From Nitrospirota bacterium (GTDB lineage: Bacteria; Nitrospirota; Nitrospiria; Nitrospirales; Nitrospiraceae), in NCBI GenBank assembly GCA_963703955.1, contig CAVPGK010000010.1:192001-256000 (forward strand): a stretch of 64,000 nucleotides of DNA, read 5' to 3'. The notes under the pieces are model-generated. The model made no database searches, had not been told where the DNA came from, and saw only the letters and a program-made list of their open reading frames with translations. How positions within the stretch are numbered: the stretch's first letter is position 1; each line of letters begins with the position of its first letter. Positions 1 through 64,000 of the stretch are shown here, one piece after another. The translations under genes and the position numbers were made by a program.

Positions 1-675
1 ATTTCGTCGCCGAATGGCGGCCATCGCCTGTTCGCTCAATGTGAGAGGAGCCAGGCCAGGCGGGCAACTCAGACATTTTTGTGTCGCGCTATAGCATGCG
101 TCGATCCCCCAGTGGTCCACCTGCACCGGCAACCCGCCGAGCGACGTCACGGCATCCACAACGAACAGGGCGTTGTGTTCCCGACAGAGCGCGCCGATCT
201 GTTCAAGGGGTTGAAGCACGCCGGTTGAGGTTTCCGCGTGGACGAGTGCGACAGCCTTCACCGGGCCGGAACGCTTCAACGCGGTCTCGATCGCCTCCGG
301 CTCGATAATCCGTCCCCACGGGGCCTCAACGCGGACACATTTTCCACCGGACCGTTCTACGATAGCGGCCATTCGTGAGCCGAACACGCCGTTGATCCCC
401 ACAAGAACTGAATCCCCGGGCTCGATTAGATTGATCAGCGCGGCTTCCATACCGGCGGAACCGGTTCCCGATACGGCGATGGTAAATGGATTGCCGGTTT
501 GAAAGACGAAACGCAGAAGATCTTGAATCTGGTCCATGATCGAGAGAAAGTCCGGGTCAAGATGACCAACCGGAGGAGTGCTCATCGCCCGCAAGACTCG
601 GGAATGCACCATGCTGGGACCTGGCCCGAGCAGCAGTCGAGATGGGGGAGTCAGTTCATCGAATCGTCTGTTCAT
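1..675 (-). CDS. Class V PLP aminotransferase (alanine-glyoxylate/serine-pyruvate family), 3' end runs off the window
   Basis: Not in the ORF track. Manual minus-strand translation from ATG 675 gives MNRRFDELTPPSRLLLGPGPS...SGTGSAGMEA...VHAETSTG...DAVTSLGG...SATQKCL (PLP lysine motif). Confidence 0.9.
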   Translation of the reverse strand, partial: MNRRFDELTPPSRLLLGPGPSMVHSRVLRAMSTPPVGHLDPDFLSIMDQIQDLLRFVFQTGNPFTIAVSGTGSAGMEAALINLIEPGDSVLVGINGVFGSRMAAIVERSGGKCVRVEAPWGRIIEPEAIETALKRSGPVKAVALVHAETSTGVLQPLEQIGALCREHNALFVVDAVTSLGGLPVQVDHWGIDACYSATQKCLSCPPGLAPLTLSEQAMAAIRRRN

Positions 676-854
676 AGCGGAAAGACCGTGATGCAAACCA
701 ACGGAACGCAAGGAGGAGGCTGTATTATAGCGGACGCTCACAGGGCGATGCTACCGTAAGGAACATGCGGCTATTTGCCGACCTCATCTCTGATCAACGC
801 CAGGAGGTGACCTGTCTCGTGCTATACTCCACCTTTGCTTGATGATAAAGAAGA

Positions 855-2345
855 ATGGTGGACTGTCCTGATAGACCCGACTCGCTTATTCCCTGTTCTG
901 CATATGGCCAGACCGAACTCACTCCGGCAGATGCCCATGATCCTCATTTCTCCCCGGCCATAACGTTCGTGTCGGCGCTCGCCCTGGTGGGGAGTATTCT
1001 GTTTTTCGTGTGGCTCCAATTCACCGTGCCGCCTGTGGAGCGAATCGCGTCAGCGGACCGTGCGCTGGCGTTGATGGTGGGACGGACCATGGAGTTGGAT
1101 GTCGCCTTGGCAGGTGCCCCGGCTTGGGAACGATGGCTGCACGACATGACGACGGATACCGGCGTGGATGAACTGGCGCTGGCCATCACCTGGTACAAGG
1201 AATTAGCCGCGTCGTCGAACCAGCCTCTGGTCCATCTCCAGATGGCGGTGTTGGAGGCAGAAGCGGGCCGACTGGAGCAGGTAGATCAGAAGAGCCGAGC
1301 ATGGACTCATCTGGCTGATCCGTACCCGTTTTTTGCGCGCGTGGTCCGAGGCGCCTATCTGGAACCACGCCAGCGACCCTCGGATGAACAGGGATTGCAG
1401 GCGGAATTGGCAGAAAGGATACCGGCAAGCTGGTTTTACGATCGATTAGCGATCAGTCTCGCTGAGCGAGCCGGCGATGCCGCGTTGCTGTCGGCATCTC
1501 AGGCCTCCTTGGCCGCGCGCGGGGCGCTGTTACTGTGGCGTATCCGGATCTTGACGGCAATTGAACTGCTGTTGATTGTCGCCGGACTCTTCGGCGTGCT
1601 GCTTCTGATAATGAAGATGCGGCAAGGCCCCGGCGCTCGTTTCCTCATGGGAACCGCTTCAATTCCACCGCCCTGGCGAGGGCGGGTCGGTATGGCGGTC
1701 CTTGTGCGAGGGGGAGCGCTCGCCGTTCTGATCTCTGCCGTGTTTCTCTTCATCGATGTGGAAAGCCCGTGGCTTGAGTTGAGTGCGATGCCGATCGCGA
1801 GTCTCCCCTTACTGATAATGGCTCGGCGGCACCTCTTCAAGCCGGCGGGCCTGACATTGTGCCAGGGACTAGGCCTTCAACCGCTTCGATCCGGCCGACG
1901 GAGCCTCGTTCCGGTGTTGCTGGCGCTCGTGGCTATCGGGCTTCTGGGCGAATGGGGACTGGGCGTGTTGGCAGAATGGCTGGATCTCTCCAGTCACTGG
2001 ACCGAGTGGTTTGACCCCGATTTGGTATGGGGGAATGGCCCGGTCTTGGCCATGAGTCTGCTCGAGTTTGTGTTCTTTGCCCCCGTGCTTGAAGAAATTG
2101 TGTTCCGGGGACTGCTCTTCAGCACGCTTCGCCGAAGGTTCGGATGTGGGGCGTCGGCGATTTTCAGCGCGAGTATCTTTGCTGGGGCTCACGGGTATGG
2201 TGCGCTGGGGTTCGCCAGTGTGTTTTGGAGCGGCATGCTTTGGGCGTGGGCTTATGAGAAAACAGGAAGTCTCCTTCCCGGCATCCTGGCGCATGCCCTG
2301 AACAATCTATTGGTTTGCATGACGGTCATCTGGTTTCTTCGTTAG
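855..2345 (+). CDS. CPBP/CAAX family intramembrane metalloprotease with a large N-terminal extension
   Basis: EEIVFRG, FAGAH and HALNN motifs in a multi-TM C-terminus. Confidence 0.85.
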   Translation: MVDCPDRPDSLIPCSAYGQTELTPADAHDPHFSPAITFVSALALVGSILFFVWLQFTVPPVERIASADRALALMVGRTMELDVALAGAPAWERWLHDMTTDTGVDELALAITWYKELAASSNQPLVHLQMAVLEAEAGRLEQVDQKSRAWTHLADPYPFFARVVRGAYLEPRQRPSDEQGLQAELAERIPASWFYDRLAISLAERAGDAALLSASQASLAARGALLLWRIRILTAIELLLIVAGLFGVLLLIMKMRQGPGARFLMGTASIPPPWRGRVGMAVLVRGGALAVLISAVFLFIDVESPWLELSAMPIASLPLLIMARRHLFKPAGLTLCQGLGLQPLRSGRRSLVPVLLALVAIGLLGEWGLGVLAEWLDLSSHWTEWFDPDLVWGNGPVLAMSLLEFVFFAPVLEEIVFRGLLFSTLRRRFGCGASAIFSASIFAGAHGYGALGFASVFWSGMLWAWAYEKTGSLLPGILAHALNNLLVCMTVIWFLR

Positions 2346-2667
2346 TTGGCTTTGGCCCCGAGAACTGGAGCCGTGCGAAAAAATCTGCATCCCCCCTATC
2401 CCGACGAATGGTGGGATCGTAAGGAGGAATAATATGGTTGGAAGATCTTCTATTATCGATCTACGCTTCACTGGATCCAGGCCCAGCCTTTCACCTGCCT
2501 GAGTTCAACGTAGGAAGTTCACCTACAGACTTACACTATAAGTATTATCATTTTTTAGCCTTGATTTATGATTCTGATTTCACTATAGTGTGGTTTCATA
2601 AACCTCGGCGTCGTCATTGCCCGTTACAACCCCCGCGCAAACTCGAATTTCTCTATAGTGAGGCCTT

Positions 2668-3564
2668 ATGAAGCTCAGCGTCATTATTCCCTGTTACAAC
2701 GCGGCCGATGCCATCGGGGAACAACTCAACGCACTTGCAAGCGAGCGTTGGTCTGAGTCGTGGGAAGTCATAGTAGTGGACAATCTCTCGACCGATGACT
2801 CGATGAAAGTTGTGGACAGATACAAGGCCCGTCTGCCCAACCTCCGGATTGTTAACGCACATGACCGGCGTGGCCTGCCATACGCTCGAAATGTTGGCAT
2901 CAGAGCTGCCCGTAGTGAAGCCATTGCCTTCTGTGACGCCGATGACCAGGTTGCTCCAGGCTGGGTGTCGGCCATGGGGAACGCGCTGCAGACGTTCGAT
3001 TTGGTCGCGTGTCGGTTCGAGACCAAGACACTGAATCCGCCGTGGTTAAGTGAAGCACTTGAAAACCGCGTGTGCGGCCAACAACGAGAAGACCTGGCAC
3101 AGAATTGGTACCCCCCATATCTCCCGCACGCGTCAGGCGGCACTCTTGGTATCAGGCGTTCGCTTCATGAAGCGATCGGTGGGTTTGATGAATCCCAACT
3201 ATTTTTGTCGGACACCGACTATTGTTTCCGGGCCCAACTACTTGGCCACAAGTTACATTTTGTGCCTGATGCCGTGGTCCACTATCGCTACCGCACGACG
3301 CTCCGGGGTATCTATATCCAAGCTCGTAACTGGGCGCAATACGATACGCTCCTATTCAAGAAATATGGATACAAAGGCTCTCGAGAACTATGGCGGTGGC
3401 AGGCATACCTGAAGGTTTGTGCGGCGGTGGTCAAGAAGCTGCCTGGTTCGCTGCCTTCACGAGAAGGCAGGGCGGTCTCAATGTGGAGGATGGGGCGCTT
3501 AGTGGGAGCACTCAAGGGAAGTCTTCTGTATCGCGTCCCGCCTGCTGAAATAGAATCATGGTGA
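2668..3564 (+). CDS. Glycosyltransferase family 2
   Basis: SVIIPCYN, VVDNLSTD, ARNVG, FCDADD, GGFDE motifs. Confidence 0.92.
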   Translation: MKLSVIIPCYNAADAIGEQLNALASERWSESWEVIVVDNLSTDDSMKVVDRYKARLPNLRIVNAHDRRGLPYARNVGIRAARSEAIAFCDADDQVAPGWVSAMGNALQTFDLVACRFETKTLNPPWLSEALENRVCGQQREDLAQNWYPPYLPHASGGTLGIRRSLHEAIGGFDESQLFLSDTDYCFRAQLLGHKLHFVPDAVVHYRYRTTLRGIYIQARNWAQYDTLLFKKYGYKGSRELWRWQAYLKVCAAVVKKLPGSLPSREGRAVSMWRMGRLVGALKGSLLYRVPPAEIESW

Positions 3565-3978
3565 GGGCTTGGTGTAAAGCGCATTATCAACGATTTATTT
3601 TTTGGAGTCGTGGTCGAGAGGATCGGGACCCGTGAAACAAGCCTTTTTGAGTCTAAAGCAGACACGCAACAGCCGTTGTGCTCGTATTCGTTATCGGCGT
3701 GTTGGCGTTTTGGACCCCCGGCGCATCAAGCATTCACCGTCTTCCAGCTGACATCCTTACCGCTATTTCCTGGTCTGGACACCTCAACAGGAATTGGTCG
3801 TGCTGAAGACGTCGAAGGCTGACCGACTAACTGCGAGCGCGGTGAAGTTTTTGATTGAAGGTACCGAACGTCAAGATACTTGTGGGGACTTATGGCCGAG
3901 GCAGGGTTTCCGGAGGCTTTTGAGGGGTGATGTAATACTTGAAGGCGGATAGAAGCATGAAGACAAAACAAGAAATTT

Positions 3979-5982
3979 TTAGTTACTAAAAGAAATATGT
4001 TTGGACTTCTCCTTGCTAAATCTAATTACTGTATTTTGTATGGCATCATATTCTATTTTATCAACTGGCATTAGTTCTTCATCTGACCATGGTTCACCCG
4101 ATTTTTTCCAAAGCATTAGAGTAGCATATGTCACGGTCTTTTTTGCATCCGGGGAAAATCGCGATGCAACATTGATAACTTCACTTTCTTCGCTTAACGG
4201 GTTCGACCCTTTCGAATGTATCGTCTCCATCTTATCCCACCCTGTCAACGGCGCCATTGCTAATTGGTAAACTCCATTGTCCATAATTTGAATTTCGTGG
4301 CCGTTAACTTTTCTTGTTTGCCGTTTGATAGAGCCATTCACAACAGGCAAAGCATAATGTCCAAGACGCAATTCAACAGGGTCCGTGCTGAGGTTTCTAT
4401 CGATCCTCAAAATTCCATTAGGTAGCGGTATGTCAGCAAGGTTAAGTCGAATATTCTTGTTAGTCTCTAAAACAGCATCGCGGTAGTAAATACCGTCTTC
4501 AAATTTTATAAAATCATATAGCCGTAAGGGCTCCCATTCATCTTTTGCATTCTTAAAAACATAGCTCATTGCCACCGTGCCATTGCTGCTGTCGGCCTGC
4601 CAGGGAAATGCACTATTGTAAGATAAGCGGTTATAATTCTCACTTCCACGAAACGGTTCTTCTGCCACAGGCACATGGCACCAGGATCTTATTTCCGCGG
4701 CACCAATACCCGGGTAATCGGTAATTAATATATTAGGACCGGTTTGAAATTTGTTATACACAGACCCCTTCTGTAATTCTTTTCCCCATGGGCCTTCATT
4801 CTCCTCGGTTGTCCAAAACAGGTTATTCTCCGGGAGCAATAATCCAAGAAACGCCTTGCCCATCCAAAAAACACTACCGCGGCAACTATAACTTTGAACA
4901 GCTGGCTCAAATGGTCCATAGAAGCCCAGCGTTGGAATATTATCTTCCAGCAAATCCGGGTTTTGGAGGAATTGGAGGATTACGCCTGAAGAAATCCTTC
5001 TCATCCATCCGTAATTGGTGGTTGGATCATTTTCAAAACCCATCATCGGAAATGGTATGATGGCCCCCATACGATAGCTGATACTTCGACCCCACATAAT
5101 CATTTCTCCATTCCTGCTAAACATATAAGGGTAATTATTCTTTACCTCCTTGAAATTAGCCAGGAATTTTGCTGCATATTCGGGATAGTATTTTTTTCCA
5201 AAGACCTCTGACCATAGCATTCCATACATCTGGAATGCCCACATACTGTAATAATCATAAGCCGGATTGTCATCGTACCATCCGCTACCGGTATAATGGG
5301 CCAGTGATTGTTGCAGGTATTCTTCCAGCAATCCTTCGTTCACTTTATATCCCCTGCTCTTGTAAAAACTCAAAACAAAAATGTTAAAAAATTTCCAGTT
5401 GTTAGGAAATGTTGGGCCATCTCCATAGCTAAGCATAGTTGCAGCCAGCCCATCTTTTTGTTTTTGAGTAAGCGGCTCCCACAAAATGTCAGGAATGAAA
5501 AATAACGAAATAGACAATGCCCCGAATTCAACGAGGGTCGAGTCGAGCCAGCCGTTTTTACCCCTTGGTGAGCTACTCGTGGAATCAATCAGCTTTCTTA
5601 GCTGGTGACGGTAGTAGTCCGCCAAGCTGATATTATTGATCTTCAGGTTCGGGTCTTCCTTGAGCAGAGGCATGGCCATGAGCAAAGTGCGGCAAAGACC
5701 TTCCAGGGTTTCAGCGGGTATCTGTCCTTCATCGAGAGGGTAACTTTTCCCTGGCTGTTTAGGAAATTTCATCGGGTCATCAAGGCTATGCACATAACTG
5801 AACGCACCTTCCAGCAGATACATCGCTGCATCCTTCCAATGCCTTCTTGTCATACCCGTAAAAGGACTTAATTCATAATCAGCATTCTTAACCTGAAATA
5901 CCTTAGACTGGGCACCTACAATTCGTTGCCAAACACCAGCAATGAACGCGCCCACCAACCGTGGCCATCCTTCGGTACTCAT
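3979..5982 (-). CDS. DUF2264-like protein (AT-rich, likely horizontally acquired)
   Basis: 667 aa ORF with TRRHWKD, EGLCRT, NNWKFF, GWYDD..YDYYS.WA and WGRSISYR motifs recalled from DUF2264; visibly AT-rich relative to flanks. Confidence 0.75.
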   Translation of the reverse strand: MSTEGWPRLVGAFIAGVWQRIVGAQSKVFQVKNADYELSPFTGMTRRHWKDAAMYLLEGAFSYVHSLDDPMKFPKQPGKSYPLDEGQIPAETLEGLCRTLLMAMPLLKEDPNLKINNISLADYYRHQLRKLIDSTSSSPRGKNGWLDSTLVEFGALSISLFFIPDILWEPLTQKQKDGLAATMLSYGDGPTFPNNWKFFNIFVLSFYKSRGYKVNEGLLEEYLQQSLAHYTGSGWYDDNPAYDYYSMWAFQMYGMLWSEVFGKKYYPEYAAKFLANFKEVKNNYPYMFSRNGEMIMWGRSISYRMGAIIPFPMMGFENDPTTNYGWMRRISSGVILQFLQNPDLLEDNIPTLGFYGPFEPAVQSYSCRGSVFWMGKAFLGLLLPENNLFWTTEENEGPWGKELQKGSVYNKFQTGPNILITDYPGIGAAEIRSWCHVPVAEEPFRGSENYNRLSYNSAFPWQADSSNGTVAMSYVFKNAKDEWEPLRLYDFIKFEDGIYYRDAVLETNKNIRLNLADIPLPNGILRIDRNLSTDPVELRLGHYALPVVNGSIKRQTRKVNGHEIQIMDNGVYQLAMAPLTGWDKMETIHSKGSNPLSEESEVINVASRFSPDAKKTVTYATLMLWKKSGEPWSDEELMPVDKIEYDAIQNTVIRFSKEKSKHISFSN

Positions 5983-5989
5983 CGAGCCG

Positions 5990-6812
5990 CTATTCTATCA
6001 GATCATGGGCGGTGTGGTGTGCAGCCGTGTAGACCCCTCCTGTGATCGTTGGATCAGTGTGACCGACAACCATCATCACCAGATCCCGCGGAACACCGGC
6101 GTTAATCAGACGAGTCACGACGGTATGCCGGAACGAGTGTCAGAGGCCTTTTACCTTTCATACCGACCTTCTCTGGTAGCGTTGGAACCACTTCGTCACC
6201 GAGTCACCGACAGTCTGACGAGCCTTGTTCTTCATCGTTGGTCCTCCTTCACCCCTTCGTAGTCGATGCCGTCAACAGGTTCTTGGCTGAGAAATGATCA
6301 TGGCGGATTGACCAGGAGAAGAAGTGTTTGAGGTCCTTGAGGGCCAGGGTGACTGTTCTCTTCGTCACCCTTGCAACGCCCTGCTGACCTTCGAGACTTC
6401 GGAGCATGTCAGCGATGGGCTTCTCATGAAGCCGGTCAGGAATGCGCCGAGGAAAGCGGCTGAACGTGTCCCTGAACCGGATGCAGTCCGCCTTCACGAT
6501 CTCCTGAACCGGCTTGTCCCCGCCGATGATCTTCACTAAGAAGGCAACGTCCTTCTCGTGGTTCGTACGCTCGTCTCGGTGGCCGTGGTGCGCGAAGTAG
6601 TCCTTGAAAAGCTCCGTGAAAAACCGTGGAGGCGTCAAGAATCCATCACCACCAACAGAGCCAGCGGGAGGAAGAGGAACCGCAGCGCCGCTGCCGTGTT
6701 CCGCTTCGTGGCACTCACCATTCCACCGTTCGATCTCCGCTCTGCAGAGCCGATGGAACGACGACATGGGATTGATTGCCTGAGCGCCGATGCTGTACCA
6801 TTTGGCCTCCAT
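5990..6812 (-). pseudogene. Degraded tyrosine recombinase/integrase
   Basis: ORF 6249-6812 resembles the core-binding region (..TKRTVTLALKDLKHFFSW..). Manual translation from 6139 down gives HSFRHTVVTRLINAGVPRDLVMMVVGHTDPTITGGVY (HxxR, H and Y catalytic boxes). The middle is frameshifted and the first Arg box is missing. Confidence 0.85.
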
Positions 6813-7208
6813 TTGCTGTGCCTCGAAGGGCTTCAGCAGCGGTATTCGTGGGGAGGGAAATCAACGATCTCGGCCAGGATCGGTGTACACCTTCAGGGCA
6901 GAAGCGGGAAAAGGCACGGCCCATTGACCTTCTGTTCGTTATTTGCGAACATTCTATGCTTTCCTAAGCTTTCATCGAAGACCGGAGGACTCGTCTTCCT
7001 TGCACAATTTCTGAGAAAGGGGATTCATACTCGTAACCGTAGCGATGTAAACGTGTGGCTGAATACTCCTGCCTTGATGTATACTTCACGAGGACTGATT
7101 CCTGGCCATGACCGATACCAAAGTCACATTGATCCTCTGCGCTTGCCTTGCTGAGAGCAACCCGTATTGTTGAGAGGTCCAAGGGCTTTGTCAGGAGACA
7201 ATCGCGCC

Positions 7209-9255
7209 ATGAAGCAAGCGTTACCGACCGGCACCGATAAGAAAGGTAAGAAGGTTGCGATCGCCACATTTCTCATCGGCGTGTTGGGCATGACGGCTAT
7301 CTTGGCGGCCATCTGGATCGCCGGCTTGTCAAATGTGGGACATCTCGTCGAGAACATTGTGGCGGCTTACTTCTTGGTCTGGGCACTCGTTGCGCTCTTA
7401 TCCGACCTACCTCGGGAGGAGTTGAGGAAACGCTTCGCTCTCACCACCGTGACAATCATGTCCTGCCTGTTGCTTGTTGAGATCCCTGCGTGGTTAGGGG
7501 TCGTCGATTATCGCCATCGTCTTCAAGAGCCCGGGTTTATACATGTGGGAAGAGCCTGGGAAAGTCTCCGACGATGAGTTGGTCTGGGTTCACGAGCCGC
7601 ACTATCGTGTGAGCGGAAAATACGTGCGAGGAAACTTGGGAGAAGCACTCTGTCTTCCACCCAACACTCCGCAGGAGTATGACCTGATATATGATCAGCA
7701 TGGATTTCGGAACGAGGCGGATTTGGTGACGGCCGACATCGCCGTGGTGGGTGATTCCTATGTGGAGGCGCCCATGACACCCACCCCGTTCTTGATGACA
7801 TCCGTATTAGGAGTGTTGGAGAACGCCACGGTCGCGAACCTTGGACTGTCTGGATACGGTCCGCAGCAGGAATTGGCGACCTTGAAACGATACGCGCTCC
7901 CGCTCAACCCTAAAACCATCGTCTGGCTGTTTTACGAGGGGAATGACCTCCCCAATGTCTATGGATATGAGAGAGATATCGCAGCGTTGACCAATGACAC
8001 TCGATTCATGCCGTGGATGCGCTCGTTCAGCAGAAACGCTGTGTTGGCTCTTGGCCGCATCCAGCGGGGATGCGTCCCAGAGGATCGCCTTGCAAAGCGT
8101 TACGCGATCGTACGACAACCTGACGGAAGCCAGGCGCGAGTCCATTTTGCCATCGATGGTGCGACCCTTTCGGAGAAAGATTTGACCCTTTCGGAGAGAG
8201 ATTTGAAAGCCTTGGGCAGGACCGGTTCGATGCTTGAAGAGGCCTATCGCCTCTGTCGAGAGCGAGGCATTCGGTTCGTGGTGGTGTTCGTGCCGGAGAG
8301 ACATCGCGTCTACGACGGTCTCCCCACTGTGGTAGAAGTGTCCGACGAGGTCAAACAGTGGGTCGTCAACGACCTGCCGGAACGGCTCCGCGCAACCGTG
8401 GCGGATATCTCACCCGATATCTCTTATGTCGATTTGACCACGATCTTCAGAACCGAGGTAGAGAAAGACGCGGTCGTGTTCCTGCCGGATGACACACACT
8501 GGACGGTCGAGGGGCATAGGATTGCGGCCCGGGCAGTCCATGACCTCGGGGTGAAGAGTCCAATCTTTGTCGTAAAACAGCATGGGGATCAGCTCACGGA
8601 GCAGGTCGCGCTGATGGTTCGAGGTCCCGATGGCACGATCCGGTATTGGAGCAAAGGAGCTGAACGGCTGTACGGATGGACCCGAGAAGAGTCGCTGGGA
8701 GACAGTTCACACCGCCTGCTGAAAACCAGCTTTCCGAAGCCGCTCCGGAGCATTGAAGCGGAGCTGCTCAAGACCGGGCACTGGAAGGGCACACTGGTGC
8801 ACCAGCGCCGCGATGGCTCGCAAGTGACGGTGGCCAGCCGCTGGGAGGTACAGCGTTATGGGAAGGATCGGTCCACCACAGCGGTTGAAATCAACGGGGA
8901 GCCGGTCGTAGAACAACCGAAAGACCAGTTCACGGAGGATATGGCGCTGATCGTTCGAGGTCCGGACGGTACGATTCGCTACTGGAACAAAGGCGCCGAA
9001 TACCTGTACGGATGGGCCCCACGAGAGACGCTGGGGGACAGTTCACACCGCCTGCTGAAAACCATCTTTCCGAAGCCGCTCCAGAGCATTGAAGCGGAGC
9101 TGCTCAAGGCTGGACACTGGGAAGGCACACTGGTGCACCAGCGCCGCGATGGCTCGCAAGTCACGGTGGCCAGCCGCTGGGAGCTACAGCTTAGTTCGAA
9201 GGACCAGTCCGCAACAATCGTTGAAATCAACAGGGATCGCCAGAGAGACGGCTAG
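7209..9255 (+). CDS. Membrane-anchored SGNH/AlgX-AlgJ-like O-acetyltransferase/esterase with two C-terminal PAS domains (frameshift near 7514)
   Basis: Removing one C at about 7514 joins ORF 7167-7577 (about 3 TM) to 7543-9255 as ..DYRIVFKSPGLYMWEEPGK. SGNH blocks GDSY, GLSGYG, EGND, DDTHW; PAS-PAC repeats IRYWxKGAExLYGW..HQRRDGSQVTV. Confidence 0.75.
8164..8205 (+). repeat. 21-bp in-frame tandem duplication (TLSEKDL/TLSERDL)
   Basis: ACCCTTTCGGAGAAAGATTTG followed by ACCCTTTCGGAGAGAGATTTG. Confidence 0.9.
8590..9231 (+). repeat. Tandem duplication of a PAS-coding module, 336-bp period
   Basis: 8590-8895 and 8926-9231 share long identical runs such as GGCACACTGGTGCACCAGCGCCGCGATGGCTCGCAAGT and GACAGTTCACACCGCCTGCTGAAAACCA. 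Confidence 0.92.
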
Positions 9256-9609
9256 AGGCACGGCTCTCTCGCCCACCGCGCCAGTGAAGACTGGAAATCT
9301 CAGACAACTCCCATTGGCCGACAAAAGAACGCCCTGAGCCCCGTTCCCCTACCCACACGAACAGCGAACTTGGAAGCCCCGCCCTGCGGGAAGAGAAGAA
9401 GAGCTCGGTCTACCGCGATCAGGCTTCTGCGATGTTAAGATGACCGTATGGTGCTCCCACCCTGAGTCAGGGGGCTACACTGTGGCTATCATCTACTGTG
9501 GACCCCGAAGGTACTGGAAAAGAGATCCGGAGGTGAGGGACGATTTGCGGTGGGATGAGTAACTTCGTGTGGCGGTCAATGATCTGTTTTGCGATCTGTT
9601 AGGCTGAGC

Positions 9610-12204
9610 ATGGGGCTTACGAGCTATCGTCGCAAGAGAGACTTCGAACGCTCGCCGGAACCTCGCGGCCGTGCCCGCCCGTCTGATCACGAACGGCTCT
9701 ATGTCATTCAAAAGCATGCTGCAAGCCGCCTCCATTATGATTTGCGATTAGAACAGGGCGGAGTACTCAAGAGCTGGGCTGTACCCAAAGGACCCAGCCT
9801 TGATCCGAAAGACAAGCGTTTGGCTGTTGAAGTCGAAGATCATCCGGTTGAGTATGGTTCCTTTGAAGGCGTGATTCCCAAGGGAGAATATGGCGCCGGG
9901 ACCGTGCTGCTCTGGGACCGCGGGCGCTGGATACCGGAGGGCGATCCGGCGGAAGATTTGAAAAAAGGGAGACTGAAGTTTCGGCTGGAGGGAGAGAAAT
10001 TACGAGGTGGTTGGACCATGGTGCGGCTTCGCGACCGTGGAACAGGTTCCAAACAGCCCAATTGGCTCCTGATCAAGGAGAACGATGAAACGGCCAGCCC
10101 TCAAGCCAAGCGAGACGTTCTTCAACGGCAGCCGGAGAGCGTGGCGAGCAAGCGAACAATAGAGGAGATCGCGCAGGCAGCCCACCGGGTCTGGCGTCGT
10201 GGCCATGGTGAAGAGCAACAAGATAAGTGGCGACCGAAGCCGTCACGGATCGAACGAGCGAAGAAGTCTGCCCTGGCGACGGCCGTCCAGTTCCAGCTTG
10301 CCACATTGACCGATGAGCCGCCGATTGGAGACGAATGGCTGCATGAGATCAAACTGGACGGCTATCGGCTGCAGTGTCGCATTCACAAGGGAACGGTGCG
10401 GTTGTTTACCCGAACCGGACAGGATTGGACCGGCCGTTTCCCCGGCATCGCGTCGGCGGCTGCACAGCTCCCCGTGGAGGTGGCGCTCCTTGATGGTGAG
10501 ATCGTCGCATTGGCGCCCGATGGGCGAAGCTCCTTTCAATTGCTGCAACAGACCCTGAGCGAAGGAAATCCAACCGCGCTCCTCTACTATGTATTCGATC
10601 TGCTCTATCTCGACGGCTTTGATCTCTCGTCGGTTCCCCTGGAAGTCCGTAAGGACACGCTGAAGCAGCTACTCGGCCTTGTGCCCCGTGCCCCGACCAT
10701 TCGGTACAGTGATCATGTGGTGGGAGATGGCGCCGCGTTCTATCGAGAGGCCTGCCGACTCGGATTGGAGGGCATGATTTCTAAGCGGAGGCTTGCGCCA
10801 TTTCGGCCGGGAAGGGGGCATGATTGGATCAAGGTCAAGTGCCTACAACGACAAGAATTCGTGGTGGGGGGATTTACGGAGCCATCCGGTTCTCGAAGCG
10901 GATTGGGCGCGCTCCTGCTCGGAGTATACGAAGACGGCCACCTAGTCTATGCCGGGCGCGTGGGAACCGGTTTCAGTACCCGGGTACTGAAACAGCTTCG
11001 AGCCCGACTCAATGGTCTGAGGGTGGACCGATCTCCATTTCGGACGCCAGTTCCCGGGGGGTCTCACGGCGTGACATGGGTGAGACCTGAACTCGTCGGC
11101 GAAGTGGGTTTCAGTGAATGGACTGCAGACGGACTCCTTCGCCATCCCTCCTTTCAGGGGATTCGTGAGGAGAAGAACCCTCGCGATGTACGCCGCGAAC
11201 GTCCCAAACCGGCTCTCGATGCCACGAAGTCTGGTCAAACCCTCTCTTCGCAACCCAAGCCGACACGGCGTCACTCTTCAAGTCAGCCGATAACCGATGT
11301 GCGCGTTGCGAACTCGGGGAGTGCCGGCCTCAGCTTGACTCATCCCGAGCGGGTCCTCTATCCGGACCAAGGCCTCACCAAGCGCGACCTGGCGACGTAT
11401 TACGAATCCATCGCGGACTGGATTCTGCCGCACATCGCCGGTCGGCCGCTCATGGTGGTTCGTTGTCCGGAAGGGTATCAAGGGAAATGTTTCTACCAGA
11501 AACATGCCAATGAGGCAGTGCCTGCGGCGGTGAAGGCCGTCGAGATACAAGAGAAGGCAAAAGAGCCCGCTCGATATCTAATGGTCGATGATCTCGCCGG
11601 ATTGATCGCCCTCGTTCAGATGGACGTGCTGGAATTGCATGTGTGGGGCGCACGCGTCGATCGAATCGAGACCCCTGACCGTATGGTGTTCGACCTGGAC
11701 CCCGACGAGCGTCTTCCGTGGCGCACAGTCGTGGCAGCCGCCAAACTTGTCAGGGACAGGCTTGCCACATTGGGTCTCGCGAGTTGGGTCAAGACCACCG
11801 GTGGTAAAGGTCTGCACGTGGTCGTCCCTCTGACCGGTCCCAACACTTGGGAGGAGGTCAAGAGTTTTTCACAGGCCGTTGCCCAGAGTCTAGCGAAAGA
11901 CGCGCCGGATCGGTACACCAGCAAGATGTCGAAGGCGGGCCGCGCAGGCAAAATCTTCATCGACTATCTCCGCAATGGTCGCGGAGCCACGGCGGTCGCG
12001 GCGTATTCCACTCGCGCCCGATCGAGCGCGACGGTCTCGGTCCCGGTGAGTTGGGAAGAATTAAGCCGCACGACCTCAGATCGATTCACTGTGAAGAACG
12101 TGCCGCGCCGGCTTACCGGTCTCAAGCATGATCCGTGGCGAGGATTCTGGAACGTTCGCCAGTCGATCACGCAGTCGGCGCGGCGTTCTCTGAGGCTCAT
12201 CTAA
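9610..12204 (+). CDS. ligD: DNA ligase D (phosphoesterase-ligase-polymerase), NHEJ
   Basis: PE domain QKHAASRLHYDLRLE/SWAVPKGPS; ligase EIKLDGYR; primase-polymerase FDLDP, KTTGGKGLH, DYLRNGRGAT. Confidence 0.96.
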   Translation: MGLTSYRRKRDFERSPEPRGRARPSDHERLYVIQKHAASRLHYDLRLEQGGVLKSWAVPKGPSLDPKDKRLAVEVEDHPVEYGSFEGVIPKGEYGAGTVLLWDRGRWIPEGDPAEDLKKGRLKFRLEGEKLRGGWTMVRLRDRGTGSKQPNWLLIKENDETASPQAKRDVLQRQPESVASKRTIEEIAQAAHRVWRRGHGEEQQDKWRPKPSRIERAKKSALATAVQFQLATLTDEPPIGDEWLHEIKLDGYRLQCRIHKGTVRLFTRTGQDWTGRFPGIASAAAQLPVEVALLDGEIVALAPDGRSSFQLLQQTLSEGNPTALLYYVFDLLYLDGFDLSSVPLEVRKDTLKQLLGLVPRAPTIRYSDHVVGDGAAFYREACRLGLEGMISKRRLAPFRPGRGHDWIKVKCLQRQEFVVGGFTEPSGSRSGLGALLLGVYEDGHLVYAGRVGTGFSTRVLKQLRARLNGLRVDRSPFRTPVPGGSHGVTWVRPELVGEVGFSEWTADGLLRHPSFQGIREEKNPRDVRRERPKPALDATKSGQTLSSQPKPTRRHSSSQPITDVRVANSGSAGLSLTHPERVLYPDQGLTKRDLATYYESIADWILPHIAGRPLMVVRCPEGYQGKCFYQKHANEAVPAAVKAVEIQEKAKEPARYLMVDDLAGLIALVQMDVLELHVWGARVDRIETPDRMVFDLDPDERLPWRTVVAAAKLVRDRLATLGLASWVKTTGGKGLHVVVPLTGPNTWEEVKSFSQAVAQSLAKDAPDRYTSKMSKAGRAGKIFIDYLRNGRGATAVAAYSTRARSSATVSVPVSWEELSRTTSDRFTVKNVPRRLTGLKHDPWRGFWNVRQSITQSARRSLRLI

Positions 12205-12224
12205 CGACGGCTGCCCGAAATCCA

Positions 12225-14013
12225 TTACGGTTCTTCCTGCACCGTCACGGTGTAGTCGCCGGTTCCCGCCGGAGAATAGTGCCGAACCTGCAGCCGATAC
12301 TTACCCGGCTTCAAGGTCGTGCTGACCTTCGCGTTCGATCCGTCGCCGTCGTCATCATCCTCTTCAACCAGAGTGGTTTCACTATTGGGCCCAAAGACGC
12401 TCATGACCACATCTGTCAAGCCATGTGTTTCGATCGTATATCGCTTCTCGCGTGAAACCTGGAACTCATACTGATCCTTCTCGCCCGGTTGGCCAATCGA
12501 TCCCTGGGTCGGAGGAGGTGGTGGCGGAATGATGGGGAGCGGTGTGATGCCTACTGGTGGAGGTTGCTGACTTTGAGCAAAGGCGGACAACAGCCCTGCG
12601 CCACACGGCTTCGGACATTGGGCCGCATTTCGCGGAATCGCATCATGCTGAAGCCTTGCCAGAGTCTGGCCTGGAATCATCTGCCGGCGCCTCTGCGATC
12701 AATAGAGCCGCGACGCCCGCCACGTGAGGAGCGGCCATCGATGTCCCGTTGTACAAAGCATACCCGCCTTGCACCATGCTCAAGATCCCGTCCGCCTTTC
12801 CATCGCCGTTGTCATCTCTGCGGACGTCTCCACCCGGCGCCATGATCTCGACCATAGATCCGAAATTGGAGTATCGAGTGACGAGGTGGCCACGGGCATC
12901 GCTGGCGGCAACGGTAATGGCAAGATCACAGCTTGCCGGAGACACCTGAGAGGCGTCCACGGCGTCATTTCCGGCTGCGACGACGACAACCGCGCCGGCC
13001 TCAACCGCATCTTGGATGGCCGACTGGGTAGCCGGGTCACCGGAACATGGGACGCCCGGGGGAGTCCCCAGGCTCATATTGATGACCCGCGCCGGATGCG
13101 GATTATTCGGCACACCGGGAACCGATAGACCTGCGGCCCAACGAATCCCATCGTTGATGTCTGCGGTGGTCCCTCCGCACTTGCCAAGCACTCGGACAGC
13201 CTGTAACTTCACCTTCCAATTCACCCCCGCCACACCGGCTCCGTTGTCGGTCCTACCCACGCCAACGGTTCCCGCCACGTGCGTACCGTGCCAACTGCTC
13301 CCCTCTGCAGGACTGCCCGGCCCACACTCGTTTTCGGCCACGGCGTCCCCGGGGTCCGTCGGATCATTGTCGCGGCCCCCTCCATCGTTGGCAATCGACG
13401 AATCGGAAATCATATCGAAGCCGGACACCAGGTTCGGTGAGCCGGAGATATCGGGGTGGTTGGGAAGAATTCCCGTATCGATCACGGCTACCACCACATC
13501 GGCGCTCCCCGTGTTCGTCTCCCAGGCCTTGGGCAAATTGATGCCCCCTGGGGACTCCCCCTGCCCCGTCCCGTTGTTATGAAGGTCCCACTGCTCTGCA
13601 TAATGAATGTCGTTGGGTGCTTTGACGATCCGTTTGATCCAGTTGGGCTGCGCATATTCGACATCGGATCGAGCCTTCAGTTCTTGGACAACCGCCAGGG
13701 TCCGGTCTTGGACGGCAGCTGGAGCCATCGAGCGAGTGGTTGACGGAGGGATACGATAAAGGATTTCACCGCCGGAGGTCCGTTGCTCAGCTTCCTCAAC
13801 CCCTAATCGCGATTTCGCGGAGGCATCAAGATTCCGCGATGCCTTCATCTTGACGATCACTTCACCGGGAACGAAATTCGGCTTGCCAGAGGATTGACGC
13901 TCCAGAAGCCGTTGGACTTCCTCCGGCGTGCGATCCTTGGCCCATCCAGAAGGACCGCCGAGAAGCATTGCTGTGCTGATCATCATTGGGACAAGCAGAC
14001 GAGAGGGTTTCAT
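12225..14013 (-). CDS. Secreted subtilase (S8) with prodomain, Pro-rich linker and C-terminal PPC domain (frameshift near 12685)
   Basis: Catalytic VAVIDTG, HGTHVAG, GTSMAAPHV. Removing one G near 12685 reads on into QMIPGQTLARL..CPKPCGAGLL, PPPPPP and the PPC-like domain of ORF 12225-12680. Confidence 0.9.
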
Positions 14014-14070
14014 GACTTACTCCTTTTCTTCTAATGGTATAGTGTGACGAGACGCACTGAGGAGAACACG

Positions 14071-14736
14071 GTGATCTTCTTTGACAGCCATCGACATCGA
14101 TGGATCATTGTTTTCACTCTCTCGTTCATCTGTATGGGGATGCCCATTTCAGCGGCCCCGTTTGTTCCGGGCGACGTGATCCTCAAATTCATGGACGGAT
14201 CAGAGAGCGATGTCGCGGTCACCCGAGCCGGCGAGCCCGGTCCAAGCAACCTGCATTCCTTAATACCGCTCGTTCACCGTCTCCAGGACAAAACTGAGGT
14301 CCCCTTAAAACCCAAACAGATCTTGAGCGGCCGGCGGCTTCTCGTCTCCGTAGATGCAGACAAGCTCGCGGAGCGGCTCGTCGAGCAACTGCGGGGACGT
14401 GAAAACGTGGCCGCTGCCGAAGTCAGCCAGCAAAGATTCAAGAACGAAGAACGCGTGTCATTGCCCAGCAAGGTTCTGATCGAATTCGTGCCCGGGAGCC
14501 CCGAATCTGAATCGGTCAGGCAAAAAGCGAGCGATGCAGACGCTGCCGGCTTCGCGACGCTTCTCTCGGATTTGGAAAAAGATCTTCATCTCCCGTTGAA
14601 GGGAGAGGCCGTCGCTCAGGCCAAACTCTTGCTCCAAGTCGATTTCATCAAACTGACTCTTGCCGTAGTTGATCGGCTCAAGAGCGTCGCCGAGATCGAG
14701 TCGGCGCAGCCCAACTTCCTCATGAGGATCAGATAA
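14071..14736 (+). CDS. Exported stand-alone subtilase-prodomain-like protein
   Basis: GTG after GAGGAG and a hydrophobic signal. FVPGDVILKF...LAVVDRLKSVAEIESAQPNF matches the neighbouring S8 prodomain FVPGEVIVKM...LAVVQELKARSDVEYAQPNW. Confidence 0.7.
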   Translation: MIFFDSHRHRWIIVFTLSFICMGMPISAAPFVPGDVILKFMDGSESDVAVTRAGEPGPSNLHSLIPLVHRLQDKTEVPLKPKQILSGRRLLVSVDADKLAERLVEQLRGRENVAAAEVSQQRFKNEERVSLPSKVLIEFVPGSPESESVRQKASDADAAGFATLLSDLEKDLHLPLKGEAVAQAKLLLQVDFIKLTLAVVDRLKSVAEIESAQPNFLMRIR

Positions 14737-14949
14737 CCGATCAGCAACGGACGGCAATTGGTGTGAGCAATGGCTGTGCCACTGTCGCACCGCGGAGCGA
14801 AAACTCTTCGAGCGCGTAAACCTACTGGAAGGATTCGGAAAAGAGAGCGTAGTCGCATCGTGAAGAACTGAAGAGAAATGGTGGTCGTCTATCTGAAAGG
14901 ATACGGCCGTGAAGGTTTAGATACATTTTCATTGGCCTGGGCGGTCGCC

Positions 14950-15762
14950 TCATGATTTCGATTTCGTAGATTCGATCGAGTCGAGAGCGGCAAACAGGTC
15001 GGGGTATCGAAACGTGTATTCCAGCTCGGTCAGAAGTTTTTTATTTGAGATTCTTTTCCCAGGACGATGATCTCTACTGATCTCCAGCGATCCCAGCGCC
15101 CAACGTTGAGACGCTTCCTGACAAATATCGCTCCATAGCCGCGGTTGACCATCACTGACATTGTAAGTTTCTCCCGGCCTTCCGCGTTCCAGCGCCAACA
15201 CACAAATCGCCGCCAAGTCCTCCACGTGAATGAGGTTGACGTAGCGAGCTGATGCACCTACCTTTCCGTGGCGGATCCAATCCAACACATTTCGCCCTGG
15301 GCCGTAGATGCCCGCCACGCGAAAAATGATGGCCTGATAATGTATCCGCAGATATTCCTCGCAGCGCACGCGCGGGCGTGCAAGATCGATCGGCGAAGAT
15401 TCCAGAATGACCGATGGTGGCGCCGTTCCCGCCGAGTCGCCAACGTCGTATGCGGAGGTGCTGCCCAGCACGACGATCCGACCCGCCTGTGTGAGGACCT
15501 TCTCAGCAAACCGTTCGACCGCTTCCTGCGGCACGGCCGGAAAACACCAAATCAGATGGCTGCCGCGCGGGATATTCTGCCAGGTTTCTTGAGATTCGAG
15601 GTCAAACGTGATGCGTTCTCCAGTTGGCATGGAGATGAGGCGCGTGTGGGGAGAACGGCTGCTCGCAAGAACATGTATGCCTTGTGTCGCTGCGTGGGCG
15701 TAGATGAATCGGCCTGTGTAGCCGGTGCCCAGAATGACGAGCGGCTTCTGGCTCGTTTGCAT
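14950..15762 (-). CDS. NAD-dependent epimerase/atypical SDR
   Basis: ILGTGYTG Rossmann motif; RVAGIYGPGR; NLIHVEDLA; YNVSD. Confidence 0.85.
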   Translation of the reverse strand: MQTSQKPLVILGTGYTGRFIYAHAATQGIHVLASSRSPHTRLISMPTGERITFDLESQETWQNIPRGSHLIWCFPAVPQEAVERFAEKVLTQAGRIVVLGSTSAYDVGDSAGTAPPSVILESSPIDLARPRVRCEEYLRIHYQAIIFRVAGIYGPGRNVLDWIRHGKVGASARYVNLIHVEDLAAICVLALERGRPGETYNVSDGQPRLWSDICQEASQRWALGSLEISRDHRPGKRISNKKLLTELEYTFRYPDLFAALDSIESTKSKS

Positions 15763-15855
15763 TGGTGCCCAGTCCCCTGGTGAACGCCTTCATTGTACTC
15801 TGTCATTGCGATGTTGCGCAGTGTGTTGGCTGTTCGAACGTGTTAAGATTCGATC

Positions 15856-18800
15856 ATGCCGCTGTCTCAATTTCACCCGATCATCTCGGACTGGTTTCGC
15901 GGTCGTTTTGGAACACCTACCGATGTCCAGGCCAAGAGTTGGCCGGTGATCCAATCGGGCCGGGATGTTCTGATTGCCGCACCAACCGGATCAGGCAAGA
16001 CCCTCGCCGCGTTTCTTTCCTGTATCAATTCCCTTTTTCAACAGGCGCTGGCGGGAGCATTAGAAGACCGGACCCATGTCCTCTATGTCTCGCCGCTCAA
16101 GGCGTTGAGCAATGACGTGCAGAAGAACCTGCAACAACCGCTCGCCGAGATTGCTGACGCGGCGCTCGCCGCAGGGCTGCTGATGCCGGAGCTTCGGGTG
16201 ACGGTCCGTACGGGTGACACGCCGGTCTGGGACCGGCAACAGATGCTCAAGCGCCCGCCGCATGTTCTGATCACAACCCCTGAATCGCTCTATCTCCTGC
16301 TGACCGCCGAAAAGAGCCGGAAGATACTCGCTGACGTCCGAACCGTGATCATCGATGAAATCCACGCGGTCGCGCCGAATAAACGGGGGGCGCATCTGGC
16401 GCTGTCTCTTGAGCGGCTCGAGGCGCTCACGCAAACTCATCCGGTGCGCATCGGCCTGTCCGCAACACAACGGCCCATCGATACCGTCGCGCAGTTTCTC
16501 GTGGGCCGGCGTTCTCTGCCGCAGATCATCGATATCGGCCATCGCCGGGAGATGGACGTGGCGGTCGAGGTCCCGAAGGATGAATTGGGCGCGGTGGCGA
16601 CCAACGCGATATGGAGCGAGATCTACGACCGGCTGGCCGAATTGATTCGTGAGCATCGATCTACGTTGATCTTCGTCAATACACGCCGTTTGGCGGAACG
16701 GGTCTCGCATCATCTTTCCGAGCGGTTACATACGTTGGGATCTCATGCCGTGGCGGCTCATCATGGAAGTCTGTCTCGCCAGATTCGGCTCTCCGCTGAA
16801 GAACGGCTCAAGGTGGGGAAGACCCGGGTGGTTGTGGCAACAGCCTCGTTGGAACTTGGGATTGATATCGGAACGGTCGACCTTGTCTGCCAGATCGGAT
16901 CGCCTCGCGCAATCGCCGTCTGCCTGCAGCGGGTCGGGCGGTCCGGCCATTGGATCGGTGCACTGCCGAAGGGCCGGTTGTTCGCCGCGACTCGCGATGA
17001 GTTGCTCGAGTGCGCGGCGCTCATCCGAGCCATACGAACCGGCGCACTCGACCGGCTGGACGTTCCGGCGGCGCCGCTCGACATTCTTGCCCAGCAGATC
17101 GTCGCGGGCGCGGCGACGCAAGAGTGGCGCGAAGACGACCTCTACGAGCTCTGCCGGCGCGCGTATCCGTACCGGGAACTCGACCGGGCTGCGTTCGATG
17201 CCGTCGTTCGAATGCAGGCGGACGGGATCACGACGCGCCGCGGGCGGGGACGCGCGTACCTGCATCATGATCGCATCAACCGGCGGATTCGCGGGAGACG
17301 AGGCGCCAGGCTGGCGGCCATCACGTCGGGCGGAGCGATCCCGGATACCGCCAATTACGCCGTCATCGCGGAGCCGGATGGGACCGTCGTGGGGTCGGTT
17401 GACGAGGACTTTGCGGTCGAGAGCCTGGCCGGAGACATCATCCTGCTCGGGAACTCATCATGGAAGATTCGCGGCGTGGAAACGGGGCGGGTTCGCGTCG
17501 AAGACGCGCACGGCGCGCCTCCGACCATTCCCTTCTGGCGCGGCGAGGCGCCGTCGCGCACCGCCGAGCTTTCGGGGGAAGTGGCTTCGCTGAGAGCGCA
17601 GATTGACCGGCTCGCGCCGCAGGACGAGCGTGGTCAAGGCTACGGCCACGCGATCCGGTGGTTACAGACCGAATGCGGGCTGGACCGTCGAGGGGCCGAG
17701 CAGGCGGTCGCCTATGTGGCAGCAGGGCGCGCAGTGCTCGGCGCGGTGCCGACGCAGGACACGATTATTGCCGAACGATTCTTCGATGAAGGGGGCGGGA
17801 TGCAGTTGATTCTGCACGCGCCGTTCGGGGGCCGCCTCAATCGGGCCTGGGGACTGGCTCTTCGGAAGCGGTTTTGTACGGCCTTCGATTTCGAACTCCA
17901 GGCGGCAGCCACCGACGAAGGCATCGTTGTCTCGCTCGGCGAGCGACACAGCTTTCCCTTGCCGACGATTTTCGGATTTCTCCATCCGGACACGGTGCGC
18001 GATGTCCTGATTCAGGCCGTCCTGGCGGCTCCGATGTTCATGAGTCGCTGGCGCTGGAATGCGACGCGGGCGTTGGCCCTGCTTCGATTCATGAACGGCC
18101 GGCGGGTGGCGCCGCAGATCCAGCGCATGCGCGCGGAAGATCTGCTGGGGGCGGTTTTTCCGGCCGCCACGGCCTGTCAAGACAACCGTCGTGAAGGCCA
18201 GGAGCATGAACTGCCCGACCATCCCTTGGTCAACGAGACAATCCGTGACTGTCTCACAGAGGCGATGGACCTCGAAGGCCTCACCGCCTTGCTGCAACGA
18301 ATCGAGCGGGGAGACATTCGTTGCGTGGCGATCGACACGCCGACACCCTCTCCGTTCTGCCATGAAATCCTCAACGCCAATCCGTATGCGTACCTCGATG
18401 ATGCACCATTGGAAGAACGACGGGCGCGGGCGGTCGAAATGCGGCGAAGCCTGCCGCTGGAACTGGCCGGCAATATGGGAGCCTTGGATGCAGACGCGAT
18501 TGCCGAGGTCGCGGATGAGGCGTGGCCGGTCGTCCGCAATCCCGACGAACTGCATGATGCCTTGCTAACTCTGATCTGGCTGCCGGAGGAAGTAGGAAAG
18601 CGATGGGAGGCGTATCTGCCCTCGTTGATTCAGGCCGGCCGTGCCACGGTGGTCACGGTCCGTCCTGGTGGGGACGGGGAGGAGTTCCGCGGTTGGGTGG
18701 CAACCGAGCGGCTGAGCATGATCCACGCTGTCTTCCCGGATGGCACGTACGGTCCACCACTCGCCAATGTCGAAGGGACCGTGCCGCCGGAACCGGAAGA

Positions 18801-20241
18801 CGCGATTCAGGCGATCGTTCAGGGCTGGATGGAAAGCACCGGCCCGACCATGGTTGAGGAACTAACGCACACGCTGCACCTGTCGACCAATGACGTCTCC
18901 GCCGCGTTCCTTCGACTCGAAGCAGCCGGGCAGGTATTGCGCGGACAATTTCGGGTGCGAGGGGTAACCGAGGATCACCACGTCGAATGGTGCGATCGCA
19001 GACTCCTGGCGCGCATTCATCGCCTGACGATCGGCCGGCTGCGTAGGGAGGTCGAGCCGGTCACGGCGGCTGACTTCATGCGGTTCCTGTTTCAATGGCA
19101 ACACCTGACGCCTGGGGCGCGCTTGCATGGGGAGGCCGGCCTGCTTGAGATCATCCGCCAGTTGGCTGGCTTCGAGGCCGCGGCCTCCGCCTGGGAACGT
19201 CATATCCTCCCTGCGCGACTGGCGAAATATGATCCGGAATTGTTGGACCGACTCTGTCTCTTAGGGTCCGTCATGTGGGGACGGCTGAGCCCCCATCCTC
19301 GGCTTGCGCCCCAACTCGGGAAGGGGCCCGTCTCGACGGGCCTGGGGCGGGTGGGTGAGAAAGAACAGAATGTGTACCCCTCATCCGATCGAGTACGTCG
19401 CATTGTTCCGACCAGCGTGGCGCCGATCAGCTTCTTCCCACGCGACGACGCCGAGTGGCTCATAGGGCTTGTAGGCGAAGAGGGCGGCGAACTTCCCGAT
19501 GATGTGTCAGCGCTCGGTTCTGTTGCTCAGGATCTCAGGCGGTACCTCCAAGAGCGTGGAGCGAGCTTCTTCGCAGATCTCGTGAGGAGCACCGGTCATC
19601 TTCAATCTGAAATTGAGAGCGGCCTGTGGGAACTGGCGGCAGCCGGGTTGGTCACGGCGGATGGATTCGACAGCCTGCGGGCCTTACTGGACCCACGCCG
19701 CCGGCGCGCGCAAGGTCGCGAGCGATCGAGGCGACCTCGCCATGGGGCGGGCCGCTGGTCCCTGCTTAGACGTGAGCGCGCCGGTTCACCAGACACTGGA
19801 ACATCGCTCGAACGGATGGCCCGTCTTCTGTTGCATCGGTATGGGGTCGTTTTCCGGGATCTGCTCGGCCGCGAATCGCTGAATCCGGCCTGGCGTGATC
19901 TGCTGATTCAGTATCGGCGGATGGAGCTGCGCGGAGAAATTCGCGGCGGGCGTTTTGTCAGCGGCTTCACCGGGGAGCAGTTTGCGTTGCCGGAAGCCGT
20001 GGAGGCCCTGCGAACCTTGCGGCGGTCCGGGGTCGAATCCAAACCCTCTCACGAGATCAAGATTTCGGGTGCTGATCCCTTGAACCTGGTCGGGATGATT
20101 GTCCCGGGCGCCCGTGTCCCTGCCGTCCCCAGTAATTACGTTGTCTTTAGAGATGGGGCGTTCCTCCGTTCCGGAACGTTCCGCGAGTTGACACCCTCCG
20201 AACACCTCCAGGCTCCCCGACACCAGATCACGCGTCTGTAG
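15856..20241 (+). CDS. lhr: Lhr family SF2 helicase with long C-terminal domain
   Basis: APTGSGKT, SPLKALSND, TTPESL, DEIH, GLSAT, HHGSLS, SLELGID, QRVGRSGH; C-terminal GRFVSGFTGEQFALPEA. Confidence 0.95.
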   Translation: MPLSQFHPIISDWFRGRFGTPTDVQAKSWPVIQSGRDVLIAAPTGSGKTLAAFLSCINSLFQQALAGALEDRTHVLYVSPLKALSNDVQKNLQQPLAEIADAALAAGLLMPELRVTVRTGDTPVWDRQQMLKRPPHVLITTPESLYLLLTAEKSRKILADVRTVIIDEIHAVAPNKRGAHLALSLERLEALTQTHPVRIGLSATQRPIDTVAQFLVGRRSLPQIIDIGHRREMDVAVEVPKDELGAVATNAIWSEIYDRLAELIREHRSTLIFVNTRRLAERVSHHLSERLHTLGSHAVAAHHGSLSRQIRLSAEERLKVGKTRVVVATASLELGIDIGTVDLVCQIGSPRAIAVCLQRVGRSGHWIGALPKGRLFAATRDELLECAALIRAIRTGALDRLDVPAAPLDILAQQIVAGAATQEWREDDLYELCRRAYPYRELDRAAFDAVVRMQADGITTRRGRGRAYLHHDRINRRIRGRRGARLAAITSGGAIPDTANYAVIAEPDGTVVGSVDEDFAVESLAGDIILLGNSSWKIRGVETGRVRVEDAHGAPPTIPFWRGEAPSRTAELSGEVASLRAQIDRLAPQDERGQGYGHAIRWLQTECGLDRRGAEQAVAYVAAGRAVLGAVPTQDTIIAERFFDEGGGMQLILHAPFGGRLNRAWGLALRKRFCTAFDFELQAAATDEGIVVSLGERHSFPLPTIFGFLHPDTVRDVLIQAVLAAPMFMSRWRWNATRALALLRFMNGRRVAPQIQRMRAEDLLGAVFPAATACQDNRREGQEHELPDHPLVNETIRDCLTEAMDLEGLTALLQRIERGDIRCVAIDTPTPSPFCHEILNANPYAYLDDAPLEERRARAVEMRRSLPLELAGNMGALDADAIAEVADEAWPVVRNPDELHDALLTLIWLPEEVGKRWEAYLPSLIQAGRATVVTVRPGGDGEEFRGWVATERLSMIHAVFPDGTYGPPLANVEGTVPPEPEDAIQAIVQGWMESTGPTMVEELTHTLHLSTNDVSAAFLRLEAAGQVLRGQFRVRGVTEDHHVEWCDRRLLARIHRLTIGRLRREVEPVTAADFMRFLFQWQHLTPGARLHGEAGLLEIIRQLAGFEAAASAWERHILPARLAKYDPELLDRLCLLGSVMWGRLSPHPRLAPQLGKGPVSTGLGRVGEKEQNVYPSSDRVRRIVPTSVAPISFFPRDDAEWLIGLVGEEGGELPDDVSALGSVAQDLRRYLQERGASFFADLVRSTGHLQSEIESGLWELAAAGLVTADGFDSLRALLDPRRRRAQGRERSRRPRHGAGRWSLLRRERAGSPDTGTSLERMARLLLHRYGVVFRDLLGRESLNPAWRDLLIQYRRMELRGEIRGGRFVSGFTGEQFALPEAVEALRTLRRSGVESKPSHEIKISGADPLNLVGMIVPGARVPAVPSNYVVFRDGAFLRSGTFRELTPSEHLQAPRHQITRL
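19318..19360 (-). repeat. Intragenic hairpin element copy inside lhr (antisense orientation)
   Basis: Minus strand TCTCACCCACCCGCCCCA-GGCCCGT-CGAG-ACGGGCC-CCTTCCC; read in frame as ..GKGPVSTGLGRVGE.. Confidence 0.75.
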
Positions 20242-20315
20242 GGAATAGTTCAGGAAAACCGTGCCTCTCCTCAATTCGGCGCCAATGGCGCAGAAATCTT
20301 GATGCTGCCTGCCGC

Positions 20316-20354
20316 TTGACACGGACATGTCCAACATGTAACCATTGGTTACAT
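20316..20354 (+). promoter_or_regulatory. Putative sigma70 promoter overlapped by palindromic operator(s), upstream of the imuB-dnaE2 cassette
   Basis: TTGACA at 20316-20321; palindrome GGACATGTCC at 20323-20332; perfect inverted repeat ATGTAACCA-T-TGGTTACAT at 20336-20354 over the expected -10 position. Confidence 0.6.
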
Positions 20355-20439
20355 AAGCCAGGACGATTTTCATCGTTCTTCCCCACGATGAATTTCGCAT
20401 TGAAGGCATCGTGATCGGCGTCATTCGTCATTACCAATC

Positions 20440-20643
20440 ATGGTCTCAAGGAGGGTCATTATGATTGCGAACCAACTCCCACAGAAGAGAATCATAGAAG
20501 GCGCCTGCTCGGATTGCGGTCGTATCATCGGGCACAGAGAGCGCTTCGTCGATCCGCACACTCGATCGGAAGTGGAGCTTTGCTCCAATTGCGCCGCCGC
20601 ATTTGTCCATCGGCAGCATTTCGCACCGGGATGCTGCGACTAA
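20440..20643 (+). CDS. Small Cys-rich putative zinc-finger protein (ATG 20461 after GGAGG is the likelier start)
   Basis: CSDC...CSNC...GCCD; good RBS; lies between the operator and imuB. Confidence 0.6.
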   Translation: MVSRRVIMIANQLPQKRIIEGACSDCGRIIGHRERFVDPHTRSEVELCSNCAAAFVHRQHFAPGCCD

Positions 20644-20716
20644 AGACAAGGAAAGACTAAGCGTTCTTTTTACAGCGAACGAAGTGAGCGTAGGGAGGGG
20701 TGGTCGCTTTCCTGAT

Positions 20717-22089
20717 ATGGACCGGCAGATTGTCTGCTTTCAAATTCCATCCTTTGAAATTGCCTTGGCGCGTCTGGAAACTGCCTCTCTCCGAAGCCGG
20801 CCGGTCGCCATCGCGCCTCTTCATACGCCTCGCGCCTGCCTGCATGAAGTGTCTCGTGAAGCGCAAGATGACGGCCTTCGCCCCGGCATGACGGTGGATG
20901 TGGCTCATCGTCTTTGTCCGTCCTTGCGCCTAATTCCTCCTGATCCGCTGCGTGTTCGCCAAGCGCAGCACTATCTCGAGAACATCGTGGCGCGGTTCGC
21001 GCCGGTCTGGGAGCCGGTCCGCCCCGGCCATGTGTTTCTGGATCTCACGGGCACGACTCGCCTGTTCGGCGCAACCGTCGATACGGCTCTGCGGATTGAA
21101 CAGGAACTGACGCGGCGACACGGGCTAACGGGGATCATGGGGATTGCGAGCAATAAGTTGGTTTCCCACGTCGCTGCCGCCACGCTCGCGCAACCTCCGA
21201 AATGCCGCAATGTGCAGTCGGGATCGGAGCGAACATTTCTCGCACCCTTGCCCGTCTCTATTCTTCCCGGCTTGAACCGGACGGTGGCGCGAAAGGCCCT
21301 TGCTATCTTAGACGATCTCAACCTGCAGACCTTGGGGCAGATCGCAGAGGTTCCTCTGCCTGAGCTCGAATTGGCGTTGGGGCGGCCGGCGAAGATGCTC
21401 CATCGCTGGGCCTACGGCATCGATCCATCGCCGGTTCTGCCGACGGTTCAGTATGCGTGTATCGATATTCCTTTGGAACTGGAGCCGGATGAAATCGATG
21501 ACGGACTGTCCGGCCTTCTCTATGAGCCATTGGAATGGCTCTGCCGGCAGCTTCGTCGATACCGACAAATATGCCGGCGTCTCACGCTCATCGTTCGATA
21601 CAGCGACCATGTGCAGGTGTCCAGGTCTCATATGTTCAAGCCGGGCATGTATTGGGAGACCGACATGTATCCCCATCTCAAAAACTTATTCTTTCGATGT
21701 TTTCAGCGAAGAGTCCGACTTCGTACCATAACAATCAGCGCCGAAGTCACCGATGTATCCGGAGCGCCGGGAGAACAGCTCTCACTGTTTGATAGAGAAC
21801 CTGCTCGGGAGCACTCGATACACCATGACCTATTCCACCCACCACCGATGATAGTTCACCCGCTATCACACTCTCCCGTTCCCCAGGTGCGCCGAGACAC
21901 ACCTTTTTCCCATGGCTCGAGCTGGCCAAGACCAGCTCCTTGCCAATTTCACCCGCCACCCCGAGCTGGCCAAGACCAGCTCCTTGCCCATGGTCCCGAG
22001 CGCATCGTCTTGCCGTAGCCCTGGATCGTGTTCGGGAACGCTTCGGCGAGCATTCAGTGTGGTGGGGCCGATCGCGCGGTTTGCATTGA
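20717..22089 (+). CDS. imuB: ImuB-like catalytically inactive Y-family polymerase (frameshift near 21955)
   Basis: Y-family fold (RPVAIAP, LRPGMTV..A..LCP, GIASNKLVS) but the catalytic acidic residues are replaced (IVCFQIPSF; VRPGHVFLD). Beta-clamp motif QLSLF. Adding one C near 21955 restores the tail RAHRLAVALDRVRERFGEHSVWWGR with stop at 22087-22089. Confidence 0.8.
21830..21990 (+). repeat. Cluster of intragenic hairpin element copies in the ImuB C-terminal linker
   Basis: 27-bp direct repeat CGAGCTGGCCAAGACCAGCTCCTTGCC at 21918-21944 and 21962-21988 (stem GAGCTGG/CCAGCTC), plus CCCCAGGTGCGCCGAGACACACCTTTTTCCC and TTTCACCCGCC leaders. Confidence 0.85.
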
Positions 22090-22099
22090 TGGATCCATC

Positions 22100-25000
22100 G
22101 TGCCCTCTTTTGTCCACCTGCACGTTCATTCCCAGTATTCCCCCATGCAAGGCGTCTCATCCTTGCACGCGCTTTGCGAGACGGCCCGCGCACAAGGAGC
22201 GTGCACGCTTGCCCTGACCGATACGAATGGGCTGTATGGCGTGATTCGCTTTTTGGAGATCGCACGCCAAACCGAGCTGCGGCCGATCTTGGGCGCTGAG
22301 TTGACCGAGAAAGCAGGTCGTGCCGTACTCTTGGTCAAAACACCCGAAGGGTATGCCAATCTCTGCCGGCTGCTTTCGGTCCGGCATGGCGACACCTCTT
22401 TTGATCTGATCGAAGCCGTGGCTCGGCATCGAAAAGGATTAATCATCCTCTCCGATGACCCCCAAGCGCTCACCACATGGGGGAACGAGTCGCCGGAGGA
22501 TCTTTATGTGGAGCTGACGCCCGGACCGACGATGCAGAGGCTTCTTACCTTCAGCCGCCGTATCAATCTGCCGTCTGTCGCCACCAATTGCGTCCATTTC
22601 GTGCATCCGCAGGAATTTGCCGTTCACCGTCTGCTCCGAGCCATTGCCCTCAATACGACACTCTCGCGCCTTCCGCGCGACGCGTGCTGCTCTCCGACTC
22701 ACTGGCTCATGCCGGCCTCGACATTGGAGCGCCAGTTTCCTCATGTGCCCGAAGCGCTGAAGAATACTCACCGGATCGCCGAAGCCTGCCACACTGAGTG
22801 GGATTTCAAGCAGACGATCTTTCCGGCATTTCGCGAGCTGTCGAATGATGAAGCGTTTGCGCTGCTTCACACGAAAACTTACGAGGGCGCCCTAGAACGC
22901 TATGAGACGCTGACGGACACAATTCGAAAACGGATCGAAGACGAATTAGCCATCATCCGTCAGAAACGGTTTGCGCATTACTTTCTCGTGGTCGAAGAAA
23001 TCGTCCGGCAAGCGCCTCGGACCTGTGGCCGAGGCTCGGTTGCGGCATCGATCGTCTCCTACTGCCTAAGGATTACTCACGTGGATCCCATCGAACATAA
23101 CCTATTCTTTGAACGATTTTTGAATCCCGGCCGGCAAGACCCGCCGGATATCGACATTGATTTCCCTTGGGACGAACGGGATGGCATTGTGGACCAAGTG
23201 CTTAAAACCTATGGCGCCGAAAGGTGCGCCATGGTGGCGAATCAGAATACGTTGGAACTGCGCGGCGCGCTACGCGAAGTGGCGAAGGTCTATGGCATCC
23301 CCGCTGAGGAAATCGGTCGCGTGGCCTCTCGCATCCTGCGTGAGAAGGACTTTCTTTGGTTTGAAGAAACCATGCCGACGCCGCAGGGGTGGGCGAAATG
23401 CCTTAGCCAAGCGCTGCGGCTCAGAGATCCCTGGCCGGAGATTCTTAGTTTAGCGGTCCAAGTCCGTGGTCATTTCCGGCATCTCTCTCTTCATTGTGGG
23501 GGCCTTATCATCGTGCCGGACGAAATTCGGCGCTACGTGCCGGTCGAGGTCTCCGCCAAGGGTGTGCCGGTGATTCAATGGGAGAAGGACCAAGCCGAAG
23601 AGGCCGGTCTCGTCAAGATTGATCTCTTGGGCAATCGTTCACTCGCCGTCATCCGTGATGCTTTGAAGGCCATCGAACGGAATACCGGCCACCGCCTCGA
23701 CTATACGACGTGGAATCCGCTTCATGATCCTGTCACGCAAGAACTGATTCGACGAGGCGACACGATGGGATGCTTCTACATCGAATCGCCGGCTACCCGC
23801 CTGCTACTCAGAAAGCTCTGGGGCGGCATGCCGCCGGATCGTCGAGCGACGGCCGACGTGTTTGAGTATCTCGTCATGGTATCCTCCCTCATCCGACCGG
23901 CCGCGAATCCGTTTGTTGAGGAATTCATCCGGCGCGCGCAAGGGAAACCCTATCAACCCTGGCATCCTCTTCTGAAAGACATTTTGGATGAAACTCACGG
24001 CATCATGACGTACCAGGAAGACGTCACCAAGGTAGCGATGGCAGTGGCCGACTTTTCCGTCGAAGATGCGGATCAGTTACGGAAGGTGATCAGCAAGAAA
24101 CACAAGCAACGACAACTGCAAGACTATCACGCTCAATTTTGTGAAGGAGCGGCGAAGAACGGCGTGTCGTCCTCCACGATCGCGCTTCTGTGGGAGATGA
24201 TCATGAGTTTCGCGGGCTACAGTTTTTGCAAACCGCATTCAGCCAGCTATGCACAGGTCTCGTTCAAATCCGCCTACCTCCGAGCGCATTACCCCGCCGA
24301 ATTCATGGCGTCGGTCATCAGCAACCAAGGCGGCTTCTACTCGACGTTCGCCTATGTCTCCGAGTCCCGCCGCATGGAACTCATGATCTTGCCGCCCGAT
24401 GTGAATATCAGCGATTGGGTCTACATCGGCAAAGGACGAACCCTCCGCATCGGACTGATGCAAGTGAAAACCTTGACCCGTGAATTGGCGGATCGGATCA
24501 TGAAGGAACGGAACACGGCAGGTTTGTTCCGATCCTTCCAAGATTTTCTCGCCCGCGTCAAGCCCGAGCAGACGCAAGCCCGCGCGTTGATCCGCGCCGG
24601 CTGCTGCGATTCATTGGCCGGAGAGCTGACACGGCCGGCGCTGCTGTGGCGACTCTATGCGGATCGGCACCAGCCTGTGCCACACCTTCCTATTCCTGAA
24701 GAATACTCGGAAGCGAGCAGGCTGGCGCATGAAGTCGAGACGTTAGGTTTCGTCTTCAGCCGTCATCCGCTGGAGCTGTATCGTTCACACTTGAACGGCG
24801 TGCGGTATATCGCGGGGCGAGACATGGCCCAGCACGTGGGCCGGCAGGTCACGATGATCGGATGGTTGATCACCGAAAAATCGGTGGAGACCAAGGACGG
24901 CGAGCCGATGGAATTTGTCACGTTCGAGGATATGACCGCTCTCTACGACGCCACGATCTTCCCAGACGCGTATCGCCGCTTCTGTCATCTGCTCTCCCCC

Positions 25001-25141
25001 GACCAGCCGTATGTTCTACGCGGCGTTGTCGAAGAGAACTTCGGCGCCGTGACGCTAACGATTCAGACGTTAGAATGTTTAGAGCAATCTAGAGGGGCAG
25101 TTCGCACTCTGGGATCTGATTCGGACCATTCACGCCACTGA
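22100..25141 (+). CDS. dnaE2: Error-prone DNA polymerase III alpha subunit (DnaE2/ImuC)
   Basis: PHP FVHLHVHS, GRGS, PPDIDIDF, KIDLLG, YQED, FCKPHSASYA, C-terminal OB fold; about 1013 aa directly after imuB. Confidence 0.92.
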   Translation: MPSFVHLHVHSQYSPMQGVSSLHALCETARAQGACTLALTDTNGLYGVIRFLEIARQTELRPILGAELTEKAGRAVLLVKTPEGYANLCRLLSVRHGDTSFDLIEAVARHRKGLIILSDDPQALTTWGNESPEDLYVELTPGPTMQRLLTFSRRINLPSVATNCVHFVHPQEFAVHRLLRAIALNTTLSRLPRDACCSPTHWLMPASTLERQFPHVPEALKNTHRIAEACHTEWDFKQTIFPAFRELSNDEAFALLHTKTYEGALERYETLTDTIRKRIEDELAIIRQKRFAHYFLVVEEIVRQAPRTCGRGSVAASIVSYCLRITHVDPIEHNLFFERFLNPGRQDPPDIDIDFPWDERDGIVDQVLKTYGAERCAMVANQNTLELRGALREVAKVYGIPAEEIGRVASRILREKDFLWFEETMPTPQGWAKCLSQALRLRDPWPEILSLAVQVRGHFRHLSLHCGGLIIVPDEIRRYVPVEVSAKGVPVIQWEKDQAEEAGLVKIDLLGNRSLAVIRDALKAIERNTGHRLDYTTWNPLHDPVTQELIRRGDTMGCFYIESPATRLLLRKLWGGMPPDRRATADVFEYLVMVSSLIRPAANPFVEEFIRRAQGKPYQPWHPLLKDILDETHGIMTYQEDVTKVAMAVADFSVEDADQLRKVISKKHKQRQLQDYHAQFCEGAAKNGVSSSTIALLWEMIMSFAGYSFCKPHSASYAQVSFKSAYLRAHYPAEFMASVISNQGGFYSTFAYVSESRRMELMILPPDVNISDWVYIGKGRTLRIGLMQVKTLTRELADRIMKERNTAGLFRSFQDFLARVKPEQTQARALIRAGCCDSLAGELTRPALLWRLYADRHQPVPHLPIPEEYSEASRLAHEVETLGFVFSRHPLELYRSHLNGVRYIAGRDMAQHVGRQVTMIGWLITEKSVETKDGEPMEFVTFEDMTALYDATIFPDAYRRFCHLLSPDQPYVLRGVVEENFGAVTLTIQTLECLEQSRGAVRTLGSDSDHSRH

Positions 25142-25199
25142 ACACGCGTTCCAACTTTGCACGCGACCCAACAGACCGAAGAATGACTGAGAGGCGGAG

Positions 25200-27099
25200 T
25201 CAGTGGCGCGGGTCCTGCACGGGCAAACCTTCAAGTGCCATGATGCGGAGCGCATTCGTGGTCGGGCATGGCCCGGGCCGAAGCCGGTAATCAAAGGTCA
25301 GGATGTTTGCCTCCACGGTTTCCTGAAAATGGGCATTCGTGACGTGCGTGATGGCCTTTTCCATCTCGGCGAGTTCAAGGTCATGCGTCGTGACCATGCC
25401 GAATCCATTGCTTTCCGCCAGCGAGGTAATAAAGGCGCGACTGCCAATCAGCCGCTCGCGATTATTCGTGCCTTTGAAGATCTCATCGATCAGGAACAGC
25501 ACCGGTGGGGCTGACCGCTCGAAGGCCGCGTCGAGTAGCCGCTTCAGCCGCTTGACCTCCACATAGAAGAATGAGAGCCCGGCGTCCAACGAATCATCCA
25601 CTCGAATGCAGCAGAAGATTCGGACCCATGTCCATTCGAAGGACGCCGCGCAGACCGGCGCGCCGGCTTGCGCCAGGCACATATTGATCCCGATGGTTCG
25701 CAGGAATGTGCTTTTACCCGACATGTTTGACCCGGTGATGAGGAGGACTCGACCGGCGCCGCTCAGGTCCAAGTCATTGGTGACTCGCTGATTCGAGGTT
25801 ATCAATGGGTGGCCGAGAGCCTTGGCCCTGATGGCGGGTGGGATCCCATTGCCGGCGTCGGCCATCCGTAAGGGTAACGGCCAGGAATAGTCCGGGTGAA
25901 GATACGCGAACGTGCCCATTGCTGCTGCGGCTTCCACTTCCGCCAGCGTTTCGAGCCAGACCGGAACCTGCGCCAAGACGCGTCGTCGCAGTCCTTCCAG
26001 CCTGTACGTGAAAAACAGGTCCCAAGGCCCAAGACCGTTCAGCGCGAGGTGAACGAGCGGATGGGCGCGAACGCTTAAGGCTTGTGCAACCCGCGCGAGA
26101 CGGCGGATATAGGCGGACGGTTGTGTCTGGTCGTTCAGGAGCGGGGAGAAGAGTTGCCCCAACACTGGGGTGGCGGCATAGGACCGGCGTTCGAGGTATC
26201 GGAAGATGGCCCCAAGTTTATCAAGCTCTTGATGAAGCGAGAGAGCGCGGCTGAACACCGGCGCGGTTCGGCCGCTGACCAAGAGGTAGATGAGGGCATA
26301 GGAAGTGAGTGAAAGGGTCCAGTATTCTGGGAGCCCCGTGATCGCCGACCACAGTGCCAAGGTCAGCGTTGTCGCCGCCAGGATGGTCTCAATGATCAGA
26401 ACGGGGATAAGACCGGCAAATCCGGCCGGTGGGTCGAGCGCGGACTGAATCCGCGATCCATTCAGTTCCGATTCACCGACCAGCGACGCTTCCAAGATCA
26501 GGCGGTCCCGGAAGAGCGGTAGTCGGCTAAGTTCTTTGATCAGGGATTGTCGCGCTTGCCAGCGCGTTACCTCCGGCAGTTGAGAGAAGAGCCAGCTTGC
26601 CAATCGCTCCTGACCAGTGGATGACAGGGTGGTATCGAGCAACTGGAACAAGGAGTGCCGACCGATGAGATCGAGATCCGCGCCATAGGGATGTCCCTCA
26701 GGAGCCGGCGTCGTCCGAGCCGGTATCCCGCTCCAATCCAAGCGGAGACGCGCGAGATTGGTTGTCTTAATATCCCGCCAGAGTCGCAGCCGGTGCATCC
26801 GATCGGCGAGCCTGCTATGATACCGCGCGACCGTCAGGAAAATGACCAAGAAAACCGCCAGCGTGATGTTGCCGAGGTGGTACAGGCGGGCATGAAACAA
26901 CGTCACGGAGAGAACGGCGCCCACGAGGAAAATTACCACTCGCCAGCGGGTAAATTGGTTGCTCACCCGCTCGCTGATTCGCAGGAGCCGATCCGCGCGG
27001 GCAATGATACATTGGAGGCTCCGCTCACGAGCGAGGTCGGCGGCCCGCTGGTCAGTGGCACGAGTCATCATCTCGGACCTTACTCGTTCCGAGATCATT
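25200..27099 (-). CDS. Membrane-anchored MutS-related ATPase (domain V only); start uncertain
   Basis: TGSNMSGKSTFLR, SFFYVEV, DEIFKGTN, TTHDLEL; N-terminal TM helices; no mismatch-binding domain visible. Confidence 0.85.
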
Positions 27100-27177
27100 G
27101 CGTCAACCGTACGGCAGAGGATCGAACACGACACTGGACGAAGCTCGACCAAGTATGCAATCGGAGGGATCACCCAC

Positions 27178-27711
27178 ATGAATCTCTTTTCCGTGAAGGG
27201 GCCGCCGCGACTGCATCAAATCAATCTGTCGGATGGAGGAGTGCCGAAGCTTCCGGTGCCGCGCACGCGTATCACGGTCCAGGGAGTGGAAGGAGATCGG
27301 CAACGAAATCCCGCGATCCATGGGGGGCCGAATCGAGCGGTCTGTCTCTTTTCGTTGGAAGTCATCGAGGCGTTGCAAGCCGAAGGTCATTTCATTGCCC
27401 CGGGATCGAGCGGAGAGAATTTGACTTTGGCCGGAATTGACTGGCCGAGTCTCAAACCGGGTGATCGTCTTTCTGTGGGTGATGTGCGACTGGAGGTCAC
27501 AAGCTACACGGCGCCATGTGTTCACAATGCCCGGTGGTTTCAGGACGGCGATTTCAGCCGGATCTCGCACAAGAAATATCCAGGCTGGAGCCGGGTGTAT
27601 GCGCGGGTCCTCACGGAGGGGGTTGTGCGGCCGGGAGATCCTGTGAACATCGACAAGTGGGTTAGCGATCAGCCATCAACTATCAACTCTGACTCGAGGA
27701 ATCGGAGCTGA
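27178..27711 (+). CDS. MOSC domain protein (YiiM-like)
   Basis: GGVPK, GVEGD..HGGPNRAV, GENLT, LEVT..APC, YARVL.EG.V.PGD. Confidence 0.88.
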   Translation: MNLFSVKGPPRLHQINLSDGGVPKLPVPRTRITVQGVEGDRQRNPAIHGGPNRAVCLFSLEVIEALQAEGHFIAPGSSGENLTLAGIDWPSLKPGDRLSVGDVRLEVTSYTAPCVHNARWFQDGDFSRISHKKYPGWSRVYARVLTEGVVRPGDPVNIDKWVSDQPSTINSDSRNRS

Positions 27712-27755
27712 CGGGCAAAGGCCAATCATCAGGGGCTTGCATCAAAGAGGACAGG

Positions 27756-28415
27756 ATGGAGCGTGTGCTCGAGCCGGAAATCATGGACGATCCCGAGCAG
27801 GCATTGGCCTATGCGCGGGCGGACTTTGAGGAAGAAAACCAAGGGTTCGTCGACCGATTTGTTGAGTACTATTCCGATTTCACGCAGGGACATGTGCTCG
27901 ATCTCGGTTGCGGACCCGCCGATATTCCCATTCGCCTTGCCCGCGCGCTCCCCGGTTGTCGCGTGACGGGGGTGGATGGGTCGCTGCCTATGATTCGCCT
28001 CGGGGAGGAGGCGGTCAGATCGGCCGGGCTGAGCAACCGTATCTCCTTGCGCTGCGAGCGCTTTCAGTCCTATTCCCCGAAAGAACCTGCGGACGCCGTC
28101 ATATCGAATAGCTTAGTCCATCACCTCACCAATCCTTTGAAGTTTTGGTACGCGCTCAAGCAGCTCGTGAAGCCGGGATCCTTTATCTTGGTGATGGATC
28201 TGCTCCGACCCGCTTCTCCCGAAGCGGCCGAGGCTATCGTCGAGCAGTATGCCGCCAATGAATCGCCGATCCTGCGGCGGGATTTTTACAATTCGCTTTT
28301 AGCCGCTTTTACGGAGGACGAGGTGGCGGCTCAACTCGCGGAGCTGAACCTCAGCCGTCTGATGATCGATGTCGTGGATGATCGACATTGGGTGGTGGGC
28401 GGGCGGATATTCTAG
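27756..28415 (+). CDS. Class I SAM-dependent methyltransferase
   Basis: VLDLGCGPAD, GVDGS, SNSLVHH. Confidence 0.9.
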   Translation: MERVLEPEIMDDPEQALAYARADFEEENQGFVDRFVEYYSDFTQGHVLDLGCGPADIPIRLARALPGCRVTGVDGSLPMIRLGEEAVRSAGLSNRISLRCERFQSYSPKEPADAVISNSLVHHLTNPLKFWYALKQLVKPGSFILVMDLLRPASPEAAEAIVEQYAANESPILRRDFYNSLLAAFTEDEVAAQLAELNLSRLMIDVVDDRHWVVGGRIF

Positions 28416-28716
28416 TGGACTCTAACAGCCAAACTGGTAGTATGAAAGTGCCATACGAATCCGCAACACGTTAAATGCATGTAATCCAGACTCAAGTCAT
28501 CTCATCATCGAACGCTACCGATTCGCCTGTTACAGTCCACTCGTAACAATTGAAGCCTGGAGAGAAAATCTTATGTCACAATGTTCATCCTATCCTCAAC
28601 AGTCTGGTCTAAGGCGATCCTATGACTTTTCTTGCCAGCTGTTTTCCAACACCCCAATATTGGCGTTCAACAGGCAAGCGGTCTTTGTCTAGCAAGCGCG
28701 TACCTCAGAAGGGCAG

Positions 28717-31700
28717 GTGTTCATGCAGGCCGATGGCATGATCGGAGAAATAGAGCGGCTTAAAGCTCGGGTAGCCTCCCTTGAGCGGCTGCTGGAAGCC
28801 CGTGACCAGACCGTGGTGAAGCAAGCCGGCCGGATCGAGGCGGCTATGAACCAGATCAGCGCCCAATCAGAAGTGCTGCACACTATTCTCACGGGTACTG
28901 CCTCTGCAACGGGAGACCACTTTTTCCATTCGATTGTCTCTCACCTTGCCTCGGCTCTGAAGGTCCGGTACGCCTTGGTCGGAGAAGTGGTCCACGACAG
29001 GCTCGACCGAATTCGTACGTTCGCTGTGTGCGATGGGGAGGAAATGCTAGAAAATTTAGAGTATGACCTCAAGGGCACTCCTTGTGCCGAGGTTATCAAT
29101 CAAAACCTATGCTATTACGAGCGCGGAGTCAGAGAACTCTTTCCCGATGATCGTTTGCTCGCTGACATGGGAGTGGAAAGCTATTGCGGAACTCCGCTGT
29201 TCGATCGCTCCGGTCGGGTGCTCGGCATTCTGGTTGTCCTGCACGACCAGCCCATGCCGAGGGCTCTCGATGTACAAAAGATGCTGACGGTCTTTGCGGA
29301 ACGGGCCGGGGCTGAGCTCGAGCGTAAGTGTGCGGAGGAGGCGCTGCGGGCTTCCGAAGAGAGGTATAGGATGATCTTGGCCTCCGCTCTTGATGGGTTT
29401 TGGGTCATTGATGTCCAGGGAAATATTCTGGAAGTCAATGACGCGTATTGCCGCTTGACCGGGTATCGTCGAGACGAATTGCTCTCAATGAAGGTCGGGG
29501 ACGTTGAAGCCAGTGAGTCACCCAAAGACGTCGTCAAGCATATTCAAGCCGTTCAAGAAGTCGGCGGAGATCGTTTTGAAACTCGCCATCGATGCAAGGG
29601 CGGCGCGATCATTGATGTTGAGGTCAGCGTTCGGTATGTGAATCGTGATGGTGGGCGCTTCTTTTCGTTTTTCCGAGACATCACGGCTCGGAAACGTGCT
29701 GAGGAGTCGCTGCAGCAAGCTGGCGAGCGGGTTCTTAAGCAAGAGTCCGCGCTGTTCAGGTTGACTAAGAGTGAGACCTTACGAACGGCTGATCTCACGA
29801 AGGTGCTACGGCACATCACGGAGGCGGCTGCGCAAACCCTCATGGTCGAGCGCGTCAGCGTCTGGTACTATTCCGAAGATCGGCGTGCGATTCAGTGCGC
29901 CAATCTCTATGAACTAAGCGCAAACCGTCACTCGTCGGGCGTGGAGCTTCGGGCGGACTTCTACCCAGCCTATTTTCACGCGCTGGCCTCGAGCGAGATC
30001 GTCGCCGCAGATGATGCGCATCAGGACACACGAACTAGGGAATTCTCTGCGAATTACCTTTCACCGCTCGGCATCAGCTCGATGATGGATGTCCCAATCT
30101 ATCTATTCGGGAGGTTGGAGGGCGTTATTTGCCATGAACACGTCGGACCATCCCGCCGATGGATGCAAGACGAACAGATGTTCGCCATGGCCCTAGCAAA
30201 CCTGATTTCCCTCGCCTATGAGCAATGGGAGCGCAAGCGGGTAGAGGAAGCGCTGCGCGAGAGCGAGGCACGCTTCAAGGACTTTATGGACAACAGTCCT
30301 GCCATGGCGTGGTTGAAGGACGAGCAAGGACGCTACGTGTACGTGAACAAGCCCTTTGAACATCGCTTCCGCATGCGATTGGAAGACTTCAGAGGACGCA
30401 CCGATTTTGATGTCTTTCCTTTGGAAACGGCCCGGCAATTTTGTGAGAACGATCAGGCGGTTCTGACTGCCGGTTCAGCGCGCGAGCTGTCGGAATTCGC
30501 CGTCACTTCGGACGGCGAGCATCACGACTGGTGGGTCGTCAGGTTTCCGTTTCGAGACGCGTCGGGCATGCGCTACGTCGGAGGTATGGCGTTAGACATT
30601 ACCGAGCGCAAGCGGACAGAAACCGCTCTGCGTGAGAGTGAAGAGCGGCTGAGAATTGCGCTCAATGCCGTCCGCATGGGCATCTGGGATTGGAACATCA
30701 GGACCAATGAAGTGAAGTGGTCGGACAATGTAAAGCGGATCTATGGCGTGTTCGAGGGGACGTTTGCAGGGAGCTACGAAGCCTATTTGACACATGTCCA
30801 CCCCGACGATCGTGAGATGGTGGTCTGTTCCATTACCGACTGTATTGAACAAGGAGCGGAGTATAGCGTTGAACACCGGGTTGTGTGGTCTGATCAGAGC
30901 CTCCATTGGGTCACGTGCAAGGGAGATGTGGTACGCGATGACGCGGGCAACGCGGTACGGATGCTCGGCACGGTGATGGACATCACGGATCGCAAGCGTC
31001 TGGAAGACCAGCTTCGTCATTCGCAGAAAATGGAGGCTGTCGGGCGATTGGCCGGAGGAGTCGCGCACGACTTCAACAATTTGCTGACGGTCATCACGGG
31101 ATATAGCAAGCTCCTGCTCAGTCAGCTTGGCCCTGAGGACGGGATGCGCGATGACGTCGAAGGAATTAGCCAAGCAGGAGACCGCGCGGCTGCCCTCACC
31201 AGACAGTTACTGGCCTTCAGTCGCCGGCAAGTGGTCCAGCTAAAGGTGCTGGATGTTAATGTGGTCGTCACAGACTTGGTAGACATGCTACAGCGTCTGA
31301 TCGGCGAGGATATTCACTTAGTCACGCGCCTTGACCCAAGCCCTGCCTATGTCAAGTTCGACCCGGGCCAGCTAGAACAGGTGCTTGTCAACCTCTCAGT
31401 CAATGCGCGTGATGCGATGCCTGATGGCGGGACACTGACGATTGAAACCATCGATGCCCATGATGCCTCCGCGGCTGGAATCGGTCCGGCAGATCAAGTC
31501 GTCCGGCTGATCGTGCATGATACGGGGTGCGGCATGGATGCGGATACCCTCTCCCATATCTTTGAGCCATTCTTCACGACGAAGGAATTGGGCAAAGGAA
31601 CCGGATTAGGGTTGGCTACCGTCTATGGCATCGTGACACAGAGCGGCGGGACCATTGAGGCCAGCAGCGTGCCGGGGCAGGGGACTACCTTCACGATGGT

Positions 31701-32151
31701 GTTGCCTCGAGTTGACGTTGACGTCAGGGCGGCGATGGCGCCGGTCACGTCGGACGGGTCCCCTCGTGGAACAGAGACCATCTTGCTCGTCGAAGACCAG
31801 AGCCTGGTCCGACAGTATGTGCGCGATGTCTTGAAGGAGCATGGCTATCACCTGTTGGAGGCTGAGAGCGGGGAAGAAGCCTTACGGTACGCAGAGGAAC
31901 ATCGGGGCCGCATCGATCTCTTACTGACGGACGTTGTGATGCCTCGTATGAGCGGACGTCACCTTTCGGAAGCGATCTCCTCTACACGGCCGAGCACCAA
32001 GGTGCTGTTCATGTCGGGCTATGCGGGAGACACCGTGCTTCGGGACGAGGTTCTGAAAGGCGCCGCGTTTCTGCAAAAGCCCATTGCGCCGGATGTGTTG
32101 TTGAGTCGAGTACGTGAGCTGTTGGATACACCGCTTGAGCGATCCCACTAG
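28717..32151 (+). CDS. Hybrid sensor histidine kinase (GAF-PAS-GAF-PAS-PAS-HisKA-HATPase-REC)
   Basis: GGVAHDFNNLL H-box, NARDAM, DTGCGM, FEPFFTTK, GTGLGL; receiver LLVED..LLTDVVMP..QKP. Confidence 0.95.
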   Translation: MFMQADGMIGEIERLKARVASLERLLEARDQTVVKQAGRIEAAMNQISAQSEVLHTILTGTASATGDHFFHSIVSHLASALKVRYALVGEVVHDRLDRIRTFAVCDGEEMLENLEYDLKGTPCAEVINQNLCYYERGVRELFPDDRLLADMGVESYCGTPLFDRSGRVLGILVVLHDQPMPRALDVQKMLTVFAERAGAELERKCAEEALRASEERYRMILASALDGFWVIDVQGNILEVNDAYCRLTGYRRDELLSMKVGDVEASESPKDVVKHIQAVQEVGGDRFETRHRCKGGAIIDVEVSVRYVNRDGGRFFSFFRDITARKRAEESLQQAGERVLKQESALFRLTKSETLRTADLTKVLRHITEAAAQTLMVERVSVWYYSEDRRAIQCANLYELSANRHSSGVELRADFYPAYFHALASSEIVAADDAHQDTRTREFSANYLSPLGISSMMDVPIYLFGRLEGVICHEHVGPSRRWMQDEQMFAMALANLISLAYEQWERKRVEEALRESEARFKDFMDNSPAMAWLKDEQGRYVYVNKPFEHRFRMRLEDFRGRTDFDVFPLETARQFCENDQAVLTAGSARELSEFAVTSDGEHHDWWVVRFPFRDASGMRYVGGMALDITERKRTETALRESEERLRIALNAVRMGIWDWNIRTNEVKWSDNVKRIYGVFEGTFAGSYEAYLTHVHPDDREMVVCSITDCIEQGAEYSVEHRVVWSDQSLHWVTCKGDVVRDDAGNAVRMLGTVMDITDRKRLEDQLRHSQKMEAVGRLAGGVAHDFNNLLTVITGYSKLLLSQLGPEDGMRDDVEGISQAGDRAAALTRQLLAFSRRQVVQLKVLDVNVVVTDLVDMLQRLIGEDIHLVTRLDPSPAYVKFDPGQLEQVLVNLSVNARDAMPDGGTLTIETIDAHDASAAGIGPADQVVRLIVHDTGCGMDADTLSHIFEPFFTTKELGKGTGLGLATVYGIVTQSGGTIEASSVPGQGTTFTMVLPRVDVDVRAAMAPVTSDGSPRGTETILLVEDQSLVRQYVRDVLKEHGYHLLEAESGEEALRYAEEHRGRIDLLLTDVVMPRMSGRHLSEAISSTRPSTKVLFMSGYAGDTVLRDEVLKGAAFLQKPIAPDVLLSRVRELLDTPLERSH

Positions 32152-32986
32152 GTCCGGAATCCGCGTTCATCTTGTCGTCGTCGCGATCATTACAATCGCG
32201 TGGTACGCGACAGGTGTACTGCAAGCAGACGCCCAACTCGATCGTTTACGAAAACTCAAAAAGGATGGGGACTCGTCAAAAGTCGATGACGCGCCCATGG
32301 CGGTGATCCCGTCCGGGCAGTTTTGGATGGGACGCGACGGAACCGAAGCGCTCGAAGACGAGCGCCCGCGCCATCAAGCCTGGCTCGATGCATATTTCAT
32401 GGATGTGTATGAAGTGACGACCGCCCGGTACGCGAAATTCCTATCCGCAACCGGTCGCCAGCCGCCCTTGTTCTGGGAGCAAGTGGATCTGAGTATCCAC
32501 GGTGATCGGCCCGTAGTCGGCGTCGACTGGCTGGATGCCGATGCCTATTGCCGTTGGGAGGGAAAACGATTGCCGACGGAAGCGGAATGGGAGAAGGCCG
32601 CCCGCGGAACCGATGACCGCCGCTATCCGTGGGGCAATCAACCCCCGACGGCGGACTTCGCCAACTATGCCCTCGGCGCACGCTTCAGTTATGACCAAGT
32701 TCTGATGCCCGTCGGCCGGTACGAGAAGGGCAAGAGTCCATTTGGTCTCTACAACCTGGCCGGAAATGTCTGGGAATGGGTCCAGGACTGGTACGAAGGC
32801 GATTACTACGAGCGAAGTCCTGAGCGCAGCCCGCAAGGGCCGGAGCAGGGCCAATTCAAAGTGCTTCGCGGCGGGTCGTGGTCCGAACTGCCGAAATATT
32901 TGCTGACCTACGGGCGATTCAAACTCCCGCCGAACACGCGCAACAGCTACACCGGCTTCCGCTGTGCCAAGTCGGTCCCTCACTAA
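32114..32986 (+). CDS. FGE-sulfatase (SUMF1-like) domain exported protein; start uncertain
   Basis: FWMG, EVTT..Y, RLPTEAEWEKAARG, GNVWEW, RGGSW, GFRCA. Confidence 0.9.
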   Translation: MSCWIHRLSDPTRSGIRVHLVVVAIITIAWYATGVLQADAQLDRLRKLKKDGDSSKVDDAPMAVIPSGQFWMGRDGTEALEDERPRHQAWLDAYFMDVYEVTTARYAKFLSATGRQPPLFWEQVDLSIHGDRPVVGVDWLDADAYCRWEGKRLPTEAEWEKAARGTDDRRYPWGNQPPTADFANYALGARFSYDQVLMPVGRYEKGKSPFGLYNLAGNVWEWVQDWYEGDYYERSPERSPQGPEQGQFKVLRGGSWSELPKYLLTYGRFKLPPNTRNSYTGFRCAKSVPH

Positions 32987-33231
32987 GCATCCACGCGTCC
33001 GTCTTGTGAGATGGATCAGTATCGAGATAGATACGCCCGTATCCTTTCGGATGCGGAGCAACCGCCGGCTGGATCTCTGTCCTTGACTGATTTGTTTGAA
33101 AAAGTTGAAGCCCGTCCGCGATCAGGAAAGGAACAGTCCTTGCTTTATGTTCTCCGTGAGAAGCAGAAGGCTCATATCATGAAGAAGCGCGGGCCCTCGC
33201 CGTTGGCACGGGTTCGGGCGAAGGAGAATCT

Positions 33232-34215
33232 ATGCCGTTGAAGCGCTATGGCATTCTGAAGGGACGTCCCATTCGTCGAATCATCGGTCAGGGGAGCAGT
33301 CCTCACTATCAGATTCACATGATCGATGAGACGACGGACTATCGTATCGCTGTGAATGTCAAATCCAGGGAAAGCCCGTCGGAATTGGAATACGTCGTTG
33401 ATGATGAATTCCATCATCCCATCACCGCAGGGTTGGCTGGGCTCCCGCTCGGCTTCACGTTGTTGCAGAGCCAGCCTGGGGGCCTGGCCCTCGACTTCAT
33501 CCGCGGCAACCTCTTCGATCGGACGCGTATGAAACCGCTTCCATATAATCGCCCCGGACCGGACAACGACTTGAACGATACGTTTGATCGGTACATGCTT
33601 CGAGCGATGGGAGAGGAGGAAGCGCTCATCTATGCATTCGGCGAGAGATGGGGGCCGGAAGCCAATCAGAAAGATAAGTATTTCGGTTTCAAGCCGGGAA
33701 ACGGTATCCACGATATCCATATGAACCAAGCGAACTCCGATGCCTTCCGGGACGATGATGGCGTGTGGCAAGATGGCGCGATGTTGATCCAGTTCCCCTC
33801 GCGCAACCAGTGGGTGGCGATCTTTCTCAAGTTCCAGTCACAATCGTGGCACAGCGACGACCGAACGGGTCATCGCATCGAAGGAGTCCAACCGGATCAC
33901 ACGGTCCGGATCATTGCCGCGCTGGTGAATCCGGCCGGTCCTTCTCCTGAGAAAGAAACGGTGACGCTGTTGAATACAACCCCACAGCGGATCAACCTGA
34001 ACGGGTGGGCGATTGCCGACAAGCTGAAGCACAAACATGTCCTAGGGGGCGCTCTTGACCCCGGCGCAACCGTCCAGATTGCGCTGCCGCCAGAGGTGCA
34101 ATTGGGAAACGACGGCGGCATCATCACATTGCTGGACGCGCAGGGGCTGAAAGTGCACGGCGTGTCGTACACGCGAGATCACGCTCAGCGCGAGGGCTGG
34201 ACCCTCGTGTTTTGA
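33232..34215 (+). CDS. YukJ/DUF2278-like protein fused to a lamin-tail-like domain
   Basis: MPLKRYGILKG, PHYQI, AVNVKS, LDFIRGN, GIHDIHMNQ, WQDGA; C-terminal RIIAALVNP..ETVTLLN..NLNGW..LGNDGG.ITL. Confidence 0.8.
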   Translation: MPLKRYGILKGRPIRRIIGQGSSPHYQIHMIDETTDYRIAVNVKSRESPSELEYVVDDEFHHPITAGLAGLPLGFTLLQSQPGGLALDFIRGNLFDRTRMKPLPYNRPGPDNDLNDTFDRYMLRAMGEEEALIYAFGERWGPEANQKDKYFGFKPGNGIHDIHMNQANSDAFRDDDGVWQDGAMLIQFPSRNQWVAIFLKFQSQSWHSDDRTGHRIEGVQPDHTVRIIAALVNPAGPSPEKETVTLLNTTPQRINLNGWAIADKLKHKHVLGGALDPGATVQIALPPEVQLGNDGGIITLLDAQGLKVHGVSYTRDHAQREGWTLVF

Positions 34216-34227
34216 CGGAGGTCTGTG

Positions 34228-35898
34228 ATGCGGAAGATGGCGCAAGTGGGAAACCTGTCCGTCAAAGCCTATGCCGGGACCACCGGGGTCTTGTTGGCGA
34301 TGAACATCGAGCCGGCCAAGCGCGAGGGACTACTCGGGTTCGCATTGGAACGACTGGCGAAGGCCACAGGCAAGAAAGAGTTCTTGACCGGCATGTTGCA
34401 CTTTCCCGGCATGCCGCATAAGCCGGGCGAGCCGATTCCGACCAACGAAGCGCCGATCCAGAAATTTCGGTGGTCGGATTATCGAGTGTATCCGGATTCA
34501 TCCTACGTCTATACCCTCTACCCGGTGTACGGGCAACCGGGAATGCTCGACATCAAAGCCGGTCCGACCATCGAGGTCAAGACGGCCAGCAGCCATCATG
34601 GCGAGCACTGCGTCCTGTTCAATCGGGCGGCCGCGGCCAGTCAGGCATTTTCCCGGAAGTTCCCCAAGGTTGAAGAGGCCCTAAACGCAGAGTTGAGAGA
34701 AGCAAAGGCCGAAAACCGGGAACCGCATTTTGAGCTACCGCTGTCGGCGCGCAAATGGCTCAGCCGAGGACTGCTCGAACAGATCACCGGGTTCATCGAA
34801 CGGGCGAAGAATAAGGGGTGGGCGCTCGACATTGCGATCTACGAGTATGAACTGCCGGAGATCACCGAGGCGGTCAAAGCGGCCCATGCGCGGGGTGTTA
34901 AGGTACGCGTCGTCTATCACGCCAAAGAGGGAGATGAGCAGACCGCAGTCAACGAGAAGCATTTAGCCGGATTACCGAAGACAGCGAAGCGAGCGCGGCT
35001 GACCGATAAGATCTGCCATCACAAGTTCATCGTATTGAGCAAGGTAGCGGATGGGAAGAGTACGCCCCAAGCGGTGCTGTGCGGGTCCGCCAATTTTACC
35101 GAAAATGGTGTCTACCGGCAGGGAAACGTGGTGCATGTGGTGGAGCGCGCCGATGTTGCGCAGCAGTACCTCGATCTTTTCGAAGTCCTCTTTCGCGGCG
35201 ATACCAAGACGGCGACCCGGAAGTACATCACGGACCATAACAAGTTCGGTGATCCGCAGCCGTTGTTTGCCGGATTCTCACCACGGAGCGGGCGGGGCGA
35301 TCTCAGGGCCTTCATTGACGACGTCGGGAAGGCCTCCCGGGACGTGCTCTTCTGCACCACCTTCGACCTGTACGACGATCTGGAGACTGCCCTGTTAGGT
35401 CAGCCGCATGACCCCATTCTCAGGTACGGCCTCGAAAACAGTCGCAGTAAAATTACCGGCTTTCACGCCGATCGCACCGCGGCATTTTCGGCGACGGCGA
35501 TGTTGTCGAAGGGCTTGGAAGGCTTTTTAAAGGAATCGACCCAGGGCCAACGAGGAAACATTCTCATCCACACCAAGCTCATCGTCGTGGATTTCACCTC
35601 AGACAATCCGACCATTATCAGCGGCTCGCACAATTTCTCGGCGTCGGCTTCAGAAGGAAATGACGAAAATTATCTGGTGCTGCGCGGTGATACGGATGTG
35701 GCCGATTCGTACGGGTGTGAGCTGATGCGGCTGTACGATCACTATCGGTTCCGTTACGTGTCAAAGATAAAAACCGAGGCCGAAGAAAAACCGGAGTCCC
35801 CGAAGCTCGCGCCGGACGATACCTGGACCATTCCCTACTTTACACCGGGGTCTCTCAAGATGACTGACCGTTTGAGATTCGCCGGGGAAGGTCTGTAG
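34228..35898 (+). CDS. Phospholipase D-superfamily protein with two HKD-type motifs
   Basis: HHKFIVLS..GSANFT and HTKLIVVD..GSHNFS..NDEN; no signal peptide; GGAGG RBS just after the yukJ-like stop. Confidence 0.88.
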   Translation: MRKMAQVGNLSVKAYAGTTGVLLAMNIEPAKREGLLGFALERLAKATGKKEFLTGMLHFPGMPHKPGEPIPTNEAPIQKFRWSDYRVYPDSSYVYTLYPVYGQPGMLDIKAGPTIEVKTASSHHGEHCVLFNRAAAASQAFSRKFPKVEEALNAELREAKAENREPHFELPLSARKWLSRGLLEQITGFIERAKNKGWALDIAIYEYELPEITEAVKAAHARGVKVRVVYHAKEGDEQTAVNEKHLAGLPKTAKRARLTDKICHHKFIVLSKVADGKSTPQAVLCGSANFTENGVYRQGNVVHVVERADVAQQYLDLFEVLFRGDTKTATRKYITDHNKFGDPQPLFAGFSPRSGRGDLRAFIDDVGKASRDVLFCTTFDLYDDLETALLGQPHDPILRYGLENSRSKITGFHADRTAAFSATAMLSKGLEGFLKESTQGQRGNILIHTKLIVVDFTSDNPTIISGSHNFSASASEGNDENYLVLRGDTDVADSYGCELMRLYDHYRFRYVSKIKTEAEEKPESPKLAPDDTWTIPYFTPGSLKMTDRLRFAGEGL

Positions 35899-35918
35899 AA
35901 GTTCACTGATGCGCAGAG

Positions 35919-35954
35919 GGGTTCTACCCCGTTTCCACGGACAGGTGAGTTAAG
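35919..35954 (-). mobile_element. Possible orphan IS3-family terminal repeat
   Basis: Minus strand CTTAACTCACCTGTCCGTGGAAACGGGGTAGAACCC resembles the TGTCC-N-GGGG pattern of IS3 ends; lacks a terminal CA and no transposase is nearby. Confidence 0.35.
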
Positions 35955-36012
35955 AGTTGCCCCCCCTGCTACTGCAAATGGACTTGTACTCATGTGTGGG
36001 TGAGGCTTCCTA

Positions 36013-36475
36013 TCAGGGTCGCAACAGCACCGCCGCGATCACCAGCACGGTCAGGGTCGCCAGGACGACGAGATAGATCGTGACGCTTCGGTCTCGCAGC
36101 CAGTCTGTCTTCCAATCTTCCGGATACAGCGCCTTGCCCTCGAGATACAGCCCTTCGTCATACAATCCCAGGACCCGCTCGATCTCGACCAAAGCCCGCT
36201 TGGCCATGCGGTGGCGGCTGCGCTGCTGAAGGATCAGATAGGCGAACACGGCGGAGAAGAGAGCCACGCCGGTAATAGCGAAGAGGGCGGTCGTAAAATT
36301 AGGGCTCGGTCGGGCGGGGACAGCCAGCATCGGTGACAAGAAGTAAGACGAGAAACGCGCTGGCGAAAGCGGTGAGGCGCATCATCTGCTCGCGCCGCCG
36401 GAACACCTCTTCCTTGTACCAGGGATAGAGGACCTTCAGCACTTCGAGTTGTTCTTCGCGCAGGATCTCCGGCAT
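36013..36475 (-). CDS. Small membrane protein (frameshift near 36333)
   Basis: MPEILREEQLEVLKVLYPWYKEEVFRRREQMMRLTAFASAFLVLLLVT joins ORF 36013-36339 (MLAVPARP..) if one base is removed. Confidence 0.65.
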
Positions 36476-36494
36476 GGTCTTAACCTGTTTCTTC

Positions 36495-36621
36495 CAGGAT
36501 GCTCAAAACGGTCCGCCAACGAGGCCGCAGGCGAAGTCAAAGCCGGAGGCGTAGCCTCTGGGCTACGTTGAGGACTGTTGACGAGCCGAGAACAAAGTTG
36601 GGGGCCGTTTTCAGCATCCTG
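36495..36621. mobile_element. 127-bp MITE-like element
   Basis: Terminal inverted repeats CAGGATGCTCAAAACGG / CCGTTTTCAGCATCCTG (16/17 match); internal hairpin CGTAGCC-TCTG-GGCTACG; related copy at 54901-54988. Confidence 0.8.
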
Positions 36622-37470
36622 TTAGGTGCCTCACCATCCAGTTCGCGAGCATCGTGATCATTGTCCGAAAATCGTCCGCCTTTGTAAACCCATGGTTCGC
36701 CCCTTTGAGGATCTGCAAGTCTTTCTCGGTGTGAACAGCATCGAGCAGGCGATGGCTCTGGTGGAGCGGCACGTATTCGTCCTATCTCCTTGCACGACCA
36801 GAACCGGCGCGGTGATGGCCTCCGCGGCCTTGTAACCGTTGTGAAGCAAGCAGTTTTCGTAGAACGCAAAGGACAGACGGACCGGTCGCGTGCCGCCGGT
36901 CACGTCCGGAATTTCATGGGTCCGTTTCCATCGATCGATTCCGGCCTCACCGAATTCTAGCCGCAGCATCTCCGGAAAATCAGGAACCGGGCATTTCAAC
37001 CCGACGGCGGCCAGGTCGGGTCGCTGGGCTGCCGTCAGGATGGCCACCAACCCGCCGAAACTGGACCCGATCAGTCCCAGCCGGCGATAGCCTTTGCTCC
37101 TCACCAGATCCAGGGCCGCCAGAGCCTGGCCCACCGCCGTGTCGACCGTGATCTGCTCGAACGGACCCTCGCTGTCGCCCTGGCCGAAAAAATCGAACCG
37201 GAACGTTGCGATGCCCTGATCGCTGAGCAGACGGGTCAGCGCCTTGTTGGTCGTACTGTTCTTGTTCGAAAGAAAACCATGGCAAAGCACGACCAGGCGA
37301 CCGGTCGGAAGGGGCGCGTCTCGGGAAATGAGCCGGTCTTGGCCGGCTTGGGGTTGGGCGGGTGAGACAGTCGCCTGGGGTGGGTGGGTGAAATGATCCT
37401 GCACAGGCGTTGTCAAGATCGCGGCGACGGTATGCCCTGCGGGGTCCTGAAATGTAAGCGACTGCTCCAT
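36611..37470 (-). CDS. Alpha/beta hydrolase (frameshift near 36782; carries an intragenic repeat insertion)
   Basis: LCHGF, RFDFFGQGDSEG, GSSFGG. Adding one G restores QGDRDEYVP..GANHGF..WMVRHLTGC* with the stop lying in the MITE terminal repeat. Confidence 0.85.
37305..37398 (-). repeat. Intragenic hairpin element (composite) in frame in the hydrolase N-terminus
   Basis: TTTCACCCACCCACCCCAGGCG..TCTCACCCGCCCAACCCCA-AGCCGG-CCAAGA-CCGGCT-CATTTCCCGAGACGCGCCCCTTCC, translated as HFTHPPQATVSPAQPQAGQDRLISRDAPLP. Confidence 0.8.
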
Positions 37471-37537
37471 GCCACATTCTATCAAAGTGGATTGGAGCCT
37501 GGCGACCAGGGTATGATGGACCAATGGAGGCCGGTTC

Positions 37538-38413
37538 ATGGCAAATGTGAGGAAGCGACTGTCCACCAATGTGGACGGCAATTTCTATGTCGACTCGACC
37601 TGCATCAACTGCGACACCTGCCGGCAACTGGCGCCGGCGACCTTCGCAGAACAGGGAGATTATTCGTTCGTGGCGCATCAACCAACCGGCCGGGACGAAT
37701 TGTTTCGCGCCCATCAAGCCCTGTTGGCCTGCCCGGTGGGATCAATCGGAGCCCTGCAGGGTGACAAAGCCCTCTTGCACATCGCGACAGAGAGCTTTCC
37801 CCTTCAGGTTGAGGGAGCGGTGTACTACAACGGCTTCAACTCCGAGAAGTCGTTCGGCGCCAACAGCTATTTCATTCGACGGCCGGGCGGCAACTGGCTG
37901 ATCGACTCACCGCGGTACATGCAACGCTTGGTGACCACCTTCGAGCAATGGGGAGGCCTTCACTCCATCTTCTTGACCCATGAAGATGATGTGGCGGACG
38001 CCGATCGGTATGCGAAGCGCTTCGGGGCCAGACGGATCATCCATCGCGCCGATATGGCCGCCGCGCCTGATGCCGAATGGCTGATCGACGGAAACGAACC
38101 GGTCCGCGCTGCGGAAGATTGTCTGATCCTGCCGGTGCCCGGCCATACGCAGGGCAGCCAGGCGCTGCTCTTTGCGGATCGATATCTCTTTACCGGGGAT
38201 CACCTATGGTGGGATCGCGAGGACAGTCGCCTCGGCATGCCGAGCGTGCTGGTGTGGTCCGAGACGGAACTGTTCAGTTCGACGCGTGCGCTTCTCAACC
38301 ACACGTTTGAATGGGTCCTGCCGGGACACGGCGACCGGATCCATCTGCCCGCATCGGAGATGAATATGGAGCTGGGTCGCCTGCTCGCGCGCCGAACCGG
38401 GTGTGAGAAGTAG
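37538..38413 (+). CDS. Ferredoxin-fused metallo-beta-lactamase fold hydrolase
   Basis: CINCDTC...ACPVGSI, then THEDD, PGHTQGS, TGDH, PGHG. Confidence 0.88.
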   Translation: MANVRKRLSTNVDGNFYVDSTCINCDTCRQLAPATFAEQGDYSFVAHQPTGRDELFRAHQALLACPVGSIGALQGDKALLHIATESFPLQVEGAVYYNGFNSEKSFGANSYFIRRPGGNWLIDSPRYMQRLVTTFEQWGGLHSIFLTHEDDVADADRYAKRFGARRIIHRADMAAAPDAEWLIDGNEPVRAAEDCLILPVPGHTQGSQALLFADRYLFTGDHLWWDREDSRLGMPSVLVWSETELFSSTRALLNHTFEWVLPGHGDRIHLPASEMNMELGRLLARRTGCEK

Positions 38414-38447
38414 ACAGGCGTGTCCAACGGACCGTCCGCTCGGTGGA

Positions 38448-39719
38448 TCACTCGGACGGACGGCTGGTCAGTAACAATCCCACTTTCACCAGAAAAATCA
38501 CCAGCCCCAAAAAGAGTAAGCCTGCGCTCGCCCACGAGGCCGCCTGCACCGTCGTGGACGCTAAGCTGAATTGCCACACCAGTGCCGCCACGAGCGCAAG
38601 CCCGATCGTGCCGAGGCTCAACGCGCCGACCTGGAGCGCACGCCATTGCTCGGCAATCGTCGTGAGTTGCGCGAGATAAGGCCCGCGCTTCTTGTTGCTC
38701 GAGACCCTTCCCAGCGCCAAGCTGATCGGCAAAAGATGGGAGAGCGCGCCGAAGATCGTTTGGACGATGAATCCCACCAGCGCCAGATGCGTGTAGGCCA
38801 CGAGATGCAGCGTGCCGAACGGGACACGCGGGGGGTCCCACAGGGAGTTCACCGCGACGAAGATTCCCGTCGGCACGACGAGCATGAGAAAGAACGTGGC
38901 CATCAGGAGATGGTTAGATGCGGCGCTTAAAGGCCGTCCGGCGTCGATCCAGGTCCTCACGATGTTATAGGCGTAGAGCGAGACGCCGGTCAGCAGAACG
39001 ACTCCCGCGCCGATCTGTACCGAGACCCTGGACAAGAGAAAACCCGCTACCAAGGAAAGGACGCCCAGGGGCAGGAGAAAGAAGATCAGCCTCGCAAGCC
39101 GGGGGCTGTGCAGGCGAGCATTCAGCACCGTCGGAAAGAGATTGTGCATTGTGCCGATGATGGTCAGCGTGACGAATCCGAGTAGGTTGAGATGGATATG
39201 CGAGAGCCTCGCTTGTCCCAATATGGTTGGAGGCAAGATCCGCAGGGCCATAGCTTCGCCCATCCCCAGCCCACCGAGCAACGCGACCAGCGCCACGCCG
39301 TAGAACCAGAGATTCAAGGGAGGCGAGACGAGGCTGCTCTTCGCTTGTCGTATCGCGTCCACGAATAAGGAAAGAAAGGCGATGATCACCAACACCCCGG
39401 CGACCCCCACGACGGCATAGTGTCGTAAGGCAAATCCGATCAAGACGACGATCGTGCCGACATTGATCATGGCAAAGAGCACGGGATGAGACTCGGGGCG
39501 GTTTCGACCGGACAAGAGGAGAGGAGGAACAAACGCCAGCATGGCTCCCAGGATCATCTGCGCGACCCCGCCGATCAACGCCCCGTGGACATGGATGAGG
39601 CGAAGCATCGGAGGCATCGGGAGCCCGCGTATCATGCCCAGGAACAGGACCAATCCTAACAGCGAGGACAGGAGCAACCAGAACAGACCGGTCAGGAGAA
39701 AGAGCGGGGGTCGGAACAT
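38448..39719 (-). CDS. Polytopic membrane protein with three His-containing repeats (NnrS/heme-copper-oxidase-like)
   Basis: Start MFRPPLF after GGAGG; about 12 TM; repeats HVHGALIGG..MILGAM, HIHLNLLGF..TIIGTM, YTHLALVGF..TIFGAL. Confidence 0.7.
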   Translation of the reverse strand: MFRPPLFLLTGLFWLLLSSLLGLVLFLGMIRGLPMPPMLRLIHVHGALIGGVAQMILGAMLAFVPPLLLSGRNRPESHPVLFAMINVGTIVVLIGFALRHYAVVGVAGVLVIIAFLSLFVDAIRQAKSSLVSPPLNLWFYGVALVALLGGLGMGEAMALRILPPTILGQARLSHIHLNLLGFVTLTIIGTMHNLFPTVLNARLHSPRLARLIFFLLPLGVLSLVAGFLLSRVSVQIGAGVVLLTGVSLYAYNIVRTWIDAGRPLSAASNHLLMATFFLMLVVPTGIFVAVNSLWDPPRVPFGTLHLVAYTHLALVGFIVQTIFGALSHLLPISLALGRVSSNKKRGPYLAQLTTIAEQWRALQVGALSLGTIGLALVAALVWQFSLASTTVQAASWASAGLLFLGLVIFLVKVGLLLTSRPSE

Positions 39720-39732
39720 ACACCTCCTGTCA

Positions 39733-40518
39733 TTACGGTATGAAATAGAAGTGGTTGGTGGGACCCTTGCCGTGACCGATGGCGAGACCGTGGCGGATCG
39801 CTTCCGTGACATAGGTCTTGGCGGTTTGAATCGCGTCGGGGAGGGCTTTCCCTCTCGCCAGTTGGGCCGCAATGGCGGAGGCGTACGTGCAACCGGTGCC
39901 GTGGGTGTGCGGGGTGTTGATGAATTCGCCTTTGAAGACGTTGAAGAACCGGCCGTCGTAGAGCAAATCAGTCCCACGTTCGGCCAGCAAATGCCCGCCC
40001 TTGATCAGCACGTTCTTGCAGCCAAGCTTGTGAATAACCTTGGCGGCGTGACGCGCCTCGGCCAGCGTTTTGATACTCACGCCCGAGAGGGTTTCCGCCT
40101 CATGCACGTTCGGCGTTACCACCAGCGCGAGAGGGATCAATTCTTTTGTGACGGCTTCGACGGCATCCTTTTTCAAGAGCGCATGGCCGCTCTTGGCAAT
40201 CATCACGGGATCGACGACGAGGTTCTCGACCTTCTGAGGCCTCAACATCTTGACCACTGTGTGCACGATATCTGCCGATGACAGCATGCCGGTCTTGACC
40301 GCCGCGACATCGAAGTCATCAAAGATCGCATCGATCTGCGCTTCGATGATGGCGACCGGGAGCTCGAAGACCTCCGTCACCTCCTCGGTGTTCTGCGCGG
40401 TGATGGCGGTGATCGCCGACATGCCGTACACGCCATTGGCGGCAAAGGCCTTCAAATCCGCCTGAATGCCCGCGCCCCCGCCGGAATCGGAACCTGCAAT
40501 CGTGAGAACCTGCTTCAT
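39733..40518 (-). CDS. thiD: Hydroxymethylpyrimidine/phosphomethylpyrimidine kinase
   Basis: TIAGSDSGGGAGIQADLK, VDPVM, KGGH, THGTGC. Confidence 0.96.
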   Translation of the reverse strand: MKQVLTIAGSDSGGGAGIQADLKAFAANGVYGMSAITAITAQNTEEVTEVFELPVAIIEAQIDAIFDDFDVAAVKTGMLSSADIVHTVVKMLRPQKVENLVVDPVMIAKSGHALLKKDAVEAVTKELIPLALVVTPNVHEAETLSGVSIKTLAEARHAAKVIHKLGCKNVLIKGGHLLAERGTDLLYDGRFFNVFKGEFINTPHTHGTGCTYASAIAAQLARGKALPDAIQTAKTYVTEAIRHGLAIGHGKGPTNHFYFIP

Positions 40519-40690
40519 GCTCTGTCCTTGTTTTCAGCAATCATACAGCAGGTTCGTCTCTGTTTCATGACTCCCTTTTTGGGTAACTGGTCCGAGACTC
40601 TCGGAGCGTCATCAGAGCGCCATTGGGAAACCGCTCTTGCTGAGCGACTACTTGGGTTGAAACGAAAAAGCTCACCGAAAGCTTTTATTC

Positions 40691-41497
40691 TTATCTATCC
40701 GTAAAATAAATTTCCCTAAGAGCCACGGTTTCCAACAAAGTATCTTCTGAGCCAAAAAGGGAAGATGAATTGAGATTATAAGTGTCAAGCAATTTGAGGA
40801 CATTCAGTCTCTCTTCGACGGGGATGCTAATCTTCCACAGGACGTCTTGTTCGGCATCGTTACGGGCAAACACGTCCTCGTGGCAAGCATAATTCCACGT
40901 TTTGTTTTCGTGGACCGTGCAGATGGTGTACTCGCTCTGCTGAAGAAAATGGCGTGGGTGGCCTCTCGTGTAAGGCCCTAGACTTATAATGTGTGGTTCG
41001 TCCGGCGAGCCCACCTTCCCTCCGCCCGTATATTCCCAATACACGAATATGGACACATTCTTACTATTCTCTACGACGTTTCGGAAAGCAAAGAACGCTG
41101 CGACATAAGGAGATCGAGTCCAGTCCAGCAGTGGAGAAGGGAAACCGTGGTGGCGTAGATAGACCATGTATTCGTAAGCCGGTAATCCTAGGAGCAGGAG
41201 AGAGTCCTGCTTCTTAATCTCCTCGTCGTGCTCCGGAGGGGTGGGAATGTTCCAATCTAATCCAGTGAAAGTCTCGATTTGTGGCTTTGCCGCCGAGATG
41301 ATCCTATAATACTGGCTGACGCTGAATTGTTTTTTCTTGTAGCGCTCAAGCGTAGTGGTCAAATGCCAGATATCGCTTGCTTGCCCGCGAAAGAGGAATG
41401 GCGAAACGCTCAGGGCTGTCTTAGCAGCTCGCATCTGCATGAGCCTCTCTAACTGCTCTTGGAACTCTTCCCAACTACCGACATTGACCTGTTGCAT
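40691..41497 (-). CDS. FRG domain protein
   Basis: FLFRGQ, RHHGFPSPLLDWTRSPYVAAFFA, QQSEY; more AT-rich than flanks. Confidence 0.88.
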   Translation of the reverse strand: MQQVNVGSWEEFQEQLERLMQMRAAKTALSVSPFLFRGQASDIWHLTTTLERYKKKQFSVSQYYRIISAAKPQIETFTGLDWNIPTPPEHDEEIKKQDSLLLLGLPAYEYMVYLRHHGFPSPLLDWTRSPYVAAFFAFRNVVENSKNVSIFVYWEYTGGGKVGSPDEPHIISLGPYTRGHPRHFLQQSEYTICTVHENKTWNYACHEDVFARNDAEQDVLWKISIPVEERLNVLKLLDTYNLNSSSLFGSEDTLLETVALREIYFTDR

Positions 41498-41581
41498 AAC
41501 GTAGCGCTCCTTGCTTAGCCATTCTAGCCTTTCCTTACCCTACAGTTCTCTCGGTGGCTCGGTGTTTACATAATCAATGAC

Positions 41582-41799
41582 GGGCGGGAGGGTCTGAGCC
41601 TGCATCGCGAATCACACGTAGGCTCGGGCCACCGCACGTGCCGAACAGATGCGGTCCGCTGTAGGTGGATGGCGAGGACTGTTTGAAGTTCCGTTCGAGC
41701 GGAGCTCCGAACGGAACGAGTTCCGCAGCCGAGCAGATGAGAGGCTAGTGCGGTCGAGCCGCAGTGTCTGAGCAGGGCAGGACTCCGACCGTCCCGCCC
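41582..41799. repeat. About 220-bp nested inverted-repeat element (MITE or structured RNA)
   Basis: Outer arms GGGCGGGAGGGTCTGAGCCTGC / GCAGGACTCCGACCGTCCCGCCC; middle arms GGCTCG..ACCGCAC / GTGCGGTCGAGCC; inner arms GTTCCGTTCG / CGAACGGAAC. Confidence 0.7.
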
Positions 41800-41805
41800 T
41801 CCGAA

Positions 41806-42475
41806 CTACACCGGCCACTTCTCTTCCTTCCATGCCATCTCCCAAAACATCCACTCATACCGCGAGCTGATGAGGAACGCCTCCTCCATCCGCCTTTTCT
41901 CGGCCTGCCCGGCGTCCTTCGCCCAAAGATCCACCTTGGCCCGCATCCATTTCTGTACCTCGGCAAACTCCGGCGAGGCATACAACAGAAGCCAATCGCG
42001 GTACGGGTGATCAGCCTTAGGTGCTCCGTGTTTCAGGAGGTGCTGTCCGACGACACAGTAGATCCAAGCGCAGGGTAGAGCAACAACCGTGATCTCGGCG
42101 GCAGATCCGTGTCTGCGCGACCGCCAGCATGTGGCGGGTGTACGCGAAATTTGTCGGCGCCATCGGAACGGATGTCATCTGTTCGGGCGTCATCTTCCAC
42201 CGCTTGCCGTAGCTCTCATGCAGGCCGCGCTCCGTGATGATCGTCTCCTCGACGAGTTTCGCAAAGCGCAGGGCCGATTCCGCGTCGGGCGCCTTCTGGG
42301 CACCGGCGGAGAACACTCGTGCAAGCTCTCCAAGAAAGCGGGCATCTTGCAGGATGTAGTATTTGAACTTCCGCTCGGGGAGCGTGCCCTTGCCTAACGC
42401 CACGACAAAGGGATGCCGACGCTGCGCGTTCCAAATGGAGTGGGCCTTTTTCTTGAGCTGCTCGGAAAAGGACAT
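41806..42475 (-). CDS. tenA: Thiaminase II / aminopyrimidine aminohydrolase (frameshift near 42110)
   Basis: HPFV, YILQD, YTRHM. Removing one base continues into GSAAEITVVALPCAWIY..HPYRDWL..YASPEF..YEWMFWEMAW with stop at 41806. Confidence 0.88.
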
Positions 42476-42501
42476 CGGTTCTCCTCGGCTGATGACCTAG
42501 A

Positions 42502-43488
42502 TTAGGTTCGTGGAACAAAGGCGTTCGTGAAGAGCGTGTTGACGGGCATCGGCTTCTTGATCACGCCTCGGCCGTGCAGCCAATCCCGCACGGTGGACCA
42601 TCGGCCAGATTCCTGCTTCAAGGTGGTTGGGAAATATGGCTGAGTGGCCTGAAATGTTTTGGCCGAGAGGGTGGGGTCCGCCATCCCGTTCGCCTTTATA
42701 TAGAGGCCAAGCGCCTCGTCAGGATGTTCGTAAGTAAAGGTAAAGCCACGAGCCAGGGCCCGGGTGAATCCACGGACGATCTGCGGATTCCGCTTCACCA
42801 TGGACTCCGAGGTCATGACGACCAATTGATAGAGATCGGGGACGTTATACTGGGTCGGACTCACGAATTCCACTGAGGCGCCCCGCAGTTCGGCTTCCAC
42901 CTGCTCATAATTCACGAAGGCTCCGAACACCGCATCGGCCTTCCCGGTCAGCAGCGCGTCCGTCAACCCGAATCCGACATCCACCGGCAAAATCTCGTCA
43001 TGCGTGAGACCGGCCGCCTCCAGCATGGTTCCCAGAATGGGGAGATCGATTTCTAATCCGGGCCAGCCCACCCGCCGATGGCGGAGATCCTCCAGGCGCC
43101 TGACCGGACCTTCCTTGAGATACATGAGGCACACCACGGTATGCGCGAGCAGGGGAGCGATCGAGATCAGCGGCTGGCCTTGATCTCGCGCTTTAATGAG
43201 ATTCGTTTGCTCGCCGACCCCAAAATCGGCTTTGCCGTGGGCGACCAGATCCAGTGACTCTTCCGGTACAGTCGGAACGAGAATAGAGAGATCCAAACCT
43301 TCTTCGCGAAAGAACCCGTGTTCCTTGGCTACGACGAACGGGAGGTGGTCAGGGTTCAGAAACCACTCTAAGGCCAACGTCACCATAGTACGCTGTGACG
43401 AGGAGGCTTCAGTCGCGGGAGGCCGCGTGTGTCGACGCCGCGATGTGGGTGAACGAGAGGACGATTTCGAAGAGGACTTCTTCAGCAT
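42502..43488 (-). CDS. NMT1/ThiY-like pyrimidine-precursor binding protein
   Basis: LALEWFLNPDHLP..A...GFF.EEGL, G.ADF, NYE; directly upstream of tenA. Confidence 0.8.
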   Translation of the reverse strand: MLKKSSSKSSSRSPTSRRRHTRPPATEASSSQRTMVTLALEWFLNPDHLPFVVAKEHGFFREEGLDLSILVPTVPEESLDLVAHGKADFGVGEQTNLIKARDQGQPLISIAPLLAHTVVCLMYLKEGPVRRLEDLRHRRVGWPGLEIDLPILGTMLEAAGLTHDEILPVDVGFGLTDALLTGKADAVFGAFVNYEQVEAELRGASVEFVSPTQYNVPDLYQLVVMTSESMVKRNPQIVRGFTRALARGFTFTYEHPDEALGLYIKANGMADPTLSAKTFQATQPYFPTTLKQESGRWSTVRDWLHGRGVIKKPMPVNTLFTNAFVPRT

Positions 43489-43515
43489 GCTGTAGCGTGG
43501 ACCGGTTCGGCGTTC

Positions 43516-44943
43516 CTAGACGGCCCCTGATTTGTTGGCAAGGTTTTCCGGCAGCCAGGGTCGCGGGAGACGATTAAGTCCCGCCAATGCCGCCACCATG
43601 TAACATTCTGCGAGAGTCGGATAGTTGAAGACGTTTTCTACGAAATAGTCGATCTTGCCCCCGTGCGCCATGACCGCCTGACCGATATGAATCAGCTCCG
43701 TGGCGCCTTCACCTATGGCGTGCACGCCCAGCAAGTCGCGTGTTTTATTGTGAAAAATCAGCTTTAACATGCCGATGTCGTCACCGATCAATTTGCCACG
43801 CGCAATTTCGCGGTACCGAGCAATGCCAATCTCATACGGCACCCCATCATGGATGAGATCCTTTTCTGTCGGACCCACCATCGAGATTTCCGGAATGGTG
43901 TAGATGCCGAAAGGCAGAAGTTGGGTATGCGCATCGCTCGGTAGGCCGAAGGCATGACAGGCCGCGAGGCGGCCTTGCTGCATGGAGGTGGAAGCCAACG
44001 CCGGAAAGCCGATGATGTCCCCGGCGGCATAGACATGAGTAACCTCGGTCTGAAAATGCGCATTCACGTGTAGACGACCGCGCTCATCGGGTTTGATCCC
44101 AATCGCTTCCAAGTTCAGCTCCTCGCTTGCGCCCATCCGTCCGGCTGAATACATCAACGTTGACGCGTGGATTTGCTTGCCGCTCTTTAGCAGGACACCG
44201 ATGTCATCACTAGAGAGCCTCTTGATCTCAATGACCTCTTCATTGAGGTGCAGAGTCACGCCGATCTCGCGCATCTGGTGCTCGAGTGCTTGGATGATTT
44301 CGGTGTCTAGAAATTCCAAGATGCCAGGTCGCCGGTCAACCAAGATAACTCCGATTCCCATCGTGGCCACGATGGAAGCGTATTCGGATCCAATGACGCC
44401 GGCGCCGACAATGATGAGAGACCTGGGAAGCCGTTTCAACGTCAAGAGTTCATCGGTATCGATGACTGTTTCGCCGTCGAACGGGACTTCGGGCGGGCGT
44501 GCCGGTTTCGACCCGACGGCGATGACGACGTAGTCGGCCGTGTGCTCGATGGTCTTGTCGTGTTGCTTGATGGCGAGCCGGTGCGGGTCGAGGAAACTCG
44601 CGGTTCCGAAGATGAGGTCGATCTTATTCCGGGCCATCTGGTCCTGGATGATCTGGATTTCTTCGGTGATGATGTGATTGCAGCGGTAGGACAGATCCTC
44701 CATGGTGATATCTTTCTTCACCCGGTAGGTCGACCCGTAGAGGCTGCGTTGGTGGAAACCCGAGAGGAACAGGACGGCTTCGCGCAAGGATTTGCTCGGA
44801 ATTGTGCCCGAATTGATGCACACGCCGCCGACCACCTCCTTGCGCTCGATGATTCCGACCCTTTTCCCGAGCTTGGCCGACTGCACCGCCGCCTTCTGTC
44901 CGGCGGGGCCTGTGCCGATGACGAGCATGTCGTAGTGTGCCAT
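43516..44943 (-). CDS. sthA: Soluble pyridine nucleotide transhydrogenase
   Basis: GTGPAGQKAA, GGVCINSGTIPSKSLRE (single Cys), GFPALASTSMQQGR, FNYPTLAE. Confidence 0.93.
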   Translation of the reverse strand: MAHYDMLVIGTGPAGQKAAVQSAKLGKRVGIIERKEVVGGVCINSGTIPSKSLREAVLFLSGFHQRSLYGSTYRVKKDITMEDLSYRCNHIITEEIQIIQDQMARNKIDLIFGTASFLDPHRLAIKQHDKTIEHTADYVVIAVGSKPARPPEVPFDGETVIDTDELLTLKRLPRSLIIVGAGVIGSEYASIVATMGIGVILVDRRPGILEFLDTEIIQALEHQMREIGVTLHLNEEVIEIKRLSSDDIGVLLKSGKQIHASTLMYSAGRMGASEELNLEAIGIKPDERGRLHVNAHFQTEVTHVYAAGDIIGFPALASTSMQQGRLAACHAFGLPSDAHTQLLPFGIYTIPEISMVGPTEKDLIHDGVPYEIGIARYREIARGKLIGDDIGMLKLIFHNKTRDLLGVHAIGEGATELIHIGQAVMAHGGKIDYFVENVFNYPTLAECYMVAALAGLNRLPRPWLPENLANKSGAV

Positions 44944-45071
44944 CTCTTTATAGCGAGTTTTAGGTTGAGGCTGAGGCTAGGCTCCTATAACAATACACCA
45001 TCTGAGCAAAGGAGCGGTTCAGACTCCGTGTGCTGGGTACTGTACCGTGAGCACAGATTAGAGGAGAGCGA

Positions 45072-45755
45072 ATGAAGCAAGCCATAAAAGCTCTCATCTT
45101 CGATTTCGATGGAGTGCTGGCGAATACAGAGCCATTACACTTTCGAGCGTTCGAACGAATTTTGAGCGGAGAAGGTATTGCTTTGTCACCGGACACCTAC
45201 GCAGAGAGATATGTCGGGTTAACGGATGCAGAGTGCTTTAAGGCAGTATTCATGGCGCACGCCAAGCCCCTATCAGCGCCGGTTCTCCGCACACTGGTCC
45301 AACGAAAAACTCTGCTTATGCAGGAGGCTATAGCAACGGAGGATGTCCTGATTCCAGGCGTGGCCGATCTTGTCAGATGTCTTGTCGATCTTTATCGGCT
45401 CGCCATCGCGTCTGGCGCCTTGCGCGAGGAAATCCGGTTGGCCCTTAAGCTGGCCGGACTGCTTGAGGCATTTGAACACATTGCGGCAGCCCAAGATGTC
45501 AAAAAAGGGAAGCCTGCTCCCGACCTGTACCTCCTGGCATTGCATCGCTTGAACATGACATCGCCAATTATCTCGTCGGAATGCCTGGCCATTGAAGATA
45601 CGCCTCATGGCATTCAGGCCGCACATGCGGCCGGTATGCGTTGCCTCGCCGTCACGACGACATTGAACGCGGAACGCCTTCGTCTTGCCGATGAAGTGAC
45701 AGCATCTCTCCAAAAGACCGATTTCTCCCAAATTCTCAGACGGTTGTCGAACTGA
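45072..45755 (+). CDS. HAD family phosphatase (beta-PGM-like)
   Basis: FDFDGVLANTE, KPAPD, IEDTPHGIQAA. Confidence 0.9.
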   Translation: MKQAIKALIFDFDGVLANTEPLHFRAFERILSGEGIALSPDTYAERYVGLTDAECFKAVFMAHAKPLSAPVLRTLVQRKTLLMQEAIATEDVLIPGVADLVRCLVDLYRLAIASGALREEIRLALKLAGLLEAFEHIAAAQDVKKGKPAPDLYLLALHRLNMTSPIISSECLAIEDTPHGIQAAHAAGMRCLAVTTTLNAERLRLADEVTASLQKTDFSQILRRLSN

Positions 45756-45859
45756 CGGAACAGGCGATGGGCAAATCTTTAACACAATGGTAGCAAAGCA
45801 TAAACGTATTTTTAACACTAATCATCTAACATGTCCTGAAGAGGGATTAACTCGATCGT

Positions 45860-48269
45860 ATGTCCCGAAGCGGTTCTCCAACCTCAGCTCTCTTCCCGAA
45901 GAACGGATCCGGCCAGCTGGCTCTAGATGCGCAACGCATATTCTCGGAGCTGAACCTCGATTCAATTCCTTTTTCGGCTCATGATATCACGGCCGGCTCA
46001 GAGAACGAACTGCAGGCCGCAGTTGCGGGTCATACCGACCATGTCGACCTCCCCATCGTTATCGAATCCTCGAACTACATGAAGAATATTCTAAGACGCG
46101 CTGCGACCGGCGAAAGCCCTAAGCAGCTCATCGCCAACCTTGAAGCTTATCTGCGTTCCCATGCGTCGAATGTGTGGGAAAACTCCTGGGTCCGGTTACC
46201 TGTTTCAACACTGACGCCTTTTGCACTCAATCTCTTGCGCCGTGACATGACCGAGGATAAACGCGACGCCTGTGGCGCTCCACGCAAAGACGTATCGCGG
46301 TTTTTTTTCCCAACAAAGGCAAGATTGGCTGCGAGTGCCAGTCAGCTACCTGCTGAAACTCGCCCTGGCGCAGGCCATTAGCGATGAGGGTGCGGCTCAC
46401 CCGCTCCTCATGAAGGCGGGCGAGCGCTTCTTGGCGCACTTCCTCAATGATAATAGCTCGCCGGAAACGTTTTCCTTCTACGTCATACCTTTGACTCCTG
46501 AGACCGGCATGGGGCGGGCTGTTGCGAAAGAAATGGCGCAGCGGTTCTTGCTGACTCAGCTTCTTGTTATGTACGCGAACGTCCGTTTCGGGTTGAAGGA
46601 TTCCGGCCAGCGCGCTCTGATCTATTTCGCGCCACATCCACCAATTCGACAGAAGGAGCTCAATTCGCTGATTTCCGACTCCTTCTATCGGGAGCTGTTC
46701 ATGAACCCATGCTTGTCAGGGTGGGATCGTGGTGAGGACAAGTTCCGCTACATGCACCTCTGCCATCAGATGCTGTCCCGGAGCCAGCTCAACGCCGTGA
46801 TCAAGCTCAGAGATGCCGGTATCATCACGCGAAATCTGGTTGTACTTCCGTCTACGTCCAATACCAGTTTGGCCAACAACGGCACGCACCTGAGCTTGGG
46901 CAGCCGAACGCTGACGAGGCTACTGCAAGACTGCTCGCCCGCCTTCACTGAGCAACATGAGAAATATGTGGGCGATCTCGTCATCAAGATCGCAGAGCAT
47001 TTCTTTCCTCTCTTTGTCGGGACCTATAGCGCGGCACCGTATCGGCTGGATTTCTGGGATTTCCATCCAGAAAAAGCGCTCGGGTTTCTTCCTCATGAGC
47101 TGGAGGACACACATCTACGGATGCTCTGGCGTCGGTGGAAAAAGAAGGCCGGTCTCAGTGTCTTCGGACATCCGATCACGCCGCTGGGCCCGCTTTGGCT
47201 GGATAAGGCCACGAGTGCCATCTTTCGGTTGAAAGGCGATTTTGTTCCGGACTTTCGCTTGATCGATTATCTGGTGGCGTTGCTGAGCACAAGTGAAAGC
47301 CCCGCGCACGACGGTAGGCTTGGGAACGATCAGCGGTTGAAGCGCGACCTCGCCCAGCTCGGCGTCTTCGACGAATCAATGTCGCTGTACCTCCTCTACA
47401 AGCTTCGCAGCTATGCAGCCATGGGTTTTTCGGGATTCGAGGGCCGCCAATACAGTCTCTTTGAGAGCCTGGTCGACGATATGGGGGATGCTGCGAGTTT
47501 GCAGGCTCTCGTGACCGCGCTCGCCTTCAAATATGTCGTAGAAGGAATTATCCGACACACGGATATTCCCGATGATCCTCTCACGGAGAGCGAACGCCGG
47601 CAGATGATATTCGGGACTGCGATCGGAATCCCGACCTGCAATGTGCGACATAACAGCCCTAATTCATTCCTGATGAAAATTCTCTCGAAGACTCAGAAGA
47701 CGCGGCTGAGCCGGCGGTACGCCGATCACCTGCGTGTCCGACTGTCTGATTATCAATGGGCCCTTTTAGTCACACTCGAGGAAGATGGGGTGGACATCAT
47801 CGAGCAATTCGGCCTGCGGGAGGTTATCAATCGGCTGAGAGAACGGCTTCTGAATTCCGAGCACCACGGGGTGGCCGGGAAATTGACCGCTGGCATTTTG
47901 AGGGAAGCCGGAGCGCGCTCAGCGATGAGCCTATCAGGGGACGAATTCAACGTCGCAGCCGAATCCTATTATCGGGAAACGTTACGTCTGCGTCACCTCA
48001 TCGAAGCGTTTGAAGTCCTCGAAAACGGTGTCGGCCAAATTGATACGGCGAAGAGCAGTACTGACGAACAGTACCGCCGAGCGATGACGACCGTGCTTGG
48101 ACCGAAGAGCGGCACCCAGTTTCTTCAAGAGGCCAAGGAAGAGCTCATCCGGGAGGACGCAGACTCCCGCACATTGCAGCTATGCATCTACCTAACGTTG
48201 CTCATCATCTGCCGAGATCGGGAAATCGCCGTGGCGGCGATGGCAGAGGCAGAGCGGGACTCGACGTGA
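45860..48269 (+). CDS. About 800-aa uncharacterised protein with carboxylate-amine ligase (GCS/PafA-fold)-like motifs; split at the T8 run 46301-46308
   Basis: T8 to T7 joins ORFs 45860-46381 and 46272-48269. Candidate motifs TAGSENEL, NNGTHLSLG, GFEGR. Confidence 0.6.
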
Positions 48270-49303
48270 AGCATCAATATGTTGACCGGGAAACCTCCAC
48301 CGTCCATACCGAACGGCTGTACGGAGACCGGTTTCTCACGTGGGCCTATCAGACTCCATGGGAAGACGCCGCGTGGTTTTGCAAGGCGTTGACGTCTTCC
48401 CGAACTTCCCAAATGTTGAGCTTCTTCAACTATGACGTCGAGTTCGTGGCCGCGTTAGCCGGGGTCCATCGTTTTATCAAGTCTCTCGGAGTGGATCCTA
48501 CCGAATGTCTAGAGGCCCCCGGGACGCTTAATACTCCTCGAAAGGTGTTCGAACGCAAATTGCGTTATTGGGAAGTTCGCCCGATGGATGAGGAGAGAGC
48601 GGCCATTGTCTCTCCATGTGATGCCCGGATGCTGGTCGGTTCGTTTGCCAAAACCTCGGCGCTCTTCCTGAAAGGAAAATTCTTCGAATTGAAAGAACTC
48701 TTTGGAATGGAACGTTCTACATGGTGGGCCGACTTTGAGGCTGGCGACTTCGCGATCTTCAGACTCACGCCCGACAAGTACCACTATAATCATCTTCCGG
48801 TTGGCGGTGTGGTCGTCGACAGGTTCGATATCCATGGCAGGTATCACTCGTGTAATCCTTCTGCCGTAGTCGTCGCATCGCCATATTCAAAGAATACGCG
48901 CGTGGTGACGATTTTGGACACTGATGTCGCAGGCGGCAGCCAGGTAGGACTGGTCGCCATGATCGAGGTTGTTGCGCTCATGATCGGCCGAATTGACCAA
49001 TGCTACTGTGAATCCCGATACGACCATCCGCGCAACATTTCAAAGGGAATGTTGCTTCGCAAAGGCCAACCGAAGAGCTTGTACCGACCCGGCAGCTCCA
49101 CAACAGTCGTTGTGTTCCAGGCGGGACGGGTGTGCTTCTGTGAAGATATTGTCTGCAATCTGTCGCGCCCGTGCGTCGCCAGCCGCTTCTCGGAAGGATT
49201 CGGACGTCCGTTGGTCGAAACAGATGTAAAGGTCCGCTCAACGATTGCGTACCGGCGACAAGATCCAACCCGGCATTCTTTGGGGGTCGCCTATGGTGAA
49301 TGA
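48266..49303 (+). CDS. Phosphatidylserine decarboxylase-like proenzyme
   Basis: GTG start overlaps the upstream TGA; FERKL, VSPCDAR, FRLTPDKYHYNH.P, variant cleavage motif PGSST. Confidence 0.85.
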   Translation: MKHQYVDRETSTVHTERLYGDRFLTWAYQTPWEDAAWFCKALTSSRTSQMLSFFNYDVEFVAALAGVHRFIKSLGVDPTECLEAPGTLNTPRKVFERKLRYWEVRPMDEERAAIVSPCDARMLVGSFAKTSALFLKGKFFELKELFGMERSTWWADFEAGDFAIFRLTPDKYHYNHLPVGGVVVDRFDIHGRYHSCNPSAVVVASPYSKNTRVVTILDTDVAGGSQVGLVAMIEVVALMIGRIDQCYCESRYDHPRNISKGMLLRKGQPKSLYRPGSSTTVVVFQAGRVCFCEDIVCNLSRPCVASRFSEGFGRPLVETDVKVRSTIAYRRQDPTRHSLGVAYGE

Positions 49304-50345
49304 AGTGTTTCTTCTGAGCCTTGTGATTTGCTACGCCATACTGTTTTCTTGGGCGTTTCGAACGCTGCCACAAGAGGATTGGCAATTTCTCGCCTCCCTC
49401 CCGAAGCGCAAGACTAACCTCGGAACCTGGAGCGGCCTCAATCTCACATACTATGGTTTCTTGACCGCCATGGCGGTGACGATCGCTGTCGCGTTGGCTA
49501 TTGTGCTCATGGGTTCACTCTCTTTGCCGCTGATCAGCATCACAGTGCTTGTCGTTGCGCTCCTCGCCCTAACGGTTCCCGCCGCCAAACTGATTGCCCA
49601 GGCGATTGAGGACAAGATGAATACGTTTACGATCGGCGGCGCATCCTTTGTCGGGCTTATCGCGGCACCGTGGGTGATCACACTGATCAATTCCACCCTT
49701 GCACCCCGGATGGGATTCGAATTGCCGATGTTCGGGACACTGGCTCTCCTCGCGGTCGCATACGCGTTGGGTGAAGGAACCGGACGTCTCGCTTGCATCA
49801 GTTTTGGGTGCTGCTACGGCAAACCCGTCTCGGTCGTCCCGGCATGGTGGGGCTATTTCTTTCGCTTTCGCTATTTCGCCTTCATCGGGCAGACCAAGAA
49901 GGTCGCGTACGAAGGCGGTCTGGAATCCGTTCCTGTCATCCCAGTCCAAGCCATAACAGCCGTCCTCTACGTGGGAAGCGGGCTGCTGGGCCTAGCCCTG
50001 TTTCTCGGGGGACAGGCTCTGGCGGCCTTCATGATCACAGTCCTTATCACACAGGCGTGGCGAGCCCTTTCCGAATTGCTGCGGGCAGATTATCGCGGGC
50101 GGAGCGGGCTTTCGGCCTATCAAACCATGGCAGTGATCGGGTGCTTCTACGCGCTGATCCTTATCGTCCTGTTACCCAATGAACCAAGGAGACTCCCTGA
50201 TATTGTCAGAGGTCTGACATTGCTTTGGCACCCCGCCGTCATACTGTTCCTTCAAGCCTTATGGCTGATGATCTTCCTCTACACAGGGCGTAGCAGAGTC
50301 ACTGCCTCAACAATCTCCTTTTCCATCCTTAAAGATCGTATTTGA
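49293..50345 (+). CDS. Divergent prolipoprotein diacylglyceryl transferase (Lgt)-like membrane protein
   Basis: Multi-TM; YYG, GRLACISFGCCYGKP, PVQ, ELLRAD. Confidence 0.7.
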   Translation: MVNEVFLLSLVICYAILFSWAFRTLPQEDWQFLASLPKRKTNLGTWSGLNLTYYGFLTAMAVTIAVALAIVLMGSLSLPLISITVLVVALLALTVPAAKLIAQAIEDKMNTFTIGGASFVGLIAAPWVITLINSTLAPRMGFELPMFGTLALLAVAYALGEGTGRLACISFGCCYGKPVSVVPAWWGYFFRFRYFAFIGQTKKVAYEGGLESVPVIPVQAITAVLYVGSGLLGLALFLGGQALAAFMITVLITQAWRALSELLRADYRGRSGLSAYQTMAVIGCFYALILIVLLPNEPRRLPDIVRGLTLLWHPAVILFLQALWLMIFLYTGRSRVTASTISFSILKDRI

Positions 50346-50346
50346 G

Positions 50347-51111
50347 ATGATGTTCTGGTATGCGATCTCCGCCTTGGCTATCGCTGCGGGATTTGCTTCT
50401 CTCAGCCCCACTCCGGCCGTAGCTTTGAATAATCATGACTCTATTCCGGCGACCTACCCTCAATCGCTGGAGCGGGATCTCAAGATCTTGCTTGATGCCG
50501 CCCGCTCCGGTCGACAGGATAGCGATCTGTTGGCGAGGCTTGCAGAGGTCTATCTCGATCTCGGGGATGACCTGTATGACGACGAAAAAAAACGGCATCA
50601 TGCCTATGAGGAGGGAAGCCGTGCCGCTCGTCGCGCGCTTGAAATTGACGACAGGAACGCAGATGCGCATTTTCTCTTCGCGGCAAACTTGGGAAGCGCG
50701 ACACGCTTGAAAGGTCTGCCCTCTGCCGCCTGGACCCTGAAGGACATCAAGAACCACCTCGAACGAGCCATCGAATTAAGACCTGATCACGCCCCCGCGC
50801 TACAGATGATGGGAGGACTGTTGGCCGAACTTCCGTGGCTGGTCGGCGGTGATTCGCGGGCGGCTCAGCGCTATCTTGAACGGGCGATCGCCGTCGATGC
50901 GAACTACACCAATGCGCGCCTTCTGCTGGCCAAACTGTATGTCAAGCAGAACAGGCTCGACGAGGCGCGTCAGGAGCTCGAGGCAGTCATTCGCACCGCC
51001 GATCCTCACTACCGTTACGCGTGGGCAAACAAATTCAAACCCGAAGCGGAACGGCTTCTGAAAACCCTACAGGAAAAATCAGACAGAGAACGAAGAAGAC
51101 GGCCCGGCTGA
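50347..51111 (+). CDS. Exported TPR-repeat protein
   Basis: Signal peptide; helical repeats (ARRALEID, LERAIEL, LERAIAVD); ELPWLVGGD. Confidence 0.8.
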   Translation: MMFWYAISALAIAAGFASLSPTPAVALNNHDSIPATYPQSLERDLKILLDAARSGRQDSDLLARLAEVYLDLGDDLYDDEKKRHHAYEEGSRAARRALEIDDRNADAHFLFAANLGSATRLKGLPSAAWTLKDIKNHLERAIELRPDHAPALQMMGGLLAELPWLVGGDSRAAQRYLERAIAVDANYTNARLLLAKLYVKQNRLDEARQELEAVIRTADPHYRYAWANKFKPEAERLLKTLQEKSDRERRRRPG

Positions 51112-51233
51112 TCGGTGGTTGCCCCAGCTCCGACTATCTGTCGGTGTTCCAATCCTGAGTTAACACGAAATTCAACCCAATGGTTTCGTCGATAGGATTG
51201 TAGCGAAACCGCCGTCGATCAGATGAGAGTGAT

Positions 51234-51875
51234 TCAACCTGAATCCTTGCCCCGCACCAGCGCCTGCGCTGCTTTGAATGCGGCCTCCATGTCCGGGAGT
51301 TGGGCCAACTCGGGTGTCACCTGCATGTACTGAATCACGTTATTCTTGTCCACGACCAGGACCGACCGGGCAAGGATGTGCGGATCTTTGACGAGCAATC
51401 CGTAGGTTTTTCCGAAATCTCCGCCACGATAGTCCGACAAAAACGTGACGTTGTTGATTTTGGCTTCCTCGGCGAACCGTTTTTGCGCAAACGGCGTATC
51501 GACGCTCAGAGTAATCAGCTCGACGTTCTTGTCCAGACCATTGTTCTTCTCGCTCAGATAATGGGTCTGCTGCTCGCAGACCTTCGTGTCGAGCGAGGGG
51601 ACGAGGCTGATGATCCTGACCTTGCCTTTGGTGTCCGCAATATTCAATAGCGAGAGATCGTTCTTGGCGACCTTGACGTCACGGAGAGTGTCTCCCACTG
51701 TGATGCCCGGGCCTTCCAGGGCCAGCGGGGCGCCTTTAAACGTGACCGTATGTCCCTCGCCGGCCATCGCGCTTTCGCTGGCGACAGGAAGGTTCTTATA
51801 CGTGAAGCCGCATCCCGCCGAGCCAGTCAGGATCATAGAGACGACGAAGATGGAAAATAGACACGATCGTGCCAT
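51234..51875 (-). CDS. tpx: Thiol peroxidase (Tpx family) with lipoprotein-like leader
   Basis: VTFKG, PSLDTKVC, SVDTPFAQKRF, LSDYR, LARSV; SAGC lipobox. Confidence 0.9.
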   Translation of the reverse strand: MARSCLFSIFVVSMILTGSAGCGFTYKNLPVASESAMAGEGHTVTFKGAPLALEGPGITVGDTLRDVKVAKNDLSLLNIADTKGKVRIISLVPSLDTKVCEQQTHYLSEKNNGLDKNVELITLSVDTPFAQKRFAEEAKINNVTFLSDYRGGDFGKTYGLLVKDPHILARSVLVVDKNNVIQYMQVTPELAQLPDMEAAFKAAQALVRGKDSG

Positions 51876-51952
51876 GGTTCCTCCTTACCGATGAAGGTTT
51901 TGTCTCGAGCGTGTCTGTCTCTATACCGCGTGTCATGGGGGACGTGAGAGTG

Positions 51953-52897
51953 TCAAGGCGCTAAGAACTTCATCAGAAGCGGATTGACCAGGTCCGGCCG
52001 TTCCCACATGGGGATGTGCCCGGCCTCCGGAATCAATTCGAGCATCGCGTTCGGAACGGTGGAGGCGAGGTCTCGACCGACCTGCGGAGGAAAGACCTTG
52101 TCCCGCGCTCCCCAGACAATCATAGCCGGGTGGCGAATCTGTCCGAGCCGGGTGGCGAATCCCGTCTCCCATTCCGGGAGGTGTGTGAGGAGGTCGAGCA
52201 ACGGGCCAATCATGCCAGATCGCTTGCGGTTGCGATAGGAGCGTTCAACGACGGTCGGAGTCAGCAAGCCGGGATCGTGCACCATTTCGGTGAGCACCGT
52301 CCGCGTGACGCCAAGGCCGGTGAACCGGTTCCCAAATTTGATGAGCCAAGCAGGCGCCCAGGTGTCAATGGCCCGCTGCATAAGCGGACTCGTCAATTTT
52401 TCTCTCACGTGATCCGGAAATCCGCCGATCAGGACGACCCGGTCCACTCGCTCCGGGTGGGTGAGCGCCATGCCGATGACCACTCCGGCTCCCATGGAGT
52501 TGCCGACCAGCGACGCACGTGGAATATTCAGGGCGTCCATGAATCCGCGGAAGGACTCCACGAGGCGCGCTGGTGTGTAAGCAATGTCCGGCTTGTCGGA
52601 GAATCCCGATCCCAGCAAATCCAGCGTGACGATCCGGTGACCAGCGGACAGCGACCCCTGCTGGTGCTCCCATTGCCAGAGCGCGCCCCCGAACCCATGG
52701 ATCAGAATCACAGGGGGACCTGTGCCTTCATCCAGATATGCCAGGCGGTGTCCTTCGACCAGCGCGGTCTTCACCGGCATGCGGTGAACGGCATCGAACC
52801 ACTGCGGGATACCGGAATGGGCAGAGCACGCGGTCAGGAAGAGCGGTATGATCATGAAGAAGGCGGTCGGCCATGCGAGCGACGGGTCCCGCCGCAT
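51953..52897 (-). CDS. Alpha/beta hydrolase, probable lipoprotein
   Basis: LIHGFGG, GNSMG, WGARD, GHIPMWE; LTAC lipobox. Confidence 0.9.
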   Translation of the reverse strand: MRRDPSLAWPTAFFMIIPLFLTACSAHSGIPQWFDAVHRMPVKTALVEGHRLAYLDEGTGPPVILIHGFGGALWQWEHQQGSLSAGHRIVTLDLLGSGFSDKPDIAYTPARLVESFRGFMDALNIPRASLVGNSMGAGVVIGMALTHPERVDRVVLIGGFPDHVREKLTSPLMQRAIDTWAPAWLIKFGNRFTGLGVTRTVLTEMVHDPGLLTPTVVERSYRNRKRSGMIGPLLDLLTHLPEWETGFATRLGQIRHPAMIVWGARDKVFPPQVGRDLASTVPNAMLELIPEAGHIPMWERPDLVNPLLMKFLAP

Positions 52898-52899
52898 GG

Positions 52900-54873
52900 C
52901 TACTCCAATTGGATCAATGTCTCGTCCGTCTTTACGTCGTCGCCGTCTTTGACGTAGAGGGCGGCCACGGTCCCGTCAACCGGAGCTGGGACCCGACTTT
53001 CCATCTTCATCGCTTCAATGATCAAGACGGGTTGGCCCTGTTCGACTCTGTCGCCCTTCGAGACGAGCACTTTGACCACTCGGCCGGGCATGGGAGAGGC
53101 GATATCGCCGGGCTTCGTGGGCCGAGGACGTTTCGGCGTGGCCGGCGAACCAGACTCGGGCGCTTCCGGCACTCCGGCCAATACCTCTTGGAGCGGTTCC
53201 AGATAGACTTCTTCCAGCTTCTCGTTGACGCGAATGTAATACGGCTTGCGTCCCTCTTTCTTGCGGCCGGCCCCCGACACTCGGATGTGGTAGGACTCCC
53301 CGTGCAGCGTGAGGTTGAACTCGACCGGCGCGAGGTGGAGTTCGTGGGCTACGACCGGGCCTTTCTCCGGCGGAGGCTCCAGGGCTTCGGGCTTCAGCTC
53401 CCCGCGCTCCCGCTGGTCGAAGAATTCGCGGCTGACGGCGGGGAACAGCGCGAACGACAGCACATCCTCGATCGATGTGGCTTTCTCGCCGAGTTCGGCC
53501 TTGACTGCATCCAGTTCCGGTTCCAATCGATCGGCCGGTCGGCCCTTCACCGGGTCTTCATCGCCGATGGCACGGCGTAGGACGTCGGGGTTGAGCGGAC
53601 CGGGTGGCCGTCCATAGAGCCCAAGGAAGTAGTTCTTCGTCTCATTCGTGATCACCTTGTATCGCTCGCCGGTCAAGATGTTGAGCGTCGCTTGGGTGCC
53701 GACAATTTGGCTGCTCGGGGTGACCAACGGAGGGTACCCCATATCCTTGCGGACGCGCGGGACTTCCTCCAACACGTCTCGCATCTTGTCCAGCGCGTTC
53801 TGTTCAACCAACTGCGCGGCGAGATTGGACAGCATGCCGCCCGGAATCTGGGAGGAGAGAATCTCCGCATCAACGCCGGTGAAATCGCTTTCAAACTGAT
53901 GGTACTTTTTTCGAACGGACCGAAAGTGCTCGGCGATCGGCACGAACCGCGGCAGTTCCAAGCCGGTGTCGTACGGGGTATTTCGCAAGGCGGCGACCAA
54001 CGTTTCGGTCGGCGGATGGGACGTGCCGCCTGCCAAGGGTGAGATGGCCGTGTCCAACATGTCCAATCCGCCGAGCACGGCCATGAGGGCGGACATGGAG
54101 GCCATCCCGGAGGTGTAGTGCGAATGGAGATGGATCGGGACCCGCACCGCCGCCTTCAGTCGTTTCACGAGTTGGAACGCATCGAATGGTGCCAGAAGGC
54201 CCGCCATGTCTTTGATACAGATCGTGTCGCTGCCGAGGTCTTCCAGTCGCCTCGCCTGCTCGACAAATCGATTGAGGCTGTGGACCGGGCTGACCGTGTA
54301 GCAGATCGACCCTTCAAGGTGTTTACCGCAGGCTTTGACAGCCCGCATGGCCTGTTCCATGTTCCGGATGTCATTCAAGGCGTCGAAGACACGGAACACA
54401 TCGATCCCGTTGGCCGCCGACCGTTCGATGAATCGCTCGAGCACATCGTCGGCGTAGTGCCGATAGCCGACGACGTTCTGGCCGCGCAAGAGCATCTGCA
54501 TCCGGGTGTTCGGCATCGCAGCGCGGAGGGCGCGGAGTCGTTCCCAGGGGTCCTCTTTGAGGAAGCGCAGGCAGGTGTCGAACGTCGCGCCGCCCCAGAC
54601 TTCCAGTGACCAGTAGCCTACGGAGTCGAGTTTCTCGGCGATGGGCAACATGTCCTCAGTCCGCATCCGCGTGGCCAGCAGCGACTGGTGGCCGTCGCGA
54701 AGAACGACATCCGTGATCAACAACTTCTTGGCCGGCGCAGGGCTGAGGTCAAACGCGTCTCGGCGTTGCGGGGATCGGCTCCGTGATGAATGGAGTGGCG
54801 TTCTGGTGGGTTGCCCGGATAGATGGCTCCGAGGGCTCCGGGTGACTTTTTTCTTTTGTATCGGTCTAGCCAT
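52900..54873 (-). CDS. pycB: Biotin-dependent carboxyltransferase subunit (pyruvate carboxylase B or 2-oxoglutarate carboxylase large subunit)
   Basis: RDGHQSL, WGGATFD, IKDMAG, HSH, PPLVTPSSQ, biotinyl AMKM. Confidence 0.88.
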   Translation of the reverse strand: MARPIQKKKVTRSPRSHLSGQPTRTPLHSSRSRSPQRRDAFDLSPAPAKKLLITDVVLRDGHQSLLATRMRTEDMLPIAEKLDSVGYWSLEVWGGATFDTCLRFLKEDPWERLRALRAAMPNTRMQMLLRGQNVVGYRHYADDVLERFIERSAANGIDVFRVFDALNDIRNMEQAMRAVKACGKHLEGSICYTVSPVHSLNRFVEQARRLEDLGSDTICIKDMAGLLAPFDAFQLVKRLKAAVRVPIHLHSHYTSGMASMSALMAVLGGLDMLDTAISPLAGGTSHPPTETLVAALRNTPYDTGLELPRFVPIAEHFRSVRKKYHQFESDFTGVDAEILSSQIPGGMLSNLAAQLVEQNALDKMRDVLEEVPRVRKDMGYPPLVTPSSQIVGTQATLNILTGERYKVITNETKNYFLGLYGRPPGPLNPDVLRRAIGDEDPVKGRPADRLEPELDAVKAELGEKATSIEDVLSFALFPAVSREFFDQRERGELKPEALEPPPEKGPVVAHELHLAPVEFNLTLHGESYHIRVSGAGRKKEGRKPYYIRVNEKLEEVYLEPLQEVLAGVPEAPESGSPATPKRPRPTKPGDIASPMPGRVVKVLVSKGDRVEQGQPVLIIEAMKMESRVPAPVDGTVAALYVKDGDDVKTDETLIQLE

Positions 54874-54900
54874 GTCTGACGTCTTGTCTCAGTTGTATTC

Positions 54901-54988
54901 CAGGATCCTCAACTGCTCTCCAACGAGGCCCGAGGGTGAGGCATCCAATTGAAGTACGTTGAAGTTAAGGACCATTCTCAGCATCCTG
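54901..54988. mobile_element. Degenerate copy of the 36495-36621 MITE
   Basis: Shares CAGGAT.CTCAA, CCAACGAGGCC, TACGTTGA and TCAGCATCCTG in the same order; abuts the stop codon of the biotin carboxylase gene. Confidence 0.7.
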
Positions 54989-54989
54989 T

Positions 54990-56411
54990 TCACAACCCTT
55001 CGTAAGCGGCGATCGCCGCTGATATGGCGACCACCAAATCTTCAGGTTCCAGCGTTTCATGGTAATCGAACACGTGCGAATGGGTCTCCAAATAGGAGGT
55101 ATCGAACCGACCCGCTCGAAAGTCGGCATCTTCCATAATGCGCTTCAAGAATGGAATGGTGGTCTTCACCCCGCGCAGGACGTACTCCTCGAGAGAGCGG
55201 TGCATCCGGCTGACGGTTTCGTCCCACGTGCGGCCTCTCACCGTAAGCTTGGCGAGCAACGCGTCGTAATACGGCGGCACGACGTAGTCCTTGTACACGG
55301 CACCATCGATGCGCACACCGATTCCGCCGGGGGAGAGATAGGCCGTGATCACCCCGGTCGACGGTCTGAAGTTGTTGCGCGGATCCTCGGCGTTGATCCG
55401 GCACTGTATGGCATGTCCCTGAAGGGTGACGTCTTCCTGCCGGATTTCCAGCGGCTCACCGGCGGCAATGGAAATCTGCGACCGGACGATGTCCACCGCC
55501 GTGATCTGCTCCGTCACCGTGTGTTCCACCTGAATCCGCGGATTCATTTCGATGAAATAGAAGCGTCCCTCGGAGTCCAGAAGGAATTCGACGGTCCCCG
55601 CGTTATCATAATCCACAGCCCGGGCGATGGCGATGGCGGCCTCGCCCATGTCCTTGCGCAGGCGGGGAGTCAGAACCAACGACGGCGCAATCTCGATCAG
55701 CTTTTGGTGGCGCCGCTGGATCGAGCAATCGCGTTCACCGAGATGAATGACATTGCCATGCCGGTCCGCCAATATCTGGAATTCAATGTGATGCGGTCTC
55801 TCCACGTACTTTTCGATAAACACGCTCCCGTCGCCGAAGGACGCCAATGCCTCTCGAGAGGAGACCTCCATGCCGTCTCGAAGCTCCTCGTCCGAGCGGA
55901 CGACCCGAAGGCCGCGACCACCTCCTCCGGCGCTGGCTTTGATCATGACCGGATAGCCGGCCGTTCGACAAAACGCAAGCGCCTCATTGACCGCGGCCAC
56001 CCCTCCGTCGGTGCCGGGCACCAGCGGGACGCCGACCTCTTTCGCCAACTCCTTTGCCTTGACCTTGTTGCCCATCATATGAATCGCCTGGGGCGAAGGA
56101 CCGATGAAGGTGACTCCCGATGCCTCGCACAGGTGGGCGAACTGGGCGTTCTCAGCGAGAAATCCGTAACCGGGGTGAATCGCGTCGGCCCCAATGCGCT
56201 GGGCCAGATCCACGATCTGCTGCATGTCCAGGAACCCCTTGACGGGACCGGGACCGACCAAGTACGCCTCGTCGGCCTTCTTGACGTAGATGCCGGTCGA
56301 ATCCTGTTCGGAATAGATCGCGGCGGTGGCGATGCTCAATTCGCGGCATGCCCGGATGATCCGCATGGCGATTTCACCACGGTTGGCCACAAGAATTTTC
56401 TTAAACATCAT
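54990..56411 (-). CDS. pycA: Biotin carboxylase subunit (pyruvate/2-oxoglutarate carboxylase A)
   Basis: ANRGEIA, HPGYGFLAEN, GGGGRG, RDCSIQRRHQK, EMNPRIQVEH. Confidence 0.9.
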   Translation of the reverse strand: MMFKKILVANRGEIAMRIIRACRELSIATAAIYSEQDSTGIYVKKADEAYLVGPGPVKGFLDMQQIVDLAQRIGADAIHPGYGFLAENAQFAHLCEASGVTFIGPSPQAIHMMGNKVKAKELAKEVGVPLVPGTDGGVAAVNEALAFCRTAGYPVMIKASAGGGGRGLRVVRSDEELRDGMEVSSREALASFGDGSVFIEKYVERPHHIEFQILADRHGNVIHLGERDCSIQRRHQKLIEIAPSLVLTPRLRKDMGEAAIAIARAVDYDNAGTVEFLLDSEGRFYFIEMNPRIQVEHTVTEQITAVDIVRSQISIAAGEPLEIRQEDVTLQGHAIQCRINAEDPRNNFRPSTGVITAYLSPGGIGVRIDGAVYKDYVVPPYYDALLAKLTVRGRTWDETVSRMHRSLEEYVLRGVKTTIPFLKRIMEDADFRAGRFDTSYLETHSHVFDYHETLEPEDLVVAISAAIAAYEGL

Positions 56412-56639
56412 GGAGGGCAACCACTTGGACGGCTGAAGTACTGCTGGCCGGTCGCAGAGCGAAGTAAGCTACCACAATGCCTTGAATATTGTCTATTGCT
56501 GGAGATGTGGGAGCGGCACGCGGCGATGGGTGACGAAGGAGGAGGAAAGATGGAGATGAAAGCATCGAGCAGGAGGCAATGGGTAAGTCAAAAGGCTTGG
56601 CTTCTGGCCCCTCTCCCATCGCCTCTCGCCCGACGGACC

Positions 56640-57104
56640 TTACTTGCTCTTGATCAACACAGGTCTTGATTGGGCGCTGCCGCCTCCAGCTACCACGATC
56701 ACAAAGCTCATCCCCGGTTTCGCGTTAGGAACTGTGGCCTCGATGGTCGTGTCGTTTACGTACTTGTAATCAATTTTCGTTCCGGCAGCCGAGCTGAACG
56801 TGACCCCATGGAGACACTCTTTGGTGCCGAAATTTTCTCCCTTGATCGTGACGCGTTCGCCCGGATTCGCTTCATCCGGTTCGACCTTGGTGATCCTAGG
56901 CCGCTTTGAGCGATCACACACGGGGTCGCTGGTGATCTTGCTCTCATCGAACCCCTTTATCGATTCCGTCTCGAACAAACTGAACCCGGAACCTTCTACA
57001 GTGGATCCTTCTTCTGCGCCCCAGGCCGTTCTGGTCGTGATTGACCCCCCCGTCACCGCGACCGCGAGTATTAGGATGAAAACAGCCGAAAAATGCCTCA
57101 CCAT
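56640..57104 (-). CDS. Exported IPT/TIG domain protein
   Basis: Signal peptide; PRITKVEP..PGERVTIKGENFG..DTTIEATVP. Confidence 0.75.
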   Translation of the reverse strand: MVRHFSAVFILILAVAVTGGSITTRTAWGAEEGSTVEGSGFSLFETESIKGFDESKITSDPVCDRSKRPRITKVEPDEANPGERVTIKGENFGTKECLHGVTFSSAAGTKIDYKYVNDTTIEATVPNAKPGMSFVIVVAGGGSAQSRPVLIKSK

Positions 57105-57126
57105 ACCGCCTCCTTCATAATAAAGG

Positions 57127-57960
57127 TTATGGTTTCTGGCCCAACGGAGTATAGAATTCGTTATCAATGATGGTTTGTCCTTCCTTGCTCAGGGCAAAGG
57201 CGGCAAATGCTTCTGCCGTTGGATTGGGTTCTTTCTTGGTCAGAAGAAGAAGCGGGCGGCGGAGTTTGTACCGGCCGTCCTTGACGGGTGGTTCTTCGGC
57301 TTCGACCTTGTCGACGGGGAGCAACCGAACGGCTACGCCCGCGCTGACCGCTTCCAGAGCTTGTCCCAGCGAAATATAGGTGACGGCCGAGAGAGGAGGA
57401 AGCGTGCCCACCACGGTCTTGATGGCTTTATCATCCGGGCCGATGACTTTCGCGGAATCCGAAATCTTCCCGACAATCCCCAGGTGCTGCTCAAACGTGT
57501 CTCGAATATTGCGGTTCTTCGGCCGGTCGATGATCAAGATCTTGGTCTCCGGTCCCCCTAAGTCCGACCAAAACTTGACCTTTCCGGAAAAGATTTCCGC
57601 AACCTGCTCTGTGGTGACTTCTTTCGTATGATTGGAGAGATTGACCATGACGGCAATGCCGTCCCAGCCGATTTGGGTCGCGCCCAAATTGGGATCTTCT
57701 CTTCCAGTCACCGCAATCTGAGCTTGACCGGACAGGACGATTTCGACCGGTTTCGAGTTTTCATCCCACAGAACATCCACATAGGCTCGTGGATTGGCCT
57801 TCTCAAACGCTCTGGCCAACTTTTCGACCAGGTGTTGCTCGGGACCATTCCCGGCAATGGCCAATGAACCGGAAGCGGCTCCTTCGGCAGCGTATGATGG
57901 CACATAGATCGCGACGGAGAAAGGAAGCAGAACAAGTGCGATTAGGACCTGAATGATCAT
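57127..57960 (-). CDS. PstS-like periplasmic binding protein
   Basis: Signal peptide; IAGNG, GWDGIAVMVN, IFSGKVKFWSDLGG, YKLRRPLLL; the usual phosphate-binding residues are altered. Confidence 0.75.
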   Translation of the reverse strand: MIIQVLIALVLLPFSVAIYVPSYAAEGAASGSLAIAGNGPEQHLVEKLARAFEKANPRAYVDVLWDENSKPVEIVLSGQAQIAVTGREDPNLGATQIGWDGIAVMVNLSNHTKEVTTEQVAEIFSGKVKFWSDLGGPETKILIIDRPKNRNIRDTFEQHLGIVGKISDSAKVIGPDDKAIKTVVGTLPPLSAVTYISLGQALEAVSAGVAVRLLPVDKVEAEEPPVKDGRYKLRRPLLLLTKKEPNPTAEAFAAFALSKEGQTIIDNEFYTPLGQKP

Positions 57961-58057
57961 GGAGCCTCCTGGAGGCCAGCGTGACGCAACGCACGGCTTC
58001 GACCGCGGGGTCGACTGGGCGTGAGTTGAGCCGGTTGCGTGGGGGAGGGACACGGCT

Positions 58058-58390
58058 TCAGGGCTTGACTTTTTTCCCATCCGCTTTCGGCGACGAGACG
58101 TTCGGTGCGCCGAAGATTTCTCCCGGTGGGGGAGGGTCGGCGCGTTTCCCGTAAGCGGGAGGCAGCTTGCTGAATTTGTGCATCCGTTCGTTCAGCTGGC
58201 TGTATGCCTTCATCTCGGCAAACCCCGTCTTGTGATCCCCCACGATTTTCGACGCGAAAGCCGACATGAGCCGCGTCGCTTTCTTCGCCTGACAATGAGG
58301 GCACACGGTGTCTTCCGCCCGCACCGTAACCGACTGGGCTACTTCAAATTGCTCGCCGCACGCTTCGCACCGATATTCATACAGCGGCAT
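58058..58390 (-). CDS. FmdB-family zinc-ribbon protein
   Basis: MPLYEYRCEACG..CPHC; GGAGGAG RBS. Confidence 0.85.
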   Translation of the reverse strand: MPLYEYRCEACGEQFEVAQSVTVRAEDTVCPHCQAKKATRLMSAFASKIVGDHKTGFAEMKAYSQLNERMHKFSKLPPAYGKRADPPPPGEIFGAPNVSSPKADGKKVKP

Positions 58391-58572
58391 GACTATACTC
58401 CTCCACGAGACTAAGATAACTGCAACATTATAACCCAAGCGACCCCTCGAGGCCACCCTTAATGAGGCCGGTCAACGAACCCGGGTGACCATGGACGGAC
58501 CTTGACCGGCCAGGAAACAGTCGGGTATCTTAACAGGTTACTGATAACGGTGAACTGAGTAGGGAGGAGGAG

Positions 58573-58749
58573 ATGTCACTGCTGATTCGGAAGTACAAGC
58601 TGACCACCGGAATGATGCAAGAAGAACGGATCGACGACCCGGAGAGGATCGAGCGCTACATGCGCTTGTTCGAAAAGGAGGACATCAAGAAACTCCAAGC
58701 CGGTGGAAAGGTTTTCATCGAAAAGGACGAGTGGCAACTCCTCCCCTAG
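58573..58749 (+). CDS. Small hypothetical protein (58 aa)
   Basis: Below the ORF cutoff; strong RBS GGAGGAGGAG; MSLLIRKYKLTTGMMQEERIDDPERIERYMRLFEKEDIKKLQAGGKVFIEKDEWQLLP. Confidence 0.7.
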   Translation: MSLLIRKYKLTTGMMQEERIDDPERIERYMRLFEKEDIKKLQAGGKVFIEKDEWQLLP

Positions 58750-58864
58750 GGTTCCCTCTCAATCCGCTTCCCCCATCCGACCGTCTGTTCATTCCTGCCG
58801 TGCATTGCGAGCCGAACGGGGCTCGTGATAGGGTCTGCTGGAGACCAGCAGAGGGGGCAAGATC

Positions 58865-59068
58865 ATGATCTACTGGGTCCACATCGCACGGTCGATCGAC
58901 CGTGCGACCTTGCACCGCGAGCGGTGTTCCGAGGTTCCGTCCAACTATACGCGAACGGATTTCTGGGAAGGCGGATGGTTCGACTACCCGGACAAGGAAC
59001 GAGCGTTGGCGGCAATGGAACAAGCCGGGACGACCTTCCAGAAAAAGTGCACCCTGTGCAAGCCTTAA
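58865..59068 (+). CDS. Small putative metal-binding protein
   Basis: LHRERC ... CTLCKP; purine-rich RBS. Confidence 0.6.
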   Translation: MIYWVHIARSIDRATLHRERCSEVPSNYTRTDFWEGGWFDYPDKERALAAMEQAGTTFQKKCTLCKP

Positions 59069-59154
59069 CCGGGAGGCCAAGTTTCGAGTGCTGAGTTTGT
59101 GAGTTCTGAGTTCGAACTCATACCTTATTAACACAATAGTCAGAACCGCATTCG

Positions 59155-60027
59155 ATGATTCCTCAGCTTGCCCTGCTGCTCACGACCTTAATCTGGGGGG
59201 CCACCTTTCCGGTCACCAAGGTGGTGCTTGAGCAAATCCCGCCTCTCTCTTTTCTGTTTCTTCGGTTTCTGTTGGGTGCGCTGCTCACCCTGGCGATTGT
59301 CATGATCATGGGGCGTCACCTGCGGTTGGATCGCCCACTGCTCCGTATGAGCCTGATTACCACTGGCTGGCTGTTCCTCGGCTATGTCCTGCAGACCGAG
59401 GGGTTGCGCTATACGACCGCGTCCAACTCAGCCTTTATCACCGCGCTATACGTGGTATTCGTTCCACTGTTCGTAAGGCGATTCGAAACCCGCATCTGGA
59501 TTGCAGCCGGTCTCGCCATGCTGGGACTGTGGCTGTTGGTCGAGCCCAGCGTCACGATAAACCTCGGCGACGTGATGACGCTTGGCTGTGCCGCCGCCTT
59601 CGCCGTACACATCATCTGTTTAGAACGGTACACTCGGGAAACCGACCCGGTCTTGCTCTTCCTGTGGCAACTACTGTTCGTCACCGTCACCATGCTGCCC
59701 GCTATGGCTTTGGAAGCGCCCGGGGCAGTTGCCTTCACTCCAACCGGTGTATTGCTGCTGGCCTTGTTGATTACCGGTGTTTTGGCCACGGGCGCGTTCG
59801 CCGTGCAGATGTGGGTGCAGCAGCTTGTGCCGGCACAGCGTGTCGCATTGATCTTCTCATTGGAGCCGGCCTACGCCGCCTGGCTGTCCTGGTACTTTCT
59901 CAGTGAGCGCTTGAACCCTAAAGGATGGGTCGGCAGCGGTCTCATTCTCGCGGCGGTACTGCTCGGCTCCATGTCCAAAGAGGTGGTTAGCGTGAGTCAG
60001 CCAGTCAAAGCATCGCCCGCGCTCTGA
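59155..60027 (+). CDS. DMT/EamA family transporter
   Basis: About 10 TM; IWGATF, LRF, SLEP. Confidence 0.9.
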   Translation: MIPQLALLLTTLIWGATFPVTKVVLEQIPPLSFLFLRFLLGALLTLAIVMIMGRHLRLDRPLLRMSLITTGWLFLGYVLQTEGLRYTTASNSAFITALYVVFVPLFVRRFETRIWIAAGLAMLGLWLLVEPSVTINLGDVMTLGCAAAFAVHIICLERYTRETDPVLLFLWQLLFVTVTMLPAMALEAPGAVAFTPTGVLLLALLITGVLATGAFAVQMWVQQLVPAQRVALIFSLEPAYAAWLSWYFLSERLNPKGWVGSGLILAAVLLGSMSKEVVSVSQPVKASPAL

Positions 60028-60042
60028 CGGAAACAAGCACGG

Positions 60043-60510
60043 ATGGCCCAAAAGTTTGGGAATTCGCGATGGGTGAAAGACGGTTTCTTGGACAACCGCA
60101 CGACCGGTTGCGTCGTGGGCCGGATCACCTTTGCGGCGCTGGGCCCGGTTGATCTATACCTCAAGGGTGATTGCAAAGGAGAAATCGCCGGCAAGGCCAT
60201 CCGTTTTGCCAATCGCGGTTTTACCGACGAAGATTTGGCTGGGCACGTGTTAGGCGACTTTGAGATTCCGCATGTCGGCGAAGTGAGTCTGATTTCGTTT
60301 GATCCACATCCCATGTTAGCTCCTCACCCCTATATCGAGTGGTTCTCGATTCAGAAGAACCATTACCGCATCGAACTCTCCCCAGGCGATGCCTGGATTC
60401 TCACAGGCGATGAAGCCGCCGAACTGGATCAGGACAGCCAAGCGATTCGTGCCGCACTCGGTTCACAGGTTCGCTCCACGCGCGATCGAGAAGAGTCCGA
60501 GTGGATCTGA
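60043..60510 (+). CDS. Hypothetical protein
   Basis: Clean 155 aa ORF co-directional with neighbours. Confidence 0.7.
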   Translation: MAQKFGNSRWVKDGFLDNRTTGCVVGRITFAALGPVDLYLKGDCKGEIAGKAIRFANRGFTDEDLAGHVLGDFEIPHVGEVSLISFDPHPMLAPHPYIEWFSIQKNHYRIELSPGDAWILTGDEAAELDQDSQAIRAALGSQVRSTRDREESEWI

Positions 60511-60550
60511 AGGCGGAATGACGTACAAGTGAGCCGCGGAGATTGCCGTT

Positions 60551-61351
60551 ATGGAGCAGTTGTTACTGCTGGTTGTTATCGTAATCCTTCTCGCTCTTCT
60601 AGTGGTGCTTCTTTACGGCTTCTATAGGATACGCCGGAGGTTTTATACCGTTCAGGAAGAGTTGCACCATCGGTTTGCTTACGAATTGGAAAAACAGTTG
60701 CGTCAGTCTGAGGCTTTAGCTTGGCTATTCATTGAATTAGGTCTCAAGAAAAGCTTACCGGGCACCCGCCCAATCATGACGATGACCGGCATTGGAGTTT
60801 GGGTCGCTGCTCCAGACTTCCTGAGGGAGATTGCGCTCCACGCGATTCATGCTCATCCGAAAGTGATCGTTGAGTGTGGTAGTGGAGTATCGACAGTCGT
60901 TCTTGCTCGTTGTATGGAGATCAATCAGGCTGGACATGTTTACAGCCTAGAGCATTTGCCTGAGTATGCTGAGCAGACCCGCCAAGAACTCGAAAGGCAT
61001 TCCCTGCAAGATTGGGCGTCGATTTTGACGGCACCTCTTCGTCCCTATGAAATTAAGGGAGAGACATATGCTTGGTATTCGACTGAGGAACTGCCATCAA
61101 TGGCATTTGACATGTTGGTCGTCGATGGTCCTCCGGGCGATATCGGCAACCTTGCCAGATATCCGGCTGGCCCTGTTTTATTCGGCCGACTAAACGATAC
61201 GGCTGCTGTCTTCCTGGACGATTCCAATCGAGAGCAGGAAAAGGTTACCCTCCAGCGATGGGCTGAAGAATTCCGACAATTCCGTCAAGAGGCAAGGAAT
61301 TGTGAGAGAGGATGCGCAGTTCTGTGGAAGGATACACAGAGGATCTCTTGA
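60551..61351 (+). CDS. Membrane-anchored class I SAM methyltransferase
   Basis: N-terminal TM; IVECGSGVST, SLEH, LVVDGPP, LDD. Confidence 0.85.
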   Translation: MEQLLLLVVIVILLALLVVLLYGFYRIRRRFYTVQEELHHRFAYELEKQLRQSEALAWLFIELGLKKSLPGTRPIMTMTGIGVWVAAPDFLREIALHAIHAHPKVIVECGSGVSTVVLARCMEINQAGHVYSLEHLPEYAEQTRQELERHSLQDWASILTAPLRPYEIKGETYAWYSTEELPSMAFDMLVVDGPPGDIGNLARYPAGPVLFGRLNDTAAVFLDDSNREQEKVTLQRWAEEFRQFRQEARNCERGCAVLWKDTQRIS

Positions 61352-61466
61352 TGCCGATTCAACCCGGCGCACCGGACTGATGGGTCGCGCGAATAGGACT
61401 GATTGGAGGGAACCACATAATCTAGTAGTGATGGGATAATCGATCGAATCGAAAAGGGTACCGACT

Positions 61467-63002
61467 GTGGATCTAGACGAACCCTATTTTTACGCCAAGA
61501 CACGAGGCGACCATATTGAGACACGCGGACTTCAGATGTGCGTACTGGGCCACGAACGACGCGACGACGGCTCTTCTCAGGGCCCCTTCGGTCGCTGGGC
61601 GTGGGATGGACATCGCTTGCAGGTTCGCAATGATCGCTATGGCTTCTACCCCTTATACTATTGGGCCCAAGACGGAGCAGTTGCCGTCTCGCCTTCCATC
61701 CCCACACTCTTGGCTGAAGGCGCCCCTGCTGAGTTAGACGCGGCCGGGCTCGCCGTGTTTCTTCGATTAGGATTCTTTATCGGAGACCACACTCCCTTCC
61801 GAGCCATTCGCGCCGTGCCCCCTGATACAACGTTCGAATGGGAGGATGGCCGACTCCAGGTATCGGGTAGAGTGATACCAACCAGGTGTGAGCGTCTGAA
61901 CCGAGTCGAGGCGAGTGAGCGATATGTGACGCTCTTTAAGACGGCTATTCGGCGTCGCCTTCCCACCGACACAGAATTTGCTGTGCCGGTGAGTGGCGGT
62001 CGGGACTCACGTCATATCTTACTCGAGCTGTGCGAGGCAGGTGTTCGCCCGAAGGTGTGCGTGACCTATCGAGGCCCTCACGTTTGGATGAACCGGGATG
62101 TCTTAGCCGCCACTCAACTGTGCGAGTTCTTAAAGCTGCCACACGTGATTCTTGATCAGCCACGCTCAAGGTTCAAAGCCGAGCTAAGAAGGAATATCGA
62201 GAATAATTTTTGCGCGGATGAAAATTGGCAAATACCGCCCCTCGTTGATTATGTCCGCGGGAAATTCAAAAGCATTTATGACGGGATAGCCGGCGATGTG
62301 CTCTCCAATGGCCTCTTTCTGAATGAAACCCGGCTCGCTTTATTTGAGAAAGGCGCGTTCTCGGCATTCGCGGAAGATCTACTTCATGATTTTCCGATGC
62401 ACTCGGACCTAGACCACGAAGAGGTGCTCGCAAAGGTCCTTCGCCCGGATCACTATCGGCGATTCAGTCGAGACCTCGCTGTCCATGCCTTAACCGATGA
62501 AGTGAGCAAGCATGCCGGGGCTCCCAACCCGGTGGGATCCTTCTTCTTTTGGAATCGAACTCGACGAGAGATTGCGCTGATACCATTTATGCTTGGTAAA
62601 GCGGCACAGGTGTTCTGCCCCTATCTCGACGATGATCTCTATGACTTCTTAGCATCGCTACCGGCAGACTTGTTTCTGAGTCATACCTTCCACACCGAGA
62701 CGATCCGCCAAGCATATCCGCATTCTGCGCGGATTCCGTTCGATAATGAGGTGAATCCCTCGAAGGACATACCACAAAGTGGATATTACCGGCTATTTGG
62801 ACGAGAGTGCCTATCGTATGCGCTGACTCACGGCCGGTCCCGCTACCTTCGCTATTCGTACATCTTGCCCAGATTGTTGAAATGCGCGCTCGACGAAACG
62901 TATGGCGAGACTTTGTTTTCGTATCGATGCTTGGGTTCCCACGCCCTGTACCTGCTTCACCTTGAACGCTTTGCCGAAAATCCTGATGTCATTCGTCGCT
63001 AG
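61467..63002 (+). CDS. Asparagine-synthetase-like ATP-dependent amide ligase
   Basis: NDRYGFYPLYY, VSGGRDSR, DGIAGD, PYLD; no N-terminal catalytic Cys. Confidence 0.8.
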   Translation: MDLDEPYFYAKTRGDHIETRGLQMCVLGHERRDDGSSQGPFGRWAWDGHRLQVRNDRYGFYPLYYWAQDGAVAVSPSIPTLLAEGAPAELDAAGLAVFLRLGFFIGDHTPFRAIRAVPPDTTFEWEDGRLQVSGRVIPTRCERLNRVEASERYVTLFKTAIRRRLPTDTEFAVPVSGGRDSRHILLELCEAGVRPKVCVTYRGPHVWMNRDVLAATQLCEFLKLPHVILDQPRSRFKAELRRNIENNFCADENWQIPPLVDYVRGKFKSIYDGIAGDVLSNGLFLNETRLALFEKGAFSAFAEDLLHDFPMHSDLDHEEVLAKVLRPDHYRRFSRDLAVHALTDEVSKHAGAPNPVGSFFFWNRTRREIALIPFMLGKAAQVFCPYLDDDLYDFLASLPADLFLSHTFHTETIRQAYPHSARIPFDNEVNPSKDIPQSGYYRLFGRECLSYALTHGRSRYLRYSYILPRLLKCALDETYGETLFSYRCLGSHALYLLHLERFAENPDVIRR

Positions 63003-63114
63003 CCTGCACACCGGTCGCACCCAGGCAGGGTTGGTCTGGCTGAGTCCGTGGGCGAACCGGGCTAGGCTGACGGACAGATTGGCTTCTGAACCACCGGCAG
63101 AGTCGGCAGAAAGA

Positions 63115-63582
63115 CTACTTCTTTCTTTTGTCACGCACGCGCCGTTTACCCTCGGTAATCTGCTCGACGGTCATCTTCTCGCTCAGGTAGTCTCGCGCAT
63201 CGAGAGCGTGCTGATTGCCCTGAGCGGCTGCAAGGCTGATCCAATAGTAGGCCGTGACGAGGTCCGGCTGGACTCCTTGCCCATTGGCATACATCAAGCC
63301 GAGATTGTACTGTGCACGCGGTTCTCCTTGTTCTGCGGCAAGTGTGTACCACTTCAGCGCCTCTCGATCATCTTGGGGAACGCCTTGGCCCTTGTCATAC
63401 AGCAATGCCAGGTCGTATTGTGCACGGGGTTCACCATTTCTCGCCAGATCCCGTAATTCCCTGGCTGTGGTTTCGTAGTCCCCACGGCGGTAGGCCTTGT
63501 CCGCACGACGGTCCGCGCACGCGGCTGTCGCCACGCATAGTGTCACGAGGCAAGCCGTGAGCAAGGCGAGTCGTGTCATCAT
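63115..63582 (-). CDS. Exported Sel1-repeat protein
   Basis: AQYDLALLYDKGQGVPQD, AAEQGEPRAQYNLGLMYANGQGV. Confidence 0.92.
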   Translation of the reverse strand: MMTRLALLTACLVTLCVATAACADRRADKAYRRGDYETTARELRDLARNGEPRAQYDLALLYDKGQGVPQDDREALKWYTLAAEQGEPRAQYNLGLMYANGQGVQPDLVTAYYWISLAAAQGNQHALDARDYLSEKMTVEQITEGKRRVRDKRKK

Positions 63583-63856
63583 AACCGAGTGCCAAAACGG
63601 GAGCGACGGTATCCATGAGGGGAGGAGGGTACTCCAGGAGACACGGCCTAGATCCTCAGATCAACAAAAGGCTCCGTGGTTTCAAGAGAAGGGATCGAAA
63701 TAGGTTTATTAACCCCTTTCACCCCGGAGGCGCTCGGGAGGCCGCTTGGGGATGGCAATAGGTGTGACCACGTCTTGACCTTCCCCGAGCAAGACATGGA
63801 ACGGCCAATGAGACTATACGGTCACACAGACCGTTCCTGCGCGTGATCGTCGAGCG

Positions 63857-63994
63857 TTACTCGGTTTTCTCCTTCATCTCGTTCGCTGTGCCCTTCGCTC
63901 GCTCCATCTCAGCCTTGCCCTTATTTCCCTTGGCTTCTTCCACTAACGCCTTTGATTCTCCCTTGACCTCTTCAGTCGCAGCCTTCGTTTCTCC
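63857..63994 (-). CDS. Partial hydrophilic protein with about 11-aa repeats (LEA/CsbD-like)
   Basis: GETKAATEEVKGESKALVEEAKGNKGKAEMERAKGTANEMKEKTE*; in-frame stops just upstream may reflect an indel. Confidence 0.4.
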   Translation of the reverse strand, partial: GETKAATEEVKGESKALVEEAKGNKGKAEMERAKGTANEMKEKTE

Positions 63995-64000
63995 TTATCA

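Follow-up and report, generated by a model that had tools for sequence, protein, structure and literature searches.

We identified a conserved three-gene unit in a Nitrospirota genome, encoding a ligase of unnamed family, a phosphatidylserine-decarboxylase (PSD) paralogue, and an Lgt paralogue. We propose, with a probability of about 0.65, that this trio is a phosphate-starvation pathway making BACys, S-(diradylglyceryl)-N-(4-aminobutyryl)cysteine, in replacement of phospholipids. Phosphate-starvation lipid replacement systems include those for ornithine lipid (OlsBA), betaine lipid (BtaAB), SQDG, and glycolipids with PlcP. The trio lies within the window, the whole 64-kb stretch of DNA that was analysed, among the following features.

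45072..45755, + strand: HAD-IA phosphatase gene (Pfam HAD_2, 2.8e-30)
45778..45795, + strand: Pho-box-like direct repeat TTTAACAC-N3-GGTAGCA, 82 nt 5' of the ligase start
45860..48269, + strand: gene for an ~800-aa carboxylate-amine ligase of unnamed family, frameshifted (modelled glutamate-cysteine-ligase fold)
46301..46308, + strand: run of 8 T, the ligase frame break (assembly sequence)
48266..49303, + strand: PSD paralogue, pyruvoyl enzyme (Pfam PS_Dcarbxylase, 1.2e-34)
49293..50345, + strand: Lgt paralogue with two additional transmembrane helices (Pfam LGT, 4.1e-8)
50347..51111, + strand: TPR protein, exported, TatT/BstC-like (TPR Pfam families)

The tight junctions reported in the original prediction were all confirmed (a GTGA overlap at 48266-48269, an 11-nt overlap at 49293-49303, and a 1-nt gap at 50346), and its motifs TAGSENEL, NNGTHLSLG, FEGR, PGSST, GRLACISFGCCYG, and PVQ were all present. 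Scans for sigma-70 promoters and terminators were no better than chance. In this assembly the ligase gene is split by a frameshift into ORFs 45860-46381 and 46272-48269. Related ligase loci in GTDB had a single frame of 730-900 aa in 75/80 cases; four of the remaining five run up against the end of a contig, and the last is broken. A T run of 7 or 10 would restore the frame, and the spacing in homologues agrees with 10; in run X3, a contig at depth 3 had 9 T at the break and was likewise out of frame. The T8 run was the only frame change among 32 tested places of the genome. The ligase copy of this genome is broken or mis-assembled. The gene tenA, in the same window, was also split, and the operon was decayed in three Nitrospirales genomes.

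That the genes would recur together in other genomes was borne out for the trio, which is the conserved unit. We surveyed 84 loci, comprising the best 80 of at least 584 confirmed ligase matches in stretches of GTDB genomes plus four relatives, a sample biased to close kin. The PSD paralogue adjoined the ligase on its 3' side in 82/84 loci, the two misses ending <120 nt downstream. The Lgt paralogue accompanied the ligase in 73/84; nine of the remaining 11 stop at a contig edge and two had no copy within 10 kb. The trio was found across Nitrospirota, Desulfobacterota, and anammox bacteria with its gene order fixed across phyla. Ligase presence was patchy in Nitrospirota (9/251 genomes), and 35/301 sampled genomes from the phylum of Desulfatibacillum alkenivorans carried it. 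In the ligase tree (FastTree, midpoint root), 12/12 Nitrospirota rows and the protein studied here fell on one side of a branch with support of 97, so no recent transfer is shown.

The link to a lipid comes from D. alkenivorans, the one BACys-producing strain on which it rests. Ding et al. 2024 (PMC11181052) described N-butyramide cysteine glycerol lipids (BACys) in this species, whose share of the lipids climbed from <1% to ~65% when phosphate was low, with a head fragment at m/z 205.064 (C7H13O3N2S+). The type strain DSM 16219 carries an intact trio (locus L083). Glutamate plus cysteine minus H2O and CO2 gives C7H14N2O3S, with an R-S+ ion at 205.0641, and 8/8 compared saturated BACys-DAG formulas (28:0-35:0) equalled diacylglycerol + Glu + Cys - CO2 - 2 H2O. 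The BACys formula is thus the product predicted from the ligase, PSD, and Lgt chemistries, matched with no free parameter, although gamma-glutamyl-cysteamine, an ester-linked free thiol, Gly-Met, Ala-homoCys, and Asp-homoCys minus CO2 share it. BACys was reported on DAG, AEG, and DEG cores, as were PG and PE, while the glucuronosyl lipid had no DAG form (PMC11181052); this is the pattern that transfer of the core from a phospholipid would produce. In the 390-lipid table, the OH-labelled rows that were found, nine in all, belong to BACys, which is how sulfoxides of a thioether would show up, and the undecarboxylated DAG intermediate (O9 N2 S) was absent from the table (PMC11181052). The authors called the structure 'tentative', and the word 'thioether' is absent from the main text (PMC11181052). 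In the literature searched, which left subscription papers mostly outside its coverage, no paper named BACys genes or described the trio, and no report placed BACys in Nitrospirales.

The 800-aa orphan had been predicted to have a GS/GCS fold, and the model of an intact homologue, P0003 (pLDDT 88.9; 69% identity to the C-terminal piece of this ligase), agreed. VIA-align matched the model to GshF (Z 16.1), GshA (15.3), and YbdK-type (15.3) structures; at least the 18 top rows were GS/GCS-fold proteins, with Z of 16.1 to 5.9 vs 4.6 for the first unrelated protein, and Dop and PafA each scored 14.1. On this modelling the orphan is a carboxylate-amine ligase of the glutamate-cysteine-ligase fold, with 338-413 residues aligned at 10-14% identity, a match that does not fix the substrates. 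The GshA core aligned with 413/806 ligase residues, leaving several hundred over. The GhExE motif on strand 1 is a feature of GS/GCS-fold ligases (PMC2588565), and G47, E49, and E51, on a modelled strand at 44-51, were kept in 104/104 ligases, as were H345, the strand-5 arginine R518, E529, and R531. The strand-2/3 acidic residues were D64 (103/104) and E108 (97/104); these equivalences were taken from sequence order and not from residue-level superposition. Two strand motifs end in Ser, HxS vs [HD]x[NH] in strand 4 and ExRxxS vs Ex[RK]xxD in strand 6. The family placement comes from structure prediction because sequence searches gave none: Pfam returned nothing below E 0.1 for the ligase and no family at E <= 0.01 for six intact members, and NCBIfam, PDB (by sequence and profile), and protein atlas searches gave no named family. 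Foldseek with the ligase and Lgt-paralogue models found no match at E <= 0.001. PF04262 (GshA) and PF04107 (GCS2) had zero matches in five trio genomes, D. alkenivorans among them.

The PSD paralogue matched E. coli Psd by profile (8e-19) and PF02666 above cut-off, and scored under cut-off with all NCBIfam psd models. Residues D119, H173, H176, and S278 were present in 67/67 paralogues; D119, H173, and S278 correspond to the Asp-His-Ser triad of PSD maturation. S278 is probably the pyruvoyl precursor, in a register presumably set by the GGST-type cleavage site, with Gly at 277 in one member. The protein has PGSST and lacks the LGST motif, which had been read as a sign of a shifted substrate; more probably, PGSST is an ordinary GGST-type site. 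PGSST together with a Tyr137-to-Arg change was also a weak sign of a new substrate, as 15% of PSDs have Arg at the Tyr137 position.

The Lgt paralogue model (pLDDT 94.7) matched E. coli Lgt (5azc) at Z 12.9, with the next match at 6.3. A profile search of PDB sequences did not find Lgt; global profile alignment to Lgt was unsuccessful and a local one was weak (probability 32%). We bridged to E. coli numbering via the motifs of 12 canonical Lgts from relatives. R165, R257, E261, and R264, present in 67/67 paralogues, equal R143, R239, E243, and R246 of Lgt, and by these alignments the donor-side (phosphatidylglycerol-side) arginines are retained. His103 is essential in E. coli Lgt and its HGGL motif binds peptide (PMC4728403). 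The H103GGL motif was lost from the paralogues, with Val at the His103 column in 51/67, which leaves thiol activation unexplained. The NFINGE signature was also missing, and the signature GRLGNFINGELWG was replaced by GRLACISFGCCYG, with C168, C173, and C174 in 67/67. Lys/Arg counts were 19.6 on the active-site side vs 2.4 opposite (5.3 vs 10.5 in canonical Lgts), and the positive-inside rule predicted inverted topology for 67/67 paralogues vs 0/12 canonical Lgts. Because of this bias, the paralogue seems to be inverted in the membrane with its active site facing the cytoplasm. The original prediction that PSD and Lgt are paralogues, to be checked against canonical copies elsewhere, held for psd (a separate housekeeping gene at G000:C20:45523) and for 5/5 trio-bearing relatives, which have canonical lgt and psd; in this 82% complete genome canonical lgt was not found.

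The earlier idea that these genes could ligate, decarboxylate, and lipidate an amino-acid headgroup is also supported; phosphate control, BACys as the candidate product, and the His103 loss and predicted inversion of the Lgt paralogue are new relative to it. We infer that the ligase would use ATP to couple the glutamate gamma-carboxyl to cysteine. The cytoplasm-facing Lgt paralogue would then transfer diradylglyceryl from phosphatidylglycerol to the cysteine thiol, giving a thioether and glycerol-1-phosphate whose phosphate is reusable; ligation and transfer could occur in either order. The PSD paralogue would finally strip the alpha-carboxyl from the glutamyl part, the sole position with a free alpha-amine. 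We give somewhat better than even odds to the fuller claim that the trio is the missing BACys pathway and constitutes a new route to a bulk membrane lipid, in which an additional N-terminal helix turns an Lgt-superfamily enzyme over in the membrane, letting it alkylate a small thiol of the cytoplasm although the catalytic histidine is gone, perhaps at a site built from three invariant cysteines.

Upstream motifs suggest that the trio is apparently switched on by phosphate shortage, presumably through PhoB. An 11-bp periodic motif was learned from 70 upstream regions, 24 of which had 11-bp repeats vs 8.3 in shuffles, and direct repeats of this period were common to trio upstream regions and pst genes. 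The box at 45778..45795 scored 13.8 bits, the 13th-best match genome-wide, or 11.4 bits (rank 65/127 matches) by a matrix from non-Nitrospirota sites only; that matrix placed 9 of its top 20 genome matches inside a pst/pit/ppk island occupying 1.3% of the genome. An additional half-site, TTTAACA, lies at 45811, 33 nt (3 x 11) past the box start. The D. alkenivorans trio had a box of 15.4 bits, and 3/11 other Nitrospirota loci had <6 bits 5' of the ligase. Phosphate genes were found in 21/52 loci of at least 15 kb vs 4% of 22-kb segments drawn at random from this genome.

The HAD and TPR genes, predicted as part of the same operon, are Nitrospirales add-ons to the trio. HAD stood beside the trio in 9/84 loci, all Nitrospirota, and HAD homologues (50-54% identity) were present in 8/9 family-f3 genomes in which no ligase was found. 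We rejected HAD as a core member here, where the Pho-box-like site comes after the gene and no box precedes it; at one locus (L020) the best box stands 5' of HAD. HAD could release phosphate from glycerol-1-phosphate. The TPR protein matched BstC under cut-off (2.3e-8), had atlas neighbours named TatT/RMD1-3, and is possibly lipid-binding. Its gene followed the trio in 6/6 trio-bearing genomes examined for it and was beside the trio in 9/84 loci, and close homologues occurred in many trio-less Nitrospirales. The suggestion that this exported partner is lipidated failed, as the protein has no cysteine and cannot be the lipid acceptor. Neighbourhoods of stand-alone TPR and HAD homologues, with many antisense ORFs, had no clear conserved partner.

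Among other explanations, the least improbable, though still unlikely, is that the trio makes a different phosphorus-free aminolipid, with another amine or thiol acceptor or an O- or N-linkage, and that BACys comes from other genes. The losses of His103 and NFINGE would allow this, as would a fold match at 10-14% identity that cannot tell ligase substrates apart, and D. alkenivorans has a further Lgt-like gene and a further PSD-like gene; these, however, sit on separate contigs, the BACys formula fits without adjustment, and the phosphorus-free classes reported in that strain were only BACys and glucuronosyl lipids (PMC11181052). Slightly less credible is an isomeric lipid from the same genes, in which the Lgt paralogue first forms S-diacylglyceryl-cysteine as a phosphate-free mimic of PS, the action of the PSD paralogue yields S-diacylglyceryl-cysteamine as a mimic of PE, and the amine is then gamma-glutamylated by the ligase. 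The head-group formula would be identical, S-diacylglyceryl-cysteine would be nearer PS in shape, and ligase residues outside the GshA core could bind a membrane substrate, but the authors' MS2 reading of butyramide joined to cysteine fits 4-aminobutyryl-Cys better, and no rows for one-nitrogen sulfur lipids (O4, O5, O6 N S) were found in the lipid table (PMC11181052).

Two further readings are very improbable. Lipidation of the TPR or another protein, with a PafA-like ligase, draws on the PafA/Dop score and the TPR gene 3' of the trio in Nitrospirales; against it, the TPR protein lacks cysteine, is absent from all non-Nitrospirota loci, and is exported while the predicted active site is cytoplasmic, the peptide-binding His103 is missing, and the decarboxylase is left without a role. 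It is just as hard to credit that a thiol (gamma-Glu-Cys) synthetase came to lie beside surplus housekeeping PSD and Lgt genes more or less by chance: GshA/GCS2 was absent in 5/5 trio genomes and canonical lgt was not found here, but gene order is fixed across phyla, 5/5 trio-bearing relatives and D. alkenivorans have canonical psd and lgt, and the trio combines patchy presence with a phosphate-type box.

If BACys synthesis by the trio is correct, these are the genes for an orphan lipid that can reach roughly two thirds of the membrane under phosphate starvation. The trio would also bring a new family of the glutamate-cysteine-ligase fold, extend the Lgt fold to small-molecule chemistry, and provide an example of topology inversion inside an enzyme superfamily. 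Hundreds of species, ranging over sulfate reducers, Geobacteraceae, anammox bacteria, and nitrite-oxidiser relatives, could then exchange phospholipid phosphate for a thioether, keeping the freed phosphate for reuse. Because of its spread, the ligase could mark phosphorus stress in sediments and soils.

Compared with known systems, the ligase shares its modelled fold, GxExE, His, Arg, and ExR with GshA, the GshF N-domain, and YbdK (PDB 1v4g, 3ln7, 1tt4), and differs in its ~800-aa length, HxS and ExRxxS variants, lack of a Pfam match, and operon with lipid enzymes. The PSD paralogue keeps the equivalents of D90, H144, H147, and the cleavage-site serine of E. coli Psd (PDB 7cnw; PMC7952604), but has PGSST, Lys for D142, and Asn for V146, and is a second copy beside a housekeeping psd. 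The Lgt paralogue has the fold and the R143, R239, E243, and R246 equivalents of Lgt (PDB 5azb/5azc; PMC4728403), unlike which it lacks His103, carries GRLACISFGCCYG and two extra helices, and has a predicted inverted topology and a proposed small-molecule acceptor. BACys of D. alkenivorans has the formula of the predicted product, is induced by phosphate limitation, and comes from a producer with the trio; no biosynthetic genes were found named in the main text of that study (PMC11181052). Phosphate-starvation lipid replacement systems (aminolipids are reviewed in PMC11631085) resemble the proposed trio pathway in purpose, Pho-type control, and phospholipase C and glycosyltransferase neighbours. 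Unlike OlsBA, BtaAB, SQDG, and PlcP systems, the trio would make a thioether to glycerol with an Lgt-type enzyme, and a pyruvoyl decarboxylase would trim the peptide head.

For the original candidate operon with its upstream HAD gene, consisting of a HAD phosphatase (45072..45755), a ~800-aa ligase (45860..48269), a PSD paralogue (48266..49303), an Lgt paralogue (49293..50345) and a TPR protein (50347..51111), all five genes and their junctions were confirmed on the window sequence. Across genomes, conservation held for the ligase, PSD, and Lgt-like genes (the trio), and the TPR and close HAD genes were found only in Nitrospirota loci. We surveyed 84 loci (the best 80 of at least 584 confirmed GTDB matches, plus four relatives). 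The PSD gene lay 3' of the ligase in 82/84 and an Lgt-like gene was present in 73/84, with all but two of the absences at contig ends. Hosts included Nitrospirota, Geobacteraceae, Syntrophales, Desulfobacterales, and Brocadiales. The TPR gene and a close HAD gene each occurred in 9/84 loci, every one Nitrospirota, and both families were common in Nitrospirales without the ligase. The three-gene module is real and widespread, and no description of it was found in the literature searched. It is also accessory, occurring in 9/251 sampled genomes of the window's phylum and 35/301 of the phylum of Desulfatibacillum alkenivorans. Among the matches listed, the closest relatives of the ligase were Nitrospirales proteins (61-69% identity), which makes a Nitrospiraceae host probable. 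The TPR protein has two further paralogues in the window's genome (C6:180228-180872 and C17:145337-145840; 44% and 30% identical). An exported 254-aa protein lacking a Pfam match (L070:7031-7792) was close to the trio in 14/80 loci, and in D. alkenivorans three glutamate-synthase-domain genes (L083:1940-8660) diverge from the trio.

The PSD and Lgt genes of the trio were proposed to be paralogues, additional to housekeeping copies, which stood for psd: the window's genome has a second psd, beside what is presumably pssA. A canonical lgt was not found in this 82% complete genome; all five trio-bearing relatives had both a canonical lgt and another psd. D. alkenivorans has a third Lgt-like gene (L127:1468-2307, E 8e-21) and a third PSD-like gene (L131:348-1607) encoding 420 aa with a possible signal peptide.

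In the window, a frameshift within eight consecutive T (46301-46308) interrupts the ligase gene; 75/80 related GTDB loci have a single frame of 730-900 aa. The frame would be intact with seven T or with ten, the latter agreeing with homologue spacing; an independent soil run gave a contig (depth 3) with nine, also out of frame. The tenA gene of the same window (thiaminase II family, 42017-42475, minus strand) is split too, matching only profile positions 2-115 of 210 and leaving frame near 42110, which points to assembly errors. An FRG-domain gene (40691-41497, minus strand) is inserted between thiD and tenA. The operon has decayed in three other Nitrospirales genomes (G274, L153; G228, L154; G283, L155) and all of its genes are broken in a fourth (G007, L152). 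The damage at these loci takes the form of stop codons in the ligase, loss by deletion of the PSD together with most of the Lgt paralogue, an isolated fragment, or frameshifts in every gene. Assembly error, slipped-strand switching, and decay are all possible causes of the window's frame break.

Profile libraries yielded no family name for the ligase. We modeled an intact homologue, P0003 (pLDDT 88.9), and the glutamine synthetase-like (GS/GCS) fold anticipated for the large protein was recovered, with GS/GCS-fold proteins as the best alignments:

Structural matches to the P0003 model
GshF, Z 16.1 (rmsd 4.1, 382 aligned)
GshA, Z 15.3
YbdK-type protein, Z 15.3
Dop and PafA, Z 14.1
First unrelated chain, Z 4.6

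Foldseek also placed the GS/GCS family on top, below significance. The GxExE motif, acidic residues, histidine, arginine, and ExR were retained in nearly all of 104 ligase sequences; compared with the GS/GCS features drawn from PMC2588565, the family differs in having Ser at the ends of two motifs. From the model and these residues, the large protein is predicted to work like a carboxylate-amine ligase. Membership in the GshA or GCS2 profile families was ruled out as neither profile matched, and a profile search found no other GshA/GCS2 member in five trio genomes.

The PSD paralogue retains equivalents of E. coli Psd D90, H144, and H147, whose roles are described in PMC7952604, plus an invariant Ser278. 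Relative to E. coli Psd, D142 is replaced by Lys and V146 by Asn throughout this family. Both positions adjoin histidines of the active site, and the changes hint at a different substrate. Inspection by eye showed neither a signal peptide nor a transmembrane segment, and E. coli Psd acts on the cytoplasmic side (PMC7952604). Two bases at 49258 are absent from contigs of sequencing runs X2 and X4, altering only the last PSD residues (343 vs 345 aa).

In structural comparison, E. coli Lgt was the single clear match to the Lgt paralogue model (pLDDT 94.7), at Z 12.9 against 6.3 for the next chain (Foldseek 1.6e-3). The paralogue has one additional helix at each end. Equivalents of R143, R239, E243, and R246, located at the donor site of E. 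coli Lgt (PMC4728403), were invariant in 67 sequences, whereas His103 was replaced, mostly by Val. Three invariant cysteines adjoin R165 and, speculatively, might replace the function of His103. The active site of E. coli Lgt is periplasmic (PMC4728403), and canonical Lgts of relatives (n = 12) had more Lys/Arg opposite the active-site face (10.5 vs 5.3). This bias was reversed in 67/67 paralogues, which are kin, with Lys/Arg at 19.6 on the active-site face vs 2.4 opposite, and still 10.2 on that face without the head and arginine-bearing loop. By the positive-inside rule, the active site is predicted to be cytoplasmic.

Phosphate transport/polyphosphate genes occurred in 21/52 long loci vs 4% of random windows, a control drawn from the window's genome only and with a PstB query that also matches other ABC ATPases. 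An 11-bp repeat was present in 24/70 regions upstream of the trio (8.3 expected from shuffles). Eight of the learned motif's 26 top matches in the window's genome fell in a pst/pit/ppk island, as did 9/20 for a matrix from other phyla, some of the matches being adjacent sites. Because the motif picks out this island, these matches support reading the repeat as a putative local Pho box. The window's Pho-box-like site sits between the HAD and ligase genes, and none was found 5' of HAD in the window. The island (G000:C17:341857-384688; two pstS, pstA/C, pit, ppk, and psiE) is dense in the same motif, with unannotated lipoprotein-like genes behind strong boxes at C17:355672, 356678, and 357411. 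A PHP-like/GT4 glycosyltransferase fusion flanks the trio in 17/80 loci (L070:4456-6897) and a zinc phospholipase C in 12/80 (L067:14943-15887), candidates for making the glucuronosyl lipid and for the breakdown of phospholipids.

One of the surveyed loci, with an intact trio, belongs to D. alkenivorans DSM 16219, which we take to be strain PF2803T. At low phosphate, PF2803T swaps phospholipids for glucuronosyl lipids and an N-butyramide cysteine glycerol lipid, BACys (up to ~65%), whose head fragment is C7H13O3N2S+ (PMC11181052). By formula, this head is exactly Glu + Cys - H2O - CO2, and 8/8 saturated BACys-DAG formulas compared equal diacylglycerol + head - water, a homologous series that counts as one match. 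We consider it most likely (probability roughly 0.65) that the ligase would form gamma-Glu-Cys, the Lgt paralogue, acting at the cytoplasmic side of the membrane, would move a diradylglyceryl group from PG to the sulfur and set glycerol-1-phosphate free, and the PSD paralogue would then decarboxylate the alpha-carboxyl of the glutamyl part. The predicted Lgt active site would then share a side with the ATP-dependent ligase and PSD.

The head formula is shared by an isomer, gamma-glutamyl-cysteamine, which we consider quite improbable as the product. All nine OH-labelled rows found in the lipid table of PMC11181052 are BACys and fit sulfoxides of a thioether, and also hydroxylated chains. The three 'BACys-OH-DAG' formulas coincide as well with undecarboxylated acyl/ether species that have one carbon less. 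No gene names for BACys were found in the main text of that paper, and no other paper on BACys and lipid turned up in the literature searched. An unrelated aminolipid as the trio's product is unlikely. Read as the source of BACys, the trio would represent a new route, with its own specific product and a chemistry possibly without precedent in the Lgt fold, within a known kind of system, the replacement of lipids under phosphate starvation.
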